Assembly: GCA_964016885.1 (NCBI GenBank)
Contig: CAXHJY010000151.1
Span: 62,001 to 126,000, forward strand
Origin: Eledone cirrhosa
Lineage: Eukaryota
Reading direction: 5' to 3'
Length of the DNA stretch: 64,000 nucleotides
Of the stretch, positions 1 to 64,000 are shown piece by piece; position 1 is the stretch's first letter, and every line of letters starts with the position of its first letter. Under the pieces are notes generated by a model. It saw only the letters and a program-made list of their open reading frames with translations, did no database searches and was not told the origin of the DNA. Both the position numbers and the translations under genes were made by a program.

Positions 1-360
1 TTAATATGAGGGGTATTAGTAGTATATGTGCCATATTTAATACAGAGATGGCTTCTAAATGGAGGTATCTCATTAATTCGATTGAAATGGTAGTGTATAT
101 GCAATATTTAATACAGAAATAGCTTCTACAAGAATAAAACTCATTAATATGAAGGTTATTATTACATTATATGCCATATTTAATACAGAAATCGGTTCTA
201 AAGGACTAGAACTCTTTAATTCAAATCAAATAGTAGTATAAAGCAATATTTACTACAGAAATGGCTTCTACAAGACTAAAAATCCTTAATATGAGGGGTA
301 TTGTTAGATTATATACCATATTTAATACAGAAATGGCTTCTAAATGAAGAAATCTCTTTA
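1..360. repeat. AT-rich ~71-bp minisatellite (full array at 29355-30120)
   Basis: ATATTTAATACAGAAATGGCTTCTA-like motif at 33, 104, 176, 246, 318. Confidence 0.85.
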
Positions 361-1021
361 ATTCGATAGTAATAGTAATAATAATAATAGTAATAGTAAT
401 AATACAGCCAATTTTCCACGCAATACTTTTAGTTAGCACCCCGAACGCATAATTGGGAATATAATCACTTATTTCCTAATGTTTGTTGAGTGAGTTGGGA
501 AAAAAAACTTGGGAAATATATTTTCAGGGTCTCAAAATCTTAAAGAGAAAAAAAAGTCCTGTGGAAGGTAGCAAAACAATTAGGAAGAAAATGGTTTGAA
601 GTTGGTTGGTGAGTATAAGATTACAGTATCTTGTTGATTTCTATAAAGTTTACTTTTAACTGAATTGGTAAAAATGGATAAATTAGAAGACACAATATAA
701 TAACTAATATTGTCTTCTAAAACAGGGAATAAAAATATGTTGGTGTATTGGGGGGGGGGGGGTAAACATGTGAGTTAATGGGAATGTTTTTGTTTGTTTT
801 TATTGAAACATATTCAATCTACAGATAGGTTGTTATAGTTATTTAGTCTCGGGTCTGCCATTATCTGCAGATTTATAATTGAGGGGTGTTCCAGGTGTGA
901 CCACCCTACATTATTCCTAGAGATTGTTACTCCTTCATTCTTCAGTCATCTTGGTCTTCTTATGAGATGGTGGTGTAGTCTTATTTATTGTTAAGGTTAT
1001 GGTCTTCCTTTGTCCACACTC

Positions 1022-1059
<38 letters not shown>

Positions 1060-1304
1060 AAAGGCTTCCTTCTCTGGAAAAAGATGATTTAATATTCACA
1101 ACCATCTGTCTAATTGTTTTCTGATGAGAATAAAGTTAATCTTGCTTGTATGTCTACCTGATCAAATGACTGGCTGATATCTTGAAGTCATTTACACCAC
1201 AGAACTGTAGGAGTCTTGATCCCTCAAGCCATACCTCTAGCCATCATGTACTCCAAAAGAGTCTCACCTTGGTGCTACTCAACATGTCCATTAAATTTAG
1301 CAGC

Positions 1305-2090
1305 AAGGATGCCCTCTTCTTAGTGAGAGACAACTACAAGAGAGGTTCTTAGAGAAGAATAAGCCACTATAGTTAACTTTTGTTGACATAGAGAACCCCG
1401 ATCTGTCATCTGGTGGTCCTTAAGGAAACTAGGTGTAGGGGAATGGCTTGTGAGGACAGTGCAAGCTATGTACAAGGGTGCTGTCAGTAAAGTGAGAGGA
1501 GGAATTCCAGAAACAAAGTAGGTGTACATCAGGGTTCGGTCCTCAGTCCGCTCTTGTTCATTATAGTCCTCCCTCCCTCCCTCCCTCCCTCCCTCCAAGC
1601 CATAACAGAGGAGGAGTAGTTTAAGACTGGATGCCCATGGGAACTTCTCTATGCTGACGATCTGGTTCTTATAGCAGAATCAGTAGAGGAGCTAGCTAGA
1701 GAATAAATTCTGGCTATGGAAACAGCAGTAGTTGGAATCAAGAAGACTGAGAGTGAACCTAGCTAAGACAAAAGTGTTTATAAGTAGAAGAGAGGACAAA
1801 ACTCTGATTCTGTCAGGGAAATGGCCATGTTCGATATGTAGGAAAGGAGTTGGCATAAATTCTATGAAATGTAGTACGCAATGCAGATCTTGGCTACACA
1901 AGAGATGTAGTGGGATAGCAGGAAAACTGACTGACAGGTAGGGAGAAATACGTATGCAGTAGATGTACAGGGAAATTTGACAGAGATTGCAGTGATAGAC
2001 ACATTTTTCAAATGCAGGTGGGATCTATAGAGGGAGTTGATAGCTTCTGATACCTAGGTGATCAGATTAGTAAGGGAGGAGGGTGATATA
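1305..2090 (+). mobile_element. decayed RTE-type LINE reverse transcriptase fragment with embedded Cys/His (PHD-like) finger
   Basis: Translates in pieces to WLVRTVQAMY, VGVHQGSV, ELLYADDLVLIAES (YADD at 1650-1661) and WPCSICRKGVG..C..C..WLHKRC; contains stops and frameshifts. Copy at 31067-31852. Confidence 0.85.
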
Positions 2091-2499
2091 AAATATATTG
2101 TTATCATGACTGTCTTTATTATTTAAATTACCTCTGTCTATTTACAGATTTTACAGAGTGTACTGGGTGCTTTTATGATGGGAGCAGCAACTCTATACGA
2201 TTTTACAGAGTGTACTTGGTGCTTTTATCATGGCACATGGCAGCAGCAGCAGCAGCAACTACGATTTTACAGAGTGTACTTGGTGCTTTTTACTCTGACA
2301 TCAGCACTGAGGAAGTTGTCATATTTTCAGCTAAATTAATGAGTAGAAAAACCAAGTTTCTGCTACAAAAAATTCTCAGATTCAAGGGAGACATTCAGTT
2401 TAAGTATGGTATACTGTCACTAAGGCAGCAAATTGGCAGAGTCGCTAGAATATCAGATAGCATTCTTTACATTATTTGTTTCAGCTCTCTGTTCTCTCA

Positions 2500-2582
2500 A
2501 TTCAAATCCTGCTCAGGTCAACTTTGCCTTTCATCCATACAAAATAGATTAATAAAAGTACCAGTGTATTACTGGGGTCAAT
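2500..2582 (+). mobile_element. SINE fragment
   Basis: TTCAAATCCTGCTCAGGTCAACTTTGCCTTTCATCC...TACCAGTGTATTACTGGGGTC; same family as 20932-21045. Confidence 0.65.
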
Positions 2583-2614
2583 TCTTCTTCTAACTCTTCT
2601 GCACTTCCATTCTC

Positions 2615-2691
<77 letters not shown>

Positions 2692-2959
2692 GCTTCTTTA
2701 GAACACATCTGCTGTATTCAGACCTGGAGCGGAGATGGGCTCCACCAAGTTTTAAAAATTGCCCTTTAAGCGCTGTATGTCAATATGGTGCCCCTATGAT
2801 TCCCTCCCTCAGGAGTTATGGGACCATAGATACTGTCAATTGTAAAGAATAACAGAGATATTCAGTGCTAGTGTGGTGTTCTGTCAGTTGTGGAGATTGA
2901 TGAATCTAAACAGAAATATCAACAGCACTTTTCATTTCTGAGTAACACATTTGTTACCA

Positions 2960-3112
2960 AGTGCTGCATGGCTGGAATGAAAATCAGTGCTGTGAAAACC
3001 AAGACATTCATCCTCTCAAGGAAGCTTGTGCAGTGCACTCTACATGTAAATGGAGTCCCACTGAAGCAGGTAGAAAAGTTCATGTATCTCGAAGCTGTGT
3101 TCACGAGTGATG
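2960..3112 (+). mobile_element. LINE RT C-terminal fragment
   Basis: AGMKISAVKTK...NGVPLKQVEKFMYL resembles non-LTR RT domains 6-7. Copy at 32682-32834. Confidence 0.7.
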
Positions 3113-3253
3113 ACAGAGACGGCAAAGGCACAACACACAACAGAAGAAAAGAACAATGACAATTATTATTATTATTATTATTATTATTATTTGTTTTATT
3201 AGTTTTATTATAATAAAAATTGTGCTGTTAGTTTGCTTGCTATACCATCATGT

Positions 3254-3341
3254 ACCCTAACCCTAAACCTAACCCCAACTCCAACTCTGACCCTAAACCT
3301 AACCCCAACCCCAACCCTAACCCTAACCCTAACCCTAACCC
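3254..3341. repeat. interstitial telomere-type (CCCTAA)n tract
   Basis: Degenerate then perfect CCCTAA units abutting the 169-bp array. Copy at 32973-33066. Confidence 0.8.
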
Positions 3342-4092
3342 ACGATAGAAGACGTTCGTTACCGCTGGAGCAACGCAAATTACTCCTCGGTTGACGCCAA
3401 AAACGAACGCCTTCTCGACGGCTAGCCGCATTTCGTGATCCGCCTTTCGATTGCGCTTCCGTCGCGGAAAAAGAATTGCCTTTATAGGCCGCCGCCGCCC
3501 GACCGGACCCACGATAGAAGACGTTCGTTACCGCTGGAGCAACGCAAATTACTCCTCGGTTGACGCCAAAAACGAACGCCTTCTCGACGGCTAGCCGCAT
3601 TTCGTGATCCGCCTTTCGATTGCGCTTCCGTCGCGGAAAAAGAATTGCCTTTATAGGCCGCCGCCGCCCGACCGGACCCACGATAGAAGACGTTCGTTAC
3701 CGCTGGAGCAACGCAAATTACTCCTCGGTTGACGCCAAAAACGAACGCCTTCTCGACGGCTAGCCGCATTTCGTGATCCGCCTTTCGATTGCGCTTCCGT
3801 CGCGGAAAAAGAATTGCCTTTATAGGCCGCCGCCGCCCGACCGGACCCACGATAGAAGACGTTCGTTACCGCTGGAGCAACGCAAATTACTCCTCGGTTG
3901 ACGCCAAAAACGAACGCCTTCTCGACGGCTAGCCGCATTTCGTGATCCGCCTTTCGATTGCGCTTCCGTCGCGGAAAAAGAATTGCCTTTATAGGCCGCC
4001 GCCGCCGCCCGACCGGACCCACGATAGAAGACGTTCGTTACCGCTGGAGCAACGCAAATTACTCCTCGGTTGACGCCAAAAACGAACGCCTT
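3341..4092 (+). repeat. 169/172-bp tandem repeat, ~4.4 units; rDNA spacer (IGS/ETS)-like subrepeats
   Basis: Units start at 3341, 3510, 3679, 3848, 4020; CpG-rich; ends ~360 bp upstream of the 18S 5' end. The spacer role is inferred from position. Confidence 0.85.
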
Positions 4093-4450
4093 CCGGTTCG
4101 GGCGACGTAAAAGTCTGTAGCCTTTTCGCCGATCCTCGACGATTATCCGCCTTCCGAACAACCGCCTTTCCGCCGTCACAGCAGTAGGTACTCGTCCGTC
4201 GTAATAGCCGTCATTTTAATGCAGGAGAAACGCCTAAATGCACTGCGATTGACGACGATCTACGACGCGCTTACTCTTCCTTGCTGCGACGAAGGTTTCG
4301 TTCGGCTTTTCGTCGTGGACCCGGTCAGGTCATGCCGCTGATCTCGCGTTGCGTCGTTACCGCTGGAGCAACGCAAATTACTCCTCGTTTAACGCCAACA
4401 TCGAACGCGCTTCGGTTCTCGGTCGTCGTGGTTTTGTTTCGTGCGGAAGA
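4093..4450 (+). other. 5'ETS-like leader
   Basis: GC/CpG-rich sequence directly preceding the 18S 5' terminus; positional inference. Copy at 33827-34176. Confidence 0.55.
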
Positions 4451-4635
4451 TACCTGGGTGATCCTGCCAGTAGTCATATGCTTGTCTCAAAGCTTAAGCC
4501 ATGCAAGTGGAAGTTCATGCCGTAAACGAAAATGGTGAAACCGCGAATGGCTCAGGAACCGGATCTAATCCTCGGGACCGTATTCCTCACCGCGAGGAGA
4601 GGATAACTGTGGCAATTCTAGAGCTAATACATGCA
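4451..4635 (+). pseudogene. 18S rRNA 5'-terminal fragment (~185 nt), diverged
   Basis: TACCTGGgTGATCCTGCCAGTAGTCATATGCTTGTCTCAAAGcTTAAGCCATGCA...GGTGAAACCGCGAATGGCTCA...GGATAACTGTGGCAATTCTAGAGCTAATACATGC matches the eukaryotic 18S 5' consensus. Confidence 0.93.
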
Positions 4636-4639
4636 ATTG

Positions 4640-7600
4640 AGATCGGAGAGGGAGCGATCCGTCTGCTTGATTCCGATAACGAACGAGACATTCGTATCCG
4701 AAAGAACGTTTGTCTGGAAACTGGTGCAGTCAGTGAGTCGAAAAAAAAATATCTCGGTGGTAGTAGCAAATATTCGAACGAGACATTCGTATGCGAAAGA
4801 ACGTTTGTCGGTGGTAGTAGCAAATATTCGAACGAGACATTCGTATGCGAAAGAACGTTTGTCTGGAAGTGGCGATCCATGCCCGGTGGATAGTTGGTTC
4901 CGGGTTTTACTATGATTGTTGCAAAACAGAAACTTAAAGGGATTGACAGAATTTGCGATTCCGGAGAGAGGGCGATCCGTCTGCTTGATTCCGATAACGA
5001 ACGAGACATTCGTATCCGAAAGAACGTTTGTCTGGAAACTGGTGAGTCAGTGAGTCGAAAAAAAAATATCTCGGTGGTAGTAGCAAATATTCGTATGCGA
5101 AAGAAAAGATCTCGGTGGTAGTAGCAAATATTCGAACGAGACATTCGTAGGCGAAAGAAAAATATCTCGGTGGTAGTAGCAAATATTCGAACGAGACATT
5201 CGTATGCGAAAGAACGTTTGTCTGGAAGTGGCGATCCATGCCCGGTGGATAGTTGGTTCCGGGTTTTACTATGATTGTTGCAAAACAAAAACTTAAAGGG
5301 ATTGACAGAATTTGCGATTCCGGAGAGAGGGCGATCCGTCTGCTTGATTCCGATAACGAACGAGACATTCGTATCCGAAAGAACGTTTGTCTGGAAACTG
5401 GTGAGTCAGTGAGTCGAAAAAAAAATATCTCGGTGGTAGTAGCAAATATTCGAACGAGACATTCGTATGCGAAAGAACGTTTGTCGGTGGTAGTAGCAAA
5501 TATTCGAACGAGACATTCGTATGCGAAAGAACGTTTGTCTGGAAGTGGCGATCCATGCCCGGTGGATAGTTGGTTCCGGGTTTTACTATGATTGTTGCAA
5601 AACAGAAACTTAAAGGGATTGACAGAATTTGCGATTACGGAGAGGGGGCGATCCGTCTGCTTGATTCCGATAACGAACGAGACATTCGTATCCGAAAGAA
5701 CGTTTGTCTGGAAACTGGTGAGTCAGTGAGTCGAAAAAAAAATATCTCGGTGGTAGTGGCAAATATTCGAACGAGACATTCGTATGCGAAAGAACGTTTG
5801 TCGGTGGTAGTAGCAAATATTCGAACGAGACATTCGTATGCGAAAGAACGTTTGTCTGGAAGTGGCGATCCATGCCCGGTGGATAGTTGGTTCCGGGTTT
5901 TACTATGATTGTTGCAAAACAGAAACTTAAAGGGATTGACAGAATTTGCGATTACGGAGAGGGGGCGATCCGTCTGCTTGATTCCGATAACGAACGAGAC
6001 ATTCGTATCCGAAAGAACGTTTGTCTGGAAACTGGTGAGTCAGTGAGTCGAAAAAAAAATATCTCGGTGGTAGTAGCAAATATTCGAACGAGACATTCGT
6101 ATGCGAAAGAACGTTTGTCGGTGGTAGTAGCAAATATTCGAACGAGACATTCGTATGCGAAAGAACGTTTGTCTGGAAGTGGCGATCCATGCCCGGTGGA
6201 TAGTTGGTTCCGGGTTTTACTATGATTGTTGCAAAACAGAAACTTAAAGGGATTGACAGAATTTGCGATTACGGAGAGGGGGCGATCCGTCTGCTTGATT
6301 CCGATAACGAACGAGACATTCGTATCCGAAAGAACGTTTGTCTGGAAACTGGTGAGTCAGTGAGTCGAAAAAAAAATATCTCGGTGGTAGTGGCAAATAT
6401 TCGAACGAGACATTCGTATGCGAAAGAACGTTTGTCGGTGGTAGTAGCAAATATTCGAACGAGACATTCGTATGCGAAAGAACGTTTGTCTGGAAGTGGC
6501 GATCCATGCCCGGTGGATAGTTGGTTCCGGGTTTTACTATGATTGTTGCAAAACAGAAACTTAAAGGGATTGACAGAATTTGCGATTACGGAGAGGGGGC
6601 GATCCGTCTGCTTGATTCCGATAACGAACGAGACATTCGTATCCGAAAGAACGTTTGTCTGGAAACTGGTGAGTCAGTGAGTCGAAAAAAAAATATCTCG
6701 GTGGTAGTAGCAAATATTCGAACGAGACATTCGTATGCGAAAGAACGTTTGTCGGTGGTAGTAGCAAATATTCGAACGAGACATTCGTATGCGAAAGAAC
6801 GTTTGTCTGGAAGTGGCGATCCATGCCCGGTGGATAGTTGGTTCCGGGTTTTACTATGATTGTTGCAAAACAGAAACTTAAAGGGATTGACAGAATTTGC
6901 GATTACGGAGAGGGGGCGATCCGTCTGCTTGATTCCGATAACGAACGAGACATTCGTATCCGAAAGAACGTTTGTCTGGAAACTGGTGAGTCAGTGAGTC
7001 GAAAAAAAAAATATCTCGGTGGTAGTAGCAAATATTCGTATGCGAAAGAAAAGATCTCGGTGGTAGTAGCAAATATTCGAACGAGACATTCGTAGGCGAA
7101 AGAAAAATATCTCGGTGGTAGTAGCAAATATTCGAACGAGACATTCGTATTCGAAAGAACGTTTGTCTGGAAGTTGCGATCCATGCCCGGTGGATAGTTG
7201 GTTCCGGGCTTTACTATGATTGTTGCAAAACAGAAACTTAAAGGGATTGACAGAATTTGCGATTCCGGAGAGGGGGCGATCCGTCTGCTTGATTTCGATA
7301 ACGAACGAGACATTCGTATCCGAAAGAACGTTTGTCTGGAAACTGGTGAGTCAGTGAGTCGAAAAAAAAAATATCTCGGTGGTAGTAGCAAATATTCGAA
7401 CGAGACATTCGTATGCGAAAGAACGTTTGTCGGTGGTAGTAGCAAATATTCGAACGAGACATTCGTATGCGAAAGAACGTTTGTCGGTGGTAGTAGCAAA
7501 TATTCGAACGAGACATTCGTATGCGAAAGAACGTTTGTCTGGAAGTGGCGATCCATGCCCGGTGGATAGTTGGTTCCGGGTTTTACTATGATTGTTGCAA

Positions 7601-8250
7601 AACAGAAACTTAAAGGGATTGACAGAATTTGCGATTCCAGAGAGAGGGCGATCCGTCTGCTTGATTCCGATAACGAACGAGACATTCGTATCCGAAAGAA
7701 CGTTTGTCTGGAAACTGGTGAGTCAGTGAGTCGAAAAAAAAATATCTCGGTGGTAGTAGCAAATATTCGAACGAGACATTCGTATGCGAAAGAACGTTTG
7801 TCTGGAAGTGGCGATCCATGCTCGGTGGATAGTTGGTTCCGGGTTTTACTATGATTGTTGCAAAACAGAAACTTAAAGGGATTGACAGAATTTGCGATTC
7901 CGGAGAGGGGGCGATCCGTCTGCTTGATTCCGATAACGAACGAGACATTCGTATCCGAAAGAACGTTTGTCTGGAAACTGGTGAGTCAGTGAGTCGAAAA
8001 AAAAATATCTCGGTGGTAGTAGCAAATATTCGTATGCGAAAGAAAAGATCTCGGTGGTAGTAGCAAATATTCGAACGAGACATTCGTATGCGAAAGAAAA
8101 ATATCTCGGTGGTAGTAGCAAATATTCGAACGAGACATTCGTATTCGAAAGAACGTTTGTCTGGAAGTTGCGATCCATGCCCGGTGGATAGTTGGTTCCG
8201 GGCTTTACTATGATTGTTGCAAAACAGAAACTTAAAGGAATTGACAGAAT
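4640..8250 (+). repeat. rRNA-mosaic tandem array (317-bp monomer; 263-372 bp variants; 54-bp subrepeat)
   Basis: TTGGTTCCGGG anchors at 4894, 5253, 5570, 5887, 6204, 6521, 6838, 7198, 7570, 7833, 8192. Contains 18S motifs (GAAACTTAAAGG.ATTGAC, CGATTCCGGAGAGGG, TTCCGATAACGAACGAGAC) and a 28S motif (ATCTcGGTGGTAGTAGCAAATATTC). Confidence 0.92.
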
Positions 8251-8280
8251 TTTCGAATCGACATCAACTCGGCTACGGCT

Positions 8281-8625
8281 ATCCCGTCGAGTACGAGAGT
8301 ATCGCGGGATCAGAGCAACGGTTTGCTAGGCTGCCTCTGAGCGATAACGGCTGAACGCCTCCTCTAAGCCGGAACCCTAGCCGGACCCGAGTTGTTTTTC
8401 GACAAGCTTCTCGACCTTCTTAAGGCCCATGCCTTAGTTTGGCGATTGCCGTCCGTTCGCCGACGGCGGCAGCGTCAGCGGAAATGCCATTCTGTGACGA
8501 CTACGACGATTCGTCGTCGTCGTCGTCCATTCGATTTCCTGAAAGAGATAGAGACTAAAGTGATCAAATTGTTCGGAGTTACGTGCTTAGTAGAGCAGCT
8601 ACCACACTGCAATCTATTGAGAGTT
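8281..8625 (+). pseudogene. 28S rRNA 3'-terminal fragment, strongly diverged
   Basis: Sarcin-ricin-like AGTACGAGAG (8290-8299), CTGAACGCCTC..TAAG (~8351-8368) and AGTAGAGCAGCTACCACACTGCAATCTATTGAGAGT (~8590-8625), colinear with the 28S 3' end. Confidence 0.8.
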
Positions 8626-9499
8626 TTCTGACGAACGATACAATCCGCCCACGTGGCGCCAGAAAGGGAGAAGAAAAGAAAAGTTAGACGCCGCCGATCG
8701 ATCGGTTCGTTGTTTTACGTGTACACAGCTTGTGTGTGTGTCTGTATGTGATACAAGCCGCCTATCCGTCTTCCAAGTAAGTTTTGTGTGTAGACTGCGG
8801 AAAGAAATCCAATCCGCCGTCTAGGCGGTTCTGCCGCCGACCCATACTTTTGCGAGTCGCTCCCGGGAAAGACAGGCGGCAAGACGGCGTGTATACACGA
8901 CGCCTTCCGTCTTCCGCCTCGAACCCGGGCAAACGTTCCTTTATTCGTCCACGCCTTCCCGCTTCGATCGCGAGAAAGTAATCAATCTGTTTTGTGTGTG
9001 TGTCTGTGTGTGATACAAATTTGTTTTCTTAATTTGATAACCATGAATTGTTTCAACACCGGCCCTTTTAAGGGCCACTTATATTTTCAATAATCAGTTT
9101 AAATGGGTTGCACCGTAGCCACTTGGTAATACACTGCAAATCTCCCGTCAATCTATGAAGGTTTTGTAGTAGATTAGATCAAAACACAATCAGCAAGACA
9201 GTAATGGAATGAATAATATAAACATTTGTTTATAATTAAAGCCTTAAGATGTCCCTCCCTCCCTCCCTTCCTCCCTTCCTTCCTTCCTTCCTTCCTTCCT
9301 TACGATATACACTTTAATAACATTGAAACTTATTTAATAAGTTTAAATTTTAAACACTTTTTATTCAGACGTACCGCGATAAGTAACTAGATATGTTCTA
9401 ACGAATAATCCGCGATGTGGCGAGGATTACCGCGATAGGAAATTAGATACGTTCCAAAGAAATATCCGCGAAAAGTGAACCGCGATATAGCGGGTTCAC

Positions 9500-9563
9500 C
9501 AGCCAGTGTATTACTGGTACTTTATTTTATCGACCCCCATAAGGATGAAAGGCAAAGTTAACT
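9500..9563 (-). mobile_element. SINE fragment
   Basis: Reverse complement of the GTTAACTTTGCCTTTCATCCTT..GGGGTCGATAAAATAAAGTACCAG core. Confidence 0.7.
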
Positions 9564-9657
9564 GTGCAATAACAAAGGGAGATAACCTCGTCTTTTTTTT
9601 TTTACGGAGTTATTTCCCTTTAAATTTTATCTATTACTTATGATGATACAATTTAAT

Positions 9658-9788
9658 CAGTTCTTAGCTGTCGAGACACTGCATCCTTTAAAACCTCCAT
9701 GGAACAAGCTACCTGCAACAGTTGTTAGCTGTCGAGACACTGCATCTTTTAAAACCTCCATGGAACAAACTACCTGCATCAGTTGTTA
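9658..9788. repeat. 61-bp direct tandem duplication
   Basis: CAGTT.TTAG at 9658, 9719, 9780 with two near-identical units. Confidence 0.8.
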
Positions 9789-9846
9789 GGGTCTGAGTTC
9801 AAATCACGCCGAGGAGGTTAACTTTGCCTTTCATCCTTACGGGGTC
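9789..9846 (+). mobile_element. truncated SINE (B-box plus start of core)
   Basis: GGTCTGAGTTCAAATCACGCCGAG..GTTAACTTTGCCTTTCATCCTTACGGGGTCG. Confidence 0.7.
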
Positions 9847-10057
9847 GGTCGGAAAACGAACCATTCCCGGTTCGCTTTCGAAGCGGGTTTCCGAAAACAG
9901 CGCTTCTCTCGACCGGGCCCGTCGTCCGCTCGGCGGTGGTTTTCATCGTCCCAGGCACGGCTAACAGGCGGAGACGGGACAAACGCGCGTGTTCCTTTTT
10001 TTATCAGCCGCAGCGCCGTTCGTATATATGCTTAGGTTGTTTTTTTTTTAAATATCC

Positions 10058-10288
10058 TAAGTTAAGTTGGGGCTAAGTTAAGTTGGGGCTAAGTTAAGTT
10101 GAGGTTAAGTTGAGTTGGGGTTAAGTTAAGTGGGGGTTAAGTTAAGCTGGGGTTAAGTTAAGTTGAGGTTAAGTTAAGTTGGGGTTAAGTCAAGTTGGGG
10201 TTAAGTTAAGTTGGGGTTAAGTTAGGTTGGGGTTAAGTTAGGTTGGGGTTAAGTTAAGTTGGGGTTAAGTTAGGTTGCGGTTAAGTTA
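10058..10288 (+). repeat. G-rich 16-bp minisatellite (GGGGTTAAGTTAAGTT)n
   Basis: About 14 units read directly. Copy at 39575-39805. Confidence 0.9.
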
Positions 10289-13200
10289 CATTCGCCGCCG
10301 GACTTCAGCTTCCTCATTTAGCATGGGCAGTTTTTCTTGAAAATCACACCACACACAGCAAATGTGTGTCCGCACATGTACCAGTAATTACAGATCGATT
10401 CCGGTGAAAATTCACTGAAAACGGGCCATCCGGCCCTGTGCGTCGATCGTGGGCCGGCCGGATGTTGACGGATCGATGTGTAATTAGAAGTACATGTGCG
10501 GACACTCATTGGCTGTGCGTGGTATGCATTTCAGCAAGATATCTCCGTAACATCAAGAGTTATGGCTGTGGAGGCACACCTAGTCAAACGTAAACAAGGT
10601 CTGGAGCGTTTACGCTTCGCGATTTTGTTTACGTTTGACTAGGTGTGCCTCCACAGCCACAACTCTTGATGTTACGGAGATATCTTGCTGAAATGCATAC
10701 CGCGCACAGCCAATGAGTGTCCGCACATGTACTTCTAATTACACATCGATCCGTCAACATCCGGCCGGCCCACGATCGACGCACAGGGCCGGATGGCCCG
10801 TTTTCAGTGAATTTTCACCGGAATCGATCTGTAATTACTGGTACATGTGCGGAGACACATTTGCTGTGTGTGGTGTGATTTTCAAGAAAAACTGCCCATG
10901 CTAAATGAGGAAGCTGAAGTCCGCCGGCGAATGGTGTGCTTCGAAGAAAACTAATTCGAAAATGACCGTTTGCAGGCGGAGTAACCTTTTCGATCGTGGG
11001 CCAGCCGCCCGTGGTGGGATCCATCTGTAATTACTGGTACATGTGCGGACATACATTTGCTGTGTGTGGTGTGATTTTCAAGAAGAACTGCCCATGCTAA
11101 ATGAGGAAGCTGAAGTCCGCCGGCGAATGGTGTGCTTCGAAGAAAACTAATTCGAAAATGACCGTTTGCAGGCGGGGTAACCTTTTCGATCGTGGGCCAG
11201 CCGCCCGTGGTGGGATCCATCTGTAATTACTGGTACATGTGCGGACACACATTTGCTGTGTGTGGTGTGATTTTCGAGAAAGACTGCCCATGCTAAATGA
11301 GGAAGCTGAAGTCCGCCGGCGAATGGTGTGCTTCGAAGAAAACTAATTCGAAAATGACTATTTGCCGGCGGAATCACCTTTTCGGTCCTGGTCCGGCCGG
11401 ATCTTGCCGGATCGATCGGAAATTTGTGGACCATGTTCGGAAGGCCATTGTGCATGTGTGGTGAAAAAAATTTGTGTCGAAATCTTCTCGGAAAATAACG
11501 GATCGCCGGCGGAGATTGCCATTTCGATCGTGGGCCGGCCGGATCTTGTCGGATCGATTCGGACATATGTGCATCGTGTTCGCAAGGCCCTTGTCTATGT
11601 GTGGTGTGATTTTCATAAAGAAATTCCGAAAAACCCAGTTTTAAATCTGATTTCGCCAAAGAATTTTGGCTATCAGATCGGGTTGAAAGGTATGGTTTCA
11701 GGTCGATCTGAAAGTCTAAAATGGAATTCACTCGGTTAGCTAACTATTGATATTTCGGAGATATCTTTCTGAAAATCACACCACACACTCCCAATGAGTG
11801 TCTGCACATGTACCAGTAATTACAGATGGATCCCACCACGGGCGGCCGGCCCACGATCGAAAAGGTTACTCCGAAGCACACCATTCGCCGGCGGAATTCA
11901 TTTAGCATGGGCAGTTTTTCTCGAAAATCACACCACACACAGCCAATGAGTGTCCGCACATGTACCAGTAATTACAGATGGATCCCACCACGGGCGGCTG
12001 GCCCACGATCGAAAAGGTTACTCCGCCTGCAAACGGTCATTTTCGAATTCGTTTTCTTCGAAGCACACGATTCGCCGGCGGACTTCAGCTGCCTCATTTA
12101 GCATGGGCAGTTTTTCTCGAAAATCACACCACACACAGCAAATGTGTGTCCGCACATGTACCAGTAATTACAGATCGATTCCGGTGAAAATTCACTGAAA
12201 ACGGGCCATTCGGCCCTGTGCGTCGATCGTGGGCCGGCCGGATGTTGACGGATCGATGTGTAATTAGAAGTACATGTGCGGACACTCATTGGCTGTGCGT
12301 GGTATGCATTTCAGCAAGATATCTCCGTAACATCAAGAGTTATGGCTGTGGAGGCACACCTAGTCAAACGTAAACAAGCTCTGGAGCGTATACGCTTCGC
12401 GATTTTGTTTACGTTTGACTAGGTGTGCCTCCACAGCCACAACTCTTGATGTTACGGAGATATCTTGCTGAAATGCATACCACGCACAGCCAATGAGTGT
12501 CCGCACATGTACTTCTAATTACACATCGATCCGTCAACATCCGGCCGGCCCACGATCGACGCACAGGGCCGGATGGCCCGTTTTCAGTGAATTTTCACCG
12601 GAATCGATCTGTAATTACTGGTACATGTGCGGACACACATTTGCTGTGTGTGGTGTGATTTTCACGAAAAACTGCCCATGCTAAATGAGGAAGCTGAAGT
12701 CCGCCGGCGAATGGTGTGCTTCGAAGAAAACTAATTCGAAAATGACCGTTTGCAGGCGGAGTAACCTTTTCGATCGTGGGCCAGCCGCCCGTGGTGGGAT
12801 ACATCTGTAATTACTGGTACATGTGCGGACACACATTTGCTGTGTGTGGTGTGATTTTCGAGAAAGACTGCCCATGCTAAATGAGGAAGCTGAAGTCCGC
12901 CGGCGAATGGTGTGCTTCGAAGAAAACTAATTCGAAAATGACTATTTGCCGGCGGAATCACCTTTTCGGTCCTGGTCCGGCCGGATCTTGCCGGATCGAT
13001 CGGAAATTTGTGGACCATGTTCGGAAGGCCATTGTGCATGTGTGATGAAAAAAATTTGTGTCGAAATCTTCTCGGAAAATAACGGATCGCCGGCGAAGAT
13101 TGCCATTTCGATCGTGGGCCGGCCGGATCTTGTCGGATCGATTCGGACATATGTGCATCGTGTTCGCAAGGCCCTTGTCTATGTGTGGTGTGATTTTCAT

Positions 13201-15700
13201 AAAGAAATTCCGAAAAACCCAGTTTTAAATCTGATTTCGCCAAAGAATTTTGGCTATCAGATCGGGTTGAAAGGTATGGTTTCAGGTCGATCTGAAAGTC
13301 TAAAATGGAATTCACTCGGTTAGCTAACTTTTGATATATCGGAGATATCTTTCTGAAAATCACACCACACACTCCCAATGAGTGTCTGCACATGTACCAG
13401 TAATTACAGATGGATCCCACCACGGGCGGCCGGCCCACGATCGAAAAGGTTACTCCGAAGCACACCATTCGCCGGCGGAATTCATTTAGCATGGGCAGTT
13501 TTTCTCGAAAATCACACCACACACAGCCAATGAGTGTCCGCACATGTACCAGTAATTACAGATGGATCCCACCACGGGCGGCTGGCCCACGATCGAAAAG
13601 GTTACTCCGCCTGCAAACGGTCATTTTCGAATTCGTTTTCTTCGAAGCACACGATTCGCCGGCGGACTTCAGCTGCCTCATTTAGCATGGGCAGTTTTTC
13701 TCGAAAATCACACCACACACAGCAAATGTGTGTCCGCACATGTACCAGTAATTACAGATCGATTCCGGTGAAAATTCACTGAAAACGGGCCATTCGGCCC
13801 TGTGCGTCGATCGTGGGCCGGCCGGATGTTGACGGATCGATGTGTAATTAGAAGTACATGTGCGGACACTCATTGGCTGTGCGTGGTATGCATTTCAGCA
13901 AGATATCTCCGTAACATCAAGAGTTATGGCTGTGGAGGCACACCTAGTCAAACGTAAACAAGCTCTGGAGCGTATACGCTTCGCGATTTTGTTTACGTTT
14001 GACTAGGTGTGCCTCCACAGCCACAACTCTTGATGTTACGGAGATATCTTGCTGAAATGCATACCACGCACAGCCAATGAGTGTCCGCACATGTACTTCT
14101 AATTACACATCGATCCGTCAACATCCGGCCGGCCCACGATCGACGCACAGGGCCGGATGGCCCGTTTTCAGTGAATTTTCACCGGAATCGATCTGTAATT
14201 ACTGGTACATGTGCGGACACACATTTGCTGTGTGTGGTGTGATTTTCACGAAAAACTGCCCATGCTAAATGAGGAAGCTGAAGTCCGCCGGCGAATGGTG
14301 TGCTTCGAAGAAAACTAATTCGAAAATGACCGTTTGCAGGCGGAGTAACCTTTTCGATCGTGGGCCAGCCGCCCGTGGTGGGATACATCTGTAATTACTG
14401 GTACATGTGCGGACACACATTTGCTGTGTGTGGTGTGATTTTCGAGAAAGACTGCCCATGCTAAATGAGGAAGCTGAAGTCCGCCGGCGAATGGTGTGCT
14501 TCGAAGAAAACTAATTCGAAAATGACTATTTGCCGGCGGAATCACCTTTTCGGTCCTGGTCCGGCCGGATCTTGCCGGATCGATCGGAAATTTGTGGACC
14601 ATGTTCGGAAGGCCATTGTGCATGTGTGGTGAAAAAAATTTGTGTCGAAATCTTCTCGGAAAATAACGGATCGCCGGCGGAGATTGCCATTTCGATCGTG
14701 GGCCGGCCGGATCTTGTCGGATCGATTCGGACATATGTGCATCGTGTTCGCAAGGCCCTTGTCTATGTGTGGTGTGATTTTCATAAAGAAATTCCGAAAA
14801 ACCCAGTTTTAAATCTGATTTCGCCAAAGAATTTTGGCTATCAGATCGGGTTGAAAGGTATGGTTTCAGGTCGATCTGAAAGTCTAAAATGGAATTCACT
14901 CGGTTAGCTAACTATTGATATATCGGAGATATCTTTCTGAAAATCACACCACACACTCCCAATGAGTGTCTGCACATGTACCAGTAATTACAGATGGATC
15001 CCACCACGGGCGGCCGGCCCACGATCGAAAAGGTTACTCCGAAGCACACCATTCGCCGGCGGAATTCATTTAGCATGGGCAGTTTTTCTCGAAAATCACA
15101 CCACACACAGCCAATGAGTGTCCGCACATGTACCAGTAATTACAGATGGATCCCACCACGGGCGGCTGGCCCACGATCGAAAAGGTTACTCCGCCTGCAA
15201 ACGGTCATTTTCGAATTAGTTTTCTTCGAAGCACACCATTCGCCGGCGGACTTCAGCTTCCTCATTTAGCATGGGCAGTTTTTCTTGAAAATCACACCAC
15301 ACACAGCAAATGTGTGTCCGCACATGTACCAGTAATTACAGATCGATTCCGGTGAAAATTCACTGAAAACGGGCCATTCGGCCCTGTGCGTCGATCGTGG
15401 GCCGGCCGGATGTTGACGGATCGATGTGTAATTAGAAGTACATGTGCGGACACTCATTGGCTGTGCGTGGTATGCATTTCACTAAGATATCTCCGTAACA
15501 TCAAGAGTTATGGCTGTGGAGGCACACCTAGTCAAACGTAAACAAGGTCTGGAGCGTTTACGCTTCGCGATTTTGTTTACGTTTGACTAGGTGTGCCTCC
15601 ACAGCGACAACTCTTGATGTTACGGAGATATCTTGCTGAAATTCATACCACGCACAGCCAATGAGTGTCCGCACATGTACCTGTAATTACACATCGATCC
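10289..15700. repeat. palindromic higher-order satellite: 1584-bp period, 196/152-bp subunits in alternating orientation
   Basis: ORF periodicity 11826/13410/14994 and 12493/14077; the same ORF occurs on opposite strands (10318- and 10713+); hairpin centres at ~10611, 12391, 13975, 15559. Confidence 0.93.
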
Positions 15701-15811
15701 GACGACGGACAGAGTATTCGGTTTATTTTCTTGACATATTTCTTTACATATTGTCCAGGCATGCACTTTTTCCATGATTAGTTCTGTTGACGGCCCGCTT
15801 TCCAAAATACC

Positions 15812-15843
15812 TTATCCTGTGCAACGCCGGGTACCACTGCTAG
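15812..15843 (+). mobile_element. Helitron-type 3' terminus (GC hairpin plus CTAG, followed by T)
   Basis: CCTGTGCAACGCCGGG-TACCACTG-CTAG|T. Copy ends at 45360. Confidence 0.75.
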
Positions 15844-16242
15844 TATATATATGTGTATGTATATATATATATATATATTGGTAAACGGAATAGAAAATTG
15901 TGACAAATTGTTCACAGTGAAAAATAGTTTAATTAGGAATAAGTGATAATTAGTAATAGTATTGGTTAGTATTAAGTTTTGGTTTTAAGTTTTACCGGTT
16001 GCGCATTTCTAATGCTTTTCAAAAATAATTTTGAGATAGAGCGTCCGTGATGTTTGCTCTGATCTGTATATATATATATATATATATAGACAAACAGTAG
16101 AAAGGAAAAAGATTTTTTCAGTAGAAATTGCTGAAGAGATTCTTTCAGTGTAATTTCAAAACATTAATTTATTTATAAAGTGGATATTTCCACATTTAAT
16201 AATGGCACTGGGTTCAGCATTATATACATTGTCAATTGTGGA

Positions 16243-16570
16243 TTCTACTTTTGGCACAAGGGCTGCAATTATCCAGTACATTACTGGTACTTTATTATTT
16301 ATACAAATAATAATTGTTTCTACTTTTGGCACAAGGGCAGCAATTACCCAGTACATTACTGGTACTTTATTATTTATACAAATAATAATTGTTTCTACTT
16401 TAGGCACAAGGTCAGCAATTACCCAGTACATTACTGGTACTTTATTATTTATACAAATAATAATTGTTTCTACTTTAGGCACAAGGTCAGCAATTACCCC
16501 AGTACTTTATTTTATCGACCCCGTAAGGATGAAAGAAAAGTTAACCTCAACGGGATTTGAACTCAGTCTG
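16243..16570 (-). repeat. 72-bp tandem repeat (~3.5 units) of a SINE 3' portion plus adjoining SINE core
   Basis: TTCTACTTT.GGCACAAGG..AGCAATTACCCAGTACATTACTGGTACTTTATT repeated, then TTTATCGACCCCGTAAGGATGAAAG..GATTTGAACTCAG. Copy at ~45776-46103. Confidence 0.8.
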
Positions 16571-17189
16571 TAAAGGGAGGTAACTGCTGGATTAATTTGG
16601 TTAATTAAGTTAACAGAAATTATGAACCGGTTTCTACAGAGCCTTCTGGACATTTAACCCTTTAGCATTTAAACCAGCCATACCTAGCCAGAATACTCTC
16701 ACATCTTTCTGTTCAAACCAGCCATAACTGGCCACTCATACTGACGTTAAGGTATTGTTCTCAATATAAATAATATCAAAATCTCATAGATTCGATATTA
16801 TATGAGATAATTATGTAAGATAAAGCCTTTACCACAAAAATACAATAGTATATATAGAGTAATAAAAATGCTAAAGGGTAAAAGTAGCTTATTATTTTGT
16901 GAGCTCTTGCTACTTATTGCTCTTGTGCATCAAGAACATACACAGCTTACATTTTGTTGCTAATCTCACTGAGATCCAACTACATCTCTTGTTTATCCAT
17001 AGTTTGGAATTTCTACCTACTCCTTTCCTTTAGAATGATCAAGGCCATTTTCTTGTGGGGATCTAGGCCCTGTTTTCCTTTCTATTTTGCCAAGTTATCT
17101 TACATCACTTTCATTCTAGACCATGCTTCCAGGTTTGGAAGTTCTCCTCTAATTTTACCACAGATTAAGTGACAAGGGTTCAATCATGT

Positions 17190-18880
17190 GCATACAGGAG
17201 TTCCCATGGACAGCCAGTAATATGTAATAGCCTGCAGGATGATAATAAACAGAAGAGGGTTAATTACAGAGCCCTGATAGAGGGTTAATAACAGAGCCCT
17301 GATAGACTTGTTCACTCAACTCCTCACTATAGCCATCATTACTTTTAACCTTACTGACTGCTCCTCCATACATGGCTTTTACTGCTCTCACAAGCCACTC
17401 ATATACCCCTAGTTTTCTAAGTTATACACCAGATTAGGGAAGGGGGAAGTCTCACAGAAGCTCTCTCTGGGTCAACAAATGCCAAGTAGAGGGGCTTATT
17501 TTAGCTAGGTACTACTCTTGCAGTTGCCACACAAGGAAGAGGACATCAGTGGTACTTTTACCTGGCACAAATCCAAACTTCATCTCATCTAGGTTAACTT
17601 GGTCCCTAATCAGCTGTGTTATAAATCTAACACCTTCATGAAGTGGTCCATCTAATATCTCTATAGTTTTCTAGCTCTAGTACATCTCCTTTGCCCTTGT
17701 AGCAGTTGATGATGATGATACTACACCATTTATTTGGTATGACACCATTTTGTATTACATGCTGTACGATACCAGTGGTTAAGATGTGACCCACCATCCC
17801 AGATACTTTCAGTATCTCAGCAACTATCACCAATGGACAAGATACTTTCTCTGTCTTCATATCCTTAATTACCTTACTTCATATCCTTAATTACCTTACT
17901 GCTTACTTGTATGGCTGGACCCTCTGTTGGGCCCACTTTCCGTAGACTATCTTCCTCCCATGCATTCTCCTCATTCAGTAATCTTTCATAAAGGCATTTC
18001 CATGTTACAAAGGTTGGCTGAAAAGTTCATAGACTATCAATGATAGCATGATGCTAGAGCTGTGAAATCTTGCCTGCATTAATTTCAACTCTTCTTATTA
18101 ATAACTGCATTGTTTCCTTCCAGGGACTATGTTGAAAAATAAACCTCATTTGGTCATTCCATGAGTGTATCTTGGTCTGCCTATGAACTTTTCAGCTGAC
18201 CCTATTCAGCATCAGTGAGCCCAAATGCCCCATTATCATCCTGGACACACTTTACCCCAACATCACAATTTGCCCTCACACACTGCCTCACAATCCTGAA
18301 CATCTCATGTATTTCATCCTCACATCATAAAACCAACTGAAATTATATATTCTCTGCTTCCCTCCTTGCAAAGAATACTTCTTGCCTAGCTTCCTGTAGT
18401 GTACCCTCCAGCTGCCTCCATTCTGCCATTATTCCATGCCTGTCTCTTGGCCTTAACTGTCTCATCTACCCTAGTGTTTCACCACCAAGATACTCTCCTC
18501 TCTGAAGCCCTGCTCCAGCCACAGATCTAGTTTGACACCTTCAGCAAAGGTTCTTTAAGGAACTCCCACTGTTCCCCTATATTGTATGTTTCTATTTGTT
18601 CTTCCTTACTGTTGTAAAGATCAAACAAAATATCTCTAAATTTGGAACTGGCTGAGGGGTCCTTTAACTTCCATATCCTTCTCCTCCAAGTTGCCCTCAG
18701 TCTTCAAGTTCATCTAAGTCTATGAAATCACTAACTACTGGGTTATGTTGGGAGGTGCATTCTTCCCCAGGGGGTGGGGATTGTGTGTTTACAAATGTCA
18801 ATATCTCATCTTCTGGTGAGGATAAAAATCTGACTGGCATGCTCCTCTGACCAATAGGTGTTGAAGTGGTTGTCGGGTAA
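17190..18880 (-). mobile_element. decayed RTE-type LINE (linker and N-terminal RT region)
   Basis: IVAEILK..G...VIPNKWCSIIIINCYKGKGDVLELENYRDI is the RT domain 0-1 signature. Copies at 46723-48413, 52970-54660 and partial 57157-57908. Confidence 0.8.
18006..18205. mobile_element. ~200-bp Tc1/mariner-like MITE inserted in the LINE
   Basis: TIRs AAGGTTGGCTGAAAAGTTCATAG (18010-18032) and CTATGAACTTTTCAGCTGACCCT (18181-18203), with TA on the left. Copies at 47539-47738 and 53786-53985. Confidence 0.75.
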
Positions 18881-18919
18881 ACGTTAAGACCCTCTGATAT
18901 ACATATATATATATATATA

Positions 18920-19200
18920 CTAGCAGTGGTACCCGGCGTTGCACGGGATAACGTATTTCGGAACGCGGGCCGCCATCTTCCACTTCAGCCGGTCGCCCTA
19001 AAGTGTTGGCTATTCAGTCTACTTGAGGCCAGTTGGTGAGGGGGGGTAAAGCTTTCAGTGTGCTACTACCCTCACGGTCAAATAGAAAGGGAGAGGAAGA
19101 AAAGTCAGCGTTAATATCGTGCTACACGTTTGAAAGGTTGGATGACCTTAGAGTTCACCAGGGTGGGGGGTTCTAAAAGTATCTATCTTGGTATTTTATC
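18920..19200 (-). mobile_element. non-autonomous Helitron-like fragment (3' terminus at 18920; 5' end uncertain)
   Basis: Reverse complement reads TTATCCCGTGCAACGCCGGGTACCACTGCTAG|T, the same terminus as 15812-15843. Copies begin at 48451, 54700, 57948. Confidence 0.7.
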
Positions 19201-19269
19201 TTAGAAGTAATCATTACAGAGTGTACTGGGTGTATTTTAGTGGGCAGTAATTCCATAAAGAACACAGTA

Positions 19270-20050
19270 TAATCTGTGGACACAAGCCTTGCAGTGTGAT
19301 TACAGGCAGGTTAATGGGAAAGATAGATTATATATGTGACATGATGTACATGAGAAGTGAGGACACAGACCACACATGAAATAGATTCCTACAACTGTCA
19401 GGGAGGCTCCCTAGAATTACAGATGACATATTTCAATATCTCGGTGATCAAGTTAGCAGTGGAGGAAGAATCTCTAAAAGTGTAATACCCAGGATAAGGA
19501 CAGGCTGGAAGAAGTTTAGAGTACTGTTCCATCTGTTGACAACAAAGGGCTTCTCTCTCAGAATGGAGGCTAGACTGCTTGATACTTATGTGTGGTCTGC
19601 AATCTACACCCCAGCCATGCCCCTTCCACTACCACTCCTTAGCTATTTCTCTCCATTAATACTCCTCACATTTCAAGCAGTTTTCTCATCTCAATGAAAG
19701 AAAAATATTGGGCTCAAGAGAAGTCTTCAGTTATGCCATGGTGTGGCAACCTCCCTAGGGTTGGGCAGAGTGTAAATGAGAGTGAAATTAGGTATGAGAG
19801 GGATCATATGCAGTATACAAGAGAGTAGATTACATTGGTATGGTCATGTGATGGGTATAAAGGATGACAGCTGTATAAAAATGTGCTGGGCAATCAAAGT
19901 TGATGGAAGTTATGAAGGCGGAAGACCCAGGATGACCTGGGATGAGGTGATAAAAGATGACTTTGCACAATTGCAACTCTCAAAGACAATGACACAGGAT
20001 AGAGATCTTGAGATGTATGCAGCAATACAGAAGGCCTGCTTTCCAATGTG
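19270..20050 (+). mobile_element. decayed RTE-type LINE 3' portion
   Basis: FQYLGDQVSSGG, RIRTGWKKFR and RLHWYGHVM...GRPRMTWDEVIKDD. Copies at ~48800-49580, 55050-55830, 58298-59078. Confidence 0.82.
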
Positions 20051-20144
20051 CACGGACTCAAACATACATCTAGTAGGCCCCTCCTAACCACTATACTCCT
20101 TTCCAAACTCCCACACTCCCACTTCTGTACACACCACCTTTAGA

Positions 20145-20852
20145 CTGTAAAGTGGTAGTGTACAAGTCACAACAAAAGCACCCAGTCCACTCTGTAAAGT
20201 TGATGTGTTGGTGTCATAACAAAAGGCACTCAGTCCACTCTGTAAAGAGGTTGTGTAAGTGTCACAACAAAGACATCTAGTCCACACTGTAAAGTGGTCA
20301 TGTAGGTGTCACAACAAAAAGTACCAGTCATTATTGTAAAGTGGTTGTATAGGTGTCATAACAAAAAGCACCCAGTCGACACTGTAAAGTGGTTGTGTAG
20401 GTGTCAGAACCAAAAGCACCCAGTCCACACTGTAAAGTGGTTGTGTAGGTGTCATGACAAAAAGCACCTAGTCCACACTGTAAAGTGGTCATGCAGGTGT
20501 CATGACAAAAAGCACCCAGTCCTCACTGTAAAGTGGTCATGTAGGTGTCATGTCAAAAAGCACCCAGTCCACCCTGTAAAGTGGTTGTGTAGGTGTCATG
20601 ATAAAAAGCACCCAGTCCACACAGTAAAGTGGTCATGTAGGTGTCACTAAAAAAGCACCCAGTCTACTCTGTAAAGTGGTCATGTAGGTGTCATGACAAA
20701 TAGCACCCAGTCCACCCTGTAAAGTGTTCATGTAGGTGTCATGACGGAGAGTAACCAGTCCACAATGTAAAGTAGCCATGTAGCTGTCACAACAAAGCAC
20801 CCAGTCCACACTGTAAAGTGGTCATGTAGGTGTCATTTCAAAAAGCACCCAG
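20145..20852 (+). repeat. 48-bp minisatellite (AAAAGCACCCAGTCCACACTGTAAAGTGGTCATGTAGGTGTCATGAC-like)
   Basis: About 15 units. Copy 2 (49675-50238) lacks 144 bp (3 units); full-length again at 55925-56632 and 59173-59880. A related motif is inverted at 2150-2290. Confidence 0.9.
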
Positions 20853-20931
20853 GTCCATGGCTTGGCCTGCTAACCGACGCTATACCCAAGTCGGTCGCCA
20901 TGCTTTCCAGCATAGAGTTACGTCTCTTTAT

Positions 20932-21045
20932 GGTCTGAGTTCAAATCACGCCGAGGTTAACTTTGCCTTTCATCCTTACGGGGTCGATAAAATAAAGCAC
21001 CAGTAATGTACTGGGGTCGATTTAATCGACTTTCCCCTCCTCTGC
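20932..21045 (+). mobile_element. tRNA-derived SINE (B-box plus conserved core)
   Basis: GAGTTCAAATC B-box followed by GAGGTTAACTTTGCCTTTCATCCTTACGGGGTCGATAAAATAAAG..CCAG..CTGGGGTCGATTTAATCGAC. Copies at ~50318, 56712, 59960. Confidence 0.78.
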
Positions 21046-21082
21046 CAAATGACACACACATGCATGGTTCGGGGGAACCTAC

Positions 21083-21124
<42 letters not shown>

Positions 21125-21992
21125 GTAGGTCACTGGTTGAGTCGGTATTAACCACAGTAACTAAGGTACTCAATACATATTAGATATAGGTGTCTTTCTA
21201 ATTGCTGGCCTTGTTCATAAGGTATACACAAGTATGATGTGTGTCTGTTTAACTGTACGTGTGAAAACATCGCGAAATTGCGCCTTTTAATATTTGAATA
21301 TAAACAGTTAAAAAATAATTATTTTAGTAATTTTTAAATATCGATAATGTGTATATAAATATTAGAAATCAATTTAATTAGTTCAGTAACATTACTCGGA
21401 GTTAAGATAAACCTTCATTTGAAGAAATTCGAGATTTGACCAAATAAATAGATTATGTGATCAATAAAAAAAATATGTATACGCGCTGTGACGACGGGTT
21501 GCAGACAGTCAGGCATACAGACACATATTTTAAAGCGTGCGACGTTAAAAGTGTTACTCTCTCTCTTTTTAGATAGATAGACTTAATTAAAGCAGTTTCA
21601 CTCTCTCTATATTTCATCAGCTCCCTCTCTCTTAAATTGAAAGATTCATTAAGGCTGAAATAATCTAAACAGTAACATCATGTTCGCTTGCGTCCAGAGA
21701 TATACACACACATATATATATATTTTTTTTGTTATCGAGTTGAGCTTTGCCAAGCATAGAATTCCAAATTTGACCATCTCCACTGAAAATGTTCGTGAAA
21801 TAGTCTTTAAGAAGCAATTTAATTTTTTCCAACTGAAACTGTAAGTATTTTAAAATTTATTTCAACATGGTCTTAAAAGATTGTTGGCTTTTTTTAAATT
21901 CATAACTATTTACTATGAAATATAAATTATTAAATCCAATTTATTTGATAACCATGATTTGATTTTATAATTACCTGAATCACGTTAACATG

Positions 21993-22033
<41 letters not shown>

Positions 22034-22284
22034 GTGTGTGTATATATATATATATATAATAATTGTTTCTACGTTACGCAGTGTATTACTGGTACTGTAT
22101 TTTACGATATTAAATATTAAATATTAACTATTAGATATTAAATATTAAATATTAGATATTAGATATTAAATATTAAATATGATATCCCTGAAATATATAT
22201 AATGAAATAAATATGGTTTTATAAATGTAATTTCCATTTGTTTAATATCAAATATATATATATATATATATGTATTTATGTATA

Positions 22285-22338
<54 letters not shown>

Positions 22339-22565
22339 GCAGACACAGACACAGAATATCGTATATATCACACACACACAATTAAGACTTGACGTGTTGC
22401 AGACAGCCAGACATACAGAGAGATATTTTAAAGCGTGCGACCTTACATTTCTTACTCTTTCTCTTATCAAAAGAGAAAGAGTAATGCTAACACTTACGTC
22501 TACTTCACGCTCTCTTGAACCGTTACAGAAATTGCATCACATCTAATTATAACTTTGTACGTTTG

Positions 22566-22815
<250 letters not shown>

Positions 22816-23153
22816 TGTCTCTCTCCCTGTCTCTCACTCTGCCTCTATCCCCCCTCTCTCTCTCTGTCTCTCCCCCCCCCTCTCTCTCTCTCTAGTAGTA
22901 GAGAGAGAGAGAGATATAAACGTATAACCCTAAACCTAACCCATCTCTCTCACTCTCTCTCTCCCCCTCTCTCTCTCTTCTCTCTCTCACTCTCCCTCTA
23001 CCCCTCCCTCTCTCTATTTCTCTCTCTCTCCAGTAGTAGAGAGAGACAAAGAGAGAGAGAGATATAAACGTATAACCCTAACCAAACCCTAACCCAACTC
23101 TAACCCAACCCTAACCCTAACCCCAACCCTAACTCTAACCTAACCCTAACCCA

Positions 23154-23184
<31 letters not shown>

Positions 23185-23520
23185 ACCCCCTCTCTCTCTC
23201 TCTAGTAGTAGAGAGAGAGACAAAGAGAGAGAGAGAGATATAAACGTATAACCCTAACCCATCTCTCTCTCTCTATTTCTCCCCCCCCCTCTCTCTCTCT
23301 AGTAGTAGAGAGAGAGAGACAAAGAGAGAGAGAGATATAAACGTATAACCCTAACCCAACCCTAACCTCTCTCTCTCCCCCCTCTCTCTCTCTATTCCCC
23401 CCCTCTCTCTCTCTCTCTAGTAGTAGAGACAGAGACAGAGAGAGAGAGAGAGATAGATATAAACGTATAACCCAACCCCAACCCTAACCCATCTCTCTCT
23501 CTCTCTCTCTCTCTCTCTTT
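22816..23520. repeat. compound repeat (CT)n-AGTAGT-(AG)n-TATAAACGTATAA-(CCCTAA)n
   Basis: Five modules read directly. Copy at ~61940-62640. Confidence 0.85.
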
Positions 23521-23659
23521 GTTTTTAACATTGTTTTGTTTTTCTTTTCTTTTCTTATTCAGATGACAAACGGCAGAGGATACAACAGAAGAAAAGAACA
23601 AAGATAATTATTATTATTATTACTATTATTATTTGTTTTATTATAATCAAAATATGCTG

Positions 23660-24340
23660 TTAGTTAGATCTGCATTGCGTACATTTTATATAATTTATGC
23701 CAGTTCCTTTTCTGCATATCGAACATGGCCATTTCCCTGACGGAATAGAGTTTTGTCCTCTTTCGTGACACAAAGTACAGCCAGCGGCATCATTGCGGAC
23801 AGACTTAATCCCGAATTGCACTGACACACTGCCTCTCAATACGGAACACCGCACGTCTTTGATCTTCTTCCCGTCGATCAGCCTCCTTGCCATGCTAAGT
23901 ACACCTGACGTCTAGCTTCTCTCTTAGCGGCGGCTTTATATTCTTCTCTACTCCCACTAATTTTCCAAGCATTCCATGCTAGCCTTTAGTCTCCAATGGC
24001 CCGATCTACCGTGCTGTCCCACCACCATGTCACTCTCTGTCTGGTTGGAACTCTGATCCAGCCACAAGTTTAATCAGTAGCCTGCAATAAGTTGTCACAT
24101 AAGAAAATCGAGTTCTCATGTATGTCATACGACTGTGAATCGTCTTCTTTTTCGTCATACACATATTGAAGGGCTTTCCTAAATTTCTATTTTAGTGAAA
24201 TCTCTTTTAGCTTCCAGACCTTTCTTTTTTCCACATCTTCCTGTATGTCTCAATCATACCTGGAGCTGTCCAACATGACCATTGAAATCCCCTGCTAGCA
24301 TAACGATGTCTCCGTCCTGTCATTGTGGCTGTTTGTAAAA
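23660..24340 (-). mobile_element. rearranged LINE fragments (Cys finger and endonuclease/linker pieces)
   Basis: SGKWPCSICRKGTGINYIKCTQCRS, and IVMLAGDFNGHVG (APE motif) near 24265-24310. Partly duplicated at 25540-25940; copy at 62784-63464. Confidence 0.7.
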
Positions 24341-25098
24341 ATTGCTTGTAAATGAAGTCTTTCTTTTCTTTACCTAGCAGAAGCAATTAACACTAACCCA
24401 ACTGTAACACTAACCCTAACACTAACTTATGCAGGCCTAGGTAAAGACAAGAAAGATAAAACAAGGAGTGATGCTTCTTGAATTTTGTGATGCAAGTGTT
24501 TTAACCATTTGCAAAACCAACTTCCACAAACCTGCCTCACTGCCGCCTAATAACCTACAAATCAGGCAAGCACAGAAGCCGGATTTCTCGGTAGTTAGGC
24601 AGCGAGACAGACAGATGGGGTGTGAAGTACCAGGGTGTGCCCCGGGGAGGAATGTTTCCCACAGCGTGGGTTGGTTGTTGGTGATGTCTCGGTTATATTG
24701 AGACGGAGTGAGACGTGCAGGAATACTCTCACGGAATCGCCAAATGAGGTTTATTTTTCAACATAGTCCCTGGAATGAAACAATGTGGTTATTAAGAAGA
24801 ATTGAAATTAATGTAAGATTTCACAGATCTATGATCAATCCTTCACAGTCAGCTTACAAAGTTTTCAGCCAAACCTTGTGTATTTCCAACATTTCAAACC
24901 CTATCTAGGACTACATTATCTAATGTACAGTACAGTAGTTAGTATTAGTGGCTATCAGACATAGTGTATCTAAATGCAACATTTTTAACATTGTTTTTTT
25001 TTTCTTTTCTTTTCTTTTCTTATTCAGATGACAGACGGCAGAGGATACAATAGAAGAAAAGAACAATGATAATTATTATTATTATTATTGTTGTTATT

Positions 25099-25492
25099 CC
25101 TTGAATCTCAGTCATTGATGTTGGTTAACTGGAAAGTCCGTTGGAATGAATATCAAGCCACTACCTGCAGCCTCAGATATTCAGGACGTATCGGAGGGTT
25201 CTTGCTGTTCCAAGCAAGCATGCCTTTTGAAGCGTTCCAAAAAGCGTGAAGGGGCCGATTTTCTTTAACCATCCCTGGAAACTTTTGGAGATGGACAAAA
25301 AACTGGAACACAATAGACCTGACCTGGTGGTTGTGGACAAAGAAAAAAGATCGTGTCTGATTGTGGATGTGGCCTGCCCGTTCAACACGAGAGTGCAAGA
25401 GAAGGAGAGGGAGAAAATTAACCGATACCAGGACCTAAAGTGGGAGGTGAAAAGGATTTGGAACTTCCATGAAGTCAAAGTGATCCCGATTG
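25099..25492 (-). mobile_element. R4/Dong-like RLE non-LTR retrotransposon 3' end with inverted 5' segment, inserted in (ATT)n
   Basis: Minus strand 25292-25173 gives ISKSFQGWLKKIG...LQKACLLGTARTLRYVLNI*, then a UTR and (TAA)n tail. Plus strand 25294-25491 gives HNRPDLVVVDK...IVDVACP...EKINRYQDL...VKVIPI. Confidence 0.82.
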
Positions 25493-25533
<41 letters not shown>

Positions 25534-25936
25534 TATTATTTGTTTTATTATAATCAAAATATGCTGTTAGTTAGATCTGCATTGTGTACATTTTATATAA
25601 TTTATGCCAGTTCCTTTTCTACATATCGAACATGGCCATTTCCCTGACGGAATAGAGTTTTGTCCTCTTTTCTACTCATCAACACTCATTCGTGACACAA
25701 AGTACAGCCAGCGGCATCATTGCGGACAGACTTAATCCTGATTTGCACTGACACACTGCCTCGCAATACGGAACACCGCACGTCTTTGATCTTCTTCCCG
25801 TCGATCAGCCTCCTTGCCATGCAAAGTACACCTGACGTCTAGCTTCTCTCTTAGCGGCGGCGGCTGTATATTCTTCTCTACTCCCACTAATTTTCCAAGC
25901 ATTCCATGCTAGTCTTTAGTCTCCAATGGCCCGATC

Positions 25937-26090
25937 TACAGTTTCTGTCTCAACTCGTCTATGCTTGGTCGTTCCCGCACATTGACATTGCACATCCAAC
26001 GGAGCATGCTTGCTTCATTTCTCTCCAGCCGTCGCATGTCCTCTGCAGTTGCTGCCCGTGTCTCACTACCATGCAGCATCGCGCATCTAA
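25937..26090 (-). mobile_element. RTE LINE fragment
   Basis: AMLHGSET...MRRLERNEASMLRWMCNV...ELRQKL. Confidence 0.75.
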
Positions 26091-26129
26091 ACCTGGCCCT
26101 TACCCTAACCCCAACCTCTTTGGTTTTCG

Positions 26130-26966
26130 TTTTCTCGACGGCTAGCCGCATTTCGTGATCCGCCTTTCGATTGCGCTTCCGTCGCGGCAAAAGAATTGCC
26201 TTTCCAGACCGCCGTCGCCCGACCGGACCCATGATAGAAGACGTTCGTTACCGTTGGAGCAACGCAAATTACTCCTCGGTTGACGCCAAAAACGAACGCC
26301 TTCCCGCCTCGCGCCGCCTTCTCCTCGCCGACCCTCGGCCTCGACGATTAGCCACTTTCCGTCACAGCAGTAGATACGCGTCCGTCGTAATAGCCGTCAT
26401 TTTAACGCAGGAGAAACGCCTAATTGCCCTGCACCGCGTTTGACGGCGATCTACGACGGCGACGATGCGCGCACTCTTCCTTGCTGCGACGAAGGTTTCG
26501 GCTTTTCGTCGTGGACCCGGTCAGGTCATGCCGCTGACCTCGCGTTACGGCGACGCGAGAAGACGTTCGTTACCGCTGGAGCAACGCAAATTACTCCTCG
26601 GTTGACGCCAAAAACGAACGCCTCGCGCCGCCGCTTCCTCCTCGGCCTCGACGATTAGCCGCTTTCCGTCACAGCAGTAGATACGCGTCCATCGTAATAG
26701 CCGTCATTTTAACGCAGGAGAAACGCCTTGACGACGATATACGACGGGTCGACGACGCGCGCACTCTTTCTGCTGCGACGAAGGTTTTGGCTTTTCGTTG
26801 TGGACCCGGTCGGGTCATGCCTCTGACCTCGCGTTGCGTCGCCACCGCCGCGGCGGGCTTGGGTTTAGCCGTAGCTACCCTCGTTTTGCCAACGGCGACG
26901 CGAGAAGACGTTCGTTACCGCTGGAGCAACGCAAATTACTCCTCGGATGAGGCCAAAAACGAACGC
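26130..26966 (+). repeat. diverged orphan copy of the spacer/ETS-like region
   Basis: Shares the 169-bp unit sequence and the ETS-like GTCACAGCAGTAG..GTAATAGCCGTCATTTTAA block (twice); no 18S follows. Confidence 0.85.
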
Positions 26967-27045
26967 TGAAGAGATATTGTCCATGGATATCGGGAATTTT
27001 ACCCGCCCTAGATAGATAGATAGATAGGGATGTATGTATGTATGT

Positions 27046-27087
<42 letters not shown>

Positions 27088-27466
27088 GTATGTATCTTTC
27101 TCATTCTCTCTGTATGTATGTATGTATGTATATATATATAATTATATATTTATAGACATCCTGAAAGCTTTTTAAATGTCTGAGAGATTGGCTAAATATG
27201 TTTTGCAGGTATGACCAGTAAGAGAGAGGTAAGTTATTTCAAAACAATTCTTTGACCATTATTTTAAGGTACTATCTCAGTGTATTTTTAAATTGACCTC
27301 TTGATAGGATGAAATGACCTGTATAATTTTTTTCATATTTAGATGGAATAGAAGAAAAACAAGAAAAATGAAATGAATTCAAACAGAAAATATACACCAA
27401 TGCCAATGGAGGTATGATTTCAGTTTAATCTTAACCTAATGACCACTTTACAGAGTGTACTGGATA

Positions 27467-27539
<73 letters not shown>

Positions 27540-27949
27540 AGGAAGCTCCAACCGTTAAGGTTGTCTTTCCATTTATTAATATATTGTGTATTTACTCCAC
27601 TAAACTGTTGAGTGCTTTATATCAGTTATAAAAAAATTTCAGCTTGTTGAATCCCAAAATAGTTGTTGAAACAGCCACAGCTCAGCCGTCGGGGTCCTGA
27701 ATATTTATCATATATATATACGTATGAGTGTGTGTGTTTTGAGAATTAATAATTATATAAACAAGTTTGTAATGAACAATTTATTTCTTATCAAAACTGT
27801 ATAAACATGATATTATTTACAGTAAGAATAACAATAATAATGATGGTTTCTAGTAAAGGTGGAAGGCCAGTAATTTGGGGGAGGGGAAAGTTGATTAAAT
27901 CGAAGAGAGAAAGAAAGAAAAAACAGAACGGGAAGGAGAGGGGATGGCA

Positions 27950-28490
27950 AGAGGTCCGGTGTCGCAGGAGAGAGGGGAGGGTGGTTGAGCTTTGAGTCTA
28001 GGGCAAGAGGGCAGAAATGCTGCGCCCCACGGATAAGACGGCAAAAATATTCTCGCGGACGATGGCCAGAGATACCCAATGCAACAACCACCCAACCTCG
28101 CGGTGTTCCCTCCTCAGATGGGCTGCTGACTCTCCGATCTTTTGGAGGAGCTCGGCAGTACAAGGTCCAAGTACTCCTGGGGTCTCGACGTTGACTGGTG
28201 CAGAGAGGAAGTGGCCGGACAATCCTCGGTATTTGTTTATTTTACGTTCTTCTGCGAGGTGGGCTGCGATGCCGGGGTTTGTGACCGAAACGACTTGGAA
28301 ACGAAGTTGTAGGCGGAGATTGTGTCGTAGCTGGTGGTGTCCCAGATGAGGGACCTACGTCCTTCGAATGGGAAGAGAGTGATTCCGTCGGGGCGCTTGC
28401 CATCTCCGGGACCTGTTGGCCCCAGTTGTGATGGGAAGCCAGCTGCGTCCAGGCTTCTTCTCAATATGTCGTTGACAACGACGTGTATCT
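27950..28490 (-). mobile_element. CRE-like RLE non-LTR retrotransposon C-terminal fragment
   Basis: HVVVNDILRRSLDAAGFPSQL...GDGKRPDGITLFPF..RSLIWDTTSYDT and WLLHWVSLAIVREN; frameshifted. Confidence 0.72.
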
Positions 28491-29030
28491 ATTCAATAAT
28501 TATTTGAATATTGAAATTTTAGGTTTAACTACCTTTTAAACCAAATACATTAAGAAAGGCATGACCAACACCACATCATTTTTATTTCTATTTTGAAAGT
28601 AGGTTTATAAGTATTAAATTTCAGTAGATTCTTATATCCTTCATGGTGGTCTGGTGGGAGATACGAGAGATGGTGGAGGTTCTGGTCTGGGGTTCAATCC
28701 TGCTCAGGAGATACTCTAAGGGGGTTCATACTAAACTTCTTCAGTGTTTCTTATCTCTAGAGACAAATATATATACATAAGGTAATCTGGTAAAGTTGTT
28801 AGAACATCACATAGAATTCTTTGTAGTATTTTTTCCAGTTCTTCAATCTGAGTTCAACTTTACTTTTCTTCCATTCGGGGTTGATAATAACGTACCAGTC
28901 AAATACTAGGGGTTAATTCTTCCTCTATATCTCTTTCTCACTCTCTGTCTGTTTTATTAAGACCTGGAGAGGTGATGTACTCTACCAGGTTTTATAATGA
29001 GTGATGGGGTCATACCTGCCTGCTACACCT

Positions 29031-29352
29031 CTGTGTACTAAGTGTAGCATATTATATCCTTGTTCAGGGCCTTCCTGACATTACTGTGTACTAAGGGTAG
29101 CATTTTATATCCTTGTTCAGGGCCATCTTAACATTGCTGTGTACTAAGTGTAGCATATTATATCCTTGTTCGGGGCCTTCCTGACATTAGTGTGTACTGA
29201 GTGTAGATTTTAACATCCTTGTTCTGGGCCTTCCTAACATTACTGTGTACTGAGTGTAGATTTTAACATCTTTGTTCAGAGCCTTCCTTACATTACTGTG
29301 TACTAAGTGTAGCATTTCATATACTTGTTCTGGGCCTTCCTAACGTTACTGT
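29031..29352. repeat. 53-bp minisatellite, ~6 units
   Basis: CTGTGTACTAAG at 29031, 29084 and onward. Confidence 0.85.
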
Positions 29353-29354
29353 GG

Positions 29355-30120
29355 AAATAGTAGTTTATATCCAATATGTAATATAGATATGGATTCTACA
29401 GGACTAAAACTCATTAATATGAGGGGTATTAGTAGATTATATGCCATATTTAATAGAGAAATGGCTTCTACAAGACTAAAACTCATTAATATGAGGGGTA
29501 TTACAGTTTATATGCCATATTTAATACAGAAATGGCTTCTAAAGGACTAGAACTCTTTAAATTGAATAAAATAGTAGTATATATCCTATGTTTAATACAG
29601 AAATGCCTTCTAAAGGACTCATTAATATGAGGGTATTAGTAGATTATATAACATATTTAATACAGAAATGGCTTTTAAATTCAGGGACTCGTTAATTTGA
29701 TGGAAATAGTAGTGTCTATGCAATATTTAATACAGAAATAGCTTCTACAGGACTAAAACTAATTAATATGAGGGGTATTAGTAGTATATGTGCCATATTT
29801 AATACAGAGATGGCTTCTAAATGGAGGTATCTCATTAATTCGATTGAAATGGTAGTGTATATGCAATATTTAATACAGAAATAGCTTCTACAAGAATAAA
29901 ACTCATTAATATGAAGGTTATTATTACATTATATGCCATATTTAATACAGAAATCGGTTCTAAAGGACTAGAACTCTTTAATTCAAATCAAATAGTAGTA
30001 TAAAGCAATATTTACTACAGAAATGGCTTCTACAAGACTAAAAATCCTTAATATGAGGGGTATTGTTAGATTATATACCATATTTAATACAGAAATGGCT
30101 TCTAAATGAAGAAATCTCTT
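29355..30120. repeat. AT-rich ~71-bp minisatellite
   Basis: Repeated ATATTTAATACAGAAATGGCTTCTA motif. Confidence 0.85.
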
Positions 30121-30783
30121 TAATTCGATAGTAATAGTAATAATAATAATAGTAATAGTAATAATACAGCCAATTTTCCACGCAATACTTTTAGTTAGCA
30201 CCCCGAACGCATAATTGGGAATATAATCACTTATTTCCTAATGTTTGTTGAGTGAGTTGGGAAAAAAAACTTGGGAAATATATTTTCAGGGTCTCAAAAT
30301 CTTAAAGAGAAAAAAAAGTCCTGTGGAAGGTAGCAAAACAATTAGGAAGAAAATGGTTTGAAGTTGGTTGGTGAGTATAAGATTACAGTATCTTGTTGAT
30401 TTCTATAAAGTTTACTTTTAACTGAATTGGTAAAAATGGATAAATTAGAAGACACAATATAATAACTAATATTGTCTTCTAAAACAGGGAATAAAAATAT
30501 GTTGGTGTATTGGGGGGGGGGGGGTAAACATGTGAGTTAATGGGAATGTTTTTGTTTGTTTTTATTGAAACATATTCAATCTACAGATAGGTTGTTATAG
30601 TTATTTAGTCTCGGGTCTGCCATTATCTGCAGATTTATAATTGAGGGGTGTTCCAGGTGTGACCACCCTACATTATTCCTAGAGATTGTTACTCCTTCAT
30701 TCTTCAGTCATCTTGGTCTTCTTATGAGATGGTGGTGTAGTCTTATTTATTGTTAAGGTTATGGTCTTCCTTTGTCCACACTC

Positions 30784-30821
<38 letters not shown>

Positions 30822-32376
30822 AAAGGCTTCCTTCTCTGGAAAAAGATGATTTAATATTCACAACCATCTGTCTAATTGTTTTCTGATGAGAATAAAGTTA
30901 ATCTTGCTTGTATGTCTACCTGATCAAATGACTGGCTGATATCTTGAAGTCATTTACACCACAGAACTGTAGGAGTCTTGATCCCTCAAGCCATACCTCT
31001 AGCCATCATGTACTCCAAAAGAGTCTCACCTTGGTGCTACTCAACATGTCCATTAAATTTAGCAGCAAGGATGCCCTCTTCTTAGTGAGAGACAACTACA
31101 AGAGAGGTTCTTAGAGAAGAATAAGCCACTATAGTTAACTTTTGTTGACATAGAGAACCCCGATCTGTCATCTGGTGGTCCTTAAGGAAACTAGGTGTAG
31201 GGGAATGGCTTGTGAGGACAGTGCAAGCTATGTACAAGGGTGCTGTCAGTAAAGTGAGAGGAGGAATTCCAGAAACAAAGTAGGTGTACATCAGGGTTCG
31301 GTCCTCAGTCCGCTCTTGTTCATTATAGTCCTCCCTCCCTCCCTCCCTCCCTCCCTCCAAGCCATAACAGAGGAGGAGTAGTTTAAGACTGGATGCCCAT
31401 GGGAACTTCTCTATGCTGACGATCTGGTTCTTATAGCAGAATCAGTAGAGGAGCTAGCTAGAGAATAAATTCTGGCTATGGAAACAGCAGTAGTTGGAAT
31501 CAAGAAGACTGAGAGTGAACCTAGCTAAGACAAAAGTGTTTATAAGTAGAAGAGAGGACAAAACTCTGATTCTGTCAGGGAAATGGCCATGTTCGATATG
31601 TAGGAAAGGAGTTGGCATAAATTCTATGAAATGTAGTACGCAATGCAGATCTTGGCTACACAAGAGATGTAGTGGGATAGCAGGAAAACTGACTGACAGG
31701 TAGGGAGAAATACGTATGCAGTAGATGTACAGGGAAATTTGACAGAGATTGCAGTGATAGACACATTTTTCAAATGCAGGTGGGATCTATAGAGGGAGTT
31801 GATAGCTTCTGATACCTAGGTGATCAGATTAGTAAGGGAGGAGGGTGATATAAAATATATTGTTATCATGACTGTCTTTATTATTTAAATTACCTCTGTC
31901 TATTTACAGATTTTACAGAGTGTACTGGGTGCTTTTATGATGGGAGCAGCAACTCTATACGATTTTACAGAGTGTACTTGGTGCTTTTATCATGGCACAT
32001 GGCAGCAGCAGCAGCAGCAACTACGATTTTACAGAGTGTACTTGGTGCTTTTTACTCTGACATCAGCACTGAGGAAGTTGTCATATTTTCAGCTAAATTA
32101 ATGAGTAGAAAAACCAAGTTTCTGCTACAAAAAATTCTCAGATTCAAGGGAGACATTCAGTTTAAGTATGGTATACTGTCACTAAGGCAGCAAATTGGCA
32201 GAGTCGCTAGAATATCAGATAGCATTCTTTACATTATTTGTTTCAGCTCTCTGTTCTCTCAATTCAAATCCTGCTCAGGTCAACTTTGCCTTTCATCCAT
32301 ACAAAATAGATTAATAAAAGTACCAGTGTATTACTGGGGTCAATTCTTCTTCTAACTCTTCTGCACTTCCATTCTC

Positions 32377-32413
<37 letters not shown>

Positions 32414-33065
32414 GCTTCTTTAGAACACATCTGCTGTATTCAGACCTGGAGCGGAGATGGGCTCCACCAAGTTTTAAAAATTGCCCTTTAAGCGCTGTAT
32501 GTCAATATGGTGCCCCTATGATTCCCTCCCTCAGGAGTTATGGGACCATAGATACTGTCAATTGTAAAGAATAACAGAGATATTCAGTGCTAGTGTGGTG
32601 TTCTGTCAGTTGTGGAGATTGATGAATCTAAACAGAAATATCAACAGCACTTTTCATTTCTGAGTAACACATTTGTTACCAAGTGCTGCATGGCTGGAAT
32701 GAAAATCAGTGCTGTGAAAACCAAGACATTCATCCTCTCAAGGAAGCTTGTGCAGTGCACTCTACATGTAAATGGAGTCCCACTGAAGCAGGTAGAAAAG
32801 TTCATGTATCTCGAAGCTGTGTTCACGAGTGATGACAGAGACGGCAAAGGCACAACACACAACAGAAGAAAAGAACAATGACAATTATTATTATTATTAT
32901 TATTATTATTTGTTTTATTAGTTTTATTATAATAAAAATTGTGCTGTTAGTTTGCTTGCTATACCATCATGTACCCTAACCCTAAACCTAACCCCAACTC
33001 CAACTCTGACCCTAAACCTAACCCCAACCCCAACCCCAACCCTAACCCTAACCCTAACCCTAACC

Positions 33066-33826
33066 CACGATAGAAGACGTTCGTTACCGCTGGAGCAACG
33101 CAAATTACTCCTCGGTTGACGCCAAAAACGAACGCCTTCTCGACGGCTAGCCGCATTTCGTGATCCGCCTTTCGATTGCGCTTCCGTCGCGGAAAAAGAA
33201 TTGCCTTTATAGGCCGCCGCCGCCGCCCGACCGGACCCACGATAGAAGACGTTCGTTACCGCTGGAGCAACGCAAATTACTCCTCGGTTGACGCCAAAAA
33301 CGAACGCCTTCTCGACGGCTAGCCGCATTTCGTGATCCGCCTTTCGATTGCGCTTCCGTCGCGGAAAAAGAATTGCCTTTATAGGCCGCCGCCGCCGCCC
33401 GACCGGACCCACGATAGAAGACGTTCGTTACCGCTGGAGCAACGCAAATTACTCCTCGGTTGACGCCAAAAACGAACGCCTTCTCGACGGCTAGCCGCAT
33501 TTCGTGATCCGCCTTTCGATTGCGCTTCCGTCGCGGAAAAAGAATTGCCTTTATAGGCCGCCGCCGCCGCCCGACCGGACCCACGATAGAAGACGTTCGT
33601 TACCGCTGGAGCAACGCAAATTACTCCTCGGTTGACGCCAAAAACGAACGCCTTCTCGACGGCTAGCCGCATTTCGTGATCCGCCTTTCGATTGCGCTTC
33701 CGTCGCGGAAAAAGAATTGCCTTTATAGGCCGCCGCCGCCGCCCGACCGGACCCACGATAGAAGACGTTCGTTACCGCTGGAGCAACGCAAATTACTCCT
33801 CGGTTGACGCCAAAAACGAACGCCTT
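33066..33826 (+). repeat. 172-bp spacer-like tandem repeat, copy 2
   Basis: ORF starts 33240, 33412, 33584, 33756 are 172 bp apart. Confidence 0.85.
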
Positions 33827-34176
33827 CCGGTTCGGGCGACGTAAAAGTCTGTAGCCTTTTCGCCGATCCTCGACGATTATCCGCCTTCCGAACAACCGCC
33901 GTCACAGCAGTAGGTACTCGTCCGTCGTAATAGCCGTCATTTTAATGCAGGAGAAACGCCTAAATGCACTGCGATTGACGACGATCTACGACGCGCTTAC
34001 TCTTCCTTGCTGCGACGAAGGTTTCGTTCGGCTTTTCGTCGTGGACCCGGTCAGGTCATGCCGCTGATCTCGCGTTGCGTCGTTACCGCTGGAGCAACGC
34101 AAATTACTCCTCGTTTAACGCCAACATCGAACGCGCTTCGGTTCTCGGTCGTCGTTGTTTTGTTTCGTGCGGAAGA

Positions 34177-34361
34177 TACCTGGGTGATCCTGCCAGTAGT
34201 CATATGCTTGTCTCAAAGCTTAAGCCATGCAAGTGGAAGTTCATGCCGTAAACGAAAATGGTGAAACCGCGAATGGCTCAGGAACCGGATCTAATCCTCG
34301 GGACCGTATTCCTCACCGCGAGGAGAGGATAACTGTGGCAATTCTAGAGCTAATACATGCA
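34177..34361 (+). pseudogene. 18S rRNA 5'-terminal fragment, copy 2
   Basis: Same sequence as 4451-4635. Confidence 0.93.
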
Positions 34362-34365
34362 ATTG

Positions 34366-37300
34366 AGATCGGAGAGGGAGCGATCCGTCTGCTTGATTCC
34401 GATAACGAACGAGACATTCGTATCCGAAAGAACGTTTGTCTGGAAACTGGTGCAGTCAGTGAGTCGAAAAAAAAATATCTCGGTGGTAGTGGCAAATATT
34501 CGAACGAGACATTCGTATGCGAAAGAACGTTTGTCGGTGGTAGTAGCAAATATTCGAACGAGACATTCGTATGCGAAAGAACGTTTGTCTGGAAGTGGCG
34601 ATCCATGCCCGGTGGATAGTTGGTTCCGGGTTTTACTATGATTGTTGCAAAACAGAAACTTAAAGGGATTGACAGAATTTGCGATTACGGAGAGGGGGCG
34701 ATCCGTCTGCTTGATTCCGATAACGAACGAGACATTCGTATCCGAAAGAACGTTTGTCTGGAAACTGGTGAGTCAGTGAGTCGAAAAAAAAATATCTCGG
34801 TGGTAGTAGCAAATATTCGAACGAGACATTCGTATGCGAAAGAACGTTTGTCGGTGGTAGTAGCAAATATTCGAACGAGACATTCGTATGCGAAAGAACG
34901 TTTGTCTGGAAGTGGCGATCCATGCACGGTGGATAGTTGGTTCCGGGTTTTACTATGATTGTTGCAAAACAGAAACTTAAAGGGATTGACAGAATTTGCG
35001 ATTACGGAGAGGGGGCGATCCGTCTGCTTGATTCCGATAACGAACGAGACATTCGTATCCGAAAGAACGTTTGTCTGGAAACTGGTGAGTCAGTGAGTCG
35101 AAAAAAAAATATCTCGGTGGTAGTAGCAAATATTCGAACGAGACATTCGTATGCGAAAGAACGTTTGTCGGTGGTAGTAGCAAATATTCGAACGAGACAT
35201 TCGTATGCGAAAGAACGTTTGTCTGGAAGTGGCGATCCATGCCCGGTGGATAGTTGGTTCCGGGTTTTACTATGATTGTTGCAAAACAGAAACTTAAAGG
35301 GATTGACAGAATTTGCGATTACGGAGAGGGGGCGATCCGTCTGCTTGATTCCGATAACGAACGAGACATTCGTATCCGAAAGAACGTTTGTCTGGAAACT
35401 GGTGAGTCAGTGAGTCGAAAAAAAAATATCTCGGTGGTAGTGGCAAATATTCGAACGAGACATTCGTATGCGAAAGAACGTTTGTCGGTGGTAGTAGCAA
35501 ATATTCGAACGAGACATTCGTATGCGAAAGAACGTTTGTCTGGAAGTGGCGATCCATGCCCGGTGGATAGTTGGTTCCGGGTTTTACTATGATTGTTGCA
35601 AAACAGAAACTTAAAGGGATTGACAGAATTTGCGATTCCGGAGAGAGGGCGATCCGTCTGCTTGATTCCGATAACGAACGAGACATTCGTATCCGAAAGA
35701 ACGTTTGTCTGGAAACTGGTGAGTCAGTGAGTCGAAAAAAAAATATCTCGGTGGTAGTAGCAAATATTCGAACGAGACATTCGTATGCGAAAGAACGTTT
35801 GTCGGTGGTAGTAGCAAATATTCGAACGAGACATTCGTATGCGAAAGAACGTTTGTCTGGAAGTGGCGATCCATGCTCGGTGGATAGTTGGTTCCGGGTT
35901 TTACTATGATTGTTGCAAAACAGAAACTTAAAGGGATTGACAGAATTTGCGATTCCGGAGAGGGGGCGATCCGTCTGCTTGATTCCGATAACGAACGAGA
36001 CATTCGTATCCGAAAGAACGTTTGTCTGGAAACTGGTGAGTCGAAAAAAAAATATCTCGGTGGTAGTAGCAAATATTCGTATGCGAAAGAAAAGATCTCG
36101 GTGGTAGTAGCAAATATTCGAACGAGACATTCGTAGGCGAAAGAAAAATATCTCGGTGGTAGTAGCAAATATTCGAACGAGACATTCGTATGCGAAAGAA
36201 CGTTTGTCGGTGGTAGTAGCAAATATTCGAACGAGACATTCGTATGCGAAAGAACGTTTGTCGGTGGTAGTAGCAAATATTCGAACGAGACATTCGTATG
36301 CGAAAGAACGTTTGTCTGGAAGTGGCGATCCATGCCCGGTGGATAGTTGGTTCCGGGTTTTACTATGATTGTTGCAAAACAGAAACTTAAAGGGATTGAC
36401 AGAATTTGCGATTCCGGAGAGGGGGCGATCCGTCTGCTTGAATCCGATAACGAACGAGACATTCGTATCCGAAAGAACGTTTGTCTGGAAACTGGTGAGT
36501 CAGTGAGTCGAAAAAAAAATATCTCGGTGGTAGTAGCAAATATTCGTATGCGAAAGAAAAGATCTCGGTGGTAGTAGCAAATATTCGAACGAGACATTCG
36601 TAGGCGAAAGAAAAATATCTCGGTGGTAGTAGCAAATATTCGAACGAGACATTCGTATTCGAAAGAACGTTTGTCTGGAAGTTGCGATCCATGCCCGGTG
36701 GATAGTTGGTTCCGGGTTTTACTATGATTGTTGCAAAACAGAAACTTAAAGGGATTGACAGAATTTGCGATTCCGGAGAGGGGGCGATCCGTCTGCTTGA
36801 TTCCGATAACGAACGAGACATTCGTATCCGAAAGAACGTTTGTCTGGAAACTGGTGAGTCAGTGAGTCGAAAAAAAAAATATCTCGGTGGTAGTAGCAAC
36901 TATTCGAACGAGACATTCGTATGCGAAAGAACGTTTGTCGGTGGTAGTAGCAAATATTCGAACGAGACATTCGTATGCGAAAGAACGTTTGTCTGGAAGT
37001 GGCGATCCATGCCCGGTGGATAGTTGGTTCCGGGTTTTACTATGATTGTTGCAAAACAGAAACTTAAAGGGATTGACAGAATTTGCGATTCCGGAGAGAG
37101 GGCGATCCGTCTGCTTGATTCCGATAACGAACGAGACATTCGTATCCGAAAGAACGTTTGTCTGGAAACTGGTGAGTCAGTGAGTCGAAAAAAAAATATC
37201 TCGGTGGTAGTAGCAAATATTCGAACGAGACATTCGTATGCGAAAGAAAAATATCTCGGTGGTAGTAGCAAATATTCGAACGAGACATTCGTATGCGAAA

Positions 37301-37759
37301 GAACGTTTGTCTGGAAGTGGCGATCCATGCCCGGTGGATAGTTGGTTCCGGGTTTTACTATGATTGTTGCAAAACAGAAACTTAAAGGGATTGACAGAAT
37401 TTGCCATTCCGGAGAGGGGGCGATCCGTCTGCTTGATTCCGATAACGAACGAGACATTCGTATCCGAAAGAACGTTTGTCTGGAAACTGGTGAGTCAGTG
37501 AGTCGAAAAAAAAATATCTCGGTGGTAGTAGCAAATATTCGTATGCGAAAGAAAAGATCTCGGTGGTAGTAGCAAATATTCGAACGAGACATTCGTATGC
37601 GAAAGAAAAATATCTCGGTGGTAGTAGCAAATATTCGAACGAGACATTCGTATTCGAAAGAACGTTTGTCTGGAAGTTGCGATCCATGCCCGGTGGATAG
37701 TTGGTTCCGGGCTTTACTATGATTGTTGCAAAACAGAAACTTAAAGGAATTGACAGAAT
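34366..37759 (+). repeat. rRNA-mosaic tandem array, copy 2
   Basis: Anchors at 34620, 34937, 35254, 35571, 35888, 36347, 36706, 37024, 37342, 37701. Confidence 0.92.
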
Positions 37760-37789
37760 TTTCGAATCGACATCAACTCGGCTACGGCT

Positions 37790-38134
37790 ATCCCGTCGAG
37801 TACGAGAGTATCGCGGGATCAGAGCAACGGTTTGCTAGGCTGCCTCTGAGCGATAACGGCTGAATGCCTCCTCTAAGCCGGAACCCTAGCCGGACCCGAG
37901 TTGTTTTTCGACAAGCGTCTCGACCTTCTTAAGGCCCATGCCTTAGTTTGGCGATTGCCGTCCGTTCGCCGACGGCGGCAGCGTCAGCGGAAATGCCATT
38001 CTGTGACGACTACGACGATTCGTCGTCGTCGTCGTCCATTCGATTTCCTGAAAGAGATAGAGACTAAAGTGATCAAATTGTTCGGAGTTACGTGCTTAGT
38101 AGAGCAGCTACCACACTGCAATCTATTGAGAGTT
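37790..38134 (+). pseudogene. 28S rRNA 3'-terminal fragment, copy 2
   Basis: Same as 8281-8625 (offset 29509) with a few substitutions. Confidence 0.8.
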
Positions 38135-39805
38135 TTCTGACGAACGATACAATCCGCCCACGTGGCGCCAGAAAGGGAGAAGAAAAGAAAAGTTAGACGC
38201 CGCCGATCGATCGGTTCGTTGTTTTACGTGTACACAGCTTGTGTGTGTGTCTGTATGTGATACAAGCCGCCTATCCGTCTTCCAAGTAAGTTTTGTGTGT
38301 AGACTGCGGAAAGAAATCCAATCCGCCGTCTAGGCGGTTCTGCCGCCGACCCATACTTTTGCGAGTCGCTCCCGGGAAAGACAGGCGGCAAGACGGCGTG
38401 TATACACGACGCCTTCCGTCTTCCGCCTCGAACCCGGGCAAACGTTCCTTTATTCGTCCACGCCTTCCCGCTTCGATCGCGAGAAAGTAATCAATCTGTT
38501 TTGTGTGTGTGTCTGTGTGTGATACAAATTTGTTTTCTTAATTTGATAACCATGAATTGTTTCAACACCGGCCCTTTTAAGGGCCACTTATATTTTCAAT
38601 AATCAGTTTAAATGGGTTGCACCGTAGCCACTTGGTAATACACTGCAAATCTCCCGTCAATCTATGAAGGTTTTGTAGTAGATTAGATCAAAACACAATC
38701 AGCAAGACAGTAATGGAATGAATAATATAAACATTTGTTTATAATTAAAGCCTTAAGATGTCCCTCCCTCCCTCCCTTCCTTCCTTCCTTCCTTCCTTCC
38801 TTCCTTCCTTCCTTCCTTACGATATACACTTTAATAACATTGAAACTTATTTAATAAGTTTAAATTTTAAACACTTTTTATTCAGACGTACCGCGATAAG
38901 TAACTAGATATGTTCTAACGAATAATCCGCGATGTGGCGAGGATTACCGCGATAGGAAATTAGATACGTTCCAAAGAAATATCCGCGAAAAGTGAACCGC
39001 GATATAGCGGGCTCACCAGCCAGTGTATTACTGGTACTTTATTTTATCGACCCCCATAAGGATGAAAGGCAAAGTTAACTGTGCAATAACAAAGGGAGAT
39101 AACCTCGTCTTTTTTTTTTTACGGAGTTATTTCCCTTTAAATTTTATCTATTACTTATGATGATACAATTTAATCAGTTCTTAGCTGTCGAGACACTGCA
39201 TCCTTTAAAACCTCCATGGAACAAGCTACCTGCAACAGTTGTTAGCTGTCGAGACACTGCATCTTTTAAAACCTCCATGGAACAAACTACCTGCATCAGT
39301 TGTTAGGGTCTGAGTTCAAATCACGCCGAGGAGGTTAACTTTGCCTTTCATCCTTACGGGGTCGGTCGGAAAACGAACCATTCCCGGTTCGCTTTCGAAG
39401 CGGGTTTCCGAAAACAGCGCTTCTCTCGACCGGGCCCGTCGTCCGCTCGGCGGTGGTTTTCATCGTCCCAGGCACGGCTAACAGGCGGAGACGGGACAAA
39501 CGCGCGTGTTCCTTTTTTTATCAGCCGCAGCGCCGTTCGTATATATGCTTAGGTTGTTTTTTTTTTAAATATCCTAAGTTAAGTTGGGGCTAAGTTAAGT
39601 TGGGGCTAAGTTAAGTTGAGGTTAAGTTGAGTTGGGGTTAAGTTAAGTGGGGGTTAAGTTAAGCTGGGGTTAAGTTAAGTTGAGGTTAAGTTAAGTTGGG
39701 GTTAAGTCAAGTTGGGGTTAAGTTAAGTTGGGGTTAAGTTAGGTTGGGGTTAAGTTAGGTTGGGGTTAAGTTAAGTTGGGGTTAAGTTAGGTTGCGGTTA
39801 AGTTA

Positions 39806-42800
39806 CATTCGCCGCCGGACTTCAGCTTCCTCATTTAGCATGGGCAGTTTTTCTTGAAAATCACACCACACACAGCAAATGTGTGTCCGCACATGTACCA
39901 GTAATTACAGATCGATTCCGGTGAAAATTCACTGAAAACGGGCCATCCGGCCCTGTGCGTCGATCGTGGGCCGGCCGGATGTTGACGGATCGATGTGTAA
40001 TTAGAAGTACATGTGCGGACACTCATTGGCTGTGCGTGGTATGCATTTCAGCAAGATATCTCCGTAACATCAAGAGTTATGGCTGTGGAGGCACACCTAG
40101 TCAAACGTAAACAAGGTCTGGAGCGTTTACGCTTCGCGATTTTGTTTACGTTTGACTAGGTGTGCCTCCACAGCCACAACTCTTGATGTTACGGAGATAT
40201 CTTGCTGAAATGCATACCGCGCACAGCCAATGAGTGTCCGCACATGTACTTCTAATTACACATCGATCCGTCAACATCCGGCCGGCCCACGATCGACGCA
40301 CAGGGCCGGATGGCCCGTTTTCAGTGAATTTTCACCGGAATCGATCTGTAATTACTGGTACATGTGCGGAGACACATTTGCTGTGTGTGGTGTGATTTTC
40401 AAGAAAAACTGCCCATGCTAAATGAGGAAGCTGAAGTCCGCCGGCGAATGGTGTGCTTCGAAGAAAACTAATTCGAAAATGACCGTTTGCAGGCGGAGTA
40501 ACCTTTTCGATCGTGGGCCAGCCGCCCGTGGTGGGATACATCTGTAATTACTGGTACATGTGCGGACATACATTTGCTGTGTGTGGTGTGATTTTCAAGA
40601 AGAACTGCCCATGCTAAATGAGGAAGCTGAAGTCCGCCGGCGAATGGTGTGCTTCGAAGAAAACTAATTCGAAAATGACCGTTTGCAGGCGGAGTAACCT
40701 TTTCGATCGTGGGCCAGCCGCCCGTGGTGGGATACATCTGTAATTACTGGTACATGTGCGGACACACATTTGCTGTGTGTGGTGTGATTTTCGAGAAAGA
40801 CTGCCCATGCTAAATGAGGAAGCTGAAGTCCGCCGGCGAATGGTGTGCATCGAAGAAAACTAATTCGAAAATGACTATTTGCCGGCGGAATCACCTTTTC
40901 GGTCCTGGTCCGGCCGGATCTTGCCGGATCGATCGGAAATTTGTGGACCATGTTCGGAAGGCCATTGTGCATGTGTGATGAAAAAAATTTGTGTCGAAAT
41001 CTTCTCGGAAAATAACGGATCGCCGGCGGAGATTGCCATTTCGATCGTGGGCCGGCCGGATCTTGTCGGATCGATTCGGACATATGTGCATCGTGTTCGC
41101 AAGGCCCTTGTCTATGTGTGGTGTGATTTTCATAAAGAAATTCCGAAAAACCCAGTTTTAAATCTGATTTCGCTAAAGAATTTTGGCTATCAGATCGGGT
41201 TGAAAGGTATGGTTTCAGGTCGATCTGAAAGTCTAAAATGGAATTCACTCGGTTAGCTAACTTTTGATATATCGGAGATATCTTTCTGAAAATCACACCA
41301 CACACTCCCAATGAGTGTCTGCACATGTACCAGTAATTACAGATGGATCCCACCACGGGCGGCCGGCCCACGATCGAAAAGGTTACTCCGAAGCACACCA
41401 TTCGCCGGCGGAATTCATTTAGCATGGGCAGTTTTTCTCGAAAATCACACCACACACAGCCAATGAGTGTCCGCACATGTACCAGTAATTACAGATGGAT
41501 CCCACCACGGGCGGCTGGCCCACGATCGAAAAGGTTACTCCGCCTGCAAACGGTCATTTTCGAATTAGTTTTCTTCGAAGCACACCATTCGCCGGCGGAC
41601 TTCAGCTTCCTCATTTAGCATGGGCAGTTTTTCTCGAAAATCACACCACACACAGCAAATGTGTGTCCGCACATGTACCAGTAATTACAGATCGATTCCG
41701 GTGAAAATTCACTGAAAACGGGCCATTCTGCCCTGTGCGTCGATCGTGGGCCGGCCGGATGTTGACGGATCGATGTGTAATTAGAAGTACATGTGCGGAC
41801 ACTCATTGGCTGTGCGTGGTATGCATTTCAGCAAGATATCTCCGTAACATCAAGAGTTATGGCTGTGGAGGCACACCTAGTCAAACGTAAACAAGCTCTG
41901 GAGCGTATACGCTTCGCGATTTTGTTTACGTTTGACTAGGTGTGCCTCCACAGCCACAACTCTTGATGTTACGGAGATATCTTGCTGAAATGCATACCAC
42001 GCACAGCCAATGAGTGTCCGCACATGTACTTCTAATTACACATCGATCCGTCAACATCCGGCCGGCCCACGATCGACGCACAGGGCCGGATGGCCCGTTT
42101 TCAGTGAATTTTCACCGGAATCGATCTGTAATTACTGGTACATGTGCGGACACACATTTGCTGTGTGTGGTGTGATTTTCACGAAAAACTGCCCATGCTA
42201 AATGAGGAAGCTGAAGTCCGCCGGCGAATGGTGTGCTTCGAAGAAAACTAATTCGAAAATGACCGTTTGCAGGCGGAGTAACCTTTTCGATCGTGGGCCA
42301 GCCGCCCGTGGTGGGATCCATCTGTAATTACTGGTACATGTGCGGACACACATTTGCTGTGTGTGGTGTGATTTTCGAGAAAGACTGCCCATGCTAAATG
42401 AGGAAGCTGAAGTCCGCCGGCGAATGGTGTGCTTCGAAGAAAACTAATTCGAAAATGACTATTTGCCGGCGGAATCACCTTTTCGGTCCTGGTCCGGCCG
42501 GATCTTGCCGGATCGATCGGAAATTTGTGGACCATGTTCGGAAGGCCATTGTGCATGTGTGATGAAAAAAATTTGTGTCGAAATCTTCTCGGAAAATAAC
42601 GGATCGCCGGCGGAGATTGCCATTTCGATCGTGGGCCGGCCGGATCTTGTCGGATCGATTCGGACATATGTGCATCGTGTTCGCAAGGCCCTTGTCTATG
42701 TGTGGTGTGATTTTCATAAAGAAATTCCGAAAAACCCAGTTTTAAATCTGATTTCGCCAAAGAATTTTGGGTATCAGATCGGGTTGAAAGGTATGGTTTC

Positions 42801-45360
42801 AGGTCGATCTGAAAGTCTAAAATGGAATTCACTCGGTTAGCTAACTTTTGATATATCGGAGATATCTTTCTGAAAATCACACCACACACTCCCAATGAGT
42901 GTCTGCACATGTACCAGTAATTACAGATGGATCCCACCACGGGCGGCCGGCCCACGATCGAAAAGGTTACTCCGAAGCACACCATTCGCCGGCGGAATTC
43001 ATTTAGCATGGGCAGTTTTTCTCGAAAATCACACCACACACAGCCAATGAGTGTCCGCACATGTACCAGTAATTACAGATGGATCCCACCACGGGCGGCT
43101 GGCCCACGATCGAAAAGGTTACTCCGCCTGCAAACGGTCATTTTCGAATTAGTTTTCTTCGAAGCACACCATTCGCCGGCGGACTTCAGCTTCCTCATTT
43201 AGCATGGGCAGTTTTTCTCGAAAATCACACCACACACAGCAAATGTGTGTCCGCACATGTACCAGTAATTACAGATCGATTCCGGTGAAAATTCACTGAA
43301 AACGGGCCATTCTGCCCTGTGCGTCGATCGTGGGCCGGCCGGATGTTGACGGATCGATGTGTAATTAGAAGTACATGTGCGGACACTCATTGGCTGTGCG
43401 TGGTATGCATTTCAGCAAGATATCTCCGTAACATCAAGAGTTATGGCTGTGGAGGCACACCTAGTCAAACGTAAACAAGCTCTGGAGCGTATACGCTTCG
43501 CGATTTTGTTTACGTTTGACTAGGTGTGCCTCCACAGCCACAACTCTTGATGTTACGGAGATATCTTGCTGAAATGCATACCACGCACAGCCAATGAGTG
43601 TCCGCACATGTACTTCTAATTACACATCGATCCGTCAACATCCGGCCGGCCCACGATCGACGCACAGGGCCGGATGGCCCGTTTTCAGTGAATTTTCACC
43701 GGAATCGATCTGTAATTACTGGTACATGTGCGGACACACATTTGCTGTGTGTGGTGTGATTTTCACGAAAAACTGCCCATGCTAAATGAGGAAGCTGAAG
43801 TCCGCCGGCGAATGGTGTGCTTCGAAGAAAACTAATTCGAAAATGACCGTTTGCAGGCGGAGTAACCTTTTCGATCGTGGGCCAGCCGCCCGTGGTGGGA
43901 TACATCTGTAATTACTGGTACATGTGCGGACACACATTTGCTGTGTGTGGTGTGATTTTCGAGAAAGACTGCCCATGCTAAATGAGGAAGCTGAAGTCCG
44001 CCGGCGAATGGTGTGCTTCGAAGAAAACTAATTCGAAAATGACTATTTGCCGGCGGAATCACCTTTTCGGTCCTGGTCCGGCCGGATCTTGCCGGATCGA
44101 TCGGAAATTTGTGGACCATGTTCGGAAGGCCATTGTGCATGTGTGGTGAAAAAAATTTGTGTCGAAATCTTCTCGGAAAATAACGGATCGCCGGCGGAGA
44201 TTGCCATTTCGATCGTGGGCCGGCCGGATCTTGTCGGATCGATTCGGACATATGTGCATCGTGTTCGCAAGGCCCTTGTCTATGTGTGGTGTGATTTTCA
44301 TAAAGAAATTCCGAAAAACCCAGTTTTAAATCTGATTTCGCCAAAGAATTTTGGCTATCAGATCGGGTTGAAAGGTATGGTTTCAGGTCGATCTGAAAGT
44401 CTAAAATGGAATTCACTCGGTTAGCTAACTATTGATATATCGGAGATATCTTTCTGAAAATCACACCACACACTCCCAATGAGTGTCTGCACATGTACCA
44501 GTAATTACAGATGGATCCCACCACGGGCGGCCGGCCCACGATCGAAAAGGTTACTCCGAAGCACACCATTCGCCGGCGGAATTCATTTAGCATGGGCAGT
44601 TTTTCTCGAAAATCACACCACACACAGCCAATGAGTGTCCGCACATGTACCAGTAATTACAGATGGATCCCACCACGGGCGGCTGGCCCACGATCGAAAA
44701 GGTTACTCCGCCTGCAAACGGTCATTTTCGAATTAGTTTTCTTCGAAGCACACCATTCGCCGGCGGACTTCAGCTTCCTCATTTAGCATGGGCAGTTTTT
44801 CTTGAAAATCACACCACACACAGCAAATGTGTGTCCGCACATGTACCAGTAATTACAGATCGATTCCGGTGAAAATTCACTGAAAACGGGCCATTCGGCC
44901 CTGTGCGTCGATCGTGGGCCGGCCGGATGTTGACGGATCGATGTGTAATTAGAAGTACATGTGCGGACACTCATTGGCTGTGCGTGGTATGCATTTCACT
45001 AAGATATCTCCGTAACATCAAGAGTTATGGCTGTGGAGGCACACCTAGTCAAACGTAAACAAGGTCTGGAGCGTTTACGCTTCGCGATTTTGTTTACGTT
45101 TGACTAGGTGTGCCTCCACAGCGACAACTCTTGATGTTACGGAGATATCTTGCTGAAATTCATACCACGCACAGCCAATGAGTGTCCGCACATGTACCTG
45201 TAATTACACATCGATCCGACGACGGACAGAGTATTCGGTTTATTTTCTTGACATATTTCTTTACATATTGTCCAGGCATGCACTTTTTCCATGATTAGTT
45301 CTGTTGACGGCCCGCTTTCCAAAATACCTTATCCTGTGCAACGCCGGGTACCACTGCTAG
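39806..45360. repeat. palindromic higher-order satellite plus Helitron-type 3' end, copy 2
   Basis: Offset 29517 from copy 1; CTAG at 45357-45360. Confidence 0.93.
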
Positions 45361-45579
45361 TATATATATGTGTATGTATATATATATATATATATTGGTA
45401 AACGGAATAGAAAATTGTGACAAATTGTTCACAGTGAAAAATAGTTTAATTAGGAATAAGTGATAATTAGTAATAGTATTGGTTAGTATTAAGTTTTGGT
45501 TTTAAGTTTTACCGGTTGCGCATTTCTAATGCTTTTCAAAAATAATTTTGAGATAGAGCGTCCGTGATGTTTGCTCTGA

Positions 45580-45625
<46 letters not shown>

Positions 45626-48600
45626 AACAGTAGAAAGGAAAAAGATTTTTTCAGTAGAAATTGCTGAAGAGATTCTTTCAGTGTAATTTCAAAACATTAA
45701 TTTATTTATAAAGTGGATATTTCCACATTTAATAATGGCACTGGGTTCAGCATTATATACATTGTCAATTGTGGATTCTACTTTTGGCACAAGGGCTGCA
45801 ATTATCCAGTACATTACTGGTACTTTATTATTTATACAAATAATAATTGTTTCTACTTTTGGCACAAGGGCAGCAATTACCCAGTACATTACTGGTACTT
45901 TATTATTTATACAAATAATAATTGTTTCTACTTTAGGCACAAGGTCAGCAATTACCCAGTACATTACTGGTACTTTATTATTTATACAAATAATAATTGT
46001 TTCTACTTTAGGCACAAGGTCAGCAATTACCCCAGTACTTTATTTTATCGACCCCGTAAGGATGAAAGAAAAGTTAACCTCAACGGGATTTGAACTCAGT
46101 CTGTAAAGGGAGGTAACTGCTGGATTAATTTGGTTAATTAAGTTAACAGAAATTATGAACCGGTTTCTACAGAGCCTTCTGGACATTTAACCCTTTAGCA
46201 TTTAAACCAGCCATACCTAGCCAGAATACTCTCACATCTTTCTGTTCAAACCAGCCATAACTGGCCACTCATACTGACGTTAAGGTATTGTTCTCAATAT
46301 AAATAATATCAAAATCTCATAGATTCGATATTATATGAGATAATTATGTAAGATAAAGCCTTTACCACAAAAATACAATAGTATATATAGAGTAATAAAA
46401 ATGCTAAAGGGTAAAAGTAGCTTATTATTTTGTGAGCTCTTGCTACTTATTGCTCTTGTGCATCAAGAACATACACAGCTTACATTTTGTTGCTAATCTC
46501 ACTGAGATCCAACTACATCTCTTGTTTATCCATAGTTTGGAATTTCTACCTACTCCTTTCCTTTAGAATGATCAAGGCCATTTTCTTGTGGGGATCTAGG
46601 CCCTGTTTTCCTTTCTATTTTGCCAAGTTATCTTACATCACTTTCATTCTAGACCATGCTTCCAGGTTTGGAAGTTCTCCTCTAATTTTACCACAGATTA
46701 AGTGACAAGGGTTCAATCATGTGCATACAGGAGTTCCCATGGACAGCCAGTAATATGTAATAGCCTGCAGGATGATAATAAACAGAAGAGGGTTAATTAC
46801 AGAGCCCTGATAGAGGGTTAATAACAGAGCCCTGATAGACTTGTTCACTCAACTCCTCACTATAGCCATCATTACTTTTAACCTTACTGACTGCTCCTCC
46901 ATACATGGCTTTTACTGCTCTCACAAGCCACTCATATACCCCTAGTTTTCTAAGTTATACACCAGATTAGGGAAGGGGGAAGTCTCACAGAAGCTCTCTC
47001 TGGGTCAACAAATGCCAAGTAGAGGGGCTTATTTTAGCTAGGTACTACTCTTGCAGTTGCCACACAAGGAAGAGGACATCAGTGGTACTTTTACCTGGCA
47101 CAAATCCAAACTTCATCTCATCTAGGTTAACTTGGTCCCTAATCAGCTGTGTTATAAATCTAACACCTTCATGAAGTGGTCCATCTAATATCTCTATAGT
47201 TTTCTAGCTCTAGTACATCTCCTTTGCCCTTGTAGCAGTTGATGATGATGATACTACACCATTTATTTGGTATGACACCATTTTGTATTACATGCTGTAC
47301 GATACCAGTGGTTAAGATGTGACCCACCATCCCAGATACTTTCAGTATCTCAGCAACTATCACCAATGGACAAGATACTTTCTCTGTCTTCATATCCTTA
47401 ATTACCTTACTTCATATCCTTAATTACCTTACTGCTTACTTGTATGGCTGGACCCTCTGTTGGGCCCACTTTCCGTAGACTATCTTCCTCCCATGCATTC
47501 TCCTCATTCAGTAATCTTTCATAAAGGCATTTCCATGTTACAAAGGTTGGCTGAAAAGTTCATAGACTATCAATGATAGCATGATGCTAGAGCTGTGAAA
47601 TCTTGCCTGCATTAATTTCAACTCTTCTTATTAATAACTGCATTGTTTCCTTCCAGGGACTATGTTGAAAAATAAACCTCATTTGGTCATTCCATGAGTG
47701 TATCTTGGTCTGCCTATGAACTTTTCAGCTGACCCTATTCAGCATCAGTGAGCCCAAATGCCCCATTATCATCCTGGACACACTTTACCCCAACATCACA
47801 ATTTGCCCTCACACACTGCCTCACAATCCTGAACATCTCATGTATTTCATCCTCACATCATAAAACCAACTGAAATTATATATTCTCTGCTTCCCTCCTT
47901 GCAAAGAATACTTCTTGCCTAGCTTCCTGTAGTGTACCCTCCAGCTGCCTCCATTCTGCCATTATTCCATGCCTGTCTCTTGGCCTTAACTGTCTCATCT
48001 ACCCTAGTGTTTCACCACCAAGATACTCTCCTCTCTGAAGCCCTGCTCCAGCCACAGATCTAGTTTGACACCTTCAGCAAAGGTTCTTTAAGGAACTCCC
48101 ACTGTTCCCCTATATTGTATGTTTCTATTTGTTCTTCCTTACTGTTGTAAAGATCAAACAAAATATCTCTAAATTTGGAACTGGCTGAGGGGTCCTTTAA
48201 CTTCCATATCCTTCTCCTCCAAGTTGCCCTCAGTCTTCAAGTTCATCTAAGTCTATGAAATCACTAACTACTGGGTTATGTTGGGAGGTGCATTCTTCCC
48301 CAGGGGGTGGGGATTGTGTGTTTACAAATGTCAATATCTCATCTTCTGGTGAGGATAAAAATCTGACTGGCATGCTCCTCTGACCAATAGGTGTTGAAGT
48401 GGTTGTCGGGTAAACGTTAAGACCCTCTGATATACATATATATATATATACTAGCAGTGGTACCCGGCGTTGCACGGGATAACGTATTTCGGAACGCGGG
48501 CCGCCATCTTCCACTTCAGCCGGTCGCCCTAAAGTGTTGGCGGTTCAGTCTACTTGAGGCCAGTTGGTGAGGGGGGTAAAGCTTTCAGTGTGCTACTACC

Positions 48601-50468
48601 CTCACGGTCAAATAGAAAGGGAGAGGAAGAAAAGTCAGCGTTAATATCGTGCTACACGTTTGAAAGGTTGGATGACCTTAGAGTTCACCAGGGTGGGGGG
48701 TTCTAAAAGTATCTATCTTGGTATTTTATCTTAGAAGTAATCATTACAGAGTGTACTGGGTGTATTTTAGTGGGCAGTAATTCCATAAAGAACACAGTAT
48801 AATCTGTGGACACAAGCCTTGCAGTGTGATTACAGGCAGGTTAATGGGAAAGATAGATTATATATGTGACATGATGTACATGAGAAGTGAGGACACAGAC
48901 CACACATGAAATAGATTCCTACAACTGTCAGGGAGGCTCCCTAGAATTACAGATGACATATTTCAATATCTCGGTGATCAAGTTAGCAGTGGAGGAAGAA
49001 TCTCTAAAAGTGTAATACCCAGGATAAGGACAGGCTGGAAGAAGTTTAGAGTACTGTTCCATCTGTTGACAACAAAGGGCTTCTCTCTCAGAATGGAGGC
49101 TAGACTGCTTGATACTTATGTGTGGTCTGCAATCTACACCCCAGCCATGCCCCTTCCACTACCACTCCTTAGCTATTTCTCTCCATTAATACTCCTCACA
49201 TTTCAAGCAGTTTTCTCATCTCAATGAAAGAAAAATATTGGGCTCAAGAGAAGTCTTCAGTTATGCCATGGTGTGGCAACCTCCCTAGGGTTGGGCAGAG
49301 TGTAAATGAGAGTGAAATTAGGTATGAGAGGGATCATATGCAGTATACAAGAGAGTAGATTACATTGGTATGGTCATGTGATGGGTATAAAGGATGACAG
49401 CTGTATAAAAATGTGCTGGGCAATCAAAGTTGATGGAAGTTATGAAGGCGGAAGACCCAGGATGACCTGGGATGAGGTGATAAAAGATGACTTTGCACAA
49501 TTGCAACTCTCAAAGACAATGACACAGGATAGAGATCTTGAGATGTATGCAGCAATACAGAAGGCCTGCTTTCCAATGTGCACGGACTCAAACATACATC
49601 TAGTAGGCCCCTCCTAACCACTATACTCCTTTCCAAACTCCCACACTCCCACTTCTGTACACACCACCTTTAGACTGTAAAGTGGTAGTGTACAAGTCAC
49701 AACAAAAGCACCCAGTCCACTCTGTAAAGTTGATGTGTTGGTGTCATAACAAAAGGCACTCAGTCCACTCTGTAAAGAGGTTGTGTAAGTGTCACAACAA
49801 AGACATCTAGTCCACACTGTAAAGTGGTCATGTAGGTGTCACAACAAAAAGTACCAGTCATTATTGTAAAGTGGTTGTATAGGTGTCATAACAAAAAGCA
49901 CCCAGTCGACACTGTAAAGTGGTTGTGTAGGTGTCAGAACCAAAAGCACCCAGTCCACCCTGTAAAGTGGTTGTGTAGGTGTCATGATAAAAAGCACCCA
50001 GTCCACACAGTAAAGTGGTCATGTAGGTGTCACTAAAAAAGCACCCAGTCTACTCTGTAAAGTGGTCATGTAGGTGTCATGACAAATAGCACCCAGTCCA
50101 CCCTGTAAAGTGTTCATGTAGGTGTCATGATGGAGAGTAACCAGTCCACAATGTAAAGTAGCCATGTAGCTGTCACAACAAAGCACCCAGTCCACACTGT
50201 AAAGTGGTCATGTAGGTGTCATTTCAAAAAGCACCCAGGTCCATGGCTTGGCCTGCTAACCGACGCTATACCCAAGTCGGTCGCCATGCTTTCCAGCATA
50301 GAGTTACGTCTCTTTATGGTCTGAGTTCAAATCACGCCGAGGTTAACTTTGCCTTTCATCCTTACGGGGTCGATAAAATAAAGCACCAGTAATGTACTGG
50401 GGTCGATTTAATCGACTTTCCCCTCCTCTGCCAAATGACACACACATGCATGGTTCGGGGGAACCTAC

Positions 50469-50516
<48 letters not shown>

Positions 50517-51394
50517 GTAGGTCACTGGTTGAGTCGGTATTAACCACAGTAACTAAGGTACTCAATACATATTAGATATAGGTGTCTTTCTAATTGCTGG
50601 CCTTGTTCATAAGGTATACACAAGTATGATGTGTGTCTGTTTAACTGTACGTGTGAAAACATCGCGAAATTGCGCCTTTTAATATTTGAATATAAACAGT
50701 TAAAAAATAATTATTTTAGTAATTTTTAAATATCGATAATGTGTATATAAATATTAGAAATCAATTTAATTAGTTCAGTAACATTACTCGGAGTTAAGAT
50801 AAACCTTCATTTGAAGAAATTCGAGATTTGACCAAATAAATAGATTATGTGATCAATAAAAAAAATATGTATACGCGCTTGAACGACGGGTTGCAGACAG
50901 TCAGGCATACAGACACATATTTTAAAGCGTGCGACGTTAAAAGTCTTACTCTCTCTCTTTTTAGATAGATAGACTTAATTAAAGCAGTTTCACTCTCTCT
51001 ATATTTCATCAGCTCTCTCTTAAATTGAAAGATTCATTAAGGCTGAAATAATCTAAACAGTAACATCATATTCGCCAGCTCTAGCTTGCGTCCAGAGATA
51101 TACACACACATATATATATATTTTTTTTGTTATCGAGTTGAGCTTTGCCAAGCATAGAATTCCAAATTTGACCATCTCCACTGAAAATGTTCGTGAAATA
51201 GTCTTTAAGAAGCAATTTAATTTTTTCCAACTGAAACTGTAAGTATTTTAAAATTTATTTCAACATGGTCTTAAAAGATTGTTGGCTTTTTTTAAATTCA
51301 TAACTATTTACTATGAAATATAAATTATTAAATCCAATTTATTTGATAACCATGATTTGATTTTATAATTACCTGAATCACGTTAACATGTATG

Positions 51395-51425
<31 letters not shown>

Positions 51426-51678
51426 GTGTGTGTATATATATATATATATAATAATTGTTTCTACGTTACGCAGTGTATTACTGGTACTGTATTTTACGAT
51501 ATTAAATATTAAATATTAACTATTAGATATTAAATATTAAATATTAGATATTAGATATTAAATATTAAATATGATATCCCTGAAATATATATAATGAAAT
51601 AAATATGGTTTTATAAATGTAATTTCCATTTGTTTAATATCAAATATATATATATATATATATATGTATTTATGTATA

Positions 51679-51748
<70 letters not shown>

Positions 51749-51975
51749 GCAGACACAGACACAGAATATCGTATATATCACACACACACAATTAAGACTT
51801 GACGTGTTGCAGACAGCCAGACATACAGAGAGATATTTTAAAGCGTGCGACCTTAAATGCCTTACTCTTTCTCTTATCAAAAGAGAAAGAGTAATGCTAA
51901 CACTTACGTCTACTTCACGCTCTCTTGAACCGTTACAGAAATTGCATCACATCTAATTATAACTTTGTACGTTTG

Positions 51976-52087
<112 letters not shown>

Positions 52088-52090
52088 CAC

Positions 52091-52140
<50 letters not shown>

Positions 52141-52202
52141 GTGTGTGTGTGTATATATATACACACACACGTGTATATATATATATATATATACACACAC
52201 AC

Positions 52203-52233
<31 letters not shown>

Positions 52234-52370
52234 AATACACACACACGTGTGTGTGTATATATATATATATATACACACACACACGTGTGTGTGTATATAT
52301 TTATATATATATATATACACACGTGTGTGTGTATTTATATATATATACACACACACGTGTGTGTGTATAT

Positions 52371-52471
52371 AATAATAATAATGAAATGATTGTGTACAGT
52401 GCTCAGGTGCACTACAACTCATCAAAGGTGCATGTATAGTACATAGAATAATGTACAAATGTCAGGAAAAT
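52371..52471 (-). mobile_element. ~100-bp retroposon-like 3' end with (ATT)n tail at a rearrangement junction
   Basis: Unique in the window; the reverse complement ends ...GCACCTGAGCACTGTACACAATCATTTC(ATT)n. Confidence 0.55.
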
Positions 52472-55400
52472 AATACTCTCACATCTTTCTGTTCAAACCA
52501 GCCATAACTGGCCACTCATACTGACGTTAAGGTATTGTTCTCAATATAAATAATATCAAAATCTCATAGATTCGATATTATATGAGATAATTATGTAAGA
52601 TAAAGCCTTTACCACAAAAATACAATAGTATATATAGAGTAATAAAAATGCTAAAGGGTAAAAGTAGCTTATTATTTTGTGAGCTCTTGCTACTTATTGC
52701 TCTTGTGCATCAAGAACATACACAGCTTACATTTTGTTGCTAATCTCACTGAGATCCAACTACATCTCTTGTTTATCCATAGTTTGGAATTTCTACCTAC
52801 TCCTTTCCTTTAGAATGATCAAGGCCATTTTCTTGTGGGGATCTAGGCCCTGTTTTCCTTTCTATTTTGCCAAGTTATCTTACATCACTTTCATTCTAGA
52901 CCATGCTTCCAGGTTTGGAATTTCTCCTCTAATTTTACCACAGATTAAGTGACAAGGGTTCAATCATGTGCATACAGGAGTTCCCATGGACAGCCAGTAA
53001 TATGTAATAGCCTGCAGGATGATAATAAACAGAAGAGGGTTAATTACAGAGCCCTGATAGAGGGTTAATAACAGAGCCCTGATAGACTTGTTCACTCAAC
53101 TCCTCACTATAGCCATCATTACTTTTAACCTTACTGACTGCTCCTCCATACATGGCTTTTACTGCTCTCACAAGCCACTCATATACCCCTAGTTTTCTAA
53201 GTTATACACCAGATTAGGGAAGGGGGAAGTCTCACAGAAGCTCTCTCTGGGTCAACAAATGCCAAGTAGAGGGGCTTATTTTAGCTAGGTACTACTCTTG
53301 CAGTTGCCACACAAGGAAGAGGACATCAGTGGTACTTTTACCTGGCACAAATCCAAACTTCATCTCATCTAGGTTAACTTGGTCCCTAATCAGCTGTGTT
53401 ATAAATCTAACACCTTCATGAAGTGGTCCATCTAATATCTCTATAGTTTTCTAGCTCTAGTACATCTCCTTTGCCCTTGTAGCAGTTGATGATGATGATA
53501 CTACACCATTTATTTGGTATGACACCATTTTGTATTACATGCTGTACGATACCAGTGGTTAAGATGTGACCCACCATCCCAGATACTTTCAGTATCTCAG
53601 CAACTATCACCAATGGACAAGATACTTTCTCTGTCTTCATATCCTTAATTACCTTACTTCATATCCTTAATTACCTTACTGCTTACTTGTATGGCTGGAC
53701 CCTCTGTTGGGCCCACTTTCCGTAGACTATCTTCCTCCCATGCATTCTCCTCATTCAGTAATCTTTCATAAAGGCATTTCCATGTTACAAAGGTTGGCTG
53801 AAAAGTTCATAGACTATCAATGATAGCATGATGCTAGAGCTGTGAAATCTTGCCTGCATTAATTTCAACTCTTCTTATTAATAACTGCATTGTTTCCTTC
53901 CAGGGACTATGTTGAAAAATAAACCTCATTTGGTCATTCCATGAGTGTATCTTGGTATGCCTATGAACTTTTCAGCTGACCCTATTCAGCATCAGTGAGC
54001 CCAAATGCCCCATTATCATCCTGGACACACTTTACCCCAACATCACAATTTGCCCTCACACACTGCCTCACAATCCTGAACATCTCATGTATTTCATCCT
54101 CACATCATAAAACCAACTGAAATTATATATTCTCTGCTTCCCTCCTTGCAAAGAATACTTCTTGCCTAGCTTCCTGTAGTGTACCCTCCAGCTGCCTCCA
54201 TTCTGCCATTATTCCATGCCTGTCTCTTGGCCTTAACTGTCTCATCTACCCTAGTGTTTCACCACCAAGATACTCTCCTCTCTGAAGCCCTGCTCCAGCC
54301 ACAGATCTAGTTTGACACCTTCAGCAAAGGTTCTTTAAGGAACTCCCACTGTTCCCCTATATTGTATGTTTCTATTTGTTCTTCCTTACTGTTGTAAAGA
54401 TCAAACAAAATATCTCTAAATTTGGAACTGGCTGAGGGGTCCTTTAACTTCCATATCCTTCTCCTCCAAGTTGCCCTCAGTCTTCAAGTTCATCTAAGTC
54501 TATGAAATCACTAACTACTGGGTTATGTTGGGAGGTGCATTCTTCCCCAGGGGGTGGGGATTGTGTGTTTACAAATGTCAATATCTCATCTTCTGGTGAG
54601 GATAAAAATCTGACTGGCATGCTCCTCTGACCAATAGGTGTTGAAGTGGTTGTCGGGTAAACGTTAAGACCCTCTGATATACATATATATATATATATAC
54701 TAGCAGTGGTACCCGGCGTTGCACGGGATAACGTATTTCGGAACGCGGGCCGCCATCTTCCACTTCAGCCGGTCGCCCTAAAGTGTTGGCTATTCAGTCT
54801 ACTTGAGGCCAGTTGGTGAGGGGGGGTAAAGCTTTCAGTGTGCTACTACCCTCACGGTCAAATAGAAAGGGAGAGGAAGAAAAGTCAGCGTTAATATCGT
54901 GCTACACGTTTGAAAGGTTGGATGACCTTAGAGTTCACCAGGGTGGGGGGTTCTAAAAGTATCTATCTTGGTATTTTATCTTAGAAGTAATCATTACAGA
55001 GTGTACTGGGTGTATTTTAGTGGGCAGTAATTCCATAAAGAACACAGTATAATCTGTGGACACAAGCCTTGCAGTGTGATTACAGGCAGGTTAATGGGAA
55101 AGATAGATTATATATGTGACATGATGTACATGAGAAGTGAGGACACAGACCACACATGAAATAGATTCCTACAACTGTCAGGGAGGCTCCCTAGAATTAC
55201 AGATGACATATTTCAATATCTCGGTGATCAAGTTAGCAGTGGAGGAAGAATCTCTAAAAGTGTAATACCCAGGATAAGGACAGGCTGGAAGAAGTTTAGA
55301 GTACTGTTCCATCTGTTGACAACAAAGGGCTTCTCTCTCAGAATGGAGGCTAGACTGCTTGATACTTATGTGTGGTCTGCAATCTACACCCCAGCCATGC

Positions 55401-56862
55401 CCCTTCCACTACCACTCCTTAGCTATTTCTCTCCATTAATACTCCTCACATTTCAAGCAGTTTTCTCATCTCAATGAAAGAAAAATATTGGGCTCAAGAG
55501 AAGTCTTCAGTTATGCCATGGTGTGGCAACCTCCCTAGGGTTGGGCAGAGTGTAAATGAGAGTGAAATTAGGTATGAGAGGGATCATATGCAGTATACAA
55601 GAGAGTAGATTACATTGGTATGGTCATGTGATGGGTATAAAGGATGACAGCTGTATAAAAATGTGCTGGGCAATCAAAGTTGATGGAAGTTATGAAGGCG
55701 GAAGACCCAGGATGACCTGGGATGAGGTGATAAAAGATGACTTTGCACAATTGCAACTCTCAAAGACAATGACACAGGATAGAGATCTTGAGATGTATGC
55801 AGCAATACAGAAGGCCTGCTTTCCAATGTGCACGGACTCAAACATACATCTAGTAGGCCCCTCCTAACCACTATACTCCTTTCCAAACTCCCACACTCCC
55901 ACTTCTGTACACACCACCTTTAGACTGTAAAGTGGTAGTGTACAAGTCACAACAAAAGCACCCAGTCCACTCTGTAAAGTTGATGTGTTGGTGTCATAAC
56001 AAAAGGCACTCAGTCCACTCTGTAAAGAGGTTGTGTAAGTGTCACAACAAAGACATCTAGTCCACACTGTAAAGTGGTCATGTAGGTGTCACAACAAAAA
56101 GTACCAGTCATTATTGTAAAGTGGTTGTATAGGTGTCATAACAAAAAGCACCCAGTCGACACTGTAAAGTGGTTGTGTAGGTGTCAGAACCAAAAGCACC
56201 CAGTCCACACTGTAAAGTGGTTGTGTAGGTGTCATGACAAAAAGCACCTAGTCCACACTGTAAAGTGGTCATGCAGGTGTCATGACAAAAAGCACCCAGT
56301 CCTCACTGTAAAGTGGTCATGTAGGTGTCATGTCAAAAAGCACCCAGTCCACCCTGTAAAGTGGTTGTGTAGGTGTCATGATAAAAAGCACCCAGTCCAC
56401 ACAGTAAAGTGGTCATGTAGGTGTCACTAAAAAAGCACCCAGTCTACTCTGTAAAGTGGTCATGTAGGTGTCATGACAAATAGCACCCAGTCCACCCTGT
56501 AAAGTGTTCATGTAGGTGTCATGACGGAGAGTAACCAGTCCACAATGTAAAGTAGCCATGTAGCTGTCACAACAAAGCACCCAGTCCACACTGTAAAGTG
56601 GTCATGTAGGTGTCATTTCAAAAAGCACCCAGGTCCATGGCTTGGCCTGCTAACCGACGCTATACCCAAGTCGGTCGCCATGCTTTCCAGCATAGAGTTA
56701 CGTCTCTTTATGGTCTGAGTTCAAATCACGCCGAGGTTAACTTTGCCTTTCATCCTTACGGGGTCGATAAAATAAAGCACCAGTAATGTACTGGGGTCGA
56801 TTTAATCGACTTTCCCCTCCTCTGCCAAATGACACACACATGCATGGTTCGGGGGAACCTAC

Positions 56863-56922
<60 letters not shown>

Positions 56923-59900
56923 GTAGGTCACTGGTTGAGTCGGTATTAACCACAGTAACTAAGGTACTCAATACATATTAGATATAGGTGTCTTTCTAAT
57001 TGCTGGCCTTGTTCATAAGGTATACACAAGTATGATGTGTGTCTGTTTAACTGTACGTGTGAAAACATCGCGAAATTGCGCCTTTTAATATTTGAATATA
57101 AACAGTTAAAAAATAATTATTTTAGTAATTTTTAAATATCGATAATGTGTATATAAATGTTGAAAAATAAACCTCATTTGGTCATTCCATGAGTGTATCT
57201 TGGTATGCCTATGAACTTTTCAGCTGACCCTATTCAGCATCAGTGAGCCCAAATGCCCCATTATCATCCTGGACACACTTTACCCCAACATCACAATTTG
57301 CCCTCACACACTGCCTCACAATCCTGAACATCTCATGTATTTCATCCTCACATCATAAAACCAACTGAAATTATATATTCTCTGCTTCCCTCCTTGCAAA
57401 GAATACTTCTTGCCTAGCTTCCTGTAGTGTACCCTCCAGCTGCCTCCATTCTGCCATTATTCCATGCCTGTCTCTTGGCCTTAACTGTCTCATCTACCCT
57501 AGTGTTTCACCACCAAGATACTCTCCTCTCTGAAGCCCTGCTCCAGCCACAGATCTAGTTTGACACCTTCAGCAAAGGTTCTTTAAGGAACTCCCACTGT
57601 TCCCCTATATTGTATGTTTCTATTTGTTCTTCCTTACTGTTGTAAAGATCAAACAAAATATCTCTAAATTTGGAACTGGCTGAGGGGTCCTTTAACTTCC
57701 ATATCCTTCTCCTCCAAGTTGCCCTCAGTCTTCAAGTTCATCTAAGTCTATGAAATCACTAACTACTGGGTTATGTTGGGAGGTGCATTCTTCCCCAGGG
57801 GGTGGGGATTGTGTGTTTACAAATGTCAATATCTCATCTTCTGGTGAGGATAAAAATCTGACTGGCATGCTCCTCTGACCAATAGGTGTTGAAGTGGTTG
57901 TCGGGTAAACGTTAAGACCCTCTGATATACATATATATATATATATACTAGCAGTGGTACCCGGCGTTGCACGGGATAACGTATTTCGGAACGCGGGCCG
58001 CCATCTTCCACTTCAGCCGGTCGCCCTAAAGTGTTGGCTATTCAGTCTACTTGAGGCCAGTTGGTGAGGGGGGGTAAAGCTTTCAGTGTGCTACTACCCT
58101 CACGGTCAAATAGAAAGGGAGAGGAAGAAAAGTCAGCGTTAATATCGTGCTACACGTTTGAAAGGTTGGATGACCTTAGAGTTCACCAGGGTGGGGGGTT
58201 CTAAAAGTATCTATCTTGGTATTTTATCTTAGAAGTAATCATTACAGAGTGTACTGGGTGTATTTTAGTGGGCAGTAATTCCATAAAGAACACAGTATAA
58301 TCTGTGGACACAAGCCTTGCAGTGTGATTACAGGCAGGTTAATGGGAAAGATAGATTATATATGTGACATGATGTACATGAGAAGTGAGGACACAGACCA
58401 CACATGAAATAGATTCCTACAACTGTCAGGGAGGCTCCCTAGAATTACAGATGACATATTTCAATATCTCGGTGATCAAGTTAGCAGTGGAGGAAGAATC
58501 TCTAAAAGTGTAATACCCAGGATAAGGACAGGCTGGAAGAAGTTTAGAGTACTGTTCCATCTGTTGACAACAAAGGGCTTCTCTCTCAGAATGGAGGCTA
58601 GACTGCTTGATACTTATGTGTGGTCTGCAATCTACACCCCAGCCATGCCCCTTCCACTACCACTCCTTAGCTATTTCTCTCCATTAATACTCCTCACATT
58701 TCAAGCAGTTTTCTCATCTCAATGAAAGAAAAATATTGGGCTCAAGAGAAGTCTTCAGTTATGCCATGGTGTGGCAACCTCCCTAGGGTTGGGCAGAGTG
58801 TAAATGAGAGTGAAATTAGGTATGAGAGGGATCATATGCAGTATACAAGAGAGTAGATTACATTGGTATGGTCATGTGATGGGTATAAAGGATGACAGCT
58901 GTATAAAAATGTGCTGGGCAATCAAAGTTGATGGAAGTTATGAAGGCGGAAGACCCAGGATGACCTGGGATGAGGTGATAAAAGATGACTTTGCACAATT
59001 GCAACTCTCAAAGACAATGACACAGGATAGAGATCTTGAGATGTATGCAGCAATACAGAAGGCCTGCTTTCCAATGTGCACGGACTCAAACATACATCTA
59101 GTAGGCCCCTCCTAACCACTATACTCCTTTCCAAACTCCCACACTCCCACTTCTGTACACACCACCTTTAGACTGTAAAGTGGTAGTGTACAAGTCACAA
59201 CAAAAGCACCCAGTCCACTCTGTAAAGTTGATGTGTTGGTGTCATAACAAAAGGCACTCAGTCCACTCTGTAAAGAGGTTGTGTAAGTGTCACAACAAAG
59301 ACATCTAGTCCACACTGTAAAGTGGTCATGTAGGTGTCACAACAAAAAGTACCAGTCATTATTGTAAAGTGGTTGTATAGGTGTCATAACAAAAAGCACC
59401 CAGTCGACACTGTAAAGTGGTTGTGTAGGTGTCAGAACCAAAAGCACCCAGTCCACACTGTAAAGTGGTTGTGTAGGTGTCATGACAAAAAGCACCTAGT
59501 CCACACTGTAAAGTGGTCATGCAGGTGTCATGACAAAAAGCACCCAGTCCTCACTGTAAAGTGGTCATGTAGGTGTCATGTCAAAAAGCACCCAGTCCAC
59601 CCTGTAAAGTGGTTGTGTAGGTGTCATGATAAAAAGCACCCAGTCCACACAGTAAAGTGGTCATGTAGGTGTCACTAAAAAAGCACCCAGTCTACTCTGT
59701 AAAGTGGTCATGTAGGTGTCATGACAAATAGCACCCAGTCCACCCTGTAAAGTGTTCATGTAGGTGTCATGACGGAGAGTAACCAGTCCACAATGTAAAG
59801 TAGCCATGTAGCTGTCACAACAAAGCACCCAGTCCACACTGTAAAGTGGTCATGTAGGTGTCATTTCAAAAAGCACCCAGGTCCATGGCTTGGCCTGCTA

Positions 59901-60110
59901 ACCGACGCTATACCCAAGTCGGTCGCCATGCTTTCCAGCATAGAGTTACGTCTCTTTATGGTCTGAGTTCAAATCACGCCGAGGTTAACTTTGCCTTTCA
60001 TCCTTACGGGGTCGATAAAATAAAGCACCAGTAATGTACTGGGGTCGATTTAATCGACTTTCCCCTCCTCTGCCAAATGACACACACATGCATGGTTCGG
60101 GGGAACCTAC

Positions 60111-60178
<68 letters not shown>

Positions 60179-61057
60179 GTAGGTCACTGGTTGAGTCGGT
60201 ATTAACCACAGTAACTAAGGTACTCAATACATATTAGATATAGGTGTCTTTCTAATTGCTGGCCTTGTTCATAAGGTATACACAAGTATGATGTGTGTCT
60301 GTTTAACTGTACGTGTGAAAACATCGCGAAATTGCGCCTTTTAATATTTGAATATAAACAGTTAAAAAATAATTATTTTAGTAATTTTTAAATATCGATA
60401 ATGTGTATATAAATATTAGAAATCAATTTAATTAGTTCAGTAACATTACTCGGAGTTAAGATAAACCTTCATTTGAAGAAATTCGAGATTTGACCAAATA
60501 AATAGATTATGTGATCAATAAAAAAAATATGTATACGCGCTGTGACGACGGGTTGCAGACAGTCAGGCATACAGACACATATTTTAAAGCGTGCGACGTT
60601 AAAAGTCTTACTCTCTCTCTTTTTAGATAGATAGACTTAATTAAAGCAGTTTCACTCTCTCTATATTTCATCAGCTCCCTCTCTCTTAAATTGAAAGATT
60701 CATTAAGGCTGAAATAATCTAAACAGTAACATCATTTTTCGCCAGCTCTAGCTTGCGTCCAGAGATATACACACACATATATATATATTTTTTTTGTTAT
60801 CGAGTTGAGCTTTGCCAAGCATAGAATTCCAAATTTGACCATCTCCACTGAAAATGTTCGTGAAATAGTCTTTAAGAAGCAATTTAATTTTTTCCAACTG
60901 AAACTGTAAGTATTTTAAAATTTATTTCAACATGGTCTTAAAAGATTGTTGGCTTTTTTTAAATTCATAACTATTTACTATGAAATATAAATTATTAAAT
61001 CCAATTTATTTGATAACCATGATTTGATTTTATAATTACCTGAATCACGTTAACATG

Positions 61058-61100
<43 letters not shown>

Positions 61101-61351
61101 GTGTGTGTATATATATATATATATAATAATTGTTTCTACGTTACGCAGTGTATTACTGGTACTGTATTTTACGATATTAAATATTAAATATTAACTATTA
61201 GATATTAAATATTAAATATTAGATATTAGATATTAAATATTAAATATGATATCCCTGAAATATATATAATGAAATAAATATGGTTTTATAAATGTAATTT
61301 CCATTTGTTTAATATCAAATATATATATATATATATATGTATTTATGTATA

Positions 61352-61419
<68 letters not shown>

Positions 61420-61646
61420 GCAGACACAGACACAGAATATCGTATATATCACACACACACAATTAAGACTTGACGTGTTGCAGACAGCCAGACATACAGA
61501 GAGATATTTTAAAGCGTGCGACCTTAAATGCCTTACTCTTTCTCTTATCAAAAGAGAAAGAGTAATGCTAACACTTACGTCTACTTCACGCTCTCTTGAA
61601 CCGTTACAGAAATTGCATCACATCTAATTATAACTTTGTACGTTTG

Positions 61647-61721
<75 letters not shown>

Positions 61722-61727
61722 GCACAC

Positions 61728-61758
<31 letters not shown>

Positions 61759-61761
61759 CAC

Positions 61762-61817
<56 letters not shown>

Positions 61818-61884
61818 GTGTGTGTGTGTATATATATACACACACACGTGTATATATATATATATATATACACACACACGTGTG

Positions 61885-61917
<33 letters not shown>

Positions 61918-62279
61918 GTGTGTGTATATATATATATATCTGTCTCTCTCCCTGTCTCTCACTCTGCCTCTATCCCCCCTCTCTCTCTCTGTCTCTCCCC
62001 CCCCCCCTCTCTCTCTCTCTAGTAGTAGAGAGAGAGAGAGATATAAACGTATAACCCTAAACCTAACCCATCTCTCTCACTCTCTCTCTCCCCCTCTCTC
62101 TCTCTTCTCTCTCTCACTCTCCCTCTACCCCCCCTCTCTCTATTTCTCTCTCTCTCCAGTAGTAGAGAGAGACAAAGAGAGAGAGAGATATAAACGTATA
62201 ACCCTAACCAAACCCTAACCCAACTCTAACCCAACCCTAACCCTAACCCCAACCCTAACTCTAACCTAACCCTAACCCA

Positions 62280-62310
<31 letters not shown>

Positions 62311-64000
62311 ACCCCCTCTCTCTCTCTCTAGTAGTAGAGAGAGAGACAAAGAGAGAGAGAGAGATATAAACGTATAACCCTAACCCATCTCTCTCTCTCT
62401 ATTTCTCCCCCCCTCTCTCTCTCTCTAGTAGTAGAGAGAGAGAGACAAAGAGAGAGAGAGATATAAACGTATAACCCTAACCCAACCCTAACCTCTCTCT
62501 CTCCCCCCTCTCTCTCTCTATTCCCCCCCTCTCTCTCTCTCTCTAGTAGTAGAGAGAGAGACAGAGAGAGAGAGAGAGATAGATATAAACGTATAACCCT
62601 AACCCAACCCTAACCCATCTCTCTCTCTCTCTCTCTCTCTCTTTGTTTTTAACATTGTTTTGTTTTTCTTTTCTTTTCTTATTCAGATGACAAACGGCAG
62701 AGGATACAACAGAAGAAAAGAACAAAGATAATTATTATTATTATTACTATTATTATTTGTTTTATTATAATCAAAATATGCTGTTAGTTAGATCTGCATT
62801 GCGTACATTTTATATAATTTATGCCAGTTCCTTTTCTGCATATCGAACATGGCCATTTCCCTGACGGAATAGAGTTTTGTCCTCTTTCGTGACACAAAGT
62901 ACAGCCAGCGGCATCATTGCGGACAGACTTAATCCCGAATTGCACTGACACACTGCCTCGCAATACGGAACACCGCACGTCTTTGATCTTCTTCCCGTCG
63001 ATCAGCCTCCTTGCCATGCTAAGTACACCTGACGTCTAGCTTCTCTCTTAGCGGCGGCTTTATATTCTTCTCTACTCCCACTAATTTTCCAAGCATTCCA
63101 TGCTAGCCTTTAGTCTCCAATGGCCCGATCTACCGTGCTGTCCCACCACCATGTCACTCTCTGTCTGGTTGGAACTCTGATCCAGCCACAAGTTTAATCA
63201 GTAGCCTGCAATAAGTTGTCACATAAGAAAATCGAGTTCTCATGTATGTCATACGACTGTGAATCGTCTTCTTTTTCGTCATACACATATTGAAGGGCTT
63301 TCCTAAATTTCTATTTTAGTGAAATCTCTTTTAGCTTCCAGACCTTTCTTTTTTCCACATCTTCCTGTATGTCTCAATCATACCTGGAGCTGTCCAACAT
63401 GACCATTGAAATCCCCTGCTAGCATAACGATGTCTCCGTCCTGTCATTGTGGCTGTTTGTAAAAATTGCTTGTAAATGAAGTCTTTCTTTTCTTTACCTA
63501 GCAGAAGCAATTAACACTAACCCAACTGTAACACTAACCCTAACACTAACTTATGCAGGCCTAGGTAAAGACAAGAAAGATAAAACAAGGAGTGATGCTT
63601 CTTGAATTTTGTGATGCAAGTGTTTTAACCATTTGCAAAACCAACTTCCACAAACCTGCCTCACTGCTGCCTAATAACCTACAAATCAGGCAAGCACAGA
63701 AGCCGGATTTCTCGGTAGTTAGGCAGCGAGACAGACAGATGGGGTGTGAAGTACCAGGGTGTGCCCCGGGGAGGAATGTTTCCCACAGCGTGGGTTGGTT
63801 GTTGGTGATGTCTCGGTTATCTTGAGACGGAGTGAGACGTGCAGGAATACTCTCACGGAATCGCCAAATGAGGTTTATTTTTCAACATAGTCCCTGGAAT
63901 GAAACAATGTGGTTATTAAGAAGAATTGAAATTAATGTAAGATTTCACAGATCTATGATCAATCCTTCACAGTCAGCTTACAAAGTTTTCAGCCAAACCT
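52472..64000. repeat. further partial copy (equivalent to 16692-24876) containing a 3248-bp tandem duplication
   Basis: AATACTCTCACATC at 52472 equals 16692 (offset 35780). At 57157 the sequence jumps back to the equivalent of 18129 (ORFs 54578/57826 differ by 3248). The window end matches 24876. Confidence 0.95.

Follow-up and report, generated by a model that had tools for sequence, protein, structure and literature searches.

A tandem array in the genome of Eledone cirrhosa is genuine and out of the ordinary, and it probably arose as a by-product of broken rDNA. It lies in a window of 64,000 nt (positions 62,001 to 126,000 of contig CAXHJY010000151.1), where it takes the place of ~9.9 kb of one rDNA unit. 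We consider it fairly likely that a satellite built from short pieces of 18S, ITS1, and 28S has here replaced the interior of a broken rDNA unit, that the pieces were joined at the DNA level by deletion between microhomologies or by template switching and were amplified afterwards, and that the product is probably nonfunctional. rDNA-derived satellites and rDNA pseudogenes are known; what is new here is that the repeated pieces come from the coding core and not from spacer subrepeats.

The array (4640-8250) comprises 11 monomers with a spacing of 263-372 bp, mostly 317 bp, and TRF gives a period of 317 with 6.1 copies at 99% over 5100-7038, so that both the place and the period proposed in an earlier note on this DNA stand. 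TRF also gives a 54-bp sub-repeat inside the array, which consists of module E and a copy of module C. Pieces were assigned by reference to an intact host rDNA unit on contig C25 of the same genome (assembly size 3.0 Gb), in which the 18S is ~2,860 nt long and the 28S ~6,350 nt including an insert; four further host 18S copies are 99.1-99.4% identical to one C25 copy. By visual comparison, 16 bases in a row of the host 18S agree with a primer specific to cephalopods (PMC8074623), which makes a cephalopod host likely. The array and the modules of one monomer are as follows.

4640..8250, + strand: mosaic array of 11 monomers, entered at module A (18S 581) and left at module H (~18S 1985)
4869..4901, + strand: module F, 28S 1403-1420 with short pieces of 28S 1556-1565 and 1528-1537, the last two being 10-mers and less secure
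4896..4945, + strand: module G, 18S 1833-1880, with a 23-bp exact core
4940..4961, + strand: module H, 18S 1960-1970 exact, likely continuing with a deletion to ~1985
4956..4973, + strand: module A, 18S 575-592, by match to the host rDNA
4972..5007, + strand: module B, 18S 2026-2064, 38/39 in the first monomer
5009..5027, + strand: module C, ITS1 288-306, 19/19 exact
5026..5068, - strand: module D, likely an inverted and shortened ITS1 379-to-306, by alignment to the host ITS1
5107..5142, + strand: module E, 28S 2089-2124, 36/36 exact

Exact 13-mers to the host rDNA cover 0.46 of the 225-bp nonredundant monomer, compared with a mean of 0.004 and a maximum of 0.116 in 1,000 dinucleotide shuffles (0/1,000 attain 0.46), and the longest exact match between monomer and rDNA is 26 as against a shuffle maximum of 15 (n = 300). 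The pieces derive from both ribosomal subunits and from ITS1, a spacer absent from the mature ribosome. Module D is the least clear of the longer assignments: among 2,086 windows taken from the two strands, the reverse complement of ITS1 306-379 aligns best, albeit by a small margin (31.1 vs. 29.7 for the next), and ITS1 306-379 adjoins the source sequence of module C in the host, so that a forward ITS1 piece appears to be followed by the adjoining ITS1 stretch in inverted orientation.

The earlier note had described a scrambled mosaic of 18S and 28S that is not colinear with rRNA. Mapping to the host rDNA confirms the noncolinearity and the mosaic, the shuffles (0.46 vs. a maximum of 0.116) show that the matches are not due to chance, and five of the six piece labels proposed there were right (18S 1833-1880, 1960-1970, 575-592, and 2026-2064, and 28S 2089-2124). 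The sixth, CATTCGTAT/GCGAAAG, had been called weakly 18S-like and is instead the 19/19 exact piece of ITS1 288-306; 28S 1403-1420, the short pieces at ~28S 1528-1565, and the inverted ITS1 stretch had been overlooked. Scrambling is also too strong a word, quite apart from the omission of the ITS1 piece and its likely inverted neighbor, as the order is less random than that: it amounts to three deletion-riddled passes in gene order and one duplication junction, most junctions being forward deletions.

The monomers are arranged head to tail, have been homogenized within the array (period 317 at 99%), and are traceable to the host rDNA unit, as is characteristic of an rDNA-derived satellite. They do not consist of IGS subrepeats of the tomato type, and because their pieces map to 18S, ITS1, and 28S we regard the array as a variant of the rDNA-derived satellites.

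Four junctions are secure, with pieces of at least 11 bp on each side, and all have sequence in common between the two sources: GGAGC (5 bp) at A-B, ATTGAC (6 bp) at G-H, CGAACGAGAC (10 bp) at B/E, and TTCG (4 bp, after one mismatch) at E-C. Side-by-side reading thus verifies the junction words named in the earlier note (GGAGC, ATTGAC, and (CG)AACGAGA(C)). Less secure are the junction of 28S 1537 with G (GGTTCC, 6 bp), that of 28S 1556 with 1528 (7 bp with one change), and that of H with A (CGATTC, 6 bp, if H spans a short deletion), and about half of the 12-14 junctions have 0-3 bp or no clear homology. Among 200,000 random rDNA junctions, 2.1% have a homology of at least 4 bp, giving P = 9e-5 for at least 4 of 12, although the homologies were called post hoc with the data already in view. 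The 4-10 bp at the four secure junctions are the excess of microhomology expected of a repair or template-switch product.

The array is embedded in the remains of a single rDNA unit, together with which it forms a cassette.

3254..3341, + strand: telomere-type tract, (TAACCC)n, which joins the rDNA at a common ACCC
3338..4093, + strand: 4.5 copies of a 169-bp repeat, rDNA-derived and probably 5′ETS, with its source between the promoter-like motif and the 18S
4094..4450, + strand: shortened 5′ETS, from which ~0.8 kb of the host ETS is gone
4451..4641, + strand: 18S rDNA 1-188, with 4 substitutions (189 sites) and 2 indels relative to the host
8261..8681, + strand: 28S from 5886 to its 3′ end and the start of the 3′ETS, with 32 substitutions over 386 aligned sites (8261-8650) and 7 gaps
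8730..9026, + strand: shortened 3′ETS/IGS pieces, which stop short of the first copy of the promoter-like motif in the spacer
33063..38535, + strand: another copy of the cassette, containing 10 monomers and belonging to the following macro-repeat unit ~29.5 kb downstream

The cassette holds no complete set of 18S, 5.8S, and 28S, only 18S 1-188 and the 3′ end of the 28S being left. Both flanks of the array show decay, including several deletions. The 18S remnant is identical in 12/12 other aligned cassette loci, and changes in the 28S remnant run from GC to AT in 17 cases and from AT to GC in 5. A promoter-like motif, TATATAGGG, which is a putative Pol I start signature, is present in intact units on C25, C12, and C4, in spacer repeats of ~700 bp and once 1.5-2.2 kb before the 18S; it is absent from the C2 stretch examined and from window positions 1-33000. 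The 5′ end of the cassette corresponds to a point 215 nt downstream of the position of this motif in intact units. Spacer promoters were considered as an identity for the 169-bp repeats and rejected because the repeats lie downstream of the promoter-like motif.

The rDNA end of the cassette, made of IGS pieces, is followed by a foldback repeat. An Rfam hit to RF00032 (Histone3) at 9056-9100 was considered as a histone 3′ stem-loop and rejected, there being no histone ORF among the ORFs of at least 95 aa; the region 9030-9100 belongs to a dispersed repeat, long and palindromic (foldback or MITE-like), of which it makes up one arm and which is concentrated on C18 and has 131 exact matches, many of them as inverted pairs. 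This repeat is a source of false histone stem-loop calls. Further rDNA-like sequence in the window includes a 28S expansion-segment fragment at 9852-10058 (28S ~696-904, 86%), directly followed by a 16-bp TAAGTTAAGTTGGGGT repeat, and a second 5′ETS remnant at 26093-26966 (83-97% to the host), which is preceded by a short telomere-like tract and belongs to the same macro-repeat unit as the array. Units of 196 bp make up a 1,584-bp higher-order repeat at 10289-15701, in which there are long inverted segments (~1.1 kb, 94-95%).

The macro-repeat that carries the cassette occurs twice in the window, and its copies mostly lie 30-50 kb apart. The cassette 3′ junction has 61 exact copies on eight contigs: 44 on C28 (124.7-126.5 Mb), a single one on C18, and 16 spread over six other contigs. 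The junction that occurs once per monomer is found 994 times in the assembly, which corresponds to ~1,000 monomers, and there are 3,125 occurrences of the word next to the ends of modules B and E. A 28S motif has 17 copies in the assembly and an ITS1 motif 12, the 12 ITS1 loci being rDNA places already known. The cassette counts are floors because the C28 block adjoins an assembly gap at its start, next to a 16-bp satellite. In sequencing run X1, cassette-specific contigs have a depth of ~4,100-4,200 and a host-type 28S contig one of 3,373, depths that are not copy numbers and only hint that cassette and 28S are of a similar order.

The start of the C28 block (124685001-124695000) is a 200-N gap by a kilobase-scale array of the 16-bp repeat that changes strand; the location may be heterochromatin of pericentromeric or subtelomeric type. 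The lone cassette on C18 (6720500-6740499) is a rearranged copy: it has at least 24 monomers, breaks off inside the 28S remnant, and is followed after 3 kb by another cassette start, which is truncated.

All 16 distinct cassette copies that were read enter the array in the same way (ETS repeats, 18S 5′ end, then B), and all seven copies traced to the end leave it via G-H into the 28S; the mosaic therefore predates both amplifications. Entry at A and exit at H likewise indicate a whole number of units, with H-to-A as the duplication junction. At G-H, the host letter survives in the last monomer of 5/5 complete arrays scanned, whereas 69/69 other scanned monomers have the derived letter, and the first monomer of the window retains host sequence at A-B. 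The mosaic origin, the joining at microhomologies, and the precedence of joining over amplification that the earlier note suggested are thus all supported.

We propose that a tract of rDNA broke and that repair or restarted replication would then have hopped between short homologies to leave one mosaic. The source may have been deletions across neighboring tandem rDNA units, or template switching at a broken fork. The first pass would have run through 18S 1-188, 575, and 2026, ITS1, inverted ITS1, and 28S 2089, the second through ITS1 and 28S 1403-1565, and the third through 18S 1833 and 1960 to 28S 5886-end, with two back-jumps joining the passes, one via the 10-bp homology of B and E and the other via GGTTCC. 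The 5′ end, 215 nt beyond the promoter-like motif, would next have gained telomere repeats. Tandem duplication would have followed, for the mosaic via CGATTC, in which H and A are homologous, and for the 54-bp sub-repeat via CGAACGAGAC, and the surrounding block of 30-50 kb would finally have been amplified and homogenized. We infer this order because intermediates are missing from the places searched: neither the array edges nor three stretches close by contain one, and two monomer junction patterns had no match on C1-C17 among the first 100 places listed. The inverted ITS1 stretch fits a DNA-level step of the kind seen in the inverted same-locus insertions described in the accessible part of a study of break repair in yeast (PMC11724301).

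All pieces except one lie on the sense strand, which counts against the DNA-level explanation, as a cDNA origin would give the same. The missing intermediates, the many junctions with no clear homology, the small margin of the inverted ITS1 match, and the location of eight of the nine pieces in the conserved core also weigh against it. Reverse transcription is the strongest of the alternatives, albeit an unlikely one: an R2-like non-LTR reverse transcriptase would have copied pre-rRNA while jumping at short homologies, and the chimeric cDNA, once telomere repeats had capped it, would have been inserted and, at a later time, amplified. Besides the strand bias, this route is favored by the position of the cassette wholly between the promoter-like motif of the gene and its first spacer copy, which means that it could represent a primary transcript, and by a related insert in 15 of the 17 assembled 28S copies at what is presumably the R2 target site, ~1.2 kb long where the end was observed. 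The insert measures 1.16-1.37 kb in the 10 copies with an observed end (28S ~3711-4950 in C25); of the remaining copies, one is uninterrupted and one otherwise altered. An Rfam search of the insert returned chance-level hits only; it may be a nonautonomous R2-site element, and uninterrupted 28S arrays may have been collapsed in the assembly. Double template jumps by LINE enzymes have been described (PMC2104539), but the present mosaic would need a dozen jumps compared with the two of that case, as far as the accessible part of the paper describes it. The likely inverted ITS1 stretch would moreover require a DNA step, reading of the cassette 3′ boundary revealed neither a poly(A) tail nor a retroelement 3′ end, and the cassette extends ~1.9 kb beyond the 28S end.

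Selection for an rRNA-like RNA, acting as a decoy for snoRNPs or assembly factors or as antisense small RNAs that silence rDNA, seems to us an improbable reason for keeping the array. It is doubtful that the locus polymerized the 18S and 28S core motifs of a dead unit into thousands of copies and transcribes rRNA mimics or antisense small RNAs, and there is equally little chance that such RNAs titrate ribosome assembly factors or silence faulty rDNA copies, such as the 15 of 17 28S copies with an insert. Selection would be in keeping with the location of eight of the nine retained pieces in the conserved core, which constitutes 33-44% of the unit without the insert, with the identity of two pieces to the host (36/36 and 38/39), and with the abundance of the word after B and E (3,125 occurrences vs. 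17 assembled 28S copies). High identity is partly built in, however, because piece borders were set by the match. The conserved core was defined as the segments alignable to outgroup eukaryotic rDNA, for which 7 of 40 loci, chosen by length, were used, and once clustering is allowed for the enrichment is weak: four of five clusters (P 0.04-0.12), or three of four when the piece that served to select the outgroups is omitted (P 0.11-0.22). Selection is also at odds with the absence of the promoter-like motif, with a monomer fold like that of shuffles (z -0.34, no special RNA fold being found), and with the free variation of monomer length and sub-repeat number, lengths ranging over 263-587 bp across 71 monomers. 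SNORD24 gave no match as a guide for module E, and the controls gave no signal either. Hairpin avoidance (P 0.16) and GC avoidance (P 0.06) were each tried as reasons for the retention of these pieces and rejected. An exact match to a eukaryotic 28S motif is present in at least 40 contigs of prokaryote assemblies; seven of them were aligned and proved to be eukaryotic rDNA, likely contamination of those assemblies.

One lead on expression comes from run X9, made from organism A but from a different sample of unrecorded kind, in which the monomer contig has a depth of 114 and host-type 28S contigs ~3,467, with 8205-8279 and 8505-9104 uncovered; the pattern resembles that of an RNA run, although uncovered parts prove nothing. 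Among the listed runs with monomer sequence none was an RNA run, which speaks neither for nor against expression.

An artefact of assembly or library preparation is very improbable. Chimeras of rRNA pieces can form in libraries, and the C28 block begins at an assembly gap, but the 61 exact 3′ junctions are spread over eight contigs with copy-specific variation. Contigs of the public run X1, possibly made from the sample behind the assembly, show 0-1 differences from the cassette, and runs X9, X16, and X4 all have sequence across the tandem joint. Part of the monomer is contained in 20 of 24 listed runs (17 studies), other organisms among them, and in none of four added same-sample runs; the two other-organism runs compared, X16 and X4, have the same monomer at a depth of 17-19. 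We read these occurrences as cross-contamination rather than conservation. The viral contigs searched for the monomer gave no matches. A repeated 106-aa peptide is hardly credible as the product of the array, for although an ORF runs across each 317-bp monomer and stop triplets on both strands number 14 as against 22.5 in shuffles (P 0.002, a single post hoc test on positions 7484-7746), the longest open frame is ordinary (P 0.19), the lengths of 71 monomers fall into differing frames (42/26/3), and no Pfam family was found at cut-off.

As far as the accessible parts of the cited papers describe them, several known systems share features with the rDNA-derived satellite proposed here. The tomato satellite arose by amplification of an IGS subrepeat with elimination of the rRNA coding sequence (PMC2679016); like it, the present array was born in altered rDNA units, polymerized by recombination, and homogenized, whereas its monomer itself consists of 18S and 28S coding pieces plus ITS1. 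Human rDNA pseudogenes, dispersed or at array edges, are likewise displaced and decaying rDNA and a by-product of array turnover, but they are degrading near-full-length units or scattered strings (PMC5381670), in contrast to an array that is rearranged internally, tandem, and homogeneous between copies. Insertions at yeast breaks have similarly short templated pieces and microhomology at junctions, and their inversion of two pieces from the same locus has a likely counterpart in the array; they are laboratory products of about two fragments (PMC11724301), compared with at least nine pieces of one gene that are fixed and amplified ~1,000-fold. The lamprey Germ1/rpt200 element resembles the cassette in that it is a large repeat in which a tandem repeat separates 18S from fragmented 28S, but its 18S is intact and rpt200 is a spacer repeat, not an rRNA mosaic (PMC5381345); Germ1 has been linked to programmed DNA loss (PMC5381345). 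SINE28 (PMC10946416) and the chimeras made by LINE template switching (PMC2104539) are also RNA pieces fused into a repeated element, yet these are retroposed and have two or three parts, whereas the present array is tandem and mostly at one locus. Among the papers listed by full-text searches, mostly outside the subscription literature, no title or opening of an abstract describes a satellite monomer made of 18S, ITS1, and 28S pieces.

Conserved 18S and 28S motifs have far more dead copies than assembled genes in this species, and these dead copies could distort rDNA counts based on primers, probes, or k-mers as well as FISH. Were the array both transcribed and conserved, it would represent an rRNA-mimic locus of a new kind. 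Here the origin of a satellite is on record while all its parent sequences persist in the genome, with junctions legible at single-base resolution and ancestral letters kept in the edge monomers, and it indicates that the rDNA coding core, beyond the spacer alone, can seed a satellite.
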